Positions 1 to 64,000 of a DNA stretch of 64,000 nucleotides are shown piece by piece. The position numbers and the translations under genes are program-made. The notes below the pieces were generated by a model. The model made no database searches. It worked only from the letters and a program-made list of their open reading frames with translations, and was not told where the DNA came from. The stretch's first letter is position 1, and each line of letters starts with the position of its first letter. The stretch is from Mytilus edulis (Eukaryota), in assembly GCF_963676685.1 (NCBI RefSeq), contig NC_092347.1, positions 66,650,001-66,714,000 on the forward strand. Reading direction: 5' to 3'.

Positions 1-3000
1 AATCCAACACCCGATATCTTAAAATAAATTTTATAAATAGAATGTATAGTTTATAAAATCGTTTTAAGATTGGTGATGTTTCAGGATAAAGCGTGCGACA
101 TTCTATAGGTAGTCGAGATCGTAATATTCCACCGGTATGATGTTATATTTAAGTGCAAATTATTTTTTATAAAACGTTTCACACTGTAGCCATTTTAATC
201 TATAAACTCTGACACTTATATGTTAATGTCAGCTGACGAATGTTCTCTACGAAACAGAAAAGTACACAATTACAATGATATAATGCAGAAAAAAGGGGAT
301 AATATATGTTATGTCATCTGTTCGTATTGCTTTAACGCCTTTTTAAACTTGTCTGTCTTGATTAGAAAATTTCAAAATAGAAAGCCATAAATAAAGACAA
401 CAGTAGTATACCGCTGTTCAAAACTCGTAAATCTATGGACAGAAAACAGAATTGGGGTAACAAACTAAAACTGAGGGAAACGCATTAAATATAAGAGGAG
501 AACAACGACACAACATTAAAACAGATAAACAGGAGTGCAAATATAATTATTTGGTTGTGAAATTGGAGTACAAAGTACGACAAATACTTACTGTATATAT
601 ATATTGCTTATCACAAATGGGTAATCAATCGATATGATAATAACTGGCCTAATGGAATAATATACATTATACGTTCCAAGAAGTCCATACAGCTTACCTT
701 TCAAGCTAAGACATTCTCGTTTTGGGTTCCTATAAAAAAATAAAAGTCACAAAAGTACTGATTTCCGAGGAAAATTTAAAACGGAAAGTTCCTAACCAAT
801 TGGCAAAATCAAAGGATAAAAAATAATTTTAAGATATGAATTTTCGACACATCTTTATCAGTTAATGTCTTTATATTAAAAACCGTTTTAACAGATATGA
901 GATACATCAGAATGGAACAATGCAAAGTACAAGCTGATATATTGTAGCGACTGACAATTAAATAAACACTCCTAAGTCAGAATTCAAATGTACAGTAGTG
1001 GTCGTTTGTTTATGTAATTTATACGTGTTTTTCGTTTCTAGTTTTTTATATAGATTACACCGTTGGTTTTCCCGTTTGAATGGTTTTACACTAGTAATTT
1101 TGAGACTCTTTGTAGCTTGTTGTTCGGTGTGAGACAAGGCTCCGTGTTGAAGGCCGTACATTGACCTATAATGGTTTACTCTTATAAATTGTTATTTGGA
1201 TGGAGAGTTGTCTCATTGGCACTCACACCACATCTTCATATATCTACTCATACCACATCTTCCTATACCTAGTCTAATAATTGTGTAAAGCAATATTTCT
1301 CGTTCGTCTGCATTTGATAAAGCAAGCCGCAGTTGCTGCTTGCCAATTTCACGCACATTTTATTTAGACAATATTGCATAATTGTTGATGGTTAGAAACA
1401 CATGATCAAACATTATTAGGTCATTATATATATATGAATAATACATTTTTATGAGGTTTATCAACACTATTCATTGTGGGAACATGAGATACATAACGGA
1501 TACCGTTTGTAACGTAGCAGACTGCGGAAATTAAAACTTCAGTCATTTCATAAGTTACGTCACAGGTTTCCTGAAATTTCCGGCTTCTGATTTCACATTT
1601 TACCGTCTGCACGAGAAACACGTGACGCTAAACCTTTATTCTTATTTGATATTTCCATATTGATTTCAAATTTCCAATTTAAAGAAGACCATAAAAAAAT
1701 TGCCATATGAAATTGTTGAACAGGACTATGAAACCCAATCGCAAATTTTTTTCTCGAAATTGCCTTTTATTATTGATAAGTTTTTCAACCATAGGGTCGA
1801 TTCTACTAATGATTGACATTTCGTCCCTAAGAACATTACCAACCAAGCATCCAAAACTGTTGTGTTCACACGAATTATCATTTATATGTATTATTTTTTT
1901 TGTAAATTTACTGAGTTATTCGAAATACATAGGTGTTTTCATCCCCAGGCATATATTGCCTTAGTCATTGAACTCTTTACAATTTTTTATGCTCTCCTCT
2001 TTAATTTTGTTTTTGATTTGGTCTTCCAAATATTCTTATTTGAGTGCCTATAGTGAGTCTAATGAAGACAAAACCCGCGTTTGCCGTAAAAAATCAAAAG
2101 TTTGGTATCTTCGATTTTAAAGATTTTAGATATGCATGTTGATGCTTTGAATATATTAACCTTATAAAATCGTACGGTGGTTGACAAATCATTAAGGATA
2201 TACCGTGCGACATCCATTTGCTAATAGAGGTCGCAATAACCCTTCATTTGACATTTGGTATTGTTCTGTATTTTTTCAATCTCATTCGGATTCGTTCTGA
2301 TTCTGATAAATGTTTTACTCAGTTATATTCGGGGTTTTATATTTGTTTTGGTGCTGCAACGTTATTGTAAATATTACAAATATCAAATGCAGATATAAAT
2401 TATATAATGTGTAAACGTTAATATTACAATAAACAATTAAGAGAAAACACACCAATATCATCCTTTAATGGCAAAATTAAAATGAAATTGAAATAAAAAG
2501 AAAAAACAGAAAACAAAAAAAAAAATAGACATTTTCCGATGATCGCTAATTTGGTCATATATTTATATCAAAACAAGTTATATGGTATATCATATGTATC
2601 ACAAATCTTATTTTGCGTATGAATTAATATTGAGGAAATACCTTTGAAGTTTTACAGACACCATTATAACTTACCTGAACGTTTCTACTAATACAGATGA
2701 CCACAAATACGTTCCATGTGTCTTAGCATTGACACCTTCATCCTCTCATTGTAAATACTTATCACGAACTCGATTAATCTCTGGATTTTACCCACCATCC
2801 GAAACACGACAGGTGCTACTAGTTGAGCAGACATTTTACTCCGGAGGGCCTAATTTCACCTTTATGTTTATTAAGATGCGTTTGTTTTGATTTTGACATT
2901 CTTTTAGTAGTTTAAGTGGGATGTATTATTTTTTTATGTCTGTGTTGTGTTGGTAGGAAATGGTTATTTCTATCCTTTTTCTTGAAACTACAACCAACAT

Positions 3001-6000
3001 TGTTATTTCAGAAGGTCACATTCATCTTTGTTATCAGTTTCTCTGTCTTTATCTTCATGATGATAATATATCAGTTTTCTACATACTAAGACATTATATC
3101 TCATTGCTGAAGGCCGTATGACGACCTATAGTTGGTAATTTCTGTGTCATTTGATCTCTTGTGGAGTGTTGTCTCATTGGCATTCATACCACATCTTCTA
3201 ATTTTTAATGAATATACTAATATATCTAGTTATGTCAATAACTGTTTCCTGGAAAATAATTTCTTGCTTTTATAAAGAGGAATATATAATTGAATTCAAT
3301 AAATGTCAATATAAATCTGCAGTGTTGGTTTTTAAAAAAGTAATTTTATTTTAGATACATATAAACTAGGATAATTCACATCGGTAAATCTTCAATAATT
3401 GATATTCATTTCAAAGATAGATCCAACTTATGCAATAGACTTGTTTCCTTCATAATTATAAAACATCTGCATTATTAGAAATCAGATTAACAGATTTGCC
3501 AAACTCCAAGACTCCGTTATGTAATAACTATATAATACATGAAAATGAAAATCGATACAATAAAAAGATGTTATATAATCTTAGTTACATAGACTTTATT
3601 TATTATATATAGATACTGTCATTCAGGGTAATGATTTTCAAGCGATGCTAATAAGGGGATACAGTTAAAAGGGTCGTGTCCCTCGAGTCGAATGAAATAC
3701 TAAGTAAAGAAAAATATATTCTCTATTTCGATCTTTATCATCAAAACGCAAAATGTATTAAACGTAACCCGAATAGTTTAGGCGTTATATTCCGCTTCGA
3801 TTGCTATGGATATAGGTATCAAGTTTTATATTTGGTAGTTCTCCCATAATTGTCTTTCTAGTGGATGCTGTGAAAGGTTAACTATTTAGTGGTCGTATAA
3901 GTTTTTTTACAATGTATTTCAAAATAAGTAAACCATGAACAAAAGAACGAGAGAAATTAGACTCATCTGCAGTTTTCTGGATGTTCACACGGCTCACAAA
4001 ACAGAATGCAGAAGAACATTTTCATGGGTCATTCATATTTTGTTAGAAATATATGTGTCGATAATATACGCAGATGAATGTATTTCACGTTTAAACTAAT
4101 GGTTTTTTTTTATAAATTCAATTTTATAGATAAAAGCATTGACCCGAAACTGAAAAACTCACAAGTACGAATTTTTATATAAAAATAAAGATGAATAAAT
4201 TTACTATCAATACCGAATTGTCCGATAAAGAAGTGTATAGATGCTAAGAGTTTCTAAAACTATTTACTAGGTATGAACTTATCACTGAAAGCAAACTTTT
4301 CCTCTTAAATAGACAAATATTTAATGGTATTTAATAGTAATAATGAGTCCTTCAGACAAAATAATGGTTTACCCCCAAATAATGTATTTGAAACAGGTGT
4401 AAGAGCTGTAATCAAGAATTACCATACATTGTCTTGAAATGTATACTAGTTTCGTTTTGTATATGAAAACATTTATTTACTGGCTGTTCAAGCAAGAGCA
4501 AGGTTATGGTTATTGTCCCCATTGACGCCTATTGTTTCCCTCGACAAAATATCTTCTTTATACAATGTAGAGGCAAATCCAGAGAACTACAATGTACATA
4601 GTGTTGCCCTAGAAAATGTTAACATCAGACAGAAACAGATTGATAACAATTGTTATTGTATTAGACGACAATCCTCGAGGTTAAAATGTTAAAAATCAAA
4701 AACAAGTCTGATGTTAAAATCAATTCAACAATGGCATTTTGAAATGATTATGTTCTATAGCAAGAAAATTCCTCAAGGAACACATCATCATTCAACGACA
4801 TTTAATTCATGCCTTTCCCTAAAGTCAAATAAAATATTTGTCAAACCAAAATATTCAATTACATAATTGCTTTGTTTTTTGCATTTGATAAATCTACAGG
4901 AAATAATTTCGGTTGTTATGGTGACAGATATGGAAACACTGTTGTTTTCACATGTACTTGTTTACAACACAATACTCTTTTAGAGTTATGTCAGGTCTAA
5001 TTGATGTCCGTTATATCCTTATCATCTCTATAAATACCATTTTTTTACTATTTTAGATGTGTTTGTTTCTATTCTAAACGTAATTTGATATACTTAAAGC
5101 CATGCTATTTTAGTTTTGACTACACAATATGTCTTTTATATAATTGGAGATACGGAACCAGGTGTTTTGTTCACTCCCTCTCGAATTTAAAAGTAGAATG
5201 ATAAATGTGAATCGAATTTGTTGACTTTGAATATTTATAATTGGTATTGCGTAAGTTGTATTCCCACCCCAACCGCAAAATTGCTTTGGGTTTATCAATT
5301 TATAAACTTGGTGCCAGTGCGTCACAAACTTAGTTTCCAGCATGACAAATGTGAAACAATTCAAGAGAGAACACAACGACCTGAGGCACCTTAAACAAAA
5401 AATACAAAGCAAATTTAGCAACATCAACAAACGCCAACCAGTGAACTAGAGGCAAATTAAGAATGGAGCGGGGTAAGACATACTTATGAACGCTCTATCC
5501 GCCCTGACCTATTAAAGCGCACAAAGTTAACCTATTTTACCAATTAATTCGTTGTTGTCAGTACAAAAATATGAGTTTGAAACCGTTTAAAAACTATGTG
5601 TAGGTTTAAGTATTTCACGTTTTAATTAAAATCTTTTGACTAAAATAAAATGTCATCCGTTTACTGTCATGTTGTTAAATTGTAGTTTAAACTGCCTGTA
5701 CTTAGTCGTTCACATTTAAAAAATAAAATATTTTAATGCCTTGTGTTTTTTTGTGTGGAAGTATCTCCTTAAAAGACATTTTTCATGCCAGATGTGCTAT
5801 CGGAATTCTTTGTTCATGCGTTTATTTGTATTGTATTCCTGTCACGTAATGTTGTCTTTTTAGCGGTATTTTGCCATATAAGCAGGAGATTTTGCTAGCC
5901 ATAAAACGAGGTTCAACCCAGCATGACAATGTCTAACAATGTCTTGTACCAAGTCACGATTAACAATTCACGATTCAAGATTTTTATTTTCTAATCATGG

Positions 6001-6499
6001 GCCCTCAAGGGGCATATACACAAAATATAACAGTTTTACATTAATTATAATGGCATAACAAATTATTATTCAGCACTAAAAATGAAGCAAACAATATATT
6101 GTATAATATTTTCATGGCGCAATACATATTTAAATAAGCATACAGTGGGAAGGTTTTCTAAAATAAAGTCACTTAATTTCAAAGTAATTTTTGTATCTTT
6201 CATAGTCATTAACCATATAACTTTGTTAAGTTTGAAAAAGATGGACATTCAAGTCAGTAATATGACAGTTGTTATCTATGTACGTGTATGTTGGCGGGTT
6301 TTTTTTGTCTCACATTTTATCAATCAAACATAAATGCATATTTGATCACTACGCGGATAATTAGAGACCTACCACAAACATGGGAAGATTTCAAGTTCTG
6401 AAGGTTTAATAACTCCTTTGTTGCTTATGAGATCCGGAGACAATTCTTATTCGGTAATGTGTGCGATAAACGAGAAAACGAGGACAGGAATTTAAATAA

Positions 6500-6720
6500 T
6501 ATACAAGTGGATCATATCTATAGTCATCTTATGCCGGTATTGCTTAACGATCAACAAACATATTATGTGACTTCCATAACGTATTCAAATAGATGACTCT
6601 AGCCTTACCATTATGAACTCTAGGTTTAAAAAATTCCCGTAAAATACAACCCTCTATCAGCCTTGTATTATCGTATTAAACATGAAGATATATACTTTCA
6701 AAACATGTGCTGTTTGAATG
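6500..6720 (-). pseudogene. Heavily decayed Penelope-like reverse transcriptase C-terminal fragment
   Basis: Frameshifted minus-strand translation gives VYI...DRGLYFT..LNLEFIMVRLESS, resembling the bivalve PLE motif DRGLLLTRKLLNQEF..VKLKSS as I recall it; a similar remnant (LKFYRHHYNLPER) lies at ~2644-2682 (+). Confidence 0.4.
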
Positions 6721-8440
6721 TTCTTAAAACATTTGAATTTTCTGATATTGGTACCAATTTAAAAAACATTGGTAACAACATCCAAAACGAAATAAGTTGT
6801 TAAGAACCACATTAAGAACCGCTTGTTGAGGAATTTGTACTGACAATTCACTTCGAATATATATTGTAGCGATACTGCCAGAAAAAGACTATGCAAGAGA
6901 ACAAAAGTATTACAAAAATACCACATCCTAAGTCAAATTCGTTAGGAAAAGACCACAAAAACTGCCAAAAACAAACGCTTTCAATCAACAAAACATGTGA
7001 AAAACAACTACAAGCCAATCTCATATGGATATAGGTACATGAGGACGAGAAGAAAATCACTATTTGTCACATAAGAATTTCGACTGTTTGTTTTCAAAAA
7101 TTATCAACGATCTTGAAAATGTCAAACTTCAAAGAACTTAAAATAAGAGTAGATTTTTGATTGATATATATAAAATGTTTCCCTTATTACAGCAAAGTGT
7201 GTGTTTCTACGTTGGGTTTAAGTCAGGAAACAACACAGGCATTCATATTTATACAATTACTGGATGATTGAATGTAAATATATTTTCTTCGACGACCCTA
7301 TAAGGAAAAAACAGCATCTTCCTGTAATCTTTGTGGTAAATCTAAACTTTTGATTACAATTGCTGATTGTTCTGAAGAAAAGAAAGGCATTCTTTTATGC
7401 TGAATCAATATAATCATGAACGATTAAGAGAGATGTGCCTACAGGAACTCGTTAAAGTTTCTGTCAAATTATATAGAAAATTATAATTAGAGCAATCTCG
7501 CATAATTATGAGGGACAAAACCTGATTTAAACATGCCTGGTATCTAGAATTAGATACCCTTTAATATGTAGATGATTTAAAGGCATGCCTAGATCTAGAT
7601 GGTTAATACTTTAGCAGATATAATTGACATTTTACCAACGTCACAGTTTTCTAAAATTAATGTTACAATGTTTACTTATTAAACTGGAAATAAACCAATA
7701 ACGAACTAAATAATCCGCACAGTCATGATGAATTTGTTAAGATAAAGTTAAAATGAAGACGAAGGACTCGAAAGAAACAAGTTCGGGTCGAATTACGAAC
7801 CAGAAAAGGGAGTCGTCTTCATTGAAATCAATATCATACTTTTCTCCCTTTTTGTACGTTTTCTTAATAACCTAACATGGGCCTTCGAATTACAGTTACT
7901 ATATAAAGGATATAACCTAGTAAATGTACTTAACGTCATAAGGCCTTCCGAAAACAATAAGTAAAACTCATACCTTATTGTAGGCTTTAAAAGTCTCAGG
8001 AATGACTAAATGGGAAAATGAATCAAAAGAGAAAACTAGTTACTTGATGCATGACAAAACTGATATAGCTGACATCAACAAAAGACAACCATTGAAACGC
8101 ATACTGAAACTTTGAAAAAAATAAGGTGCTGGAGTTAACATGTTTATGAAAATTTATACATTTCACGTAGAACATAACGCAACGTAAGAATAAACTGAGT
8201 TAAGGATAAAACTCATCAGATATACACAAAACACACAAAAATTTAACAAAAAAATACATAACTAGCAGTTACGAAAAGCTAGTGTAGACAAATTTCATTA
8301 ATTTATATTTAATAAATCGGAATTTTCAGAGAGGTAAACTTAAATCAATACATAAGGATAAAGTGTTAAGATGTCATGAAAAGTATGAGAAATACTTGAC
8401 CTTGAGCAATGCCAAAAGAGAAGTACCGATATGAATATAT

Positions 8441-8713
8441 ATAGTTATTAAAGGTACCAGGATTATAATTTAGTACGCCAGACGCGTGTTTCGTCTACAA
8501 AAGACTCATCAGTGACACTCAGATCAAAATAGTTATAAAAGATGAAGAACCAATAGTTACCATAATTGTAGCCATATATATTAAGTAGGATCTTTAACTT
8601 TGTACTTATTTGGCTCTCTAACTATTTTGATCTGAGCGTCACTGATGAACCATATGTAGACGAAACTCTCGTATGTCGTATCAAATCATAAGCCTGGTAC
8701 CTTTGATAACTAT
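8441..8713. repeat. Inverted pair of hammerhead-bearing repeats (arms ~8441-8535 and ~8619-8713)
   Basis: atagttattaaaggtaccagg... pairs with ...cctggtacctttgataactat; the right arm has a decayed HHR (ctgatgaacc...gacgaaac). Confidence 0.8.
8475..8518 (-). ncRNA. Type I hammerhead ribozyme (core intact)
   Basis: Reverse complement reads gtgtca-CTGATGA-gtct(tttgt)agac-GAAA-c(acgc)g-TC-tggcgt. Confidence 0.85.
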
Positions 8714-11700
8714 TATGAAACAAAATCAGTCATTCATGCATTCAAAAGTAGCGTGCCCTTTAACAGAATCACCTTAAAAATAGGAGTTGATGCCGATATC
8801 TAGGTTGTATAATATTTCAGCATGTACAGATATACTTCCAACAAATTTATTAAAATCTTTGCAAGAATTTAGTTTTAGTAATTAACGTAACGAAATCACA
8901 GAATGTTTAAACAATTCACCAGTTATATCAAGATTACTTCCATTTAAAAAAAAATCTAAAATATCCAAGGACAGAAAACAGTCGAAAGCCTGTCAATATA
9001 TATTTGTTCCGCCTAACAGAAGTTCTACTGGAAACTTTGTTATAAACAATGTCATCATACCTATTCCTATTGGAACATATATTCTATACTATTTATTCCG
9101 TTAGGAACATATACAGTAATATTTATTCCTATGGAAATAATATTCCAGAATATGTTTTCCTTTTGGAACTAATATTATTCAGCTGTCCCCTGCATGCATA
9201 TATACACTTAACTAAGTCATGTGTGTACGTTTTGTATAATAATTACGAATCGATAATGTTTTATCGATAAATAATAGTTCAGTCAGTGATTGTTGATCGC
9301 AGGCTTATAGTCTTTGGAGTGTGTTGCCGATGTTTATCGAACCGTAATATTGATAATACAGAAAGCATGGTGCACGTAACACATATAAAGTGAATTGATA
9401 AAGCATTGATGTTTTATTTTTACTTTGTCCATGCATTCCCATTTGTTAACTCAACTTTTCCTTAACAGGTGTGTAATGATTTGTTGTATTAAACTGTTTT
9501 AACGAGAGGTCTCGAAGTTAAGGTCACTGCATACGAGAGAATTTCGACGAATAAGTGTACAGGAAGACAATAATTAAATAACAGTACATTTAAGATTTTG
9601 ATAATATACAGGATTTTTTCACGTACAATTGTTTTATAGTGAAACTCCATTCAAGTATATAAAACATGCTAAACTTTTTTTTTAATTTGAAGTTGCATAT
9701 GACTTTAATTCAAATCATTTATATGGAATTCAATGCCAACCTATGCAAAAGTAAATATGACTGCAAAACTAAATCGAACATCATTTTATTCAATATCAAC
9801 CTGAACATCGAGTGTTTATTTCTCGTTTAATAACTGCTTAGAGCTTTACAGCAACCCTTTCAGTAGCACACATTATTCTCTTAATTTCTTGTCTCCTGTT
9901 GGTTTGTGTAGTTTAAGTGTCATTCCGACGACGAGTGACTAGATCGGATATGGCCTACATTTTTCTGCATTCATGACTTTTGGCTGTGACCAAGCTCTCT
10001 CTTGTTAACGATGAAGTCGACTTCGCGTTAGGTTTGTCCCCTCCGTAAAATATTCGGTATGCCTTCGGAATATCTTACTCGTTAAAAAACGGTCGGGTTT
10101 CAGTCTAACTTAAATGATAGCTTCCACTCGACTATTATTTATCGACATGGTATGTGGGGTGTGTAAATGTCTTAAATTGTCAGAAAACAACTCTGATGAA
10201 ACATTACCATATATCATGTGGGAGGAAATACAACTTTTGCATATATTATTGTTGTTTTGTTAAGATGTTCTGTAAAAGAAACACCAGAAAATGTATTAAA
10301 AAATGGATGTGGGTTAGAATCTCAAATGCCATTTAAGATAAAAACACAAAGGAAAATTTGTAGAAAAATGGAGATCCTTTGATCTTTGATGGATAGTTTT
10401 CCTGTCAGCAATCATTCTATTCCCCTGAAAAAGATAAATCTTTCAATGTAGCAGAATATGATAAACTATTTCATGATTACTGCAAGATTGCAGGTAATCT
10501 TCTTTTTCATAACAATTATTTATAATTTAATTATACATTATATTGCAAATATCGTTCATAGTAACCATTCACATGTAAGCGTTTGAAAACTCTTTACTCA
10601 AATAACTACTTCATGAACATATAGCAAAAACTTTATACACTAGAAGAAATTACAGTGAAATATTAAGACAATGACAAAATATTCTTTTGCCATTCAAAAC
10701 CATTCAGAAGATAACTGCTGAAAATCTCATGAATGAAAATATTGTTGATGGTTATCTTTGTGTTTTTTCTTTGCAAAAAATTCTCTGTCCTTGAAGGAAG
10801 AAGGGATAATAATATGTGGCAAAGAGTAATTACTTCCCTAATCAAATAAAAGACGTAGAAGTAGTTGATTGACATCTCTAATACTGTAAACACAAACTCA
10901 GCCATGCTGAAAACAACCACGTGTCAGAAATGAGTTAAGACAAATCAAACAAAGATCGAAATACGGATGATCATCAATCAAAATATTCGGAAAAAATGAA
11001 TCGGTGAATTGATTGTATTTACGGAAACTAAATCATTAAATAAAAGGGAAAGTGTGTCTCAAGAGAGAGGCAAAGTTCAGGCCAAATACTTAAAGCGAAC
11101 CAAGGACTCGGACTGGGAGATTGCACATAATATTTCTGAACTAATAGAAAATCGGCTTTCATGAATATTTTAATACGTTTGAATTAACAATGAGGATATT
11201 TAATAAATAAAAACTATATCAAAGGAGTATATCTTTAATAGATGTTCAAACTTTGATCTTGATTGAAAACGACAAGAGGAAATATGCTGATAACACTAAT
11301 TGGTAAGGTCTTTTTCAAAAATGACTACATTGCCAAAATTCTTTAAACCATTAGTAAATAGCAGATGTTCAATTTCAAAATGTCAGTTTACAGTATATAA
11401 ATGGCATTCCAAGAATATGAATTGAAAACCACAAGGGTTGTTGATTACACAATATTGGTACCATTTTTTTCAACAACAAAAAAATAAGTAAAGTAACAAG
11501 AGCACTAAACTCTAAGGAAAAATCAAAGTTAGTGGAATGTCCCTTATCAAATAGCAAAATCAACAGTTCAAACACACCAAACGGACCTAAAACTACTGTC
11601 ACAAATTTCTGACTATCTGTTTGAGAATTATGCTTCAACACTATGCGAGTAGAAGATAACATGTAAGGTATCCGCTTTTTCCCTTCTGAAGAAATATCGC

Positions 11701-12653
11701 AACATTTTGCACTTCGTATAATCCATCAATTATTCAAACAAAACATATGGCACATTTAAGCAGACTTTTGGTTGCAAATACCATTTTTTGTTCTTACTTC
11801 CTCATAACATTTTTCATATTTTGTAATCCGGTACTTCTAGCTAATAACAAATAATTGTGTGTTAGGTACAAATTGTAAGCAGTTTTTGCCTTACAAAAAT
11901 TTTAAAGGACAGAAACAGACTTTAGATACTCAGCCCGATTATTCCTTATCTGCATCCAATAATAATCTCGTATCGGGTGTAATAAATATCCTACGCAACT
12001 GATTAATGAAAGTAATCCTAATGCAGTTATATGTACATTAAAATAATCGGAATTCAATCACAGAAAAACAATCAAGGTTTACTGGTCAATATAGCTGATA
12101 ATCTATAGGCAATTGAATTGAGGTCATGATAAGGTCATGAATTATTAAAACAGTGGACCAAGAATTAATAAAATCAATGTTCACACACGAAAAACGGCAC
12201 CATAATCAAATTATATGAAACATGAAGGTTTTGAGTATGTGGGCAATCGATTTAACCAGTGTTTGTTACTCAATGCAAATGAACTATTCAGACCTGCTTT
12301 AATACAACATTCATCTTTTATCACACCATAGCTTGAATCATTCTAAATGTGCAACAAGACTATAACCGAAGAAGGAAATCGTTAAGTTTTCATTTCCATA
12401 AAGGTTGAAATACTTTTAAATGACCTACATTTGTATTAATGTTTGGCCATTCAAAGACACTGCTCCGTGAAACATTTAAAACGTATTGTAGATTACTGCT
12501 ACCACCCTTTTAATTTCTATAGCTTGGACTGAGATTCTTTTACAAAACATATTCATTTGTTTATCCAATGTGCATAAAAGTTGTTGGGCATCAACCCATT
12601 TTGATTTGAACAATACAACATCATATAATGTTATGTTCGAGAAGGTTAACCTG

Positions 12654-13325
12654 GTGCGTCTGCCGTAAATATAAAATTTTCAATTATGAGGCTCCCACAG
12701 GGGTACCCCCCTCAGGTCGCAAGGTCGTTTTTAAATTCGTCGAGAGGTCGTTTCTAAGGGAAATGTACAGGTTGCAGGTAGTTTTTTCCCAACACAGAGG
12801 ACGGAAGTCGGTCGGAGGTCGTTTTTTCCAAATTTTACAGGTCGCAGGTCGTTTTTAGAAGGCCCTCAGGTCGGAAGTCACCTCTAAAAAGCCCAGAGGT
12901 CGCAGGTCGTTTTTTACCCTGCGGGAGCCTCAATTATGGTATCTATGATGAGTTTATTTACAACCACTGGGTCGATGCAACTCCTGGTGGAATTTGAATT
13001 CCCCGATGGTATCACCAGCCTAGTATTCAGCACTTATGTGTTGACTTGAGTTATCATTGATATGTTCATAATTATAAATTAAATATAAACACAACTTTGA
13101 ATTTATGAAATACTAAGGCCTTTCTACCTCAGGAATAGATAACCTTAGCTGTATTTGGCAAAACTTTTAGGAATTTTTTATCCTCAATGCTCTTAAACTT
13201 CGTACTTCATTTGGCTTTTTTAACATTTTTTGATTCCAGCGTCACTGATGAGTCTTTTGTAGAAGAAACGCACGTCTGGCGTAAATATAACATTTTAATC
13301 CTGGTATCTATGATGAGTTTATTTA
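12654..13325 (+). mobile_element. Retrozyme-like unit (~366 nt) interrupted by a MITE; hammerhead at 13239-13282
   Basis: HHR 3' half at 12654-12680, MITE 12689-12930, unit body 12939-13238, HHR with stem II closing-pair mismatch (agaa instead of agac). Confidence 0.8.
12689..12930. mobile_element. MITE, 242 bp, with 8-bp TSD and internal AGGTCG array
   Basis: TIR aggctcccacagggg / accctgcgggagcct; caattatg on both sides (12681-12688, 12931-12938); about a dozen (a)ggtcg motifs inside. Confidence 0.88.
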
Positions 13326-13904
13326 CTTCCATATGGTTAAAGTAGCATGCTACAAGTTATAAACCATAATTTCAAGGAGTTTGTGTGGTTCAAAATATAT
13401 CCTCTGGAATCAAAACATTGACCGAATTTAAGCATATTAATTGGTGCTTATGACTTGACCTTCAACTTAAATATTAAAATTGGTTGTCTAACCTCATGAG
13501 GTATTGGAACAAGATGCTGTTTATGACTCTTAAAGAAATTGTCAGGAAATGTGTGTGGCTGGAAGCTAAGAAGACATTCATCATATCATAAACTAAGATT
13601 CATTCAGTGCATAGTCTGTTTATTGCAGGTGATCTGTGCGACATACAGTTTTCGGCTCTATGGTCGGGTTTTTGTCGCTTTGACACATTCCCCATTTCCT
13701 TACTAAATTTTATGTTATATGTTTTCTTTTTCAAAATTTATCCATAATTTATCTTCCTACAACTTTTTAATTACACAACAACTGATAAAAACTAGACACA
13801 ATTTATGAATTTCGAACAGCGGTATACTACTGTTGCCTTTATTTATGGGCTCAATCTCCACTCTGAAGAAACATCATTATAACAAAGTCATAGAACTATC
13901 TTTG

Positions 13905-14537
13905 GGATATTATTGTCTCTTGGGGACACAAATGATGCCCCTGCAGATGCAAAGTGTTATTTCAAAATGCACAAAGTTGAGCATGGGAGCACATAGGTCT
14001 ATGGTTCACTGTAGGTGTAATCAGGAAATGTTATTTGATGTATATACTCCAAAACATGACAAACTATCTCCCAAAAGAGCACACATAAACCCTGAACACA
14101 TGCACACCTACAATATATGTACAAACGACCAGGCAAGTGAAAACTTTCTTGCATAAAAACTGCATGAGGAGTTATCTGTAAAATCTATAACCATGATAGG
14201 ACAGATGGACAGGAGGACAGACAGATGGACAGGAGGACAGACAGATGGACAGGAGGACAAACAGTTGGACAGAGGACAGACAGATGGACAGGAGGACAGA
14301 CAGATGGACAGTAGGACAGACAGATGGACAGGAGGACAGACAGATGGACAGGAGGACAAACAGTTGGACAGAGGACAGACAGATGGACAGGAGGACAGAC
14401 AGATGGACAGTAGGACAGACAGATGGACAGGAGGACAGACAGATGGACAGGAGGACAGACAGACAGATGGACAGGAGGACAGACAGATGGACAGATGTGA
14501 AACAATGTCTCCAATTTTCAGTTGTCGGGGCATAAAA
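13905..14537 (-). mobile_element. Helentron-type non-autonomous element (HINE/pearl-like) with expanded 20-bp minisatellite
   Basis: atgcccc subterminal motif, (ggacaggaggacagacagat)n array 14199-14495, terminal aatgtctcc...ggggcataaaa hairpin. Confidence 0.65.
14199..14495. repeat. GGACA/GACA-based minisatellite, ~20-bp unit
   Basis: Directly visible; explains four overlapping low-complexity ORFs. Confidence 0.95.
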
Positions 14538-15712
14538 ATCAAAATAAAAGTAATATTCATTTTATTCAACAGGAAGAAGCACATAAAAATACAGGTAATA
14601 TCACAGCAAATTTGAAAATACTGATCAGAAATCATACAAAAATAAATTAGGTTTTATCACAGCTATGTATAAGCAAAATACTGAATGATTGTAAAAATGT
14701 TGTCAACTTACACAGAGAGCAAACACGAAAATAAAACCATCAAGTTCATGTATAAAAAGTATCCAAAACATGTCTCAATGTTTTTCTCAATATTTTAGGA
14801 GTTAGTGTAGAAATATATTAGTTTCTTGGATGTTTCTTTATGGAAATTTAAAGTAATTTTTCAACAGTACTAAAATTTATTTGACAAATGAAGGTACCAT
14901 GTGGTTTATATATTAATGTATTACCAAATATTTGAATACAAATATTATTTTAAAAAAAAATTAATATATATGGCACCATATAGTATTTCGTCTAAAAATA
15001 ATTAGAGTGAATTATACCATGGCTGAATGTTCCTATATTCTAAAGTACACAAACTTTGGTAGTCCACAAATAAAATAATGAATCTATTGTACTGTGTAAA
15101 AACTTGAAAATTTATGAAATTACAATACAAGTTGTCTCATTATATGAGCAGCTGTATACCACCAAGTATCAAAGATTTGTGAAAAACCTATCTGTAGACG
15201 AATGCAACATACAAAAAAAATATTTGTGTGTAAATGAATATTGTTTCATGAATGGCCATTCAATAAATAAATTCAAAAAATATCTTAAATTTGAAAAATA
15301 TAACATCAAAAGATCAAATAATTTAAGAAAACAATTGTTTTCTATTTTAAAATAAAACCAATAAACTGCAATCTGAATACATGAAATTGAGTGCAAAAAG
15401 TTAATAAATATTAGATATTTTCACAAAACAAAACAAAATAAAGGTGTTGACTTTATATGTAGCAAAAAAGTGTATATAATTATTGTGATGTGCAACACAG
15501 ATTCGTTTTGTTGTTATATAATAAAATAACAAGACTGTAGGTAATATAATAACAACAATTATATAAATGCAAACATTATCACAAGATTTTAATACTTAAC
15601 AAAACAACATCATTCATCTTCATTCGAAATAATTAACTAGAAACACAGACCATTTGGTTGGAGTAAGTAAGTTATGTAAACAAAAGTGTAATTGAATTTC
15701 AATTCTTATATA

Positions 15713-15890
15713 CAGTGAACCCTGATTAAACCGAACCCTGAATAAACCGGAAACCTGTCTAATCCAAACTTGTTCTGAAGACCAATCATATCACATGTTA
15801 TGCATTGTGAACCTGATGAAACAGAATACCTGCCAAAACCGAACGAAATCTCGAAGTCCCGAAAGGGTTGGGTTTAGTCAGGTTTCACTG
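15713..15890. mobile_element. Tc1/mariner-type MITE (TA TSD)
   Basis: ta|cagtgaaccctgattaaaccgaaccc ... gggttgggtttagtcaggtttcactg|ta. Confidence 0.85.
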
Positions 15891-17612
15891 TATACTGTTC
15901 CTTTAAATATTTTTACATAAACAATAAATATGATCATAAAGGAAAAATAATGATTACCTAGATTGAAATGATTTTGATATTGATTTCTTTAATTTGTATT
16001 CATTACAATTCTCAAAAATAAGCTTTATCAAAAAATAAGATGGGATATGTTTTGGTTCTGTTTTTCCACCAATTCTTGTACTGTATTATCATCTATCTGA
16101 CAGTTTAAATTCACAAATCAAAGTTACCTATTTTCAAAATAGTAAACCATTTCTTTTGTCAATCAGTATATATTTCAAAAATCAAAAACTATCAATTTAA
16201 AACAATAATTTAAACAGATATTAAACCCAGAAACATAAAATATCCCACCCCCTTTTTTTAAATAATAAGTTAGAAATAGAAACTCCTCAACTTATTAAGA
16301 CAGTTTGATAGAATTTATTTCTGTAGCTTTTATTTTTCAAGTACAGCCTGACATGAATTCTGTTTGTCACTTCTCTAATTTAAAGATTTCAGCTGCGTCA
16401 ATAATTTAAATAATTCAAGAGGGGAAAAAACATCCTTGACAGTTAAAGTAGAGTGCAGTAATTAAATTGGAGTGTAAGACCACTTGAAATCTAACTTTCA
16501 GAGAAACAATTAAATAAAAGTACAATTAAATTAGTTTAAAAAGTGCTTATGTTTGTATAAATAAAAATAGTGTGTATGGGAATAATGAAATTTGCTTTCT
16601 CAGACAGAAATATTTTGAAATAAAAGGGCAAAGTTTCATATATAGAGAAGCAATCTCTATTTAAAGGGACATGAAATCGTTGTGATAATTTCAATAGCAC
16701 GTTAAGTACGGTATCTGGTAGAAACTGATTGAATTGTCAAGTAACTCAATTGTTTCTGGTAGTAATCACTTTTTTAGTATATAACAACAAAGAAGTATGC
16801 ACAATTAGATGTGCTCTCTGATTTTCGCCCACAAGATGAACAATCTGCACCGTGTAAATTGACAAAAGTATTGTTACGGAGATAATAAGATTATGTTAAT
16901 CATAACAGTGCTTAAGAGAGATGACACCAGATGACATCCATTTTTTTTCATCGTAGAACTGTGATATCATCCATCATCTATTATTGATTTGGGTTCCCTG
17001 TGGACTAGAAATTATGGTATAATAATAACATAATCAATGTTCTTCAGTAAAAATATTATCTTCAATATAAAACATATTTTTTACTCTCTTATAATTTTTT
17101 TTTACATTCGTTTTCTTTTCAATTTAACCACTACTATCCAGGGTGAAAAATTATATTTGTAAATTAGCCAACAGGGAAATTATAAGAAGAAAAAAATTTC
17201 CATCCATCACTATGTTTTGTAAGATCGTGAGAATTGATGATAAATCACCAGGTCAAATTTGTTCTTCTGTTTCTAATGGAGGACAAAATATTATCCCATG
17301 AAAAACAAACAGGCTGTTGTTAAATCCTACTTCTAACTGAAAGGATAAATATTGTGATAACAACAAAACCTAAATATGTCCTAAGTTAGTAAATTCTACA
17401 ATACCAGGTAGAATTAGTTGTCTTTTAAGAGACAACAGTTTTTGACAATCAATTGTATGAATGGGAATGGAATGGGAGTTTCAAATTGACATCACTTATG
17501 CAAAAAAAAACAAAAAACATTTTAATCCACTCATACACACAACATGAAATGTAATTTAGCTTTCAAATTTGAAAACTTATCTTGTAATAGAGTAAAGTTA
17601 TCATAAAAAATG

Positions 17613-17648
17613 CATACATACATACATACATACATATAAACATACATA
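17613..17648. repeat. (CATA)n microsatellite
   Basis: Directly visible. Confidence 0.9.
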
Positions 17649-18913
17649 GACGTTAAGATCAAACATGAAAAAAAATGATTGAAATAAAATATAAATAAAA
17701 GAAAGAAATATAAAAAAATAATAATGAAATAAATAGATATGTAAGGAATGATTCGAAAACTTTCCATCAAAACAAAATATCTAATCTGAGTGGCAACAAA
17801 GATTTAACCCTGTAGTATCAGTCAAACAGAACTGCATTTAAATAATACTTTTAAAAACAATAAAGGACTATGACAATGTAAAAATATAAGGTCTGAATAA
17901 CTGCACATGGTTTTTATATAATTCATATGAAAAGAAAAGAAAAAAAACTAAGTTGGAAATATTCCAACTTTTTATAATACAAAAAACAGTTTGTGCAAAA
18001 GGGTTATAAATGATTGTTAACTTTTTTTTATTTACAATGTAAAGCAATTTAGAAAGTGACTAGTCAATAACAAAAATAAACATATTTGATCACAACAACA
18101 TGGTGTCATATCACAGCTTAAAATGTGCAAAAAGACAACACACAAGCACTTTGAGCAAAACCTGGCAGTCACTTAACACAGTACATCTCGTCATATTCTA
18201 CACTATAAATTAAATGCTGAAATCAAATTTTATTTTTGCATTAAAAAAGTTTCTAAATATATCTTCTGCATACATTTTTAGATTCAAATTCAAAGAGGGG
18301 GCAACACAGGAATGTTCATTTCCAAAACTATTTTCTAGGTTATTTTTTCCAACTTCTCCCTTCTGTTTCCCAGATCCCACCTTATTCTACCCCCTTTATC
18401 TCACATCCCCCACAAATTTCACCCATAATATCCCACATTCAAAAAGTTTGTCTCCCCTCATTAAATAACTATCAAAATCCTTGTAAATTATTCTATGTTA
18501 TAAAAAACAATATCATAAATTTTCATTATTATTATTATTACTATGTTATAAGAAAGCAACATGCATACATATCTATACAAATGATGGAGGTTTCTCAAAA
18601 ATCAGACTTATTGGTGGCATCAGAATTGTCCCCCTTACACCTTGTTTTCACGCATTTAAAAAAAAATATACTTTGGTTTTACAATTTTGACAATCTCTGC
18701 ACAGAAGTTCACAATAAATTTGTATAAAGTTGAAATTTTATATTTAAGATTTGTTTTTACCCTTGAAATCCACAAGTATGAGTACCTCACAATTAACAAT
18801 TAATCCACAGTACATTTAATTTAGCAATGTTATAACATACACATATGTAGAATTCACTAATCCAGCGATGCTCAGTATCATAATGTAACTGTTATCTGTC
18901 AACATTATCTGTT

Positions 18914-18982
18914 TCATGAAGCAGGAAACAGGAGAGAAAAACTTATATATAGAGGTGTTCTAATCTTGTCCAGCTGTAATAT
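18914..18982 (-). CDS. BTBD16: BTBD16 exon 18, terminal coding exon (ILQLDKIRTPLYISFSLLFPAS*)
   Basis: tttttag acceptor, phase 0; ends FPAS-TGA like vertebrate BTBD16. Confidence 0.94.
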   Translation of the reverse strand: MLQLDKIRTPLYISFSLLFPAS

Positions 18983-21900
18983 CTAAAAATAGATAAATTT
19001 GCATAAAATAAAAACATTTATTATCAGGGGCAGATCCAGCCTTTTTAAAAAGGGGGGGGGGGGGGGGGGGGGGGGGGTGTTCCTAGCCCAGGACAAAGGG
19101 GGAGATCCAACTTCAGGTCCCCATTCAAATGCATTGATCGGCCAAAAAAAAGAGGAGGTTCCAACCCCCGGAACCCCCCCCCTCTGGATCCGCGCCTGAT
19201 TATATACTTAAAAGTAATAATGCAAGTAAATTGTATGTGTAATACATTTGATTAGTGGGTGCCCCTGCATACCAATTTGAAGTAACTGTATTATACCAAA
19301 GTCAATGCAGGACTTTCTTTGAGATATTTTTGTGTCCAGGAGACACAATTGATGCCACTGTTCCTGTTATGCAAGTAAATACTAAACTAGAGGCTCTAAA
19401 GAGCCTGTGTCGCTCACCTTGGTCTATGTGCATATTAAACAAAGGACACAAATGGATTCATGACAAAATTGTATTTTGGTGATGGTGATGTGTTTGAAGT
19501 TCTTACTTTACTGAACATTCTTGCTTCTTACAATTATATCTATAATGAACTTTGCCCATTAGTAACAGAGAAAAATATTTGGTAAAAATTTACATAAATT
19601 TACCAAATTAATGAAAATTGTTAAAAATTGACTATAAAGGGCAATAACTCCTTAAGGGGTCAATTGACCATTTAGGTCATGTGGACTTATTTGTAGATCT
19701 TACTTTGATGAACATTATCGCTGTTTACAGTTTATTGCTATCTATAATAGTATTCAAGATAATAACCAAAAACAGCAAAATTTCTTTAAAAATTACCAAT
19801 TGGAGGGCAGCAACCCAACAACCGGATGTCCAATTCATTTGAATATTTCAGGGCAGATATATATTGACTTGATTAACAATTTAACTCCTTGTCAGATTTC
19901 CTCTAAATGATTTGGGTTTCAGAGTTATAAGCAAAAAACTACATTTTACCCCTGTTCTATTTTTAGCCGTGGTGGCCATCTTGGTTGGATGGCCAGGTCA
20001 TCGGACACATTTTTCAAACAAGGTACCTCAAAGATGATTGTGGCCAAGTTTGAATTAATTTGGCCCAGTAGTTTCAGAGGAGAAGATTTTTGTAAAAGAT
20101 AACTAAGATTTACGAAAAATGGTTAAAAATTGACTATAAAGGGCAATAACTCCTAAAGGGGTCAACTGACCATTTCGGTCATGTTGACTTATTTGTAAAT
20201 CTTACTTTGATGAACATTATTGCTGTTTACAGTTTATCTCTATCTATAATAATATTCAAGATAATAACCAAAAACCGCAAAATTTCCTCAAAATGACCAA
20301 TTCAGGGGCAGCAACCCAACAACGGGTTGACCGATTCATCTGAAAATTTCAGGGCAGATAGATCTTGACCTGATAAACATTTTTACTTCATGTCAGATTT
20401 CCTCTAAATGTTTTGGTTTTTGAGTTATCAGCCAAAAACTGCATTTTACCCCTATGTTCTATTTTTAGCTGTGGCGGCCATCTTGGTTGGTTGACCGGGT
20501 CACGCCACACATTTTTTAAACTAGATACCCCAAAGATGATTGTGGCCAACTTTGGATTAATTTGGCCCATTAGTTTCAGAGGAGAAGATTTTTGTAAAAG
20601 ATTACTTAGATTTACGAAAAATGGTTAAAAATTGACTATAAAGGGCAATAACTCCTTAAGGGGTCAACTGACCATTTCGGTCATGTTGACTTATTTGTAA
20701 ATCTAACTTTGCTGAACATTATTCCTGATTACAGTTTATCTCTATCTATAATAATATTCAAGATAATAAAAGTTAACGACGACGGACGCAAAGTGATGGG
20801 AAAAGCTCACTTGGCCCTTCGGGCCAGGTGAGCTAAAAAATGACAAAGTTCAGCAACTCCCAAAAAGGCAAATATTAATAAAAATCAAAGCTCTGACCAC
20901 ATGCACACCTTCAATATATGTACAAACAGGATTCAAACTGTAGGAGGAGTTGTGCCGAATAACTATATACCCATAATGGGGTGGAAGGAGAGAATGACAG
21001 GGGTAAAACAATATGCCCCCCCCCCCCCAACATTTAGTATAACCATAATGGGTTATCATTTACAATATGTCTCGTGAAAATTACTTAAGACTAACAGAGA
21101 TTTATATAGTTGTACTTGAGATACATGTATATAATAAAGTGTATATGATATAAATATATGAAGATTTTTTTAAGGTTTTCTTTTCACTAATACCAGTTAT
21201 TAAACCCTTTAACATTTTTTTTATCCCAGCTTCTCTGATGAGTCTATTGTAGAAAAACTGCGCCTGTGTACAAAACTAAATGCTTGGTATCTTTTATGAG
21301 GTTTTTTTTGCAATTCAAATATTTTTTCCGAAAGCTGCTTGAATAAGCACCAGACTATTAAGAAAAAATTCTTATGGTTGAAAACACAAATTTAACACAG
21401 TTTGTGTAACAAGTAACTGATGTGAAAGATGTATATAAAAAATGAAAAGAATCTCCCCAACAAGCTTTTTTCTTACAATATATAAAAGACAATGCTTAAT
21501 AAATATCATTCAACTCCTTCTTTTAAAAACAGAAAAAAATCTAATTCAGAATAAATGTTAAATTAGTTCAACTTAAAATATCTTTTAAGTTTATTCAATA
21601 AAATTTTCAGCTAAATTGTTGTTCAGAAATAAACGTACAACAGTATCATTCATTACAAAGGAACTAACTTGATTAAAAAATTACCCAAGTATATAGTAAG
21701 ACAGACTTGAAGACGATTTTAACCTAGTATGTAATGATAGCTTGTTCATTTCCTGAAGGAAGACAGGTTTTGTCATGGGGGATTCTCTCCAAAGAATAAA
21801 ATTTAATTTGTATTTGGCGAACAAATCCATTTCTGTCTGCGTAACATAAATCATCGAAGTGAAATATGATTATTCACTTTTCTCACACTTTCATTCTTCT

Positions 21901-24900
21901 CGCAAGAGAACTATTAAATAAGGAACTTTTACTATGTCTGGTTTCTTGAAAGACTTTTTTTTTTTTTTATAAAATATGACCTAAGATAGATAATCTGTGC
22001 TCTTCTGTTCAGACGGACTTGTAAATTTACATGGTGGAAGAAAGACAACCTATTACCATAAAACATAAAACCACCAAACCTTCAACTGTAAATCTTGAAA
22101 TTATATATGATCTTTTGACAATATATTAACTTTGGGCAATTTCAAAGAAAGCTAATTAATGGCAATAAGTACACATGAATATCAGAATCATGGATTATTA
22201 TGGCTGCTAATTATGAATTAAGTAACACAAATGTACAGAAGGTAAAATAACATAATGAAAATGGCCAAAAAAATAAACCAATGTATTATTTATTCATAAA
22301 AAAATCTGTTTACTAGTGCATAAAAAAAATCTTCTTCTTAATGGTAAAACCTAATAATGATTTTTTTATTTTTTTTATCTGAAATTCATTGTTTTTTTCT
22401 TCCATAACAGCAGACAACCAACATAATAACAGCTATTCAACCTCATAATTTTCAATAATTAAAACTAGTCCATAGAATAGGATTTTTTTATTCATTGGGC
22501 AGGTTTATTTTAACAGATGATTAGGTTACATAAACATCAGTAGAAAACATAAAATATGATCAGACACAGAAACTTACCTCACTTTTCCCTACTTTCTCGC
22601 CTAATCCAAACTTTTGTGATACTATCCCTGTTGTTTTTAAGTCATCCCCTGAGTCTTGTACCATTATACAGTATCTAACTTCGCGATCAGTCCTTATTGA
22701 AAATGTGTGACGCTCACATTGGCGGAAACTTAAAATTGGGTCTCCAGGTTTTAATCTCTGAAAAAATATTATTCATTCAAAATTAACATATTCAATGAGC
22801 CTACATTTCACTACATATAACTTATCATTTTATCTCTAAATATTGTCAATTACTTCAAACTAGAGGCTCTAAAGAGTCTGTGTCGCTCACCTGTATTTAA
22901 ATAAGGTTAAAATCATGATTTATAGTACAAGATATCATTAGATACTATAATAATATCTAAGATAAAAGCAAAAAACTGCAAAATTTCAATAAAATTAGTA
23001 ACTCAGTGGCAGCAACCCAACAACTGGTTGTTGGATTTGTCTGAAAATTTCAGGGCAAACATATCTAAATCTGATGATCATTTTTGCCATCAGTCAGATT
23101 TGCTCTAAATGCTAGTTTCAGAGATATAAACCAAAAACTGCATTTTACTCTATGTACTATTTTTAGCCATGTCTGCCATCTTGGTTCACGGGCAGGGTCA
23201 TCTGACACATTTTTTAAACTAGAAACTCATATGATGATTGTGGACAAGTTTGGTAACATTTTGTCTTTGTAGTTTCAGGAGAAGATTTTTGTATAAGATT
23301 ACAAAAATTTGAGAAAAATTGGTAAAATTGACTATAAAGGGCAACAACTCCTGAAGGGGTCAACTGAGCATTTTGGTCATTTGACTTATTTGTAGATCTT
23401 ACTTTGCTGAACATTATTGCTGTTTACAGTTTATCTCTTAAACCTAGAGTTGTAATAAATTGTTCAACCACCATTCAGGAGGAGTTAATCAACGACAGTG
23501 TGAAGAAAGATTTGTAATAAACATTACAATGATATTTAATTCAACAGTATTTTCATTTCTTCTTTCAATACACAACAAATACACATTTATCATTCAACAG
23601 CCAAAACAATGCATTGGATGGTCAATATAATGTAGTTGACAGTTCAAAAGCTTAATTCAGAATGCCATGTTTATCTACAGGCTCTATTTATGTATTTTGG
23701 CACTAACTATGACGTAAACATCTAATCTTCCAATCAAAAGCAACGTTTCTTACGTCTTTTGGCTAGTAGCGTTTAGAAAGACAAACACATTTTGTTATTC
23801 TTAAATAAAGAAAATTTATTAAGTTGTCCTAACTTTGTCCTTCTTTTCCGAATTATGTTTAAAAGCGTAAAAAACTAAACGCACATTTCTACATAATGCT
23901 ATTTTTAAACGGACAGTAAATTCCTTTCTCGATATGGCGTATTCACATAACCTTACACATTCGATATAATGCTTAAATGAGATCAATGAAAACCCTGTTC
24001 TATCATAAATATAGACAATGTTAATGAAAAGGGAGGCACAAACATAATAAATACGCAGTTTATCTGCATTGATAAAGTGTTAACTTAAACAAATAATAAT
24101 ATGAGATCCCAAAGTGAAAGTATAAAACGGTGTCATGGCACATGTAAACAAGTTGAATCTCACGACAAGGTTTGTCAAAATAAACCACTATATGACAGGA
24201 AAATCAAAGTATTTCATAGGTAACCATTATCAAGATATGCATATAAAACCGGCCCTTACCGCTTGCAAAGTACAAATGGTTTAAATCATGAGTATGAAAG
24301 TCGATGCATTTATCAGTGTTTGTGCACTCCTGAGAACTTGACCACCCAGCAATATTCCAATAAATATATGTTATATACAATAAATAATAGGTTAAATAAT
24401 AACAATTATCAGTTCAGAATTGTCACAATAATATTCAAGATAATAACCAAAAAAGGCAAAATTTCCTTAAAATTACCCATTAAGGGGTAGCAATCAAACA
24501 ACCGGTTGTCCGATTCATCTGAAAATTTCAGGACAGATACATGTAGATGTTCACTTGATAAACAATTTTAACCCATGTCAGATTTGCTCTAAATACTTAA
24601 TGTATATCAAATTTTGGCCAGTGTGATAGAAAATGATTTTTTTTTATCATGTAAGGTTAACAATGTTGAAACATCAGAAACATGATGTGTTTTTTTAAAA
24701 ATGTTAATACAACCACAACATCTTTGTTGGGTAAATTTTCTGTATGAATATCTTTGGTCAAGAAAAACAAATAATGCAATGTATATACAACAAGTGGAAC
24801 TGCGAGCTACTGCTCACTGATGATACCCCCTCCACAAGTGGATAATATTAATTGTGTAAAAATATGCAAGTGTTCGGTAAACAGGAAGTTGTCGAGTGAT

Positions 24901-27900
24901 GAATCAGAAAAAAAATCACACGGTATAGCTGACTTATATTAACCCTTAAACCAAATTTCAGAAATCCTTGTATTGTAGTTCCTGAGAAAAATGTGACGAA
25001 AAATTTTCAACTTGGCTATCATGTGTAAAATCAAACAAGTGTTCGGTAAACAGGAAGTTGTTGAGTGATGAATCTGAAAACGCATCACACAGTATAGCTG
25101 ACTTATATCAAGCCTGAAACCGAATTTCAGAAATCCTGGTAGTGTAGTTCCTGAGAAAAATGTGACGAAAAATATTCATGGGACAGACGGACTGACTGAC
25201 AGACTGACGGACTGACGGACTGATGGAAGGACAGACAGAGGTAAAACAGTATACCCCCCTTTTTTTCAAAGCGGGGGTATAAAAATGTTCTATACAATTT
25301 ATAGATGTTCAGTCTGGTGGTCAGTAAAATTGTCATTTATAATCTAAACTTATTACTCACTGGACATTCACGTTGGTTCAAATCAACTAAATATTTTCAG
25401 AGAAGGATTTATAAATATGGATAAAAGTAGATGTGGGGTATAAATATAAAGGAGATGGCAACCACAAACACACTCATACCTAGAGGCCGACCAAATATAT
25501 ATCTAAAGACAGATCCCAAGGGATACATTTTGTATAAAGCGCTCACACATATGACTATTTGGGAAGAGAAAGGAATAATCATTAAAATTTAACCATGTCA
25601 TATACTTACATAAGCTTAAGTGACATAAATGCGAACCATTTTTCTTCTTTCACGTAACTTAAAAAACACACTTTAGCTTGAAAAGATATGTAACATTACA
25701 TCAGCAAACTAGCTTTACTAATAATATATACTATTACTGTGGATTCATTAATATTCGTTGGATACCAATTTTCGTGGAATTCATGGGTACAGGAGAACCA
25801 CGAATTCAAATGTTCAACGAATAACAAATTTTCTAAAGGAATGAGTGAAGACTATGCCAAAACCACGAAATTAAATATCCATGAATATGTAAATTTTCCT
25901 CAAACCACGAAAATTGGTACCCACGAAAATAAATGAATCCACAGTATACTATTATGTGACATATTATAATAAATACTAAAACAAAATACTATTACAATGG
26001 CTGTAAATATACCATTTCATAACTGCATATAAATGCAAAACAATTATGGTTTACAATGACTAAAAATATACCAAGTCATACCTGCATATATATAGATAAT
26101 TGGCCTATAGCATTTCTAGCAGCTTTTAATTCAAAGTGAAATCCATGTATGGACAACACTTCTGAATGATAATGTGGTTCCTACAAATATATAATCATTT
26201 ATACATTAAAGTAAATATTACCAGTTTTATTTTGATTGTTGACATTTTACTTTTCCTGTAAACAAAAAAAGAACAATTCACTGTGTGATCAGATGATAAT
26301 TTACTAGTTGTATCTTGGAAAAATTGCTGTAATCTTAGACCTAGTTCACTGGTGCTTAACAAAACTGGTCCTGAGTACCTGGCAGTGTAACTTTTTATAA
26401 CGGTAACTGTATATTCTAAATCACAAGTGTTACTTTTATTAACAAAGATTCATATGTTTTTTTTCTCGTGTTTGTGGGAAATTTGATTGCTTTATCTTTG
26501 ATAAAATCACTTAAAAAACCTGCAACAAATATTTACTTTCTTCTTATACATTTTCCATCAGTTTCAAACAAAGTTTACACTGCTGCATGCTTGCAAGGAA
26601 TTTCTCTATACAAGAAACTTTTTAAAATAGATGAAACAGTTTATCATTTGAGTTGTCTTTCTTTCCCCAGCAAGAAAATCTAAATACTGGATTATTTTCA
26701 ACACTAATTTTGCTGAAACCCATATTTAGTTTTTGACTGATGGCAACCCCTTACAGAAATAAAGAATAAATCTGCATCATTTTTGCCGCTGAACCTATAT
26801 ATATATTGTTTTCCTAAATTCACTTTTCAACATCATTTCAAATACATGTATCTCTTCCACGAATCATTATGAGATCATGATGTCCTTTCATAAAGAGTAA
26901 ATCAAAACTGTGTATGTCTATTACCTCATCTATAATAAATCCCTGTCTTATAGCTCCTGTGTTGAAATGCTTTAATGCAGACATGTCTCCTCCTCCTTGT
27001 AGCTGAAAAGAGATCGATATGTAATCATTTCTTGAAATAGTATATAAACAAAAAATAATCACTAGCTCATTTCAAATTATTTGGTACACCATAACAGTTA
27101 TTATTTAATATATTTGGAAAACAAAAATGTGTCCCAAGTACACGGATGTCCCACTCGCACTATCATTTTCTATGTTCAGTGGGCCGTGAAATTAGGGTCA
27201 AAACTTTAATTTGGAATTAAAATTAGAAAGATCATATCATAGGAAACATGTGTACTAAGTTTCAAGTTGATTAGACTTCAACTTCTTCAAAAACTACCTT
27301 GACCAAAAACTTTAACCTGAAGCGAACGGACGCACAGACGGACGAACGGACGCACAGACAGACGGACGAACAGACGGACGGACGAACAGACGGACAGACG
27401 AACAGAGGCACAGACCAGAAAACATAATGCCCCTCTACTATCGTAAGTGGGGCATAAAAATTAACTGTCAAGCATATGTTTATCTTTATATCCAGAATTT
27501 CATACCTTTACATATTATCATATACAATGTTAAATTGTCCACCTTAGCATGTTTGATTATATTATCATATCCATTGCACTTTAGCCAAATCAATGTCTAT
27601 ACCAAATCAGGAATATGGCAGTTGTCTTTCCTTTGTTTGGTTTATTTATAGCATTTAATTTTGTCAGTTTTTAATGACTTTCCCTTTATGAATTTGCCTT
27701 GGAGTTCAGATAAATATTAAAAATAGCAAGTACAGAACACAGTTTTAAGAGGAGGATGTGAACAACAACTATAACCATATACAGCAGAATGTGTTGTCGG
27801 AAATGGATTGTCAGGTGACACAATAAAACCTCCATGTATGGTAAACTTACAGCATGGTAATGTTGTGTTAATAAATCTATCAACTGACTTTGTGGTAAGA

Positions 27901-30900
27901 TGTTCATCAACTGCATATCTCGAATTTGATTAGCTGAAATTAAATATAGCAGACATTTAAATTTGGAAAATTGAGCTTTGAAGTGCTTTTTAGTTTTTGC
28001 ACTGCTATAGTGATTTTGTTAAAACAAATATACAAAAAAATATTGATTTAGATTAAAATGATTCTTTCACAAGAACTAAACCTGCTGTAACAGGGTTTGA
28101 TATAAGCAGGGGCCCACTCGCCAATGGCCCCAAAAACTGGTGTAGGCTACTTAAATTTCTGCTTTTTTTGTATAAAACTATATATATTGGCTACAAAATT
28201 TGAGCTGTGGGTTTTACCAGGCTAAAATTTAAACTTAGTAAGCAAACTCTATGTTTAAATAAATTTAAAAATTAAATCATTTATACTTCTCTGATGCTTT
28301 GCTAATATATGAATGTTTACTTACTATCTGTAACACCTTGTAACCTGACAGCTGAAAATAATGGTCCATAAATTTGGCCATCGTCTCTTTCTAGGAATGA
28401 TCCTGTTTTTGGTAAACTGGAAAGGAAACAATGTCTTTCGTTTTAAGAAAACAAAACAATTATCTTTTAGGTCAAAACAGAACCATAAAGAATCATACAC
28501 CTATATTCACAATTGAGTATATACTGGGGAATATTTCATTACCCATAACCTCTCTAACCCTCTACAAAAATGATTTAATTTTTCTATAAGCTACAAGATT
28601 AGAATCATTGCCATATAGAAAATACCTTTTTTGTGATTCTTTCTGTATAAAATATAAATAAAAAGGTATAAATTATCAATATCACCTAAAAGTCAAAACT
28701 AATTTCAAAGATAGTATCTTACTTTAACTTTATTAGGTTTTCAGAATTACATACACATTCATTATTGAAAATACCTGTCAATAGGAAGGAAAAGGAATAT
28801 TCTCTTCACAATTACCCTGTAGTCAAATTGATAAAATAATCTCTAAGAGAAGTGTGAAATCTTATTAATGTAAAGCTTGACTTAAAATATAAAATGTTTC
28901 GGAATTCAAAATGATTAATAAGTCAACAGTTATATACCATATGTCATTGACTTTGTAACATGGAATAAACAATATTTCATTTAGAAATTCTAGTATGTAT
29001 ACAAAATACAATTCATTCCAAAAATTGGAAAACAAGGAGATAAACATATGCTATTTCCTTTCCCAACTTTTATGTAACTTAGTAGTAGGCACCTTTTACA
29101 GTGCAGTGAATACAGTCTACGGAGTTGAGAAGTCTTACCTATTGAAGTAGGATAATACTGTACTGTGAGACGGCATTAACTGAATACTTGAGTTTAGTTG
29201 TAGGAATAACCAGTACGACAAAGTTCTGTATACAGTGTACTCATTGGGTACATACAACCTGTAAAATGTTAATATAAGTATAGGTTAAATAATTAGTGGA
29301 TTCATTTGGTACAGTGTAATATAAGTATGGGTATAGGTTTCATATACAGTGTACTCATTTGGTATATATAACCTGAAAAATGTTAATATAAGTATAAGTT
29401 TAATATTAAGTGTACTATTGGGTACATGCTAGACTCAGATTGAGGCCCTGTCTCAAGTTGAAACTCAGTATTGATGCACCAATCAAAGTCCAAAACTTTA
29501 ATCTTCTTATGGAAGTCCAAAAGTTTTACAAAACAAAGACCTTTCTTCATATTGTTGTACAATATGTTTTAAAAATGTATTCAAAGACTAGTCTCTGTAG
29601 TAATATCTTTATTTGTATTATGCAGCAAAACTAGACCTCATTAGAATCAAATGTTACATTTGTTAAAAAAAGAATTGGAAACAAAAGGCAAAGGAGACAC
29701 CATCCAGTCCCTAAGAACATAATCAAAGTAAATAAGCAATCTGATTTTTGAATCAACATTTAAAAAGATGTAAAAATCAAAGAGCTGAATAGCTCTGAGG
29801 GGAAAGACGGCCCTTGTTTCTATTTCATTTTTTGCTGGTGGGGGTTGGGGGTTATCTTTTGATAGTCTTCATATAAAGAATGGAAAAAAGAACAGCTAGA
29901 ACATGTGGAAGGTTGACACTAATTTGGAATCAATTGTTGTTTAATGTAATTTCGTTTCTTTAGTTTAGGATTCAATTTAGACCAATGGAAGAGATCTGCA
30001 TCTTCTAAATCTAAACATTCAATTAAAGTTGATAGTTAATTATCTAAAATTCAACTAGTTGAATTCTGTCATTTAACAACAACTACAATTATTGTTGAAA
30101 TTTTAATAGTGTACGACTGAACTGTAGGCTAGGGCCATTTTCCATTTTTTTGTGACAGTACTTTTAAAATTTTTAATTTTTTTCTTAAGAAAGTTAGGAC
30201 TGAAAAATCTATTCAGTTTTAAATTTCCATTGATAAAGTTCCCAGTTATATCTCTCATCACAGTGATACAGGTACTAATAAAAATAACAATATGATTGAT
30301 GTAAACTGTGTGAAGTTTGTTTCCAAATCCTAAATTTTGAAATATTTGTAAAATTTCATGAATAAATAGGTTTAAACTACAAAATGCAACATTTGTATTT
30401 TTTTTGTAACTATTACAATGATTATATTGGTACACAAAATTTAGTTTTAATGAAAGACTACTTATCATATACTAAATGTCACATTTAAAGTGTTTATTTT
30501 AGTGGATAATTAGCTCATAAATTAAGGTGCTTCTGAATTGGAGGAAGATTCTCAAAACAGAGTTTTACAGAAAAAAATGGAAAAGATCGTTTCTCTCCCC
30601 GATCTCATGTATCCCCTCGGACTTCTTGTTTACTTTGAAAGTTGTTGACCTACAAATTAAAGTATTGCATGTTGATGTTTAAATCATCTACAGCAAACAT
30701 CATTATGTTTAAATTCAACAAATACTATTTTTTAATAAGTGCACAATCTTTGAGAATGATTTAAATAACCAGTGAAGGATATCCCTGCTTATGCGTAGTG
30801 TGGCATTCCAACAATGACGTCACTATAAAATATAATGTAGGTTGGATATATTAAGAATATCTCGTCATACTGATTTTTCCGGATTGTAAAAGAAACGTTA

Positions 30901-33900
30901 ATCGTGTAAAGGAGAGCTCGATATACGATAATTTCGAGAGAAACGGAAGGGAAATGTATAAAAAAGTGTTTAAAGTCAATTTATTCATTTGTGTCTCCCC
31001 ATCTCATCATTCTTAGTCAGATTTGTTGGGGGGTTTTCCACACTATAAAAACAAAATGAATGATGTGAGGGAATGTCACTCTGGTCAACCCCATTGGGGA
31101 TTGACGGCTTGAAGCCGTCTTCCCCAAAAACTGTGCCATGTTAATTTCTTAATAAAATAGCTAACCTATTAGACTTGAGTATTTTCTGTAACAGTTCCAT
31201 GCTGATTTCTCTAAGGTATATCTGATTGGACAACTGAAAATGAAATAAATCTGTTTATAACAAGAATTTGATCATACATGGTCCAAATCTATGAGGCTAT
31301 TTTTAATCTTAATAATTCAAGTTTGTCATAGAATAGGAAAACATGATTGGTCAATTTGTATCACATGGTTCTTCAGCTAATTTTCATATCAAGAGAGATT
31401 ACTAGACAACTCTCTGATGATGTTAAATCGAATGAGCTTGCCCAATGCCTTTAATTGCCAAGGAAACCACAAAAATTCTTCAAATCAAATGGCTGTTTTG
31501 AATAATGAAAAATACATTGTGTTATGCTTGTGTGAAAAAGATCATGGACTAGTCAAAATCATAAAGGAAAGTTTTAATTAAGAATTGAATTCTTCTTTTT
31601 GTAAATTCATTAGGGTGTAAAAGCGTTGACCAAAGTACATTTTGTATAAAGCACGATCAATGATTTTACAACCCTATGAAATCACCAAAAGAAGCATTCA
31701 ATACTTACAATTGCATTTTTCGCTATCATCATGAAAACATGATTACTATTAATTTTATTCTTACCTGTGCATTTTATTGTAGAAGCATGTGTCAACAAGA
31801 ATGTTACAATTCGTTTTGAAATGAAGTTGATTAAGGAATAACGCAAGATTGCAGTGTATCCAATCAGAATAACATATTATAATGAAACATACATCTAATG
31901 TAATTAAAACAAAATGGAAATCATCTCTAATACCTACCTCTGGTAACAAGTTAAGTTCTAACCATCTTTCACAAGCTTTCACAACCTCTTCTTGTTGATA
32001 CTGAAAAAAATCCAATCATTTACAACAGAATTCAAACAATTTTTCAACCAACACAGCTTATTTTTGGAGAATATTCTTGTACAAAATGTATATGTTAAGT
32101 TTATAATTGCCATCTTACAAGGGAGAACTAAGGTACAATCATGATTAAGTCTTCTACATTCACTGATTTAACTTTCTTTTCAACAGGAAATAATTCTTTA
32201 AAAGCTGCTGCATTAAAATGGGGGAAAATTAAGTACTGGGAAAATTGATAATTGAGTTATCTTTCTTGGAGCAGTGAATTCACTTATTGTTTTTACTTCT
32301 ATAAATTTGAAGTGACTATAAATACATAAGAATAACTTACCTTTGTACAAGCATGGTGATATCTACACACAGTTTTATAGGAAATGTTATTTAGCATTAA
32401 TCTTGCACATCTGAAAAAAAAAGTGATTTATTAAAAAAAGTACCAGAGGTTATATGCAAAGATTATACAAAACAGTCTTAACAATGCAACAGAAAATTGA
32501 TCTGGTTACAAATACATGTGTTTTGTTTATACTAGATTTTGACTTGTGCTTCATATCCAATTACTGAGTTAAGCCTTTTGTAATTGATTTTATCAGTTTG
32601 TTCTTATGTTGTGCTGTAACACCACTACATTTTATCTCAGGACACATGTTTAAACCTGCTAAATTCTTATAATGCTTGTCCCAAGCCAGGAGAGTTTAAT
32701 TCAGTGGTAGTTGTTGTTTCATGTCTGTCATATTTGTTTTTTGTAAATTGTATTGTTTAAATTATGACAATTTTTTTTTCTTCAAATTGTTTCACAATTT
32801 TCTTGATGGGGCCTTTTATAGCTGCTATAAGGTATTGGTTTTTCTCATTGGTGAAGGCTGGTCAGTGGCCTATATTTAATTTTATCTTCTTCACTTGGAC
32901 CGATTATTGTCTCTTTGGCAATCACACTTCTTCAGTAAATTTTTACTCACCCATTTTGTAAAGCTTTATAGCCAATTTGTGAAGATGCAGCAAGGACGTT
33001 AGCTACATCTTCAAGGTCAACATCTAACTCATCATGGTAAAGGTTACCCAGAGCAACTGCCATGGCTGAAAAACATTTGTATGTTTCAAATATGAGTTTA
33101 TCTAATTACAATTAAACTTTACAATGCAAAATCATTTCAATATTTAAAGTAGATTAGGTGTTCTAATTTATGACAAAAAATCCATATACATACATGACTA
33201 AACCCTAGGCAAAGGAACTTTATACACATTACTTATTAGGCTCTAATATGACATGCTTCATTTGCTTTGTGAATAAACCTATGCTCTAAATCCAATAAAA
33301 TTTGTTTGCACATGCGTATATTGACTACTGCAGAATAATGAATTTTATAAAATTGGCATGCATTTAATAATCAACTTAAAACACTTCCAACCTCTTAAAT
33401 GATGCACATTTTGTTACTAATTCATTTATTATGACTGTAATGTGTTGCAATGCGAAATTGACATATTTGACCTAGATACGTCAACTGTTCATGCTGACTG
33501 TTCAAACTTCTCCCTATGGAAAATCACATTGCCAGTCGTTTGCTTGTTTACAAACAAAAAAGGGAGAATTGGAAGAGCCAACAAAAATGCCATACTCTTA
33601 TACACATCGGACATAGAAATTTTCTTAATTGTCCTCATCAGAATCGAAATAATTGATGCAAGCTCAATTGGTGAAAATCAATTGTGTTGGTTATTTAAAT
33701 ATAATTATGTATGTAAAACTATTGTATAAACTCATTTGATGTTTTTCCCTGGTAAAGTGAGGCTGTTAAAATACAGGGGTCCCCAAGTATGCGACCTGGG
33801 CTACTTAGGTATTTATAGATCACGAAATGATTGAATAAAATATTTGTTATCTTTAAAAATAAATAAAATGAACTTACACTGCTTGATTCAAAACACATGT

Positions 33901-36900
33901 TTTTTTATTTCGTGTAAAAAACGTATCTAAACCCTATAAATGTATTAAATTGAATGGGTGAGTATCATTAAAATAAGAATAAGCATTATGATGGTCAATA
34001 CTTATAACTGTAAACAGATTTTCCTGGAATTGCAATAATCAAATTATATTTTTTGTCTTCTAAAAAAAAGCAACAATAATTTCTGAATTTACAGTCTGAA
34101 AAATATACACTAACTTATCAGTAATAAGATAATTACCAGTTTTAGTGATGAGTGGATCTTTGATATCTAGTTTGATCATTGTAACACTACTGATTCTCTT
34201 CTCTGATGTATGTGCTGGATGATCTAGTTTCTTAGGTCCTTCATCATCCCCTTCAACCATGCTTAATCTACAAAAAAAATATTTTTTGTAATATCGATAA
34301 ACTTAATTTGTAACCATTTTAAAGATTTATGGTTGTCCTATTTAAAAGTGTGCCTAGACAAGTAAGAAAACATTTTTTTTTCCAGAATGTTGGTAAAAAT
34401 GTCATTTTTTAATCAAATCAAAATGAGAATATTGCAATGCTATATTTCTAAGGTAGAAAGTGATGTAATATTACAACTCCTAAATGAAAGTAATTTTTAT
34501 TTTTAGTGGTTACCTTCATTTAAAATGTAAAGAAGTACCTAAGGAAACTTGATGATATCTAAAATACTGATCCATAAGGTAAGATTTGATTTTGATTTTT
34601 TAAAACCACTTTTAAGCACCACTTTCGGGCAATATTTTGGCGGCCTGTTTTTATTGATGGAGGAAGTCAGAGTACCCAGAGAAAACCTTAAACCTTCAAT
34701 AAGAAAACTGACAATCCTAGTCAATTAAGATTGGAGTCAAGTGCACCCACACAGTCGGTTCCAACTCACAACCTCAGTGTTGATTGACTAATGATTACAT
34801 TAGTAACTTACAAAGACCACTTGGCCTCCGAGGCCCCTCATAAAGTAAGAGGTATAACAGATATTATTATTGAAATTTGAAACATTTACTTGGATAATCT
34901 CCTTGTCCATAATTGAATTTGTTTCTACAACAGCCAGGGACAAAGGAAGATAACTCTAATATTTTAAATATTACTTTAACATAGATTTTTTTTTTATCTC
35001 AAAAGGATTGATAAGGTTGAAACTTATTAACTATCAAAGTATCAAGTCATTCACATAAGTGTTTTACCCTCTTATAAATACAAATATGTTATAACAATTT
35101 CTGATAAACTTCCAAAGATAAAGTTGACATAAGGTTGCTTTAGGTGTCCTTAGGTTATACAGCTACTAAAATATTCAAGTATTTGTACACCCTTGCAACT
35201 GGTTTTTGTCGAGCCTTCGACTTTAGTCGAAAAAGCGAGACTAAGCGATCCTACATTCCGTCGTCGTCGGCGTCGTCGGCGGCGTCAACAAATATTCACT
35301 CTGTGGTTAAAGTTTTTGAAATTTTAATAACTTTCTTAAACTATACTGGATTTCTACCAAGCTTTGACAGAAGCTTGTTTATGATCATAAGATAGTATCC
35401 AGAAGTAAATTTTGTAAAAATAAAATTCCATTTTTTCCGTATTTTACTATAAATGGACTTAGTTTTTTCTGCGGGGAAACAAAACATTCACTCTGTGGTT
35501 AAAGTTTTTAGAATTTTAATAACTTTCTCAAACTATCCTGGGTTTGTACCAAACTTGGACAGAAGCTTGTTTATGATCATAAGATAATATCCAGAAGTAA
35601 ATTTTGTAAAAATAAAATTCCATTTTTTCCGTATTTTACTTATAAATGGACTTAGTTTTTTTTGCGGGGAAACATTACATTCACTCTGTGGTTAAAGTTT
35701 TTAGAATTTTAATAACTTTCTTTAACTATCCTGGGTTTGTACCAAACTTGGACAGAAGCTTGTTTATGATCATAAGATAGTATCCAGAAGAAAATTTTGT
35801 AAAAATAAAATTCAATTTTTTCCGTATTTTACTTATAAATGGACTTAGTTTTTTCTGCAGGGAACCATTACATTCACTCTGTGGTTAAAGTTTTTAAAAT
35901 TTAAATAACTTTCTTAAACTATCCTGGGTTTGTACCAAACTTGGAAATAACCTTATTTATGATCATAAGATTGTATCCAGAAGTAAAGTTTGTAAAAAGA
36001 TTACTCTGTTTTTTTCTGTAATTTACTTTCAAATGGACTTAGATTTTCTTACAATCATAAAATAGTAACAAGAGGAATATTTTTATTGATTTTTTTCCTC
36101 ATTGTTGTTGAGCCTGTGATTTACAGCAAAAATAGGCGAGACACTGGGTTCCGCGGAACCCTTACAAATTTTCTATCATTATGAACATTCTTGAAGAAGA
36201 TGAAGTCAAACAAGCACTTTAACTAATTTATAAAGTACTAATTTCATTCTGTAGACTTTGTTTTTAAAAGACCTTATTAAAACCTCAAACAAAACCGGTA
36301 CTCTTTTGGTCAAATTACATTATTTTACCATATTTATACCTATTGCTTATATCTTTGTATTCGTTACTGTAAACATTATTTTTCTTGATATATGTATCCA
36401 ATGTTTCAGAGGCTGGATTTCTATAATATTTCTGCATGTGAGGCTCTCCTGCTTGTTTCAGTAATTGTGACAGAACCTCAGATTTCTGTAAGTAAGGTCG
36501 ATGTAATTCCCAGTCCATTCCTAAACACTTTAATACTACATCTGAAACATAGAAATCAAGTTGTTTAATTTTCATTTGACGGCTGTAGCAATGATGATTT
36601 GTATTCTTCTGAAAGGTATATTATTATTTTTATATCTGAGTTTTCTTTAGAATTCAGTAAAGTTATATCAAGTATTTTGAATAGTATAAAAAAAAGGTTA
36701 GAATAAAAAGTTGATATTACCAATTTACATTTTCATGTTTACAGAAGATAACAAACAAAAAGACACATGTGTTACCCAATTTTTGCATCCAATTGTGAAG
36801 TATTCAAATAAAAATTTAATTTTTCAACAACTTATGCTTTTAAATGAGATTTTCTTACAATTGCTTACATTACGAAAAAGATCAACACAAATATAGTCGT

Positions 36901-39900
36901 GGTTGTATATAATGAATGCATTATTATTTAAATTGGAAGGATTATAAAATATTTTAAATGTGTTTTCTTTTGGTAAATTGAATAAGAAATATTGGATTCT
37001 TCCACATCAACACTACTATTATTTGCTTAATAATAATAACTGGTATATTTATTTGTACCTTAGTATACAGATACATGAAGACAGCATATGAGATAACCAA
37101 TAAAAAATTGAGTTTTATTAACTTCTTGATAAAAAATGTGATAAACATTTTATTTGAATCAATTTGAGCATTTTTATGGATTTGACAATTAATTTCAAAC
37201 ATTTTTATATTCATAATAAGTCTGTGTCAATCTATTAACTGTTCAACCTATCATTAAAAAAAGATTTGTGAAGCATAGAACAGGTGTAGCAATAACTGAT
37301 AATAAAAAATAAAAATAAAAGTGCGTCAAAATTCTATGCTAGATGCATTTATCAATAAAAATCCTTACGATGAGGTCCTTTAGTCTAGACTCTATAGTGT
37401 TCAATCTGAAAGGTTGACAGATATCTACTTTTCTTATTTTCATTTATAACTTCTTAACATGCTTATCATGAACCAACAACAGGTTAATACATAAAAGGTA
37501 TGTTAATATGTAATTTATTTCTGTTTTTACAGTAGATTAGTTTTTAAATGAAGTAATAAATATGCAATACATTTGGCATGCAGATTACATATTAAAATCT
37601 CCATGCAGGTTTAAATAGTTACCAACAATCATGACACATATATCATAAAATATGAATACATCTATTAAATGTGAGTGTATGAAAACATATACATGTTACT
37701 ACAAAATATCCCCCTTCCTTCAAACTTAATTGATTATACATTATAAATAAGTATGTTATTCAAGGCAAACATGCTATAAAGATAAACCAAATTTTCAACT
37801 TCTTGTAAGATACTATTCCAACTGCATTATATCCATGCAGTTAGCATGCATTTTTATTAACCTAATATTAAGCTTGGGTTACCACACAATAACACTCAAT
37901 CATAAATCCTGTATGAAAAAGAAAATAAAACAAACCATATTTAGACAAAGGTCCAAGGTACCCTACAAAGCAAATATCATACTTATTTCTTCGTTAAAAA
38001 TAGTGATTAGAATGTCTATATTTGACATAGAATGACCAGAGTAAAAGTGCTAAATCCATTGGATGTTGATGTGTACTGATTGATAATTTAGTCTTAGATG
38101 CATGATTTTTTTTTATTAGTTGTGGCTTTGAAATAGCTTTCAGTAACTGTGAGTACTCTCAGATCTGTACTTAGCGTCTAGTTGTTGTTGGGGTATACTA
38201 GTACCCGGCCATGTCCACTCTGTAGTATTTGTATTTGTATTCATCTGACGAGTTAAGCCTTTTTCAAATGATTTTTTTAGTTAGTTCTTATGTTGTAATG
38301 TTCCACCACTGTCCCAGATAAGGGGAGGGTCGGGATCCAGCTAACATGTTTAATCCGCCACATTCTGTATGTACTTGCCTGTCCCAAGTCAGGAGCCTGT
38401 AATTGGGTGGTTGTCGTTTGTTGATGTGTTACATATTTGTTTTTTTGTGTTCATTTTTTGTACATAAATTAGGCCGTTAGTTTTCTTGTTTCCATTGTTT
38501 TACATTTGTCATTTGGCGGCTTTTCATGGCTGACTATGCGGTATGGACTTTGCTCATTGTTGAAGGCAGTGCAGTGACCTATAGTTGTTAATGTGTCATT
38601 TGGTCTCTTTTGGAGAGTTGTCTCATTGGCAATTATACCACATCTTCTTTTTTATATCTTCTAAAATGTAATTCCATCACAAATACTTATTGTGGCTTTG
38701 TATTTACACAGCATATTCATACATGCTTCTTTAAATGCAATATCAAAATAGTTTAAGACTTATCACCCCTTAATATTTGCTATGGGCATGATGGGATGGA
38801 GTAGAATATCTCCTTCTTATTAACGAATCAAAATCTGGCAATTTAATGTGAAGTGCAATTGTAAAATGATTTGACAAACAGATAGACATTACTATCATAC
38901 CATATTATGTCATAATATAATATAACGTGCAGATATGGAAATCATGAACAATAAAATATGTGTTCAATACACACACACAAAAAAAGACTGATTTGGTGGA
39001 CATACAATTTGAAATTATATAAGAATATGTGTCTTTAGTTACCTATGAGTATGTCACTGACAGAAAAGTGTTTTTGCTATAAAATAAACTGTCAATATAA
39101 GCAGCACTGATGCATGAAAAAAAAACTTTTTTAAGAAATAAATAATAATTCTAATTATACCAAATTATGAAAACCATGTTTGACTTTAAAAGATTAAAAT
39201 TCAAACATGAAACTATTAAAAAAAAATATTGCTGTTAATTTGGAAAATTTTAATAAAAAAGATATCATTTAAACAGCCATAAATATCAATAAATATGACA
39301 GTCAGTTTTTAAACCAATATATCATTAAAGAATATAATTTTTAGATTAATATTTCTAGTTTCCCTGTAATAAAAATGTGACTCCGCCTCATATCTTCATA
39401 TCAAGAATACAGCAATGACATACATTTATTGCTCTACAGTTATTATCAACTAAATATATCAAATTAAAAAGCTACTTTAGGTTATTAAAAAGAAATTACT
39501 GGACAGTTACAGAAAAAAGTAATAAAACAACATTGAAATTAAAAGTAACATTAAAAAACATGGAAGGTAAGCAATTAAAACAAGAATTTACGATTATTGC
39601 AATGTTTCTACAGAAATTCATATTATAACTTGCTAGTTGTACATGTTATTAAACTAAACAAATCTATATATATTTGATCAGCTTGTATGATGTTAATCTA
39701 TAGAATATGGACATTAAAATATAATTGGCTGTATATAAACCATGCATGTCATAAATCACATTTATATTCTGCCAAAACAGACCAATCAAACTATATGATA
39801 TATATCTATACAAATATAAAGACCTAAATCAAACTACCAGCTACCCAACATCAAAAACTATAACTCACCATGGTCTGGTATTTTTCTAACTGTAATTTTA

Positions 39901-42900
39901 AATGTTTGAATAAAAGAACAACTTATTCTAGAAAGGAAAACCCTGCCAATTTGAATGTGCCATATAGTCAGGCATCATGACAATTATTGTCTCATTAACG
40001 ATTGTTCAGGGCCCTTATGGGTTGTCAAGGTTGTTAAAAATCAATCATAATATTGTTTCTGCAAGTCTTTTTGTGGTTTTTTTTTCATTCAAGAATTTGC
40101 TGATGTAAAATTATTCCAAACTTACTTAAAGTTTGCACAATCAGAGCTGTTTTATTATTTTCATAGTCCCTACATTGACTTTTATAATTTCTTTCTTGTT
40201 TTACTGCTTAGCTAGGTTAGGGTTCTGTTGCTGTATCCCCATTTGTTAAGTGTATAAAAACAGTTTGTGCAATAAAAGAAAATGTTTTTATTCCAACTTC
40301 TTCAAAGTAAAACATGTTAAAATTGAAGTAAATTGACACTGGAAATCTGTTTTATCTGATTTCACGTCACGTTATTAACTATAAACATAGGAGTGTAACA
40401 AAAATCCCCAGTCCAAATTGGTTTGTTTAACACGGTTTATACAGTTTTTTTCTCTAATTTTTAAATTTATCACCATCTTAAGCTTGTTTGGTGCTTATCT
40501 TTACCTTTTCTTCATCCTTTTTGGTTATGTTTAGTATCACTAAATCTGAAATGAGACTCGTGAAGATATCATGTGCATGTGTGTAAGCAGACTATTTTTC
40601 AATTCATTCTAAATAAGTCATCACACTGCTTGCTTAAATCAGTGGCGGATCCAGGGGGTTCCAGGGGTTGGAACCCCCACTGCATTTGAATGGGGACATG
40701 TAGATGGAACCCACCTTTGTCCTGGGTTAGGAACCCCCCTTTTAAAAATGGCTGGATCCGCCGCTGGCTTATGTTGTTCTTTGTGCATTGCTAAGTATAG
40801 TGTAAATAAAAGTTTGTTTACAATACCTGGTCCAATAAAACTCTGGCTTTTCTTGGAATGATATAGAAATATATCTTTAGGTGTAGCTGGTCTGGCATTA
40901 GCAGGTATAAACTTCCTAATTGGACCTGAAGTACTTGGTGTTGGTCTACAAAAAAGGAATTATCAATAAAATGAATATCAATGTCTTGAATAATTCACCA
41001 ACAGACATATTTCTATAATAAGGGGTTATGTTTGTTTCGGAGTTCAAAATATTTTTATCAATGACTTCTTAATTATCTTATTTACCAATATTAAAATTTT
41101 TAATAAAAATGAAAGTACGTAAATTCTCAAACAGCTAAAGTGAAAATTGTCAATATCGAAATTGACCTTCTTTTAGTTATCAATATTCTAGTAGACAGTA
41201 TTTTGGTATAAACATTATTTATCTAAAATTAGAAAATACAATTGATTTAAACATGAAAATTATTTTAAAAATTAGCAGTAAAATGTATATGTTGTGCTTT
41301 TTTTTTGTTCCCATTTAGGTCTAGTCAGTAGTTATACATACCCCCTTAGCCTTGAAGGAGCTCTCACCAGTACAGTAGATTCCCTGGAAAGTAGTCCTAA
41401 ACCTAGTTTACTGCTAGCAGTACTTGGTACTTGAGAAACTGTGACAGGACGATCTACTACTTGATGGAATACATAAGGTCTGTCAGCCTCTAGGTGTAAA
41501 GATGACTGAGGATTCTCAGCTGTAAAGAATCAATAAATTATGACCAAAAACATTCTATGAATCAAAATAAAAGGAGATATGATAAGAGGTATATGTCAAT
41601 TAGACAGTTAAGCAAAAACAAAAACCAACTAAAGATAATCATGTTATTTGAGTTAAAAAAATGTATTCTGTGTTTGTATAACACATATTGAATTACAATT
41701 TTAATTTAATACTTTGTGAAAGGTTACTGATCTACAATGTAGTGTACAATAAAACAGGCTTAGTATACAACAATGCTAATTATATTTCTTTTTGTAATTT
41801 CTACACAAAGTAAGTAGCTTGCATTCGAGCGTCACTGATGAGTCTTTTGTAGACGAAACGAGTGTCTGGCGTATATACTAAATTTAGTCCTGGTACCTAT
41901 CATATGATGAGTTTATTTACAACAACTGGGTCGATGCCACTGCTTGTGGAGATTTATTTCCCCCAGGGTATCACAAGCCCAGTAGTCAGCATTTTTTGTG
42001 CTGACATGAATTGTCATTGATATGGTTATATTTATAAATTTACTGTTTACAAATTTTTGAATTATTTGAAATACTAAGGCTTTTCTACCTCAGGCATAGA
42101 TTACCTTAGATGTATTTGGCAAAACGTTTAGGACATTTGGTCCTCAAAGCTCTTCAAGTTCGTACTTTATTTGGCCTTTTTATTTTTTTTTATTAGAGCG
42201 TCACTGATGAGTCTTTTGTAGACCAAACGTGTGTCTGGCGTATACACTAAATTTAGTCCTCGTATCTATGATGAGTTTATTTCCTACAGCTTTCAATTTC
42301 ATGCAACTGATTTGAAGACATTTTCTGGGAAATTCTGATGCATATTATTAGCAATGTTGCCAAAAAACAATGAGCTTAACTTGGATGAGTTATTATCTGT
42401 CCCTCCCACTATATCATATGCCAGTACAGAATTCAAACTGGTAGTTTTCTATTTGGACAAGTTAAAATTTATTCGGGCAAATTGTTAAAATAAGTTCATG
42501 AAGAACTCTACAGTACAGAATTATTTCACACCTAACAATACCATAATGCTTGAAAATCCTACCCCTCACAATTATCACCACTTTCTCATATTGACAAAAA
42601 AGTATTTGTAAATATTATAACTCTCTAAGTGTTAAAAGATATTCATCATTTGTGTACTTTAGGGTTTCAATGTTTATAATGCTATTCATTACAGAATCTT
42701 TTTCAACTCTACTTCCGTGTTACACTTCTTCAGAATGCTACTTAACCATCTGGTTGCATATTTGGTATGTTATTAGGTTTTTTTCCCAATATTATGCAAT
42801 CTGTTTGCTCTGTTTTAGAAAGTTCATTCTAATATTTGATACTCTTCAAGTTCAACTTCTTACTTTAAATGGCCTTTTAACTTTTTTAAATCAAGCGTCA

Positions 42901-45900
42901 CTGATCAGTCTTTCGAAGACTAAAATCATGTATGTTGACAAAATTTAAAGCCAAGTTTTTTTGATGATTTTTTTTCTTTCTCCCATATTCTGTGTTTTAA
43001 TATAGCTTAAGATTTCTCATTTCTACATTTCTATTACATTTATTCACTTTCACTTTTGATACTATAACAACACATTTTACTTCATGCAATATAAGATGGG
43101 TGCAGATGGGGATCACTTTCACCACATATATGTATTTGTGTAGATCAATGGTACACAATGTAGAATACCGTTACAATTATCCAAAATAATTTGAGATATC
43201 ATATTGATTTACAACCAATATTTTCTATTTATATACATTTTACATTTGTCCTATATTTTCTGAATCTAGTACATTCATTTTTTTTTGACATTGTACAATT
43301 AACATAAACATCTGAAAATAGATATGTATTTGTATAGCAAACATGAAATCATCCTTTAGCAAATAACAAATAACCAAAATAAAAAAAAAAAAATTCTTCA
43401 TACTAAATCACTAATCATTGACTTTAAATACAACAATGTTTGATTATCCCATTTCTCAACAGCATAATCTAATTTTAACATCATCTAGTTCTATAAATTA
43501 AGATAGATAATCAATTATTGTCTTTCCTGACTATATCATCCTTCTCAGTTACTCTGTAATTCTTTTATAAAGGCTTTTAGACATGGGCCAAATTAATCAG
43601 TATAATGTCAGAATGTCTGAGATTTAATGTACAACGAGTGGAGATCTTTATAAAACTTAGTTTTTTAAGCATAAAACTTCCTGAAGCAGGAGAAAAAGAC
43701 CACAAGTAGAATGATTAACAGATTATCAGGGATGTTGTATGGCTGTTATATATGATATCGTTATGCAGAACACCCAAAAATCTACACAAAACAAAACACT
43801 TATAATTTAGAGATAATCAATATGCACTGTAACACTAGAACTACAATATGCAGTTTTTTTCGTAAGAAGCAGATCAAATTTGAACTTGCATTACATCTTA
43901 TTGTTAGCATTATCATTTTTAAGGTTATATTTACACAGTATTTTTCATCCAATTATCAAAGGTCAACACAGACAAAACCGATATCCAACAAGCAATGGAT
44001 TCATGGACAAGAATGAAAAACTATCTATAAACTAAATATTTAGCCATGCCAATTAAACATATCAAATGTTTAAATTTTATAAAAGTCAATAAAATATTAA
44101 CCTGTGATAATATTTATCATATTTGAGTTGTATGGCATGTTGATAGATTTGATGGCTTGCCTACTACCAAGGAGGTCGCTCCCAAGGGAATCTGGCAAGC
44201 GCCATCTGTTGGTGCCTCCAACTTGCTTCCTTACTCGACATCTTGGTGTAACTGCATGCTAAAATAATAAATACATATTATATAACACCAGTTATTTTGC
44301 TGTTCCAACAAAATAAAATATCTGTAATTTCATTTTGGTTTTCTTGAAAAATTTGATTACACATTAGTTGGAATTGGCTTTAATAACATTAACGGTCTAA
44401 TTTTTCTGCACCGGATGCGCATTTCGACAAACTAGCTTTCAGTAAATGCCAGTTCACTTAAGTACAATGTGTTTTTTTGTGTGCTTCGATTTTACAAATC
44501 TAGTGTATCTGATATTAGTGAAATCATGTATGTTGTGCTTTAACTCTACTGTGTCAGGTTAGGGTAGAGTTGAGGGCTGAACAACATCTTTAACACTTTA
44601 CACAGTGGCGGATCCAGGGGGGGGGGGGGGGGGGGGGGGGGTGTTGCAGGGGTTGGAAACCCCCCCCCCCCTTTTTTTTGGCTGATCAATGCATTTGAAT
44701 GGGAGCATATAGTTGGAACCCCCCCTTTACTCTGGGTTGGGAACCCCCCCTTTTTAAAATGGCTGGATCCGCCACTGATTACATTATTTATACATTGTAT
44801 GTACATGATGTACACATGATGTATGTGGTTGCAGTCTGCCATAATTGTATGAGCAAACAATTCTGCTGCTTGTTTTCTTTTTAAAATTGTTTCACATATT
44901 GATATGCTAGATCTTTTTCAGATTTTATAAGTAACATATCACAAAGATTTCAGTAACATTTTGATGTCACAACAGAAAATGTCTGAAGCCACAAAGGAAG
45001 AGTGATTGTTGTATAGCGTCAATAGTTCAAGTGTAACAAATTCTTAGGGTAAGTGCAGAAGATTCAAAATGGTGATAAGATCTATTGTTTCCTGTGGAAT
45101 GTATTTTTGTTATACATGTATTTATGTCATCCATTGGAACATTAAAGGTTTTAATAAGGCAAGATGTGACTTGTACTATAAAAATCAAATTACTTTAAAA
45201 ATGTAACAATTAATTTATTATTTAAAGCTAAAAATAACTTTAAAAGCATAAAATGACAAAATTGTATTCAGTCTTACAATCAAAATTACAACCTTCATTT
45301 TTAAAAGTATTTAATTTACTTGATCTTAATCTTGTTTACAATTAATTCAAACAACAAATTGAAAAATGTGGATTTCATACCTTATGTTTATTTACAGGCA
45401 TCATCATTGGAACAAATAAATTAATAGATATAGATGAACTAATTCATGAATGTACCAGTAGTATCTTAGGGATGAATAATCTCAACTAAAACACTGTTCA
45501 ATAAAATGGCTTAAATCATTATTAAAGTATTCAAACAAAATTCAATGAATCAAGAAATTAAAAAAAACATCAATGTATAAAATTTCATTGTTATGATGTA
45601 CCATTTAAGGAGTTCAATACTTTAATACTGTTTCATGATACTGCAATTTACTGCGTAGATAAAAGGTTTAAATAGATGTTTAAATGATCAGAAAATTTAA
45701 ATGGCGCTATTCAGCGGGTGTCTCAACTAATAGTCCTTTCAGTTTATCGATATGAATACAGATCATTTATAGACATAATAATGCATTGAACATATTTAAA
45801 TTGATAAAAATCAATCTTCAACTTATTGAGGTGTTTCAAAAGGCTATAAAATAAATAGCCTACTCTAGTTGATAACTTTAAATGCTCTTGTCTACGCTGG

Positions 45901-48900
45901 TGAATAAACGCAAGTCAATTTGCTTGCACCTTGAGATCTCGACTTTATAAAATATCAATACAATGTCAGAGTTCTTGTGATATAACCTTGCGACAAATAA
46001 TTAAGCAATTCAACCTTGTAAACGTGGCCAACTTGGTTGTTATAATTCCTGCCAAGTAATCCTATCCTCACGAAATTAAGTTAATTGTACCAAGTTTTTC
46101 TATGTTTGTTCAAATATATCAGTTCTAAAGATATAAAAGATTGTAGAAATATGTTTTTTGAAAGGAAAGTATCACTTGTTTCAACAATGTATAAAATGTA
46201 TTGTAGAGGGGTTGGATACATAGATTTTGACAAACATTTTCATAGATCATCAGCTTTTTCCAATTAGTGACTTTACAAAGTTTATTCATAATTGTTTGCA
46301 TGTATTTCATTCATATACTAAATAAGCTTAGTGTGTCCTGGTGACAGTACATATATCCCTAACCTTTGAAATTTAGAATGAAAATATTCCAATTCTGACA
46401 GTAAGGGTTTTACCATTAGTGCTTTACCATTTTTTAAATCAAAACTATCTTCATTCAGATCACCACTTTTTTTTTTTAAATCTTGGGTCAATTTGCAGCT
46501 TGGCACATTATAGTACAAATGTATATAATTATATACCAATCTATTGATAAAGCATTTGTTGCCTAAAAGATGTCTTTAGGTCACCCTTAAAAAATGGTTT
46601 GTGTGATGTTGTGTACCCATGCCTTGAGGGTAGGGTACATTTTGTATGTAGAAATGTAGGTAGGGGATTTTCTTATGGCCAACATGTTGCATGTTTTAGA
46701 CAAGAAAATGACATAAGATAAAGAACAAATTTTAAAAAAAGATCATAAAAAATTTCAGGTAGGCTACTTTTTAGGTTGGTATACGTATTATGAAAATTAT
46801 TGATGTTGTAATGTTTATGCCCTTTGGGGCCCATAATTGGAATACAAATATATTCTTTTTCTTTTTCTTCATAGGTAGGGCAAAATCAAACAATTAAATT
46901 ATATTTTTTTTTGTCTATATAGTTGAAGTGTTTGTTGCTTTAAAAGATGTCATTAGATTCTTTGTGCCATTTGTGATAAAGTTATATCCCAAAGGTTCTT
47001 ATTCAATTCATTCATATTTTCAATATGTTGAAATTTGCAAACATGGGCAAAGAATTCTTTATAAATCATTTGACATTAATTTTTGAAGGATCAAATTGTA
47101 TTCAACATGTTCAATAGCAACCCACATGGCAAAGAAAAGTAATTAATCCTGGTACTCATTTGTCAAGTAATTCAGAAATGTGTATTAGCTTTTTAACAAA
47201 TTATATTCAAATATCAGATGTTCATTTCTGATCCGAAATAAATTGATCTGAAAGAAAATGTAAAGCAATGCTGACATATATTAATTGGCTGAAAACTAAA
47301 TCCAATTTATTAAAAATTTTAGTATTCAGTATCACTCCCTATCATATAATCGACACACATGTATATCAAAAATCAATTTCAACGTACTTCAATAATCTTA
47401 TTACTGTATTAAATATAAGTGTTAGAAGTATTTTCTTTATAACTTAGGTAGTCTGTAAACAATTAAATGTCCCTAGTCATTTTAGATTTAATATGAACAA
47501 CCTGCCAATCTTAAAATCAATATTTGTCAAGTAAACATAACAGAGAGGATTTAAAGCACTTTATAATTTACTTAAAATGAAACCTTAAATTTAGAAATGT
47601 AACTTTATCAAACTTGTGTTATTGTGTTTACACAGTTATTTCACAGTCAAAATATTTTTATTTTTCAGTCTTGTGATTTATACAACAAATGAAGAATGCA
47701 AGACCACTGCATGTACCTGCACTTTAATTATAAAAAAGTCATAAAACATTAATTTGAAAATAAGGAGATGTGGTATGATTGCCAATGAGACAACTCTCCA
47801 CTAAAGATTCAATGAAGTGGATGAATGCAATTATTGGGAACCAAACAACCTTCAACAGATGAAAAAAAATATATTGTATAGGTGGCTCGAAATGGCTTGA
47901 CATGAAAAATATAAACAATTCATAATATGTTTTCAATGTTTTAAAAAAGAATGGCAGCCATGTAGTTTAGAGGAATAATAAACAACTGAAGAAGGCCAAT
48001 GGCCGAAACGTCTTGAACAATTGGTTTATTTATACAATTATAAAAGATATGTTCCCTATTGGAATTTTGAAAACAAGGATAAACAATTCAATTAAAAAAA
48101 TTTACCAGCCCAATTTAGCCCTGGCCCCCCTTTTGTTGGAAAAGGTTGATTATATAGGAATTCACTTAAGCATGACTGGAGCAGGCCCCCTCTTAGGAAA
48201 ATTTCTGGATCTGCCACTATAACAATCTATAATAATCAGTTGGTTAAGATCAATTGCATTTATAATTACAATGTATAAACATGTAAGGTTAAAATATATT
48301 CAGTATTGGCCAGGGATCAAGCCATTTAAATTAAATATCGAGCCTCAGGCCGTGATGCTGATCTGGTCATTGTAAATTGTATCAAAAAAACTTAAATATA
48401 CATGTACAATGTAATGGTCAGATGGAAAAAAAATTGGTTTGTTTCGACTTTCATAAAAGCAGTCCTACTATCATGACTGTGTACACAAGCATTTATATTT
48501 TAAATTGGGATACATGTACATGTAGCTCTAACAGCTATCATATCCTACATATATATGAAGATTCACTCATACATGCAGGGCTCACACTACTTCAGAATTA
48601 TAGGGAGAAGTGACTTCTCTTTTTGAAACTGATAGGGAGAAGTGGTGAGATTTGAAAGAGAAGTGCTCGTTCGCGCGGGTGCGCTACAATGTTTGGATTT
48701 TACAATAGTATAAAGGGCCATATGTAAATAATGTTCTTTTTATGTTGTTCAATTCATATGAGTAAAAAATTACAATTAAAGTAACATTTGAAATTAAAAG
48801 TTGTTTAAGTTTTACTAAGGTTCTTGTGAGAAACTACCAACTAAATATCTAGCACTAAAAAAAAAAATTATTTTAAAAAATGTAAAGAAATTATAGCAAT

Positions 48901-51900
48901 TACAATTTAATTAAAAATTATCTTGTGTATGAAATTCAGTGTTTCTCATAAAAAAAAATATAAAAGTTATTAAGCTGGGCCATAATATATTGATATTAGT
49001 ATAATAGTCTCAGAGTTAAGCAACTTTAATCAATAGTTTGAAACATTCATAAAAAATATAGGGAATTATATACACCAATCAATTAGATGTAACCAAAAGT
49101 CTCTTAATGCGTGTGGGATGCGTAATTTTCCCCTTTGGGATCAATATTCTTCTGTCAGCTGTTCCATCCGTGCGTCCGTAGTAATTATTGTAAAAGTACG
49201 GATTTCGGTCATAGCTGGTCCGGTTCAGATCCGTAGTTTAGAAATCGGTCAATGACGGAAGAATGCAAGAAAATTTACAAAAATAAACGATGTTTGACAA
49301 GTTATTTGGAAAGGAACATGACGGTTTTAATGCAATAAATGGATTAAACATTTACTGGAGGCAACTTTTATCACCTTTAAATGAAGTAACAAACTTATTT
49401 TGCCGCCGAAATTTAGGTTGATGTACGTTTTCGAGTAACAAGCACCGGAACTTGCGAAAATGCACGGGGTGAATACCGTCCGGTCAAATTTTTTTTGAGA
49501 AAAACACGTTTTTTTGCAATCAAGTTTATATTTTCGTATAATATATTTATAAATCTCACAGATTCCTGAGTTTCATGGACAAATATTGTAAAACAAAAGA
49601 GATATTAACACTTGTCGTCAACCAGTTGAATATATATTTAGCGTATATTGGCGAGTGTGAATACCGTCCGGTTAACTTTTTTTGCTCAAAAATAATTATT
49701 TTTCCTCTTTTTTTTTTTATATTCATAAAATATAGTTTAATATCTTTCAGGTTTACAAATATTAAACAAATCTATCGGATAACAAAAAAGTTATGACTAT
49801 TTATATGTCGTCCGGTCAACCGTCCTGTCACTATCCGGGCAATCATCCTGTCATTAGTGCAACCCATAAAAAGTTGTATTTTTATCAAGTAACCTGATAC
49901 ACACTGCGAAGACAATGCTTCAACCTCTTTTCTAAAGATAATGAATAGTTTATGTCTGAATTTCTTTAATTATCAGTTAAAAATTAATGTTTCATCAACT
50001 TGGTAAAAATTGAAAATGTCCGATGACGGAAGCGACTAAAAGCGACTTTCGTCAAGAACAGGGCGACTTGTTTTCGCTTTTGGGGGTCGGGGAAAGCGAA
50101 GTGACGGTCGGGAGGGCGACTTCTTCGCCCAAGTCGCCTGGTAGCGTGAGCCCTGACATGTACATGTATGTATCGTGTAAATGACCTCTTCTTGTATTTT
50201 TTTGCTTATTTTGTTGGAATATTGCCTTTACTGTATTTTTTTTAATTTCAAGAATGAGCTTTCTCTACAATAATACTGATATGATAAGCACAGTACACTG
50301 ACAAATATCAGATGCATGCCCCCTCCTTAATTAGTTCTTTCTCCAATGCAAGCATAACAGACTTTAATATTTAATATTATTTATATCCCTTCCCATAAGC
50401 AATACTTCAGTATTAATCATCAGATTTCTGTACACATTTATCATTAAATAATATCTTACAGCAATTAAAACCAGATAAAACTTTTTTAATTTTAGAAGCC
50501 AATGTGAGCATAGGGAAATATAAGTTATGATATCATCGAACAATCTCTTGAATTTATAAATCTACAATCATTAATGCCATCAAAGCAATCACCATCAAGC
50601 TAAGTTATATATATAGCTTTTCAGATGATTTAATAATTATTTACCCTTTCTGGATATCTTCCATCCACAATCACACCCATCAATGCTGTATATGGTGCTT
50701 CATTGACAGATCTGCAACAAAAAAAAACATTATGTATTTTAAGATAGAAATAACAACAATCTGCCAAAGTGCAGAAACACCCCCACAGTACTTTTTTAAT
50801 AACAAATTACATATTACAAAACTACATAATTTATGATAATCATTTGAGCTTCATTAGAAGAAAGACAAATGTAGAAATAAATAAACTAGACACCAACATC
50901 AATATCATGTGCACATAATTGTACAGGGCTCTTTAGTGGGAACAGAACAACCAAAGCCATCTCTGCAGATTGATCTCCAGGCTTAAAGAAGTGTGCTTCT
51001 GTGAACAACCACAGCTTCTAGAGTCCCATTCTAGTTGAAACACCAGTTTTGGTACTAGTAGTATTATGTATGTAGGAAAGGCAGGTCAAAATGACACTGT
51101 ACACACTATTAAATGTACTAAAACTTCCAGAGTCAGCATGGTCAGGAGTGACCCCAGGACATTCAACACTAACTTCTATAATGCAAATTCAAATAAACAT
51201 AATTTAAATAAGCAATTAATTAGCATGTTCACCATTCCTTATATGGAGGGATGAAATACTTTTGATTGCGCTACACTGTATGGCATAGACAGAGTTTGTG
51301 ATCAATGGTGAAAGTTTCTCCATCGTTCAATTTTCATCCATGGAGATCCCCGACTGTACCTAGTTTTAACCACTAGACTATAAACACATGCATGACATGT
51401 ACACTTCATTTTACATACATGAATTCAGAAAGTAGGAATGGGGTAACACATGCATATGATGAATGATGGTAAAATATTTGTTAAAAAAATGTTTATGATT
51501 AAAATTTTAATCCATTTAACATTTGTTTAATGCTAACATTAAACAGTAGCTCCAAAATGAGATTTGACTATATAGCTAATATAGATAAAAATTAAAGGCC
51601 AATTTGACGCTTAATCAAAGCTATGAAAAATGCATGTTTCATGCTCGACAATAACGATATTCCTACATGTAAGTCATCAGCTAATTTAGTGATATAGATA
51701 TATGCATTTCTTCTTAATTAAAATCTAAAAGGACATCTCTTATTGGTTTTGCTAAATAAAATCCAGACTCAGAACCAAAAAAAGAGATTTGCACCCTTGG
51801 TCATGTTGGTATAATACTATCAGGGTGGTCTGTGGTGTCTACGAATATAAGTAAGTATATTTATAAACAAAGTATCAAAGTAAGTGATACAGTTGATTCT

Positions 51901-52946
51901 CTATAAATCCAATGAGAGAGTGTTCAGAAATTCCCTTGGACCTGTCTGACCATTGCGGCTTTGAAGGGGTGCTTAAAAATAAGGGAGAATTTAAGATTTT
52001 AAGTATATATATACAAGTCCAAAAATTATGACGTCTGACAAGGCTATTTTATTTTTTTCTGGGACGTTTACTTACAACAAAGGCATCCCAGAATGAAGAA
52101 AAAAATGGCCTTGCCAGACAGCATAATTATTTGGACTAATACAGTACTTGATAACAACCCTATATAAGATTTTTCGTTAATAAATTTTGAAAATTATAGG
52201 AAAACACGGTTTCAATTCCCCTACCCTGCAGAGACAAATTGACTGTTCTTTTAGGTCCTTTCCAGAGGCAGATTTTGGAAAAAATTTGGTTGCTTATATA
52301 GGGAATCACTGAAGTGGGGCCCCCTCTAAGGCAGTCAGTGGGTCCCCTGGCACTTATGAAAATTTCTGGATCCACCACTGCTTTCTGCCAAATTATTCTG
52401 GTCTTCAACTGTTTCATATCTATCTTTGACTTTCAAATATCAGCATTCCTGGTGCAGGTGAATTCAGAAAAGAGCTTCAGAAGCATGAATAGTCAATACA
52501 CAAAGTGTTGTTTACATTTTCACTCCAGCTTTTTATCTCTGACTTTAAGATTTTGAAATAATTTTATTCTCTGCCTGCTAATGTCCATAACTAAACCTAT
52601 TTTTGGTTTGTCATTTGAAAATTTTGTGCAGGGCTAAGCAGCTAAAAACTTTGAAAAGACTAAAGAGCAAACTCTCACTGATAATTTTTTCCTTAGGGCA
52701 TTTCAATCATTTTTATTTATTTTATTTTAGGTTATAATTTACTATGATTTTGCTGAAGTTGCACAGAAAATGTTTGTTTCTGAAATATCGAACGTTGTTA
52801 CCTGAATAAACACATGAAATAATATACAAAACATACTGTGAATATGAAATAGCAGCTTTTGGAACTCCTCTAGGAATTGTGGGAAAGTATGAAGTTGTAC
52901 TCATCCTCGACAGCTGAGGAGGTACGTTTCTTGAAACTTCCGCCAT
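18914..52946 (-). CDS. BTBD16: BTB/POZ domain-containing protein 16 orthologue (BTB-BACK, germ cell-less-related); 18 coding exons, 2001 nt, 666 aa
   Basis: Manual splice assembly: 52946-52837, 50711-50645, 44258-44102, 41519-41342, 40945-40827, 36541-36340, 34267-34137, 33065-32951, 32410-32341, 32000-31938, 31233-31166, 29258-29139, 28416-28325, 27933-27851, 27002-26925, 26180-26082, 22757-22578, 18982-18914. All introns are GT-AG and the phases close. Motifs match vertebrate BTBD16 as I recall it: TNRWRLP..GSDLL, DVVLKCLGMDWELH, IKDPLITK.A.A.ALGNLY, CERWLELNL, WLFLQLN, QKFGL, C-terminal LFPAS*. Confidence 0.93.
19025..19198. mobile_element. MITE of the CAG(T/G)GGCGGATCCAG family with poly-G tract
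   Basis: TIR caggggcagatccag / ctggatccgcgcctg; attat on both flanks. Relatives at 40640-40766, 44603-44777, 56337-58015; partial copies ending at 48218 and 52380. Confidence 0.82.
19386..20836 (-). mobile_element. Helentron-type non-autonomous element with ~502-bp tandem core (~2.3 units) in intron 17
   Basis: End hairpin aggctct-aa-agagcct + gctcacc subTIR; other end gctcacttggccc-ttc-gggccaggtgagc with a GAC(G) microsatellite; ttgactataaagggcaataactcc recurs at 19628, 20130 and 20632. Truncated relatives at ~22857-23440 and ~24415-24600. Confidence 0.85.
22578..22757 (-). CDS. BTBD16: BTBD16 exon 17 (RLKPGDPILSFRQCERHTFSIRTDREVRY...QKFGLGEKVGKSE)
   Basis: tttttcag / GAG|gtaagt; 60 open codons. 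Confidence 0.95.
22857..23440 (-). mobile_element. Truncated copy of the 19386-20836 Helentron-type family
   Basis: Same aaactagaggctctaaagag end and about one core unit. Confidence 0.8.
24789..25284 (-). mobile_element. Helentron-type non-autonomous element with two ~169-bp units and a GACT/GACG microsatellite
   Basis: ataccccc subTIR at both ends; terminal hairpin tataccccct...gggggtata; aagtgttcggtaaacaggaagttg at 24868 and 25037. Confidence 0.82.
25737..25944. mobile_element. MITE with TA TSD (Tc1/mariner-type)
   Basis: ta|ctgtggattcattaatattcgttggatacc ... ggtacccacgaaaataaatgaatccacag|ta. Confidence 0.87.
26082..26180 (-). CDS. BTBD16: BTBD16 exon 16 (EPHYHSEVLSIHGFHFELKAARNAIGQLSIYMQ)
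   Basis: tttgtag / CAG|gtatga. Confidence 0.94.
26925..27002 (-). CDS. BTBD16: BTBD16 exon 15 (LQGGGDMSALKHFNTGAIRQGFIIDE)
   Basis: ttttcag / GAG|gtaata; GGDM motif. Confidence 0.94.
27119..27460 (-). mobile_element. Short Helentron-type element with GACG/GACA microsatellite
   Basis: tgtgtcc..gtacacggatg end, microsatellite 27322-27415, terminal atgcccc...ggggcat hairpin; second copy at 62782-63030. Confidence 0.8.
27851..27933 (-). CDS. BTBD16: BTBD16 exon 14 (NQIRDMQLMNILPQSQLIDLLTQHYHA)
   Basis: tttcag / GCT|gtaagt. Confidence 0.93.
28325..28416 (-). CDS. BTBD16: BTBD16 exon 13 (LPKTGSFLERDDGQIYGPLFSAVRLQGVTD)
   Basis: tttccag / A|gtaagt; FL.R..G....LF...RL.G motif. Confidence 0.94.
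29139..29258 (-). CDS. BTBD16: BTBD16 exon 12 (LYVPNEYTVYRTLSYWLFLQLNSSIQLMPSHSTVLSYFN)
   Basis: tttacag / AG|gtaaga; WLFLQLN motif. Confidence 0.95.
31166..31233 (-). CDS. BTBD16: BTBD16 exon 11 (LSNQIYLREISMELLQKILKSN)
   Basis: ttttcag / AG|gttagc; BACK domain. Confidence 0.94.
31579..31707. repeat. Imperfect palindromic element
   Basis: taagaattgaattcttctttt..ttcattagggtgtaaaa / ttttacaaccctatgaa..aaaagaagcattcaatactta. Confidence 0.7.
31938..32000 (-). CDS. BTBD16: BTBD16 exon 10 (YQQEEVVKACERWLELNLLPE)
   Basis: ttttcag / GAG|gtaggt; BACK-domain CE.WLE.NL motif. Confidence 0.95.
32341..32410 (-). CDS. BTBD16: BTBD16 exon 9 (CARLMLNNISYKTVCRYHHACTK)
   Basis: ttttcag / AAG|gtaagt; BTB-BACK junction. 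Confidence 0.94.
32951..33065 (-). CDS. BTBD16: BTBD16 exon 8 (MAVALGNLYHDELDVDLEDVANVLAASSQIGYKALQN)
   Basis: ttttcag / GG|gtgagt; BTB core ALGNLY...VLAAS. Confidence 0.95.
34137..34267 (-). CDS. BTBD16: BTBD16 exon 7 (LSMVEGDDEGPKKLDH...IKLDIKDPLITKT)
   Basis: ttttgtag acceptor, G|gtaatt donor; KLDIKDPLITK matches the BTBD16/GCL BTB motif. Confidence 0.92.
34600..34837 (-). mobile_element. tRNA-derived SINE with V-domain-like core
   Basis: Minus strand begins ggggcctcggaggccaagtggtc (A-box-like), then gagttggaac (decayed B box), then ggttttctctgggtactctgacttcctcc (V-SINE-like core). Confidence 0.7.
35203..36172 (+). mobile_element. Helentron-type non-autonomous element with four ~193-bp satellite units in intron 6
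   Basis: 5' tcgac-ttta-gtcga hairpin + gcgagac, (GTC/GGC)n microsatellite, attcactctgtggttaaag at 35294, 35486, 35679 and 35872, 3' gcgagac + gggttccgcggaaccc palindrome. Confidence 0.87.
36340..36541 (-). CDS. BTBD16: BTBD16 exon 6, start of BTB domain (DVVLKCLGMDWELHRPYLQKSEVLSQLL...KDISN)
   Basis: tttcag acceptor; BTB N-terminal motif; donor AG|gtataa (phase 2) chosen because it joins exon 7 in frame. An alternative donor exists at 36329. Confidence 0.9.
38040..38655 (+). repeat. Abundant dispersed repeat family ending ttgtctcattggcaa..ataccacatctt (unclassified)
   Basis: Related copies at ~985-1266, 3100-3200, 32565-32930 and 63355-63495 (+) and 47760-47800, 61345-61462 (-). Confidence 0.8.
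40640..40766. mobile_element. MITE, CAGTGGCGGATCCAG family
   Basis: TIR cagtggcggatccag / ctggatccgccgctg. Confidence 0.85.
40827..40945 (-). CDS. BTBD16: BTBD16 exon 5 (PTPSTSGPIRKFIPANARPATPKDIFLYHSKKSQSFIGP)
   Basis: ttttgtag acceptor, G|gtattg donor, phase 2 to 1. Confidence 0.87.
41342..41519 (-). CDS. BTBD16: BTBD16 exon 4 (ENPQSSLHLEADRPYVFHQ...VRAPSRLRG), Ser/Pro-rich
   Basis: tttacag acceptor, GG|gtatgt donor, open frame, phase 1 to 2. Confidence 0.85.
41829..41872 (+). ncRNA. Type I hammerhead ribozyme (catalytic core intact)
   Basis: gcgtca-CTGATGA-gtct(tttgt)agac-GAAA-c(gagt)g-TC-tggcgt: stem I, core, stem II and short stem III; predicted cleavage after C41866. Confidence 0.85.
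42198..42241 (+). ncRNA. Type I hammerhead ribozyme, probably inactive (GAAA to CAAA)
   Basis: Same fold as 41829 but G12 is replaced by C; lies 369 nt downstream of it. Confidence 0.75.
44102..44258 (-). CDS. BTBD16: BTBD16 exon 3 (HAVTPRCRVRKQVGGTNRWRLPDSLGSDLLGSRQAIKSINMPYNSNMINIIT)
   Basis: tttag acceptor, G|gttaat donor; contains the BTBD16 N-terminal TNRWRLP motif. Confidence 0.93.
44603..44777. mobile_element. MITE, CAGTGGCGGATCCAG family with poly-G/poly-C tracts
   Basis: Perfect 15-bp TIR cagtggcggatccag / ctggatccgccactg. Confidence 0.88.
47982..48015 (+). ncRNA. Minimal type I hammerhead-like motif of a second family
   Basis: caa-CTGAAGA-a-ggcc(aat)ggcc-GAAA-cg-TC-ttg; essentially no stem III loop, as in Penelope-associated minimal HHRs. 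Confidence 0.62.
48576..50155. mobile_element. Non-autonomous hAT-like DNA transposon, 1580 bp, 5-bp TSD ACATG
   Basis: TIR cagggctcacactac / gtagcgtgagccctg; acatg on both flanks; subterminal gagaagtg x3 (left) and gcgact repeats (right); no transposase ORF. Confidence 0.85.
50645..50711 (-). CDS. BTBD16: BTBD16 exon 2 (SVNEAPYTALMGVIVDGRYPER)
   Basis: T-rich tract + tgcag acceptor; AGG|gtaaat donor; phase 2 to 0 links exons 1 and 3. Confidence 0.75.
52837..52946 (-). CDS. BTBD16: BTBD16 exon 1 (MAEVSRNVPPQLSRMSTTSYFPTIPRGVPKAAISYS)
   Basis: ataATGGCG start context; donor CA|gtatgt in phase 2 matches exon 2. No recognisable homology, so supported by splice signals and phase only. Confidence 0.72.
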
Positions 52947-53880
52947 TATCAGCTAGACCACACTACAGCTGATGCTGTAAGCTTGCGTGCTACAAAATAG
53001 TCTTAATCGTCAATATAGAACTTGATCCGAACAAATGACCACGAATCAGTATCTTATTAACTGATTAGCATGCATCATTTTAAACTGCATTGAATTTAAC
53101 AAAATTGTGTCGTGAAATTTAAAGAAAAAGCGTGTGCGGATGGATATATTCTTTTCTGTCTGTGTAACTAGGGACTCAATAATCTAAAAATAGACTACCG
53201 GTGTAAACAAGAACACGTGGTAATGTTTTTTAAAAATTCTGTTTTAAATTCACCTTACATTGCTTTTAATTAATTATTATTTTTTATGTCAATAATTTAT
53301 TTGAAAGAGATTGTATATCATCCATAATTATAAGTTTTCACCATTATTTTTTTAACTTGAATAGACTGGACCTGATCAAGGATTTGTATATTGACAAATG
53401 TGTTCAATAAAAAGGCTGTTAATTTTAGACACAAGACGCGTATTTCGTCTACAAAAGACACCTCAGTGAAACTCTAAAGGCTAGATAAAGTTTGTACGAA
53501 GTTGAAAAGCATTGCTGAAGACAAATTACTGAAAAGGTTTAATCTTCCTAGTATTATGGTAGATTTTTAAATGTCTGCTAAGTTTTTATCTTTTGATATC
53601 ATTTTTTCAATTGTAATCGTTACAGCATTTATTGGTTATTTCAAATGACATAGCGTTTATTGGCTATCGTTATATAATACATCGAGGGTAATACGTAGTC
53701 AAGTTAGCCAAGTTGTTGAATTAAGTTGTCACTTTAACTAGTGTAAGCGGAGCCAGAAAAAAAACTGGGCCAAAACTTCTTTTCTAATTTTAACATTAAA
53801 TGCAAAATAACTTAAATTATTAAACCGTTAAAATTTACAATAGTTAGGCCTCTAAATAGCCTACGATTGCCCGGGGCGTT

Positions 53881-53980
53881 NNNNNNNNNNNNNNNNNNNN
53901 NNNNNNNNNNNNNNNNNNNNNNNNNNNNNNNNNNNNNNNNNNNNNNNNNNNNNNNNNNNNNNNNNNNNNNNNNNNNNNNN
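53881..53980. other. Assembly gap (100 N)
   Basis: Run of N; true length unknown. Confidence 1.
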
Positions 53981-55882
53981 AGAAAAGTAAACGCATAACA
54001 ATGAATTCATTGAAACGGGAGATAATTTCAAACCATAGCAATACTGAGAGAGAGATTTTTTCACCATCTAGCATCGTTTGGACCAACTAGCTAACACGGA
54101 CTCGCATCAAACTGTGACATTGAGAAATCTTTCGATAAAATTGTGCTTTAAAAAAAAACGTTGACAAGAATCTTCAGACACGCATGAAATTACGATTACT
54201 AGTAGTTATTCTCCGACACCATGCCGGAATTGGCATATCAGTACATTGTACCATCGAGACAATGAGGCAAACTGCCTCACCTGTGTGTTACCAAAACAAA
54301 ATTTATAAAAATATGGCTGAGAGATAAAATTTATAACATGTATGTCATAGTTAGAGTTTAATGTATAAGTTCTCTCCCCTTTACCATTCATTATTCATTA
54401 TTAGGTTATGATTTTGTAAGTTATTTTTGTTTTAATCAGAACCTTTCTTTATTTCGATATTGGAGAGCGGAGCATTACAATTGTTAGTAATATACAGTTT
54501 CATGTTTAAAATAAGTTCTATATCTAAATTTATTTTTTTTCCTTTTTGCTGCAATTAAAAATTCACCTGCACACCCATATTGCTTACTTAAAAAAATGTG
54601 TCAATAAAAATACGAAAAGGTCATTTAATGTTAGAGATTTGACGTTCAAACGAAAAACATTGAAATAAGAAGAAAAAAATTGTCATTTGACAGAGGTAAT
54701 GCATTCTAAAGACTTTTTTAGTTTAATTGTGGCTGATTCATTTCGGTGGACAGTTTTGCAACAACAAACAAGCAAGATAAAACATAAAAAAATCTCATCA
54801 TCTTGGGGTGAGCAAGTTCCCAAAACCCCTGTATATTTTAATCCCTCCTATAGTATACTAGTTCTAATTTACGTTCCTGAATTTCAGCTTTATAGCCATG
54901 CTAAATGCAATAGATTTAAAATTAGGATAACGATTGTTACCGATTAACTATACTATACATAGTAGTTTGAATATTGTGTATTCCTTTCCGAGTAAAAAAA
55001 GAATACTTAAACTGCATACAGACGAAGGGCTAAGAAACTTTTTGGCAACAACAGCAAATCCTTTTGACCAAGGTTTGCTATATCAACTTTCTGTTATAAA
55101 GTTATAAGCATCCTCTTGCAATTAAAATTATTTTCAAACACTTACATCATGGTCTTTTCAAAAGAAAAAAAAACTTAACACGGTTACTAGATGGTAATTA
55201 TTTTCAATAACTTCGGAAATCAAACAGTTGGAGATTTATTGATGAAGTCTCAATTCCAGTCTTCGGATGTAAAAGCGCATAACAATTGCACGTATATAAA
55301 TTGTTCATATGACATTGAAACATATTACAAACCTTTATCCTGCAATTGGGTGTCCTACTATACAGATACAGCCCTACAGATATCGCTATGCTGTATCTGT
55401 ATACTATACAGATATCGCTTTAAAGCTCCGCCCACTGCCGGACTGAGTATTGTTTGAACCTGTGTGACCTCAGAATGTGTATTCCAGTTGCATTCCAATG
55501 ACGATGACAATTGTCGATTTCAAAACTTGAATGTGTATGATTGTGTTACAAAATCAACCATGTCAATTTCAGCATGCATGTTTAGTGAATGTCAAGTCTG
55601 AAGCGTAGAACAACTCGTACACTTCTGTTTCAAATTTGACAATGTTTTGTTATTTGTTTTTACTGTTGAAATTAGTTGTTATGTTAAAATAGATAATTAT
55701 TCACCTTGAGCGATGTATTATTGTTGACCATTCGAGATTCTTTTTTGCGAACCCGTCTTCAGCGTAATGTGTGATTTTGATATTACTACGCGGGCCTCAA
55801 GGGATTACAAATCGAAAATAAATGCTAAATATGTTAGTTTTTGTGTCTTTCAAAACACAAACAATATACAGAATTAATTGCA

Positions 55883-56047
55883 GGATAAAGACAATAACTG
55901 TTTAGTGTCTTTAAATATCAGCTGTATTTGTACTCGGCTCGAAACAGGTGTAGTAGCTCGCTAAAAGCTCGCATACACCTTGTTTCCTAGCCTCGTACAA
56001 ATACAGCTGATATTTAAAGACACTAAACAGTTATTGTCTATTTATCC
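55883..56047. repeat. Long palindromic element (45-bp perfect arms, further imperfect pairing inside)
   Basis: agacaataactgtttagtgtctttaaatatcagctgtatttgtac / exact reverse complement; loop gctcgctaaaagctcgc. Confidence 0.92.
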
Positions 56048-56336
56048 AAAGTAACCTGGATATTTCTGACATACCTATAGTTATCAGAAAAGTAATTTGA
56101 ACCGTTGATATAATTATCCACAAGGTGTTTTCGTCGATGGGTAGTGCCAATTTCCGTGCGTTTGTTCCTCCAGCATAGTCAAAAACTGATTTTTTTCTGG
56201 ATCTTCAAGCCTTAGTTTCATGATTTGTTGCATTGAACTTGCTTCAATAATTGCGAGTTTACTCAGATATATGTGTTGTGTCTTTTGTGTATTTGTTAGT
56301 TTTGTTTTACATGTGCTGTCATTCGATATGATTAAA

Positions 56337-58015
56337 CATAGGCGGATCCAAGAGAGGGAGAGCTGTGTGACCCGGGCCCCCTTTCGTGGGAAAAAAATGG
56401 TTGATTATATGGGTCATTTTCAAAAAATGTCGAATTTTGAAATTGAAAAAATTATTAAAAGTTACTTATTCAAACAACCCTCTACATAAGCAAATCAAAA
56501 CAAACAGTACTTTAAGAACAACATATTAAAAGATGCAATCTTAATGATGTCATACAAAAATATGTTGAAACATGTTTTGATCGGTGGTACATTATTTTGT
56601 CTATCCTGTTACCATTTTCAAAAGAAATTTTGGGTTATTAAGAAAAGGTTTAGATAAAATGTTAAGCTTGTTTTACGTAGACAATTAGATGGTTTTCAAG
56701 AGAATAAACTTCTATATATATTCATTCTGTAATATAATAGATTATTTGCCAATTTAACAGGTTGTACTGAAAAATGCCTCTAAAAATTGGTTTTCAAAGG
56801 TTGTAAAAATTACCACCAGTAATGCAAGTCTAAGATAGCAATTAATATTGTTCGGCATTTTTTCACCCTTTCAAATAAACCCAACATCAAGTAAATCCCT
56901 CATAAGTTAGTTTACTTTTCTCTATATTTCATTGGTAACAGGAACGTACGTTTCTGATATACTACTATATAAAAGTCTATCCTGTTACCTTTTTGTCTAT
57001 CCTGTTACCGATATCAGTATGGCACCTGCGAATGCTTAATTGGGAAGATTAATACGTTATAACCTTAAGATGACTTCAAACAACAAAATATTTCATTCGT
57101 TTTGCACCTATATGTTAAGATAAAAAAATTAACGACGTTTTTGTCTACAATTGTCTATCCTGTTACTGTAACCATAGCAACCATAGTAACAGGATAGACA
57201 TAACAGGATAGACAAATTTCTTCGTTTTTGATTGCTGTTGTGAAATAACTACTCCCTTTGGTGAAGTGATTATGTTTTTCTATTGTGAATTTGGTTTCCA
57301 ACACGTTATTGCACTTTTTACAAGTATACTGTTGGTGTATTTAATCAAAATTGGTGGTAACAGCATAGACATGAAAAAAAGTACGCTATATTTTTTTCAC
57401 TAAATGTCTTGAAATTTCTTTTCTCTACACTTTCGTTCAAGAAACGAGGCGTTTTAAATGTAAAGATTACTTTGCTCTTTTGAGATCAACACTGACTGAT
57501 TCAATATTCATAGGGAGAATAATTTCACGGCTGATTTAAGTAGCGGTAACAGGAAAGACATGAACCTCCTGTACGCAGATTCAATTTAGTTTGTAGATAA
57601 TATGATATAGAAGCTACGATTTTTCGTTAGAGTAATATTAAACGTTCTTAATAAGTCCCTTTTGCAGATATCAAGGCGATCAGAAAATTGCAAAAAAATC
57701 ATTTGAAATGTGTTTTTCTGACACTGTACGCAGACAAATACCCCCAAAATGGGTCTTAAATGCAGTTTAATCTTATCAAAATAGATGTAAGGTGTGTTTA
57801 TTATTAATGTTCTGAATCACAAATCCGACAAGCTTTCATTTAAACCATTACAACTGAAATTTCCATTAGAAATAAAAAAGTTAGCATGGGTGTACTGAAA
57901 ATTCGACATTTTTTGAAAACGACCCATATAGGGAATCACTGTAGCATGACTGGAGGGGCGCTCCCCTTATGTCAGTCAGCGCCCCCTTTTATGAAAAGTT
58001 CTGGATCCGGCGCTG
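56337..58015. mobile_element. GGCGGATCC-family MITE (TSD ttaaa) split by a nested insertion
   Basis: cataggcggatcca ... ctggatccggcgctg; the halves rejoin as ggttgattatatagggaatcact, matching uninterrupted copies near 48143 and 52288. Confidence 0.82.
56411..57925. mobile_element. Non-autonomous TIR transposon, 1515 bp (ATAT TSD, GGG termini; Sola-like by inference)
   Basis: 28-bp TIR gggtcattttcaaaaaatgtcgaatttt / aaaattcgacattttttgaaaacgaccc; internal gtctatcctgttac repeats in mirror orientation. Confidence 0.85.
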
Positions 58016-61000
58016 TTAAAGCCTTTTCAATCAAATGTTATAGTTATTTTTATGGTGAATAATTACACCGCTGTCACAGGTAAAAAAAAAAAGGGTATGG
58101 TGAGTGGAGGGATGTGAAGGGGTTGCGCCAGCAATCATGTTTAAAAACCTTTTTATTATCTTAATTTAATAAAGAATTGTATGTTAACAGATGTCCGTTT
58201 ATATTTATCACAGTGAATTCAAACAGGAAAGACTTGAAATTGAACATTTTTTGTCCAACCACCGTACTTTTAAAATACGGTCACATTTTACAATTTATAC
58301 TTGCAAAACACCATAATTAGCATAGGGATTAGCTTGAACATTGATATATTGTTTATTGAGCTAACGTGACATCAAATATGTTGACTTAAGGACCTATCCA
58401 GGCAATTGTGACTTGGTCGATTGCCCTTAATATTAGTACAATGTTGTAAATCTTGTAAAAGTTCATTTCAAGTGGACAATTTTAAGAGTATTGAAAAGGT
58501 CAAAAAAATTATGGGTGAATAATTACGGACATGTACATAATTTAATTACAGTACTGGATAATAAAATTATATGCGACAACATCCTTCAACAACGCGTTGT
58601 TCTGGTCATCGAGCGAAGATAATCAAATTTATTTAATGCAACAATTTGATTAATTCAACTAACTTTGTCATGTACAGGTCTCATATAGAAAATGGCGTTC
58701 TATCTAGCAAGGATCGTTAGTTAATCCACAAAAATGTGTCGAGATATTTACAATGTTTACCAATGTGGGATTCATTTTCAGGAAATAACTGCTTGATTGA
58801 ATTTCATTTCTTTACACAATTCATCGTTTCCATATTAATTATGATGGAGTAACGTTGACTGTTTCGCTATTTGTTGACATTGGTCTTTAGATGACTTGGC
58901 TCTTCTTTACAGATTCTAATAACAGATCGGTAATCATTGAATATCATAATTGATTTGTGGATAATATTCTTGGAAGTACACCCCAGAGTGTTGTGACTGA
59001 TATTCATTTTAGGTAGAGGAAATTAAGTACTTTCAGGTATCTTTGTAATTTATCGAAAGTAAATAAATCACCAACCTGCTTCTATTATACTTACGATAAT
59101 GTACTAATATCAACCACTAATGCAACTAGTGGATGACAAACCTTGTCAATAGTGTAGTTGGAAAATAAAAAAATAAAAATGGGAAAAGAATTTTTTGAAA
59201 ATACTAGTGTGTTTACTTTTCTGTCGGAATTTGATCAAGTATGGCCTGGTAAGTACTTTAAGAATTAATAAAGTTTAGCCATAAGAAAGAGACTTAACAA
59301 CTATAATATCATACTGCTTATAGTCATGTTATAGGACAACAATCTCCTCGGTCATCCTCAAAGCTGCGGTAATACTGAAAGTAATGTCTTGCCTGCAGTG
59401 ATGTCTTTTAAATTGTTTGTTTTTATTTTGTCACATACGAGAAAATAACATAAAAAAGAATTACCCATTGAGCCATTGTTTTTTTTTAATATTGAAATAG
59501 TATATTAATCCGGTAGATGCACTGCATAATTGCATTTTATATTCATGTACGTGTACCACAATTTAAAATGATTTAGTTTATTATAAATTACAATTACTTT
59601 TTTTTAAAGTCTAAAATTCTTATACACAACATGTATAAACTCAATACTAAAAGTTAACAATTTTTTTTTTATAATGGAACACTGCTTATATTTCTTTTCT
59701 GTTCGAGATGGCCATTTTAATAGTAATATAAATAATGTTTTGATCAATAGAAATTGACATAAATTTTAAGCTATCTAAAAGAAAGCAGGATATTGCTTAC
59801 ATGTGATAGGCTTTCAAATCAGAAAAATACTAAAACCTGACCCTGTAAACTAAACCTGACCCTGAAAACAACAAAAATGACCACACAAATTACGCTTATC
59901 AGTAATTAAGGTTTAATCGGGGATTTTAGCATATATCCACTTGAGAGTACGTGTTTGAAAATACTTTTACTTATCTTTCTATTAGCTTTCTTTATTGTCA
60001 CATTTCACGATCTAATTGTATGCAGATAATGCCTATAGGAACACTTGTTGTCTATGATATCCGCGTCATATCGTTATGATTTTGCAATTTAGTTATAAAA
60101 ACAATAGAACTGGATGCATTTACTATAATTATCATGGACAGAATATATGATACAAAGCCTTTGATCTACCGAGTATCTTATGTTTATTCTGGCATGTAAT
60201 TTAAGTGATCATCAGATGTATTATATATTTTTGTAATGAACATATTGTGTGATTTTTTTTTTCTTCATAATTCGTAATGTTTGAACAGATTTGAAGTGTT
60301 CGTTGTGCGTAAAACCTTCTTTATCGGTGCAGATACATGCGCCTTTTCTTTGAATTTGTCTGTTTCGTTAATTTTTCCGGATAACTGCCCTTTTCCGTAT
60401 TTGTTTGTTTGATATACCATTGAATTTACTCATGATCCGACTGCTACCCATAATACCTGCCCCTTTGCCTTTTTTCCCATTCAACTTCCCTTTTCCTTAT
60501 TTGTTTGTTCGGTACCTTTGAATTATCCGACTGATACCCGCCCCTTTGCCTTTTTTCCCCCCATTCATCTTTCCTTGTTTGTTTGTCCGGATACGAGCTC
60601 CAGTTGTATGAATATGTCCAACCCCGTTAAAACCCAGGAAAATAAAAGAATGTACATGCGTACAGTTTTTTGTATGTTATTCAAAGTTTAAAGTCATGTA
60701 GCCAGTATAACCAAAATGTTTCTATTTCACAATTTTTGTATATCAAGAATACAACAAAAACCAGTTCCCTCATTGTAAACATTTCGGCACATCATTAGCT
60801 CAGCATTTAACAACATCAAACGAATATTTATTATCTTTGTATGAGTTATTTCTTTTATCTGCTACTGTTCTATTAATTTTGTAATGGCTAATATATTTTC
60901 TGTTTAATTTGTCTGTTAATTTTAACTGTGTTTTAAGATGATACAATTAACAACGAAACTACCTAATATACAAAATGTAACTTAAATGTGCATGTCCATC

Positions 61001-61598
61001 AAAGATATCAGTTTTATAATTTTATACAACATACGGAATGCATTTTTCTTCTATACCTCTAGCTGTCACTAACTAGTGATGCTTAAAACATCTTCTAACA
61101 GTTGGATATGAACTGCATGGAAGAGCATTGAAAACCAAATACATCACAAAGTTGGGTCAATAATGTCATCTTTGTAAGAGCGTTTCGAATAATTCAACGT
61201 TTTGATACACCGTAAATTTACAGAAAATGGTTCAAACACCAGAGTACCACACTAATGTAAAAAAAAATATCATCCAGTCGTACCATTGACCTTTTGGTTG
61301 TAAAAACTAACTAGGGAAATATTAAAAAGCTTATTCATTTGGTAGATATAGGAAGATGTGATGTGAGTGCCAATGAGACAACTCTCCATCAAAATAACAA
61401 TTTTAAATTGTAAACCATTATAGGTCAATGTACGGCCTTCAACACGGAGCCATGGCTCACACCGAATGCGTATTTCATCTGCATAAGACTCGTGCATCAG
61501 TGGCTGTCGCATCAAACAGTTCGAGGGTCAAATTAATTACGATGTTGAAGAGCATACGTTTGAATGATATATGCCATAGCAGCATATTTGCATTATTT

Positions 61599-61871
61599 AT
61601 AGATTATCGTTGATCATCTCAACGAGATTGATTTTCTCGCTTGAGCTGGTACAGCGAAAGTGAGAAAAGCAATCGAGTTGAGATGACCAATGATAATCTA
61701 TTTATCGCTATTTTACCTATGACGACGTTGTCAATTTCATGTCAATTTCGTTAGCAACTCCACGTGGCCTCCTTAGTTTCTACCGATAATTTTTCCATCT
61801 CAAGCGAGAAGCTTGATATGAAAATTATCACAAAAAAAGATCAAAAGAAAAAGGCACAAAATAGCGATAAA
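61599..61871. repeat. Double-hairpin palindromic element
   Basis: atagattatcgttgatcatctcaac...gttgagatgaccaatgataatctat (61599-61701), followed by tttatcgctatttt / aaaatagcgataaa (61701-61871). Confidence 0.8.
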
Positions 61872-62781
61872 GTTGATTATCATTTTTCTTTGAACCTTTT
61901 CCTAGAAATTTACCAAAGAACGGCACCCAACAAAAAATTTCAGAGTACATAACAATAGCAAAAAAAATATCAGTGCCTGAGGGGTATGTTTATATGCATG
62001 CCAAGAAATTACCTCCGCTGAATTTTTGCAAACATCCCATAGAGCAAATCACATAAATGGTATATGGTCGTGTTCTGAGCGACACGTATCACTATGCAGG
62101 CCATAAATAAGTTTGTTGAATGAAATCAAATCTTCAACTACTCACTGGGGTAAAGCTGATGACCGTATCTGCATTCACGGTCATCCCAAGATGTCGGATG
62201 AAAAATTAGGTCAGTTTCAGTATTGTCTGTTAAAGTGTTTCTATATCATTTTCTTTACAAATCATACATTGAAACGATGTAAATTTATAAAAGAATCACT
62301 CGAAAATCACTAATTACTTCCGAGAAATGTGCATGAAACGGGAAATTTGATTTGAAAAAATCGTTAAGATGACCGTAAATCATAATCAAAATATTTTCAA
62401 GATGACCGTAACATAAAACAAGGATGACCGTGATTGGTAAAAAGATGACCGTAACTTGTAATGGATGACCGTAATTTGTAAAGACTGACTGTAATTTATA
62501 TAGGACGACCGTAACTTTTATAGGATGACCATCAATTCTAAGAAATATCCGTATTGTATTCAAAGCTTTTTTGTTGAGTTTGTCGATCTCAATACGGGCT
62601 CGGTTAGCGGATATAAATATGTTTCATAAATTTCTTTTTTTAAACTATAATATAATTGGCCATATTTAGGATTTATAACAATGATAGTAAATTGCATATT
62701 TCTCGTAAACAATGAAATATTTATTGATATCGACGTTAAAATTTTAACACAAATTGACAGCGATACGACGAAAATTTGAAG

Positions 62782-63030
62782 AAACATGAATGTGTCCCTA
62801 GTACACGGATACCTCATCTACACTATCATTTTCTATGTTTAGTGGACTATGAAAATGGGATAAAACTGTAATTTGGCATTAGAATTAAAAAGATCATACC
62901 ATAGGGAAAAAGTGTACTAAGTTTCAATTTTATTTAACTTGAAGCTGGACAAACGGACAAACAAACAGACGAACAGACGAACGTACGCACAGACCAGAAA
63001 AACATAATGCCAATAAACGGAGCATTAAAA
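62782..63030 (-). mobile_element. Second, more decayed copy of the 27119-27460 family
   Basis: Shared tgtgtcc..gtacacggat, cactatcattttctatg, cagaccagaaaaacataatgcc. Confidence 0.78.
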
Positions 63031-64000
63031 ACATTAATAATACATACGAATGTTTGGTAATCGAGCCCATGTGTATGGTTCCAGAGGAAGCAGATTAAAA
63101 TCTTAATTTGTCTTGATATATGCAGGCGGAAACACTTTTGAAATAGAACAAAAGAATCGAAGCTCTGTGTTTATCGAGAAAGCGATACATGTTAACTGTA
63201 ATGTTTGATATAGTAACAAAATTTTAAAAAGTTAATAGAAACAAATAAAACGACAATTTTCTTATTTTAAAAACACCATTTGCATAAGTTTTCAATGTAT
63301 CTATTACATAGTAATTCAAAACAATAAGATATCAAGTCGACGACATGGTTCTTATCGGGGCGTTTTATAGCTGACTATGCGGTATGGGCTTTGCTCATTC
63401 TTGAAGGCCTTACGGTTACCTATAGTTGTTAATGTTTGTGTCATTTTGGTCTTTTCTGGATAATTGTCTCATTGGCAATAATACCACATCTTCTTTTTTA
63501 TACATAGTATCTATAAGTTGGATGTAGAAAATGCATAACCTCCGATTCTTTTATCACGGACGGAGAACATACCATTCTTTAGTTCAGAAATTTTCGTGTC
63601 TGCCCTTCCATTATGTGAATCAAGAAAAAATTCCCCAAAACAGGAAACGATTGTATCGAAAAGAGAAAAATCGAGTGCACCTTTTTAAATTAAGGCATGT
63701 TTGGGGTGTATATTTTGTCTTCAAAACGTACAAAGCAAGAGTATTTTATATAGCATCTCGCTTCAGATTCTATCATTATTATATATCAAAGCTACAGGTT
63801 GACTTTATAACGTAAAAAAATGACAGTACGAAAAGATGAAATATATGGTAAAGTGAGATACCTATCTAATGAATCACAAAAACAGAGTAGGTGTGTTCGA
63901 ATAGCTATTTTTTCTAAAAGTACTTGACGACAGTCTTTTAATTTGGATGATGAAAAATGGATATCTTCGAAAAAATATGATTTTCTTGTGTGTGATAACT

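Follow-up and report, generated by a model that had tools for sequence, protein, structure and literature searches.

A decayed retrozyme copy in a mussel intron and a stem-loop shared with Naiad retroelements as a candidate start signal for copying

The hammerhead-bearing insertion described here is read, with a probability of about 0.75, as a decayed, antisense, intronic copy of a mussel retrozyme whose family is copied by a Naiad reverse transcriptase, which would bind a stem-loop shared by the two elements and start just 5' of it. The insertion lies in the window, a 64,000-nt stretch of Mytilus edulis DNA (contig NC_092347.1, positions 66,650,001 to 66,714,000), in which all plain coordinates below are given. 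Judged from its sequence, the element is a member of a known Mytilus retrozyme family, class and family both being known already, and the copy itself is ordinary, one of thousands; the anatomy of the family matters more. It bears on an open question, the identity and the recognition target of the enzyme that copies animal retrozyme circles into DNA. If the broader form of this reading, given below, is true, a helper enzyme and a cis signal can be named for an animal retrozyme, and the circle gains a mechanistic purpose. At the family level, the link between retrozymes and Naiads is well supported by sequence comparison.

The intronic copy and its family

The location in a BTBD16 intron given in the earlier note was confirmed, with Mytilus BTBD16-like proteins mapping exon by exon to the minus strand, and a contig of run X1, presumed to be RNA, is spliced from 41519 to 44102 with CT..AC ends. 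An assembly gap of 100 N (53881-53980) lies about 900 nt upstream of the BTBD16-like start codon. The insertion is 460 bp long, or about 1.25 units, and is antisense to the gene, so that the host pre-mRNA carries no ribozyme; the hammerhead core string is absent from the gene's strand. Homology to the family unit sets in at about 41819-41823 and reaches its limit at 42282. The features are as follows.

41520..44101, minus strand: host intron, the third of the BTBD16-like coding region, whose coding exons run from 52946 to 18917
41823..42282, plus strand: whole insertion, composed of 44 nt of a unit truncated at its 5' end, a unit of 369 nt and a tail of 47 nt
41829..41872, plus strand: type I hammerhead 1 with an intact core, predicted to cut after C41866, its stem III loop having lost the palindrome
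41873..41918, plus strand: tail segment after the cut, with a 5-nt private insertion, ending in the U-rich stretch where family copies stop
41922..41986, plus strand: stem-loop in common with the Naiad 5' end, predicted binding and start signal of the reverse transcriptase
41987..42197, plus strand: AU-rich non-coding rest of the unit, with 69% similarity to decayed sequence in the Naiad B 3' UTR
42198..42241, plus strand: type I hammerhead 2, G12 changed to C at 42224, predicted cut site C42235, predicted inactive
42242..42282, plus strand: second tail, 42282 being the fixed 3' end of the family and the probable start of reverse transcription

Two type I hammerheads in direct repeat, with no open reading frame between them, had been recognised from the letters alone, and both observations hold: the predicted cut sites C41866 and C42235 are 369 nt apart, and the longest ATG-started frames in the element have only 38 and 34 codons. 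The unit has a GC content of 0.35, under the 45-50% limit that characterises metazoan retrozymes, and the element, which contains no GIY-YIG or reverse transcriptase frame, is not itself a Naiad. Hammerhead 1 keeps every core base and both stem III pairs, in agreement with the intact core described before. Hammerhead 2 has indeed lost G12, a conserved catalytic base of the hammerhead, and reads CAAA instead of GAAA at a position where 15 of 17 family units have G. The further claim that this copy should cut once is better put as at most once, since stem III of hammerhead 1 is weakened and plus-strand transcription is required. The stem III loop reads GAGU in hammerhead 1 and most commonly the palindrome GCGC in the family, and the energy of the stem III self-duplex for a dimeric hammerhead drops accordingly from -13.3 kcal/mol (family) to -1.4 kcal/mol (hammerhead 1).

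In a 4-kb scan with Rfam Hammerhead_1, hammerhead 1 scored 24.5 bits (E 0.0093), below the gathering score of 34, and hammerhead 2 was not listed; in a scan of the whole window neither hammerhead was listed. Energy folding returned the hammerhead fold neither for the window copy nor for a typical family copy, and is uninformative on activity because it misses the hammerhead even in the latter. Compared with 17 family units, the window unit carries 18 substitutions and the 5-nt insertion, several of them in functional positions, and the core of its stem-loop has two private substitutions (41945 and 41964). With the second ribozyme broken, the first weakened and the hairpin core mutated, the window copy is predicted to be dead and unable to release a monomer.

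Genome-wide, the hammerhead core pattern had 20,031 matches, as against 0 for the reversed control, and a search with the element returned 7944 candidates, 40 of which were scored to give 95 matches, the full-length ones being mostly 90-93% identical. The hammerheads are therefore not chance occurrences. The 17 family units measure 364-367 nt and are 95.5% identical to one another, and the window unit averages 93.3% identity to them. Tandem arrays of up to at least eight units occur in the genome, and dispersed copies sit in unrelated flanks. Letters compared by eye with the published 375-nt retrozyme of Mytilus galloprovincialis place the window unit in the same family, and about 5000 such hammerheads in 350-390-bp repeats are reported from that species (PMC7229834), bearing out the earlier statement that the class is known from mussels.

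Units of one array differ from each other by 12.9 mismatches (15 pairs) and units of different arrays by 20.0 (105 pairs), which fits one template per insertion and also later duplication. Target-site duplications, which exceed 4 bp in metazoan retrozymes when they occur, were not found above background in 16 copies, the longest word shared by the flanks averaging 5.7 nt as against 5.2 nt in mismatched pairs. One reverse-strand array (L184:1211-4141; G000:C10) alternates units of 365 and 367 nt, and a stem III pair is broken in three of its four even-numbered units. This is what a dimer circle with one dead ribozyme would give, but a second array has a three-unit repeat without the dead-ribozyme pattern, so duplication explains both arrays too.

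The window holds further retrozyme copies or fragments at 12937-13326 (+), 8438-8539 (-) and 8591-8714 (+), and more fragments at 1773-2080, 21197-21253, 42851-42924, 53435-53477 and 61473-61555. The copies at 13326 and 8438 end at the end point common to the family, and the pair at 8438-8714 consists of two copies back to back in opposite directions. Fragments of the 3' ends of Naiad families B and A are also present (391-521, 735-821 and 13801-13842).

The 3' end of retrozyme copies and the stem-loop shared with Naiads

Retrozyme copies have ragged 5' ends and a common 3' end about 45-49 nt past the cut site, directly before a stem-loop of about 65 nt. Of 23 non-redundant best-scoring arrays, 21 have their 3' end at this common point, and L004 and L028 do not. 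A second sample of 30 hammerheads was taken in chromosome order and is free of score selection, although L044 and L048 look like duplicates. Eight of these hammerheads run into a further unit and 22 are terminal; 18 of the terminal copies end between -5 and +4 nt of the stem start, an interval in which a uniform spread over the unit would by our estimate place about one copy, and the others end at -57, -21, -9 and +118. The window copy ends at 42282, an offset of about -3 from the stem. The four terminal copies and two arrays that end elsewhere tell against the proposed reading. A fixed end beyond the ribozyme cut would imply that the template was a circle or an uncut multimer, not a linear cleaved monomer. 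The proposal that this locus is a retrotransposed, more than unit-length copy of a circular RNA is likewise supported, the copy being longer than one unit and 5'-truncated, as from a reverse-transcribed circle or multimer.

The helper was sought by a GIY-YIG search of the genome, which returned many Penelope-like frames. Penelope-like families with a C-terminal endonuclease were rejected as partners: five families had no retrozyme link in their own ends, and their pseudo-LTRs contain no retrozyme hammerhead or tail, with only separate retrozyme fragments nearby. At one locus with an N-terminal endonuclease, a retrozyme-like segment, namely that after the fixed end, lies just before the start codon. 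This locus (family A) matches the published Naiad_Mgal, and a search with the N-terminal 270 residues of A led to families B and C, in which unbroken frames of about 1000 codons are numerous. All three families have an N-terminal GIY-YIG, the motifs CxC, GxKF/Y and DKA (DKG in other families) and a C-terminal reverse transcriptase; the Pfam GIY-YIG match of family C is weak (E 0.036), but over the whole protein C shares 56-64% identity with A and B. Each family shows a pseudo-LTR or partial tandems, and the CUGANGA string is absent from the 3' UTR in one copy each of A, B and C. The pseudo-LTR ends fall within -5 to +1 of the stem at 19 of 19 measurable loci across the three families (19 of 20 loci being measurable, with L153, which has no 5' end, left out). 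The cis element that retrozyme and Naiad share is placed alike in both with respect to the 3' end. The suggestion of a Penelope-like helper is supported at the level of sequence, and can be narrowed from Penelope-like elements in general to Naiads.

The window segment 41916-41985 is 78.6% identical to Naiad C over 70 nt (score 63; maximum 35 in 100 shuffles), and typical units reach 81% in retrozyme family 1 and 86% over 71 nt in family 2. Against Naiad A, which has an inserted hairpin, the window unit scored no better than shuffles, a result that counts against the proposed reading. Folding of the segment yields a long, irregular stem-loop, with z -3.2 for the window and -3.4 for Naiad C. Covariation was counted in eight sequences (six retrozymes, Naiad B and Naiad C), Naiad A being left out because its inserted hairpin misplaced it in the multiple alignment. 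In this set 96% of cells are paired, as against 37-49% in slid controls, and both partners have changed in 7 of 25 pairs. On four of the five measures the observed value is reached by 0-1 of 500 shuffles, and on the fifth by 144 of 500; these figures are not probabilities, since the structure was predicted from the very sequences used, which are related. That relatedness and the one measure not above shuffles also count against the proposed reading.

The hairpin core motif has 10,014 matches in the genome (control 0); the first 30 comprise two Naiad C elements and otherwise retrozyme-type repeats, and among 42 GIY-YIG loci only the two Naiad loci carry it. At least 11 Naiad consensus sequences in the PMC8557442 supplement also begin with the motif or have it close to their start (CGi, Sglo, Olur, Tgra, Mcor, Mgal, Bpla, 1_Skow, 1_Pfla, 2_Pfla and Cmel), with a partial motif in three more (Amil, Aacu and Anas); that paper names 36 hosts. 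The 5' stem-loop is visible in these supplement sequences, though the accessible text of the paper does not mention it. An Rfam scan of the hairpin region of Naiad C gave no match near a gathering score, and Naiads across phyla would thus start with an RNA structure that has no Rfam entry. In a comparison of three retrozyme families with one unit per family, identity is 87-92% in the hairpin, 69-81% in the middle, 73-91% in the hammerhead and 55-75% in the tail.

The third of these families (L164:1482-1833) has a 351-nt unit with the same hairpin, and its copy ends at the same point; its hammerhead has swapped (covaried) stem II pairs and a different stem III palindrome. In six of six Naiad B copies (L134:4997-5209; L135-L138, L153) the 3' UTR contains some 200 nt of decayed sequence that resembles the retrozyme, including a ruined hammerhead, and in three copies this sequence is partly doubled, indicating that sequence has passed between retrozyme and Naiad. 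A Naiad A copy (L103, reverse strand, ~5384-5412) has 29 nt of the tail of retrozyme family 2 in its 3' UTR. By eye, all three retrozyme families and Naiad C (L140) have a short UGGUA motif some 20-25 nt upstream of their 3' ends, and the motif is mutated in the second tail of the window copy (42259-42266).

Candidate copying mechanism and alternatives

In the proposed mechanism, the Naiad protein would bind the stem-loop of the retrozyme RNA, nick AT-rich DNA and prime on the U-rich stretch 5' of the hairpin, and the reverse transcriptase would then run on round the RNA circle or along a multimer. As the hairpin lies behind the start point, it would be copied only if the enzyme continues in this way, which would account for the ribozyme, retained by the parasite and missing from Naiads. 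Copying round a circle or along a multimer would also explain 5'-truncated insertion arrays of more than one unit. A broader proposition, to which we give somewhat better than even odds, is that the 5' stem-loop, conserved in Naiads of animals as far apart as bivalves and hemichordates, serves their telomerase-related reverse transcriptase as the signal for binding and starting, and that mussel retrozymes are minimal parasites consisting of this signal and a hammerhead, in which the ribozyme-made circle lets the parasite copy its own signal. The family anatomy would also give a reason for the tandems and circles in which Penelope-like elements and their parasites are found. The intact frames of Naiad C, a hairpin of only 65 nt and a start point placed within a few bases make the proposal simple to test in vitro.

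The RNA reads leave room for more than one template. The coverage given by 1319 reads of run X24 is almost wholly confined to the element, and these reads come mostly from other copies, as only 23 of them are at least 99% alike. The flanks of the element have no depth, but neither do the exons, which makes the reads uninformative on this copy. There are 31 reads that go back 370 nt, which a circle and a tandem array or transcript would both give, and no pile-up of X24 reads was seen at the cut site; this ambiguity and the missing pile-up weigh against the proposed reading. At 42282, 78 RNA reads leave the element into mixed flanks. Small-RNA run X22 contains reads of about 30 nt, with adapters on both sides, at 41824-41853 (+) and ~42080-42111 (-), of which the sense read starts with U on the hammerhead (20 begin, 12 end); these reads are piRNA-like and probably derive from the family at large.

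The main rival, to which we assign a low probability, holds that the hairpin, as a promoter or processing site, marks an RNA start or cut and that the Naiad enzyme copies linear, unit-length RNA from a free 3' end with template jumps, circles being a by-product. It is consistent with published Naiad consensus sequences, which begin at the hairpin, and with an array directly before a Naiad C frame (L185:7200-9250; G000:C12), in which 24 hairpin repeats follow one another at 23 identical 83-nt intervals. The array is 5'-truncated and each unit extends from a point about 4 nt ahead of the stem as far as the start codon, as would be seen after run-off and re-priming at a 5' end; it suggests a real RNA 5' end before the hairpin, to the disadvantage of the proposed reading. 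However, this is a single locus, which could reflect repeated re-priming, a tiny circle or an assembly artefact. The rival is further opposed by the full-length circles that are the main form in mussel tissue (PMC7229834), and by the lizard protein that starts internally whatever the 3' end (PMC11167929), although that in vitro precedent comes from another clade (Poseidon), which limits the support that it gives to the proposed reading. X24 reads showed no pile-up of starts or ends at the hairpin, which is weak evidence because the library is fragmented.

Considerably less probable is that the hairpin is an ancestral remnant, the retrozyme having arisen from Naiad sequence plus a hammerhead and now being moved by a Penelope-like element with a C-terminal endonuclease or by a LINE. 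The genome does contain several intact non-Naiad Penelope-like families, and the decayed retrozyme-like sequence in every Naiad B 3' UTR examined would suit such an origin. A remnant, however, agrees poorly with a hairpin that ranks first or nearly first in conservation among the parts of the unit when the three retrozyme families are compared, that is absent from other Penelope-like loci and from which the ends of retrozymes and Naiads have the same offset. Very improbable, finally, is duplication at the DNA level as a satellite, or retention of this copy for a regulatory role in cleaving or splicing BTBD16 transcripts. Higher-order repeats of two and three units, a possible product of unequal crossing-over, do occur in some arrays, and a splice acceptor of the host gene is about 300 nt away from the copy. 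Against this, copies are dispersed in unrelated flanks with ragged 5' and fixed 3' ends, the ribozymes lie opposite the gene strand, which has no core string, and the copy has been altered at functional positions by its substitutions and insertion.

Relation to known systems

In the literature covered, which was mainly open-access, no paper was found that links Naiads, the hairpin and retrozymes. The retrozyme of M. galloprovincialis (PMC7229834; PMC4918200 Additional file 11) resembles the element in its type I hammerhead, 350-390-bp tandem unit, low GC and lack of a coding frame, and differs in that the window copy is decayed. Mussel retrozymes self-cleave at about 0.1 per min and yield abundant circular RNAs, tandem transcripts giving circles of about 350-390 nt, and Penelope-like elements are regarded as strong candidates for their mobilisation (PMC7229834). 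No specific helper element, fixed 3' end or shared hairpin is named in the accessible parts of the published mussel accounts (PMC7229834; PMC4918200), and according to a review no conserved motif of metazoan retrozymes points to a helper (PMC7761336).

Naiads (PMC8557442) share with the mussel retrozymes the stem-loop of about 65 nt, a 3' end just before it, 5' truncation and partial tandems. They are described as having no canonical hammerheads (PMC8557442), and encode an endonuclease-reverse transcriptase of about 1000 aa, whereas the retrozyme has a hammerhead and no protein. The precedent for the proposed internal start is the Poseidon element PAc of the lizard Anolis. This element, whose protein binds and needs RNA 3' of the start and initiates internally, is similar in that its internal start lies downstream of a hammerhead cut site and its genomic ends fall on start sites (PMC11167929). 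In contrast to the retrozyme, PAc is autonomous, has a C-terminal endonuclease and a start inside the coding frame, and was tested in vitro; its hammerhead cleavage is dispensable for insertion (PMC11167929). In Xenopus, retrozymes are likewise non-autonomous partners of Penelope-like elements and are linked to Penelope-like pseudo-LTRs by sequence similarity, in a preprint whose accessible text includes no mussel or other bivalve (10.64898/2026.07.22.740005). The similarity there lies in the pseudo-LTRs of annotated frog elements (10.64898/2026.07.22.740005), whereas the mussel partner has no hammerhead, and the piece that it shares with the retrozyme lies just outside the pseudo-LTR, downstream of the putative start of reverse transcription.
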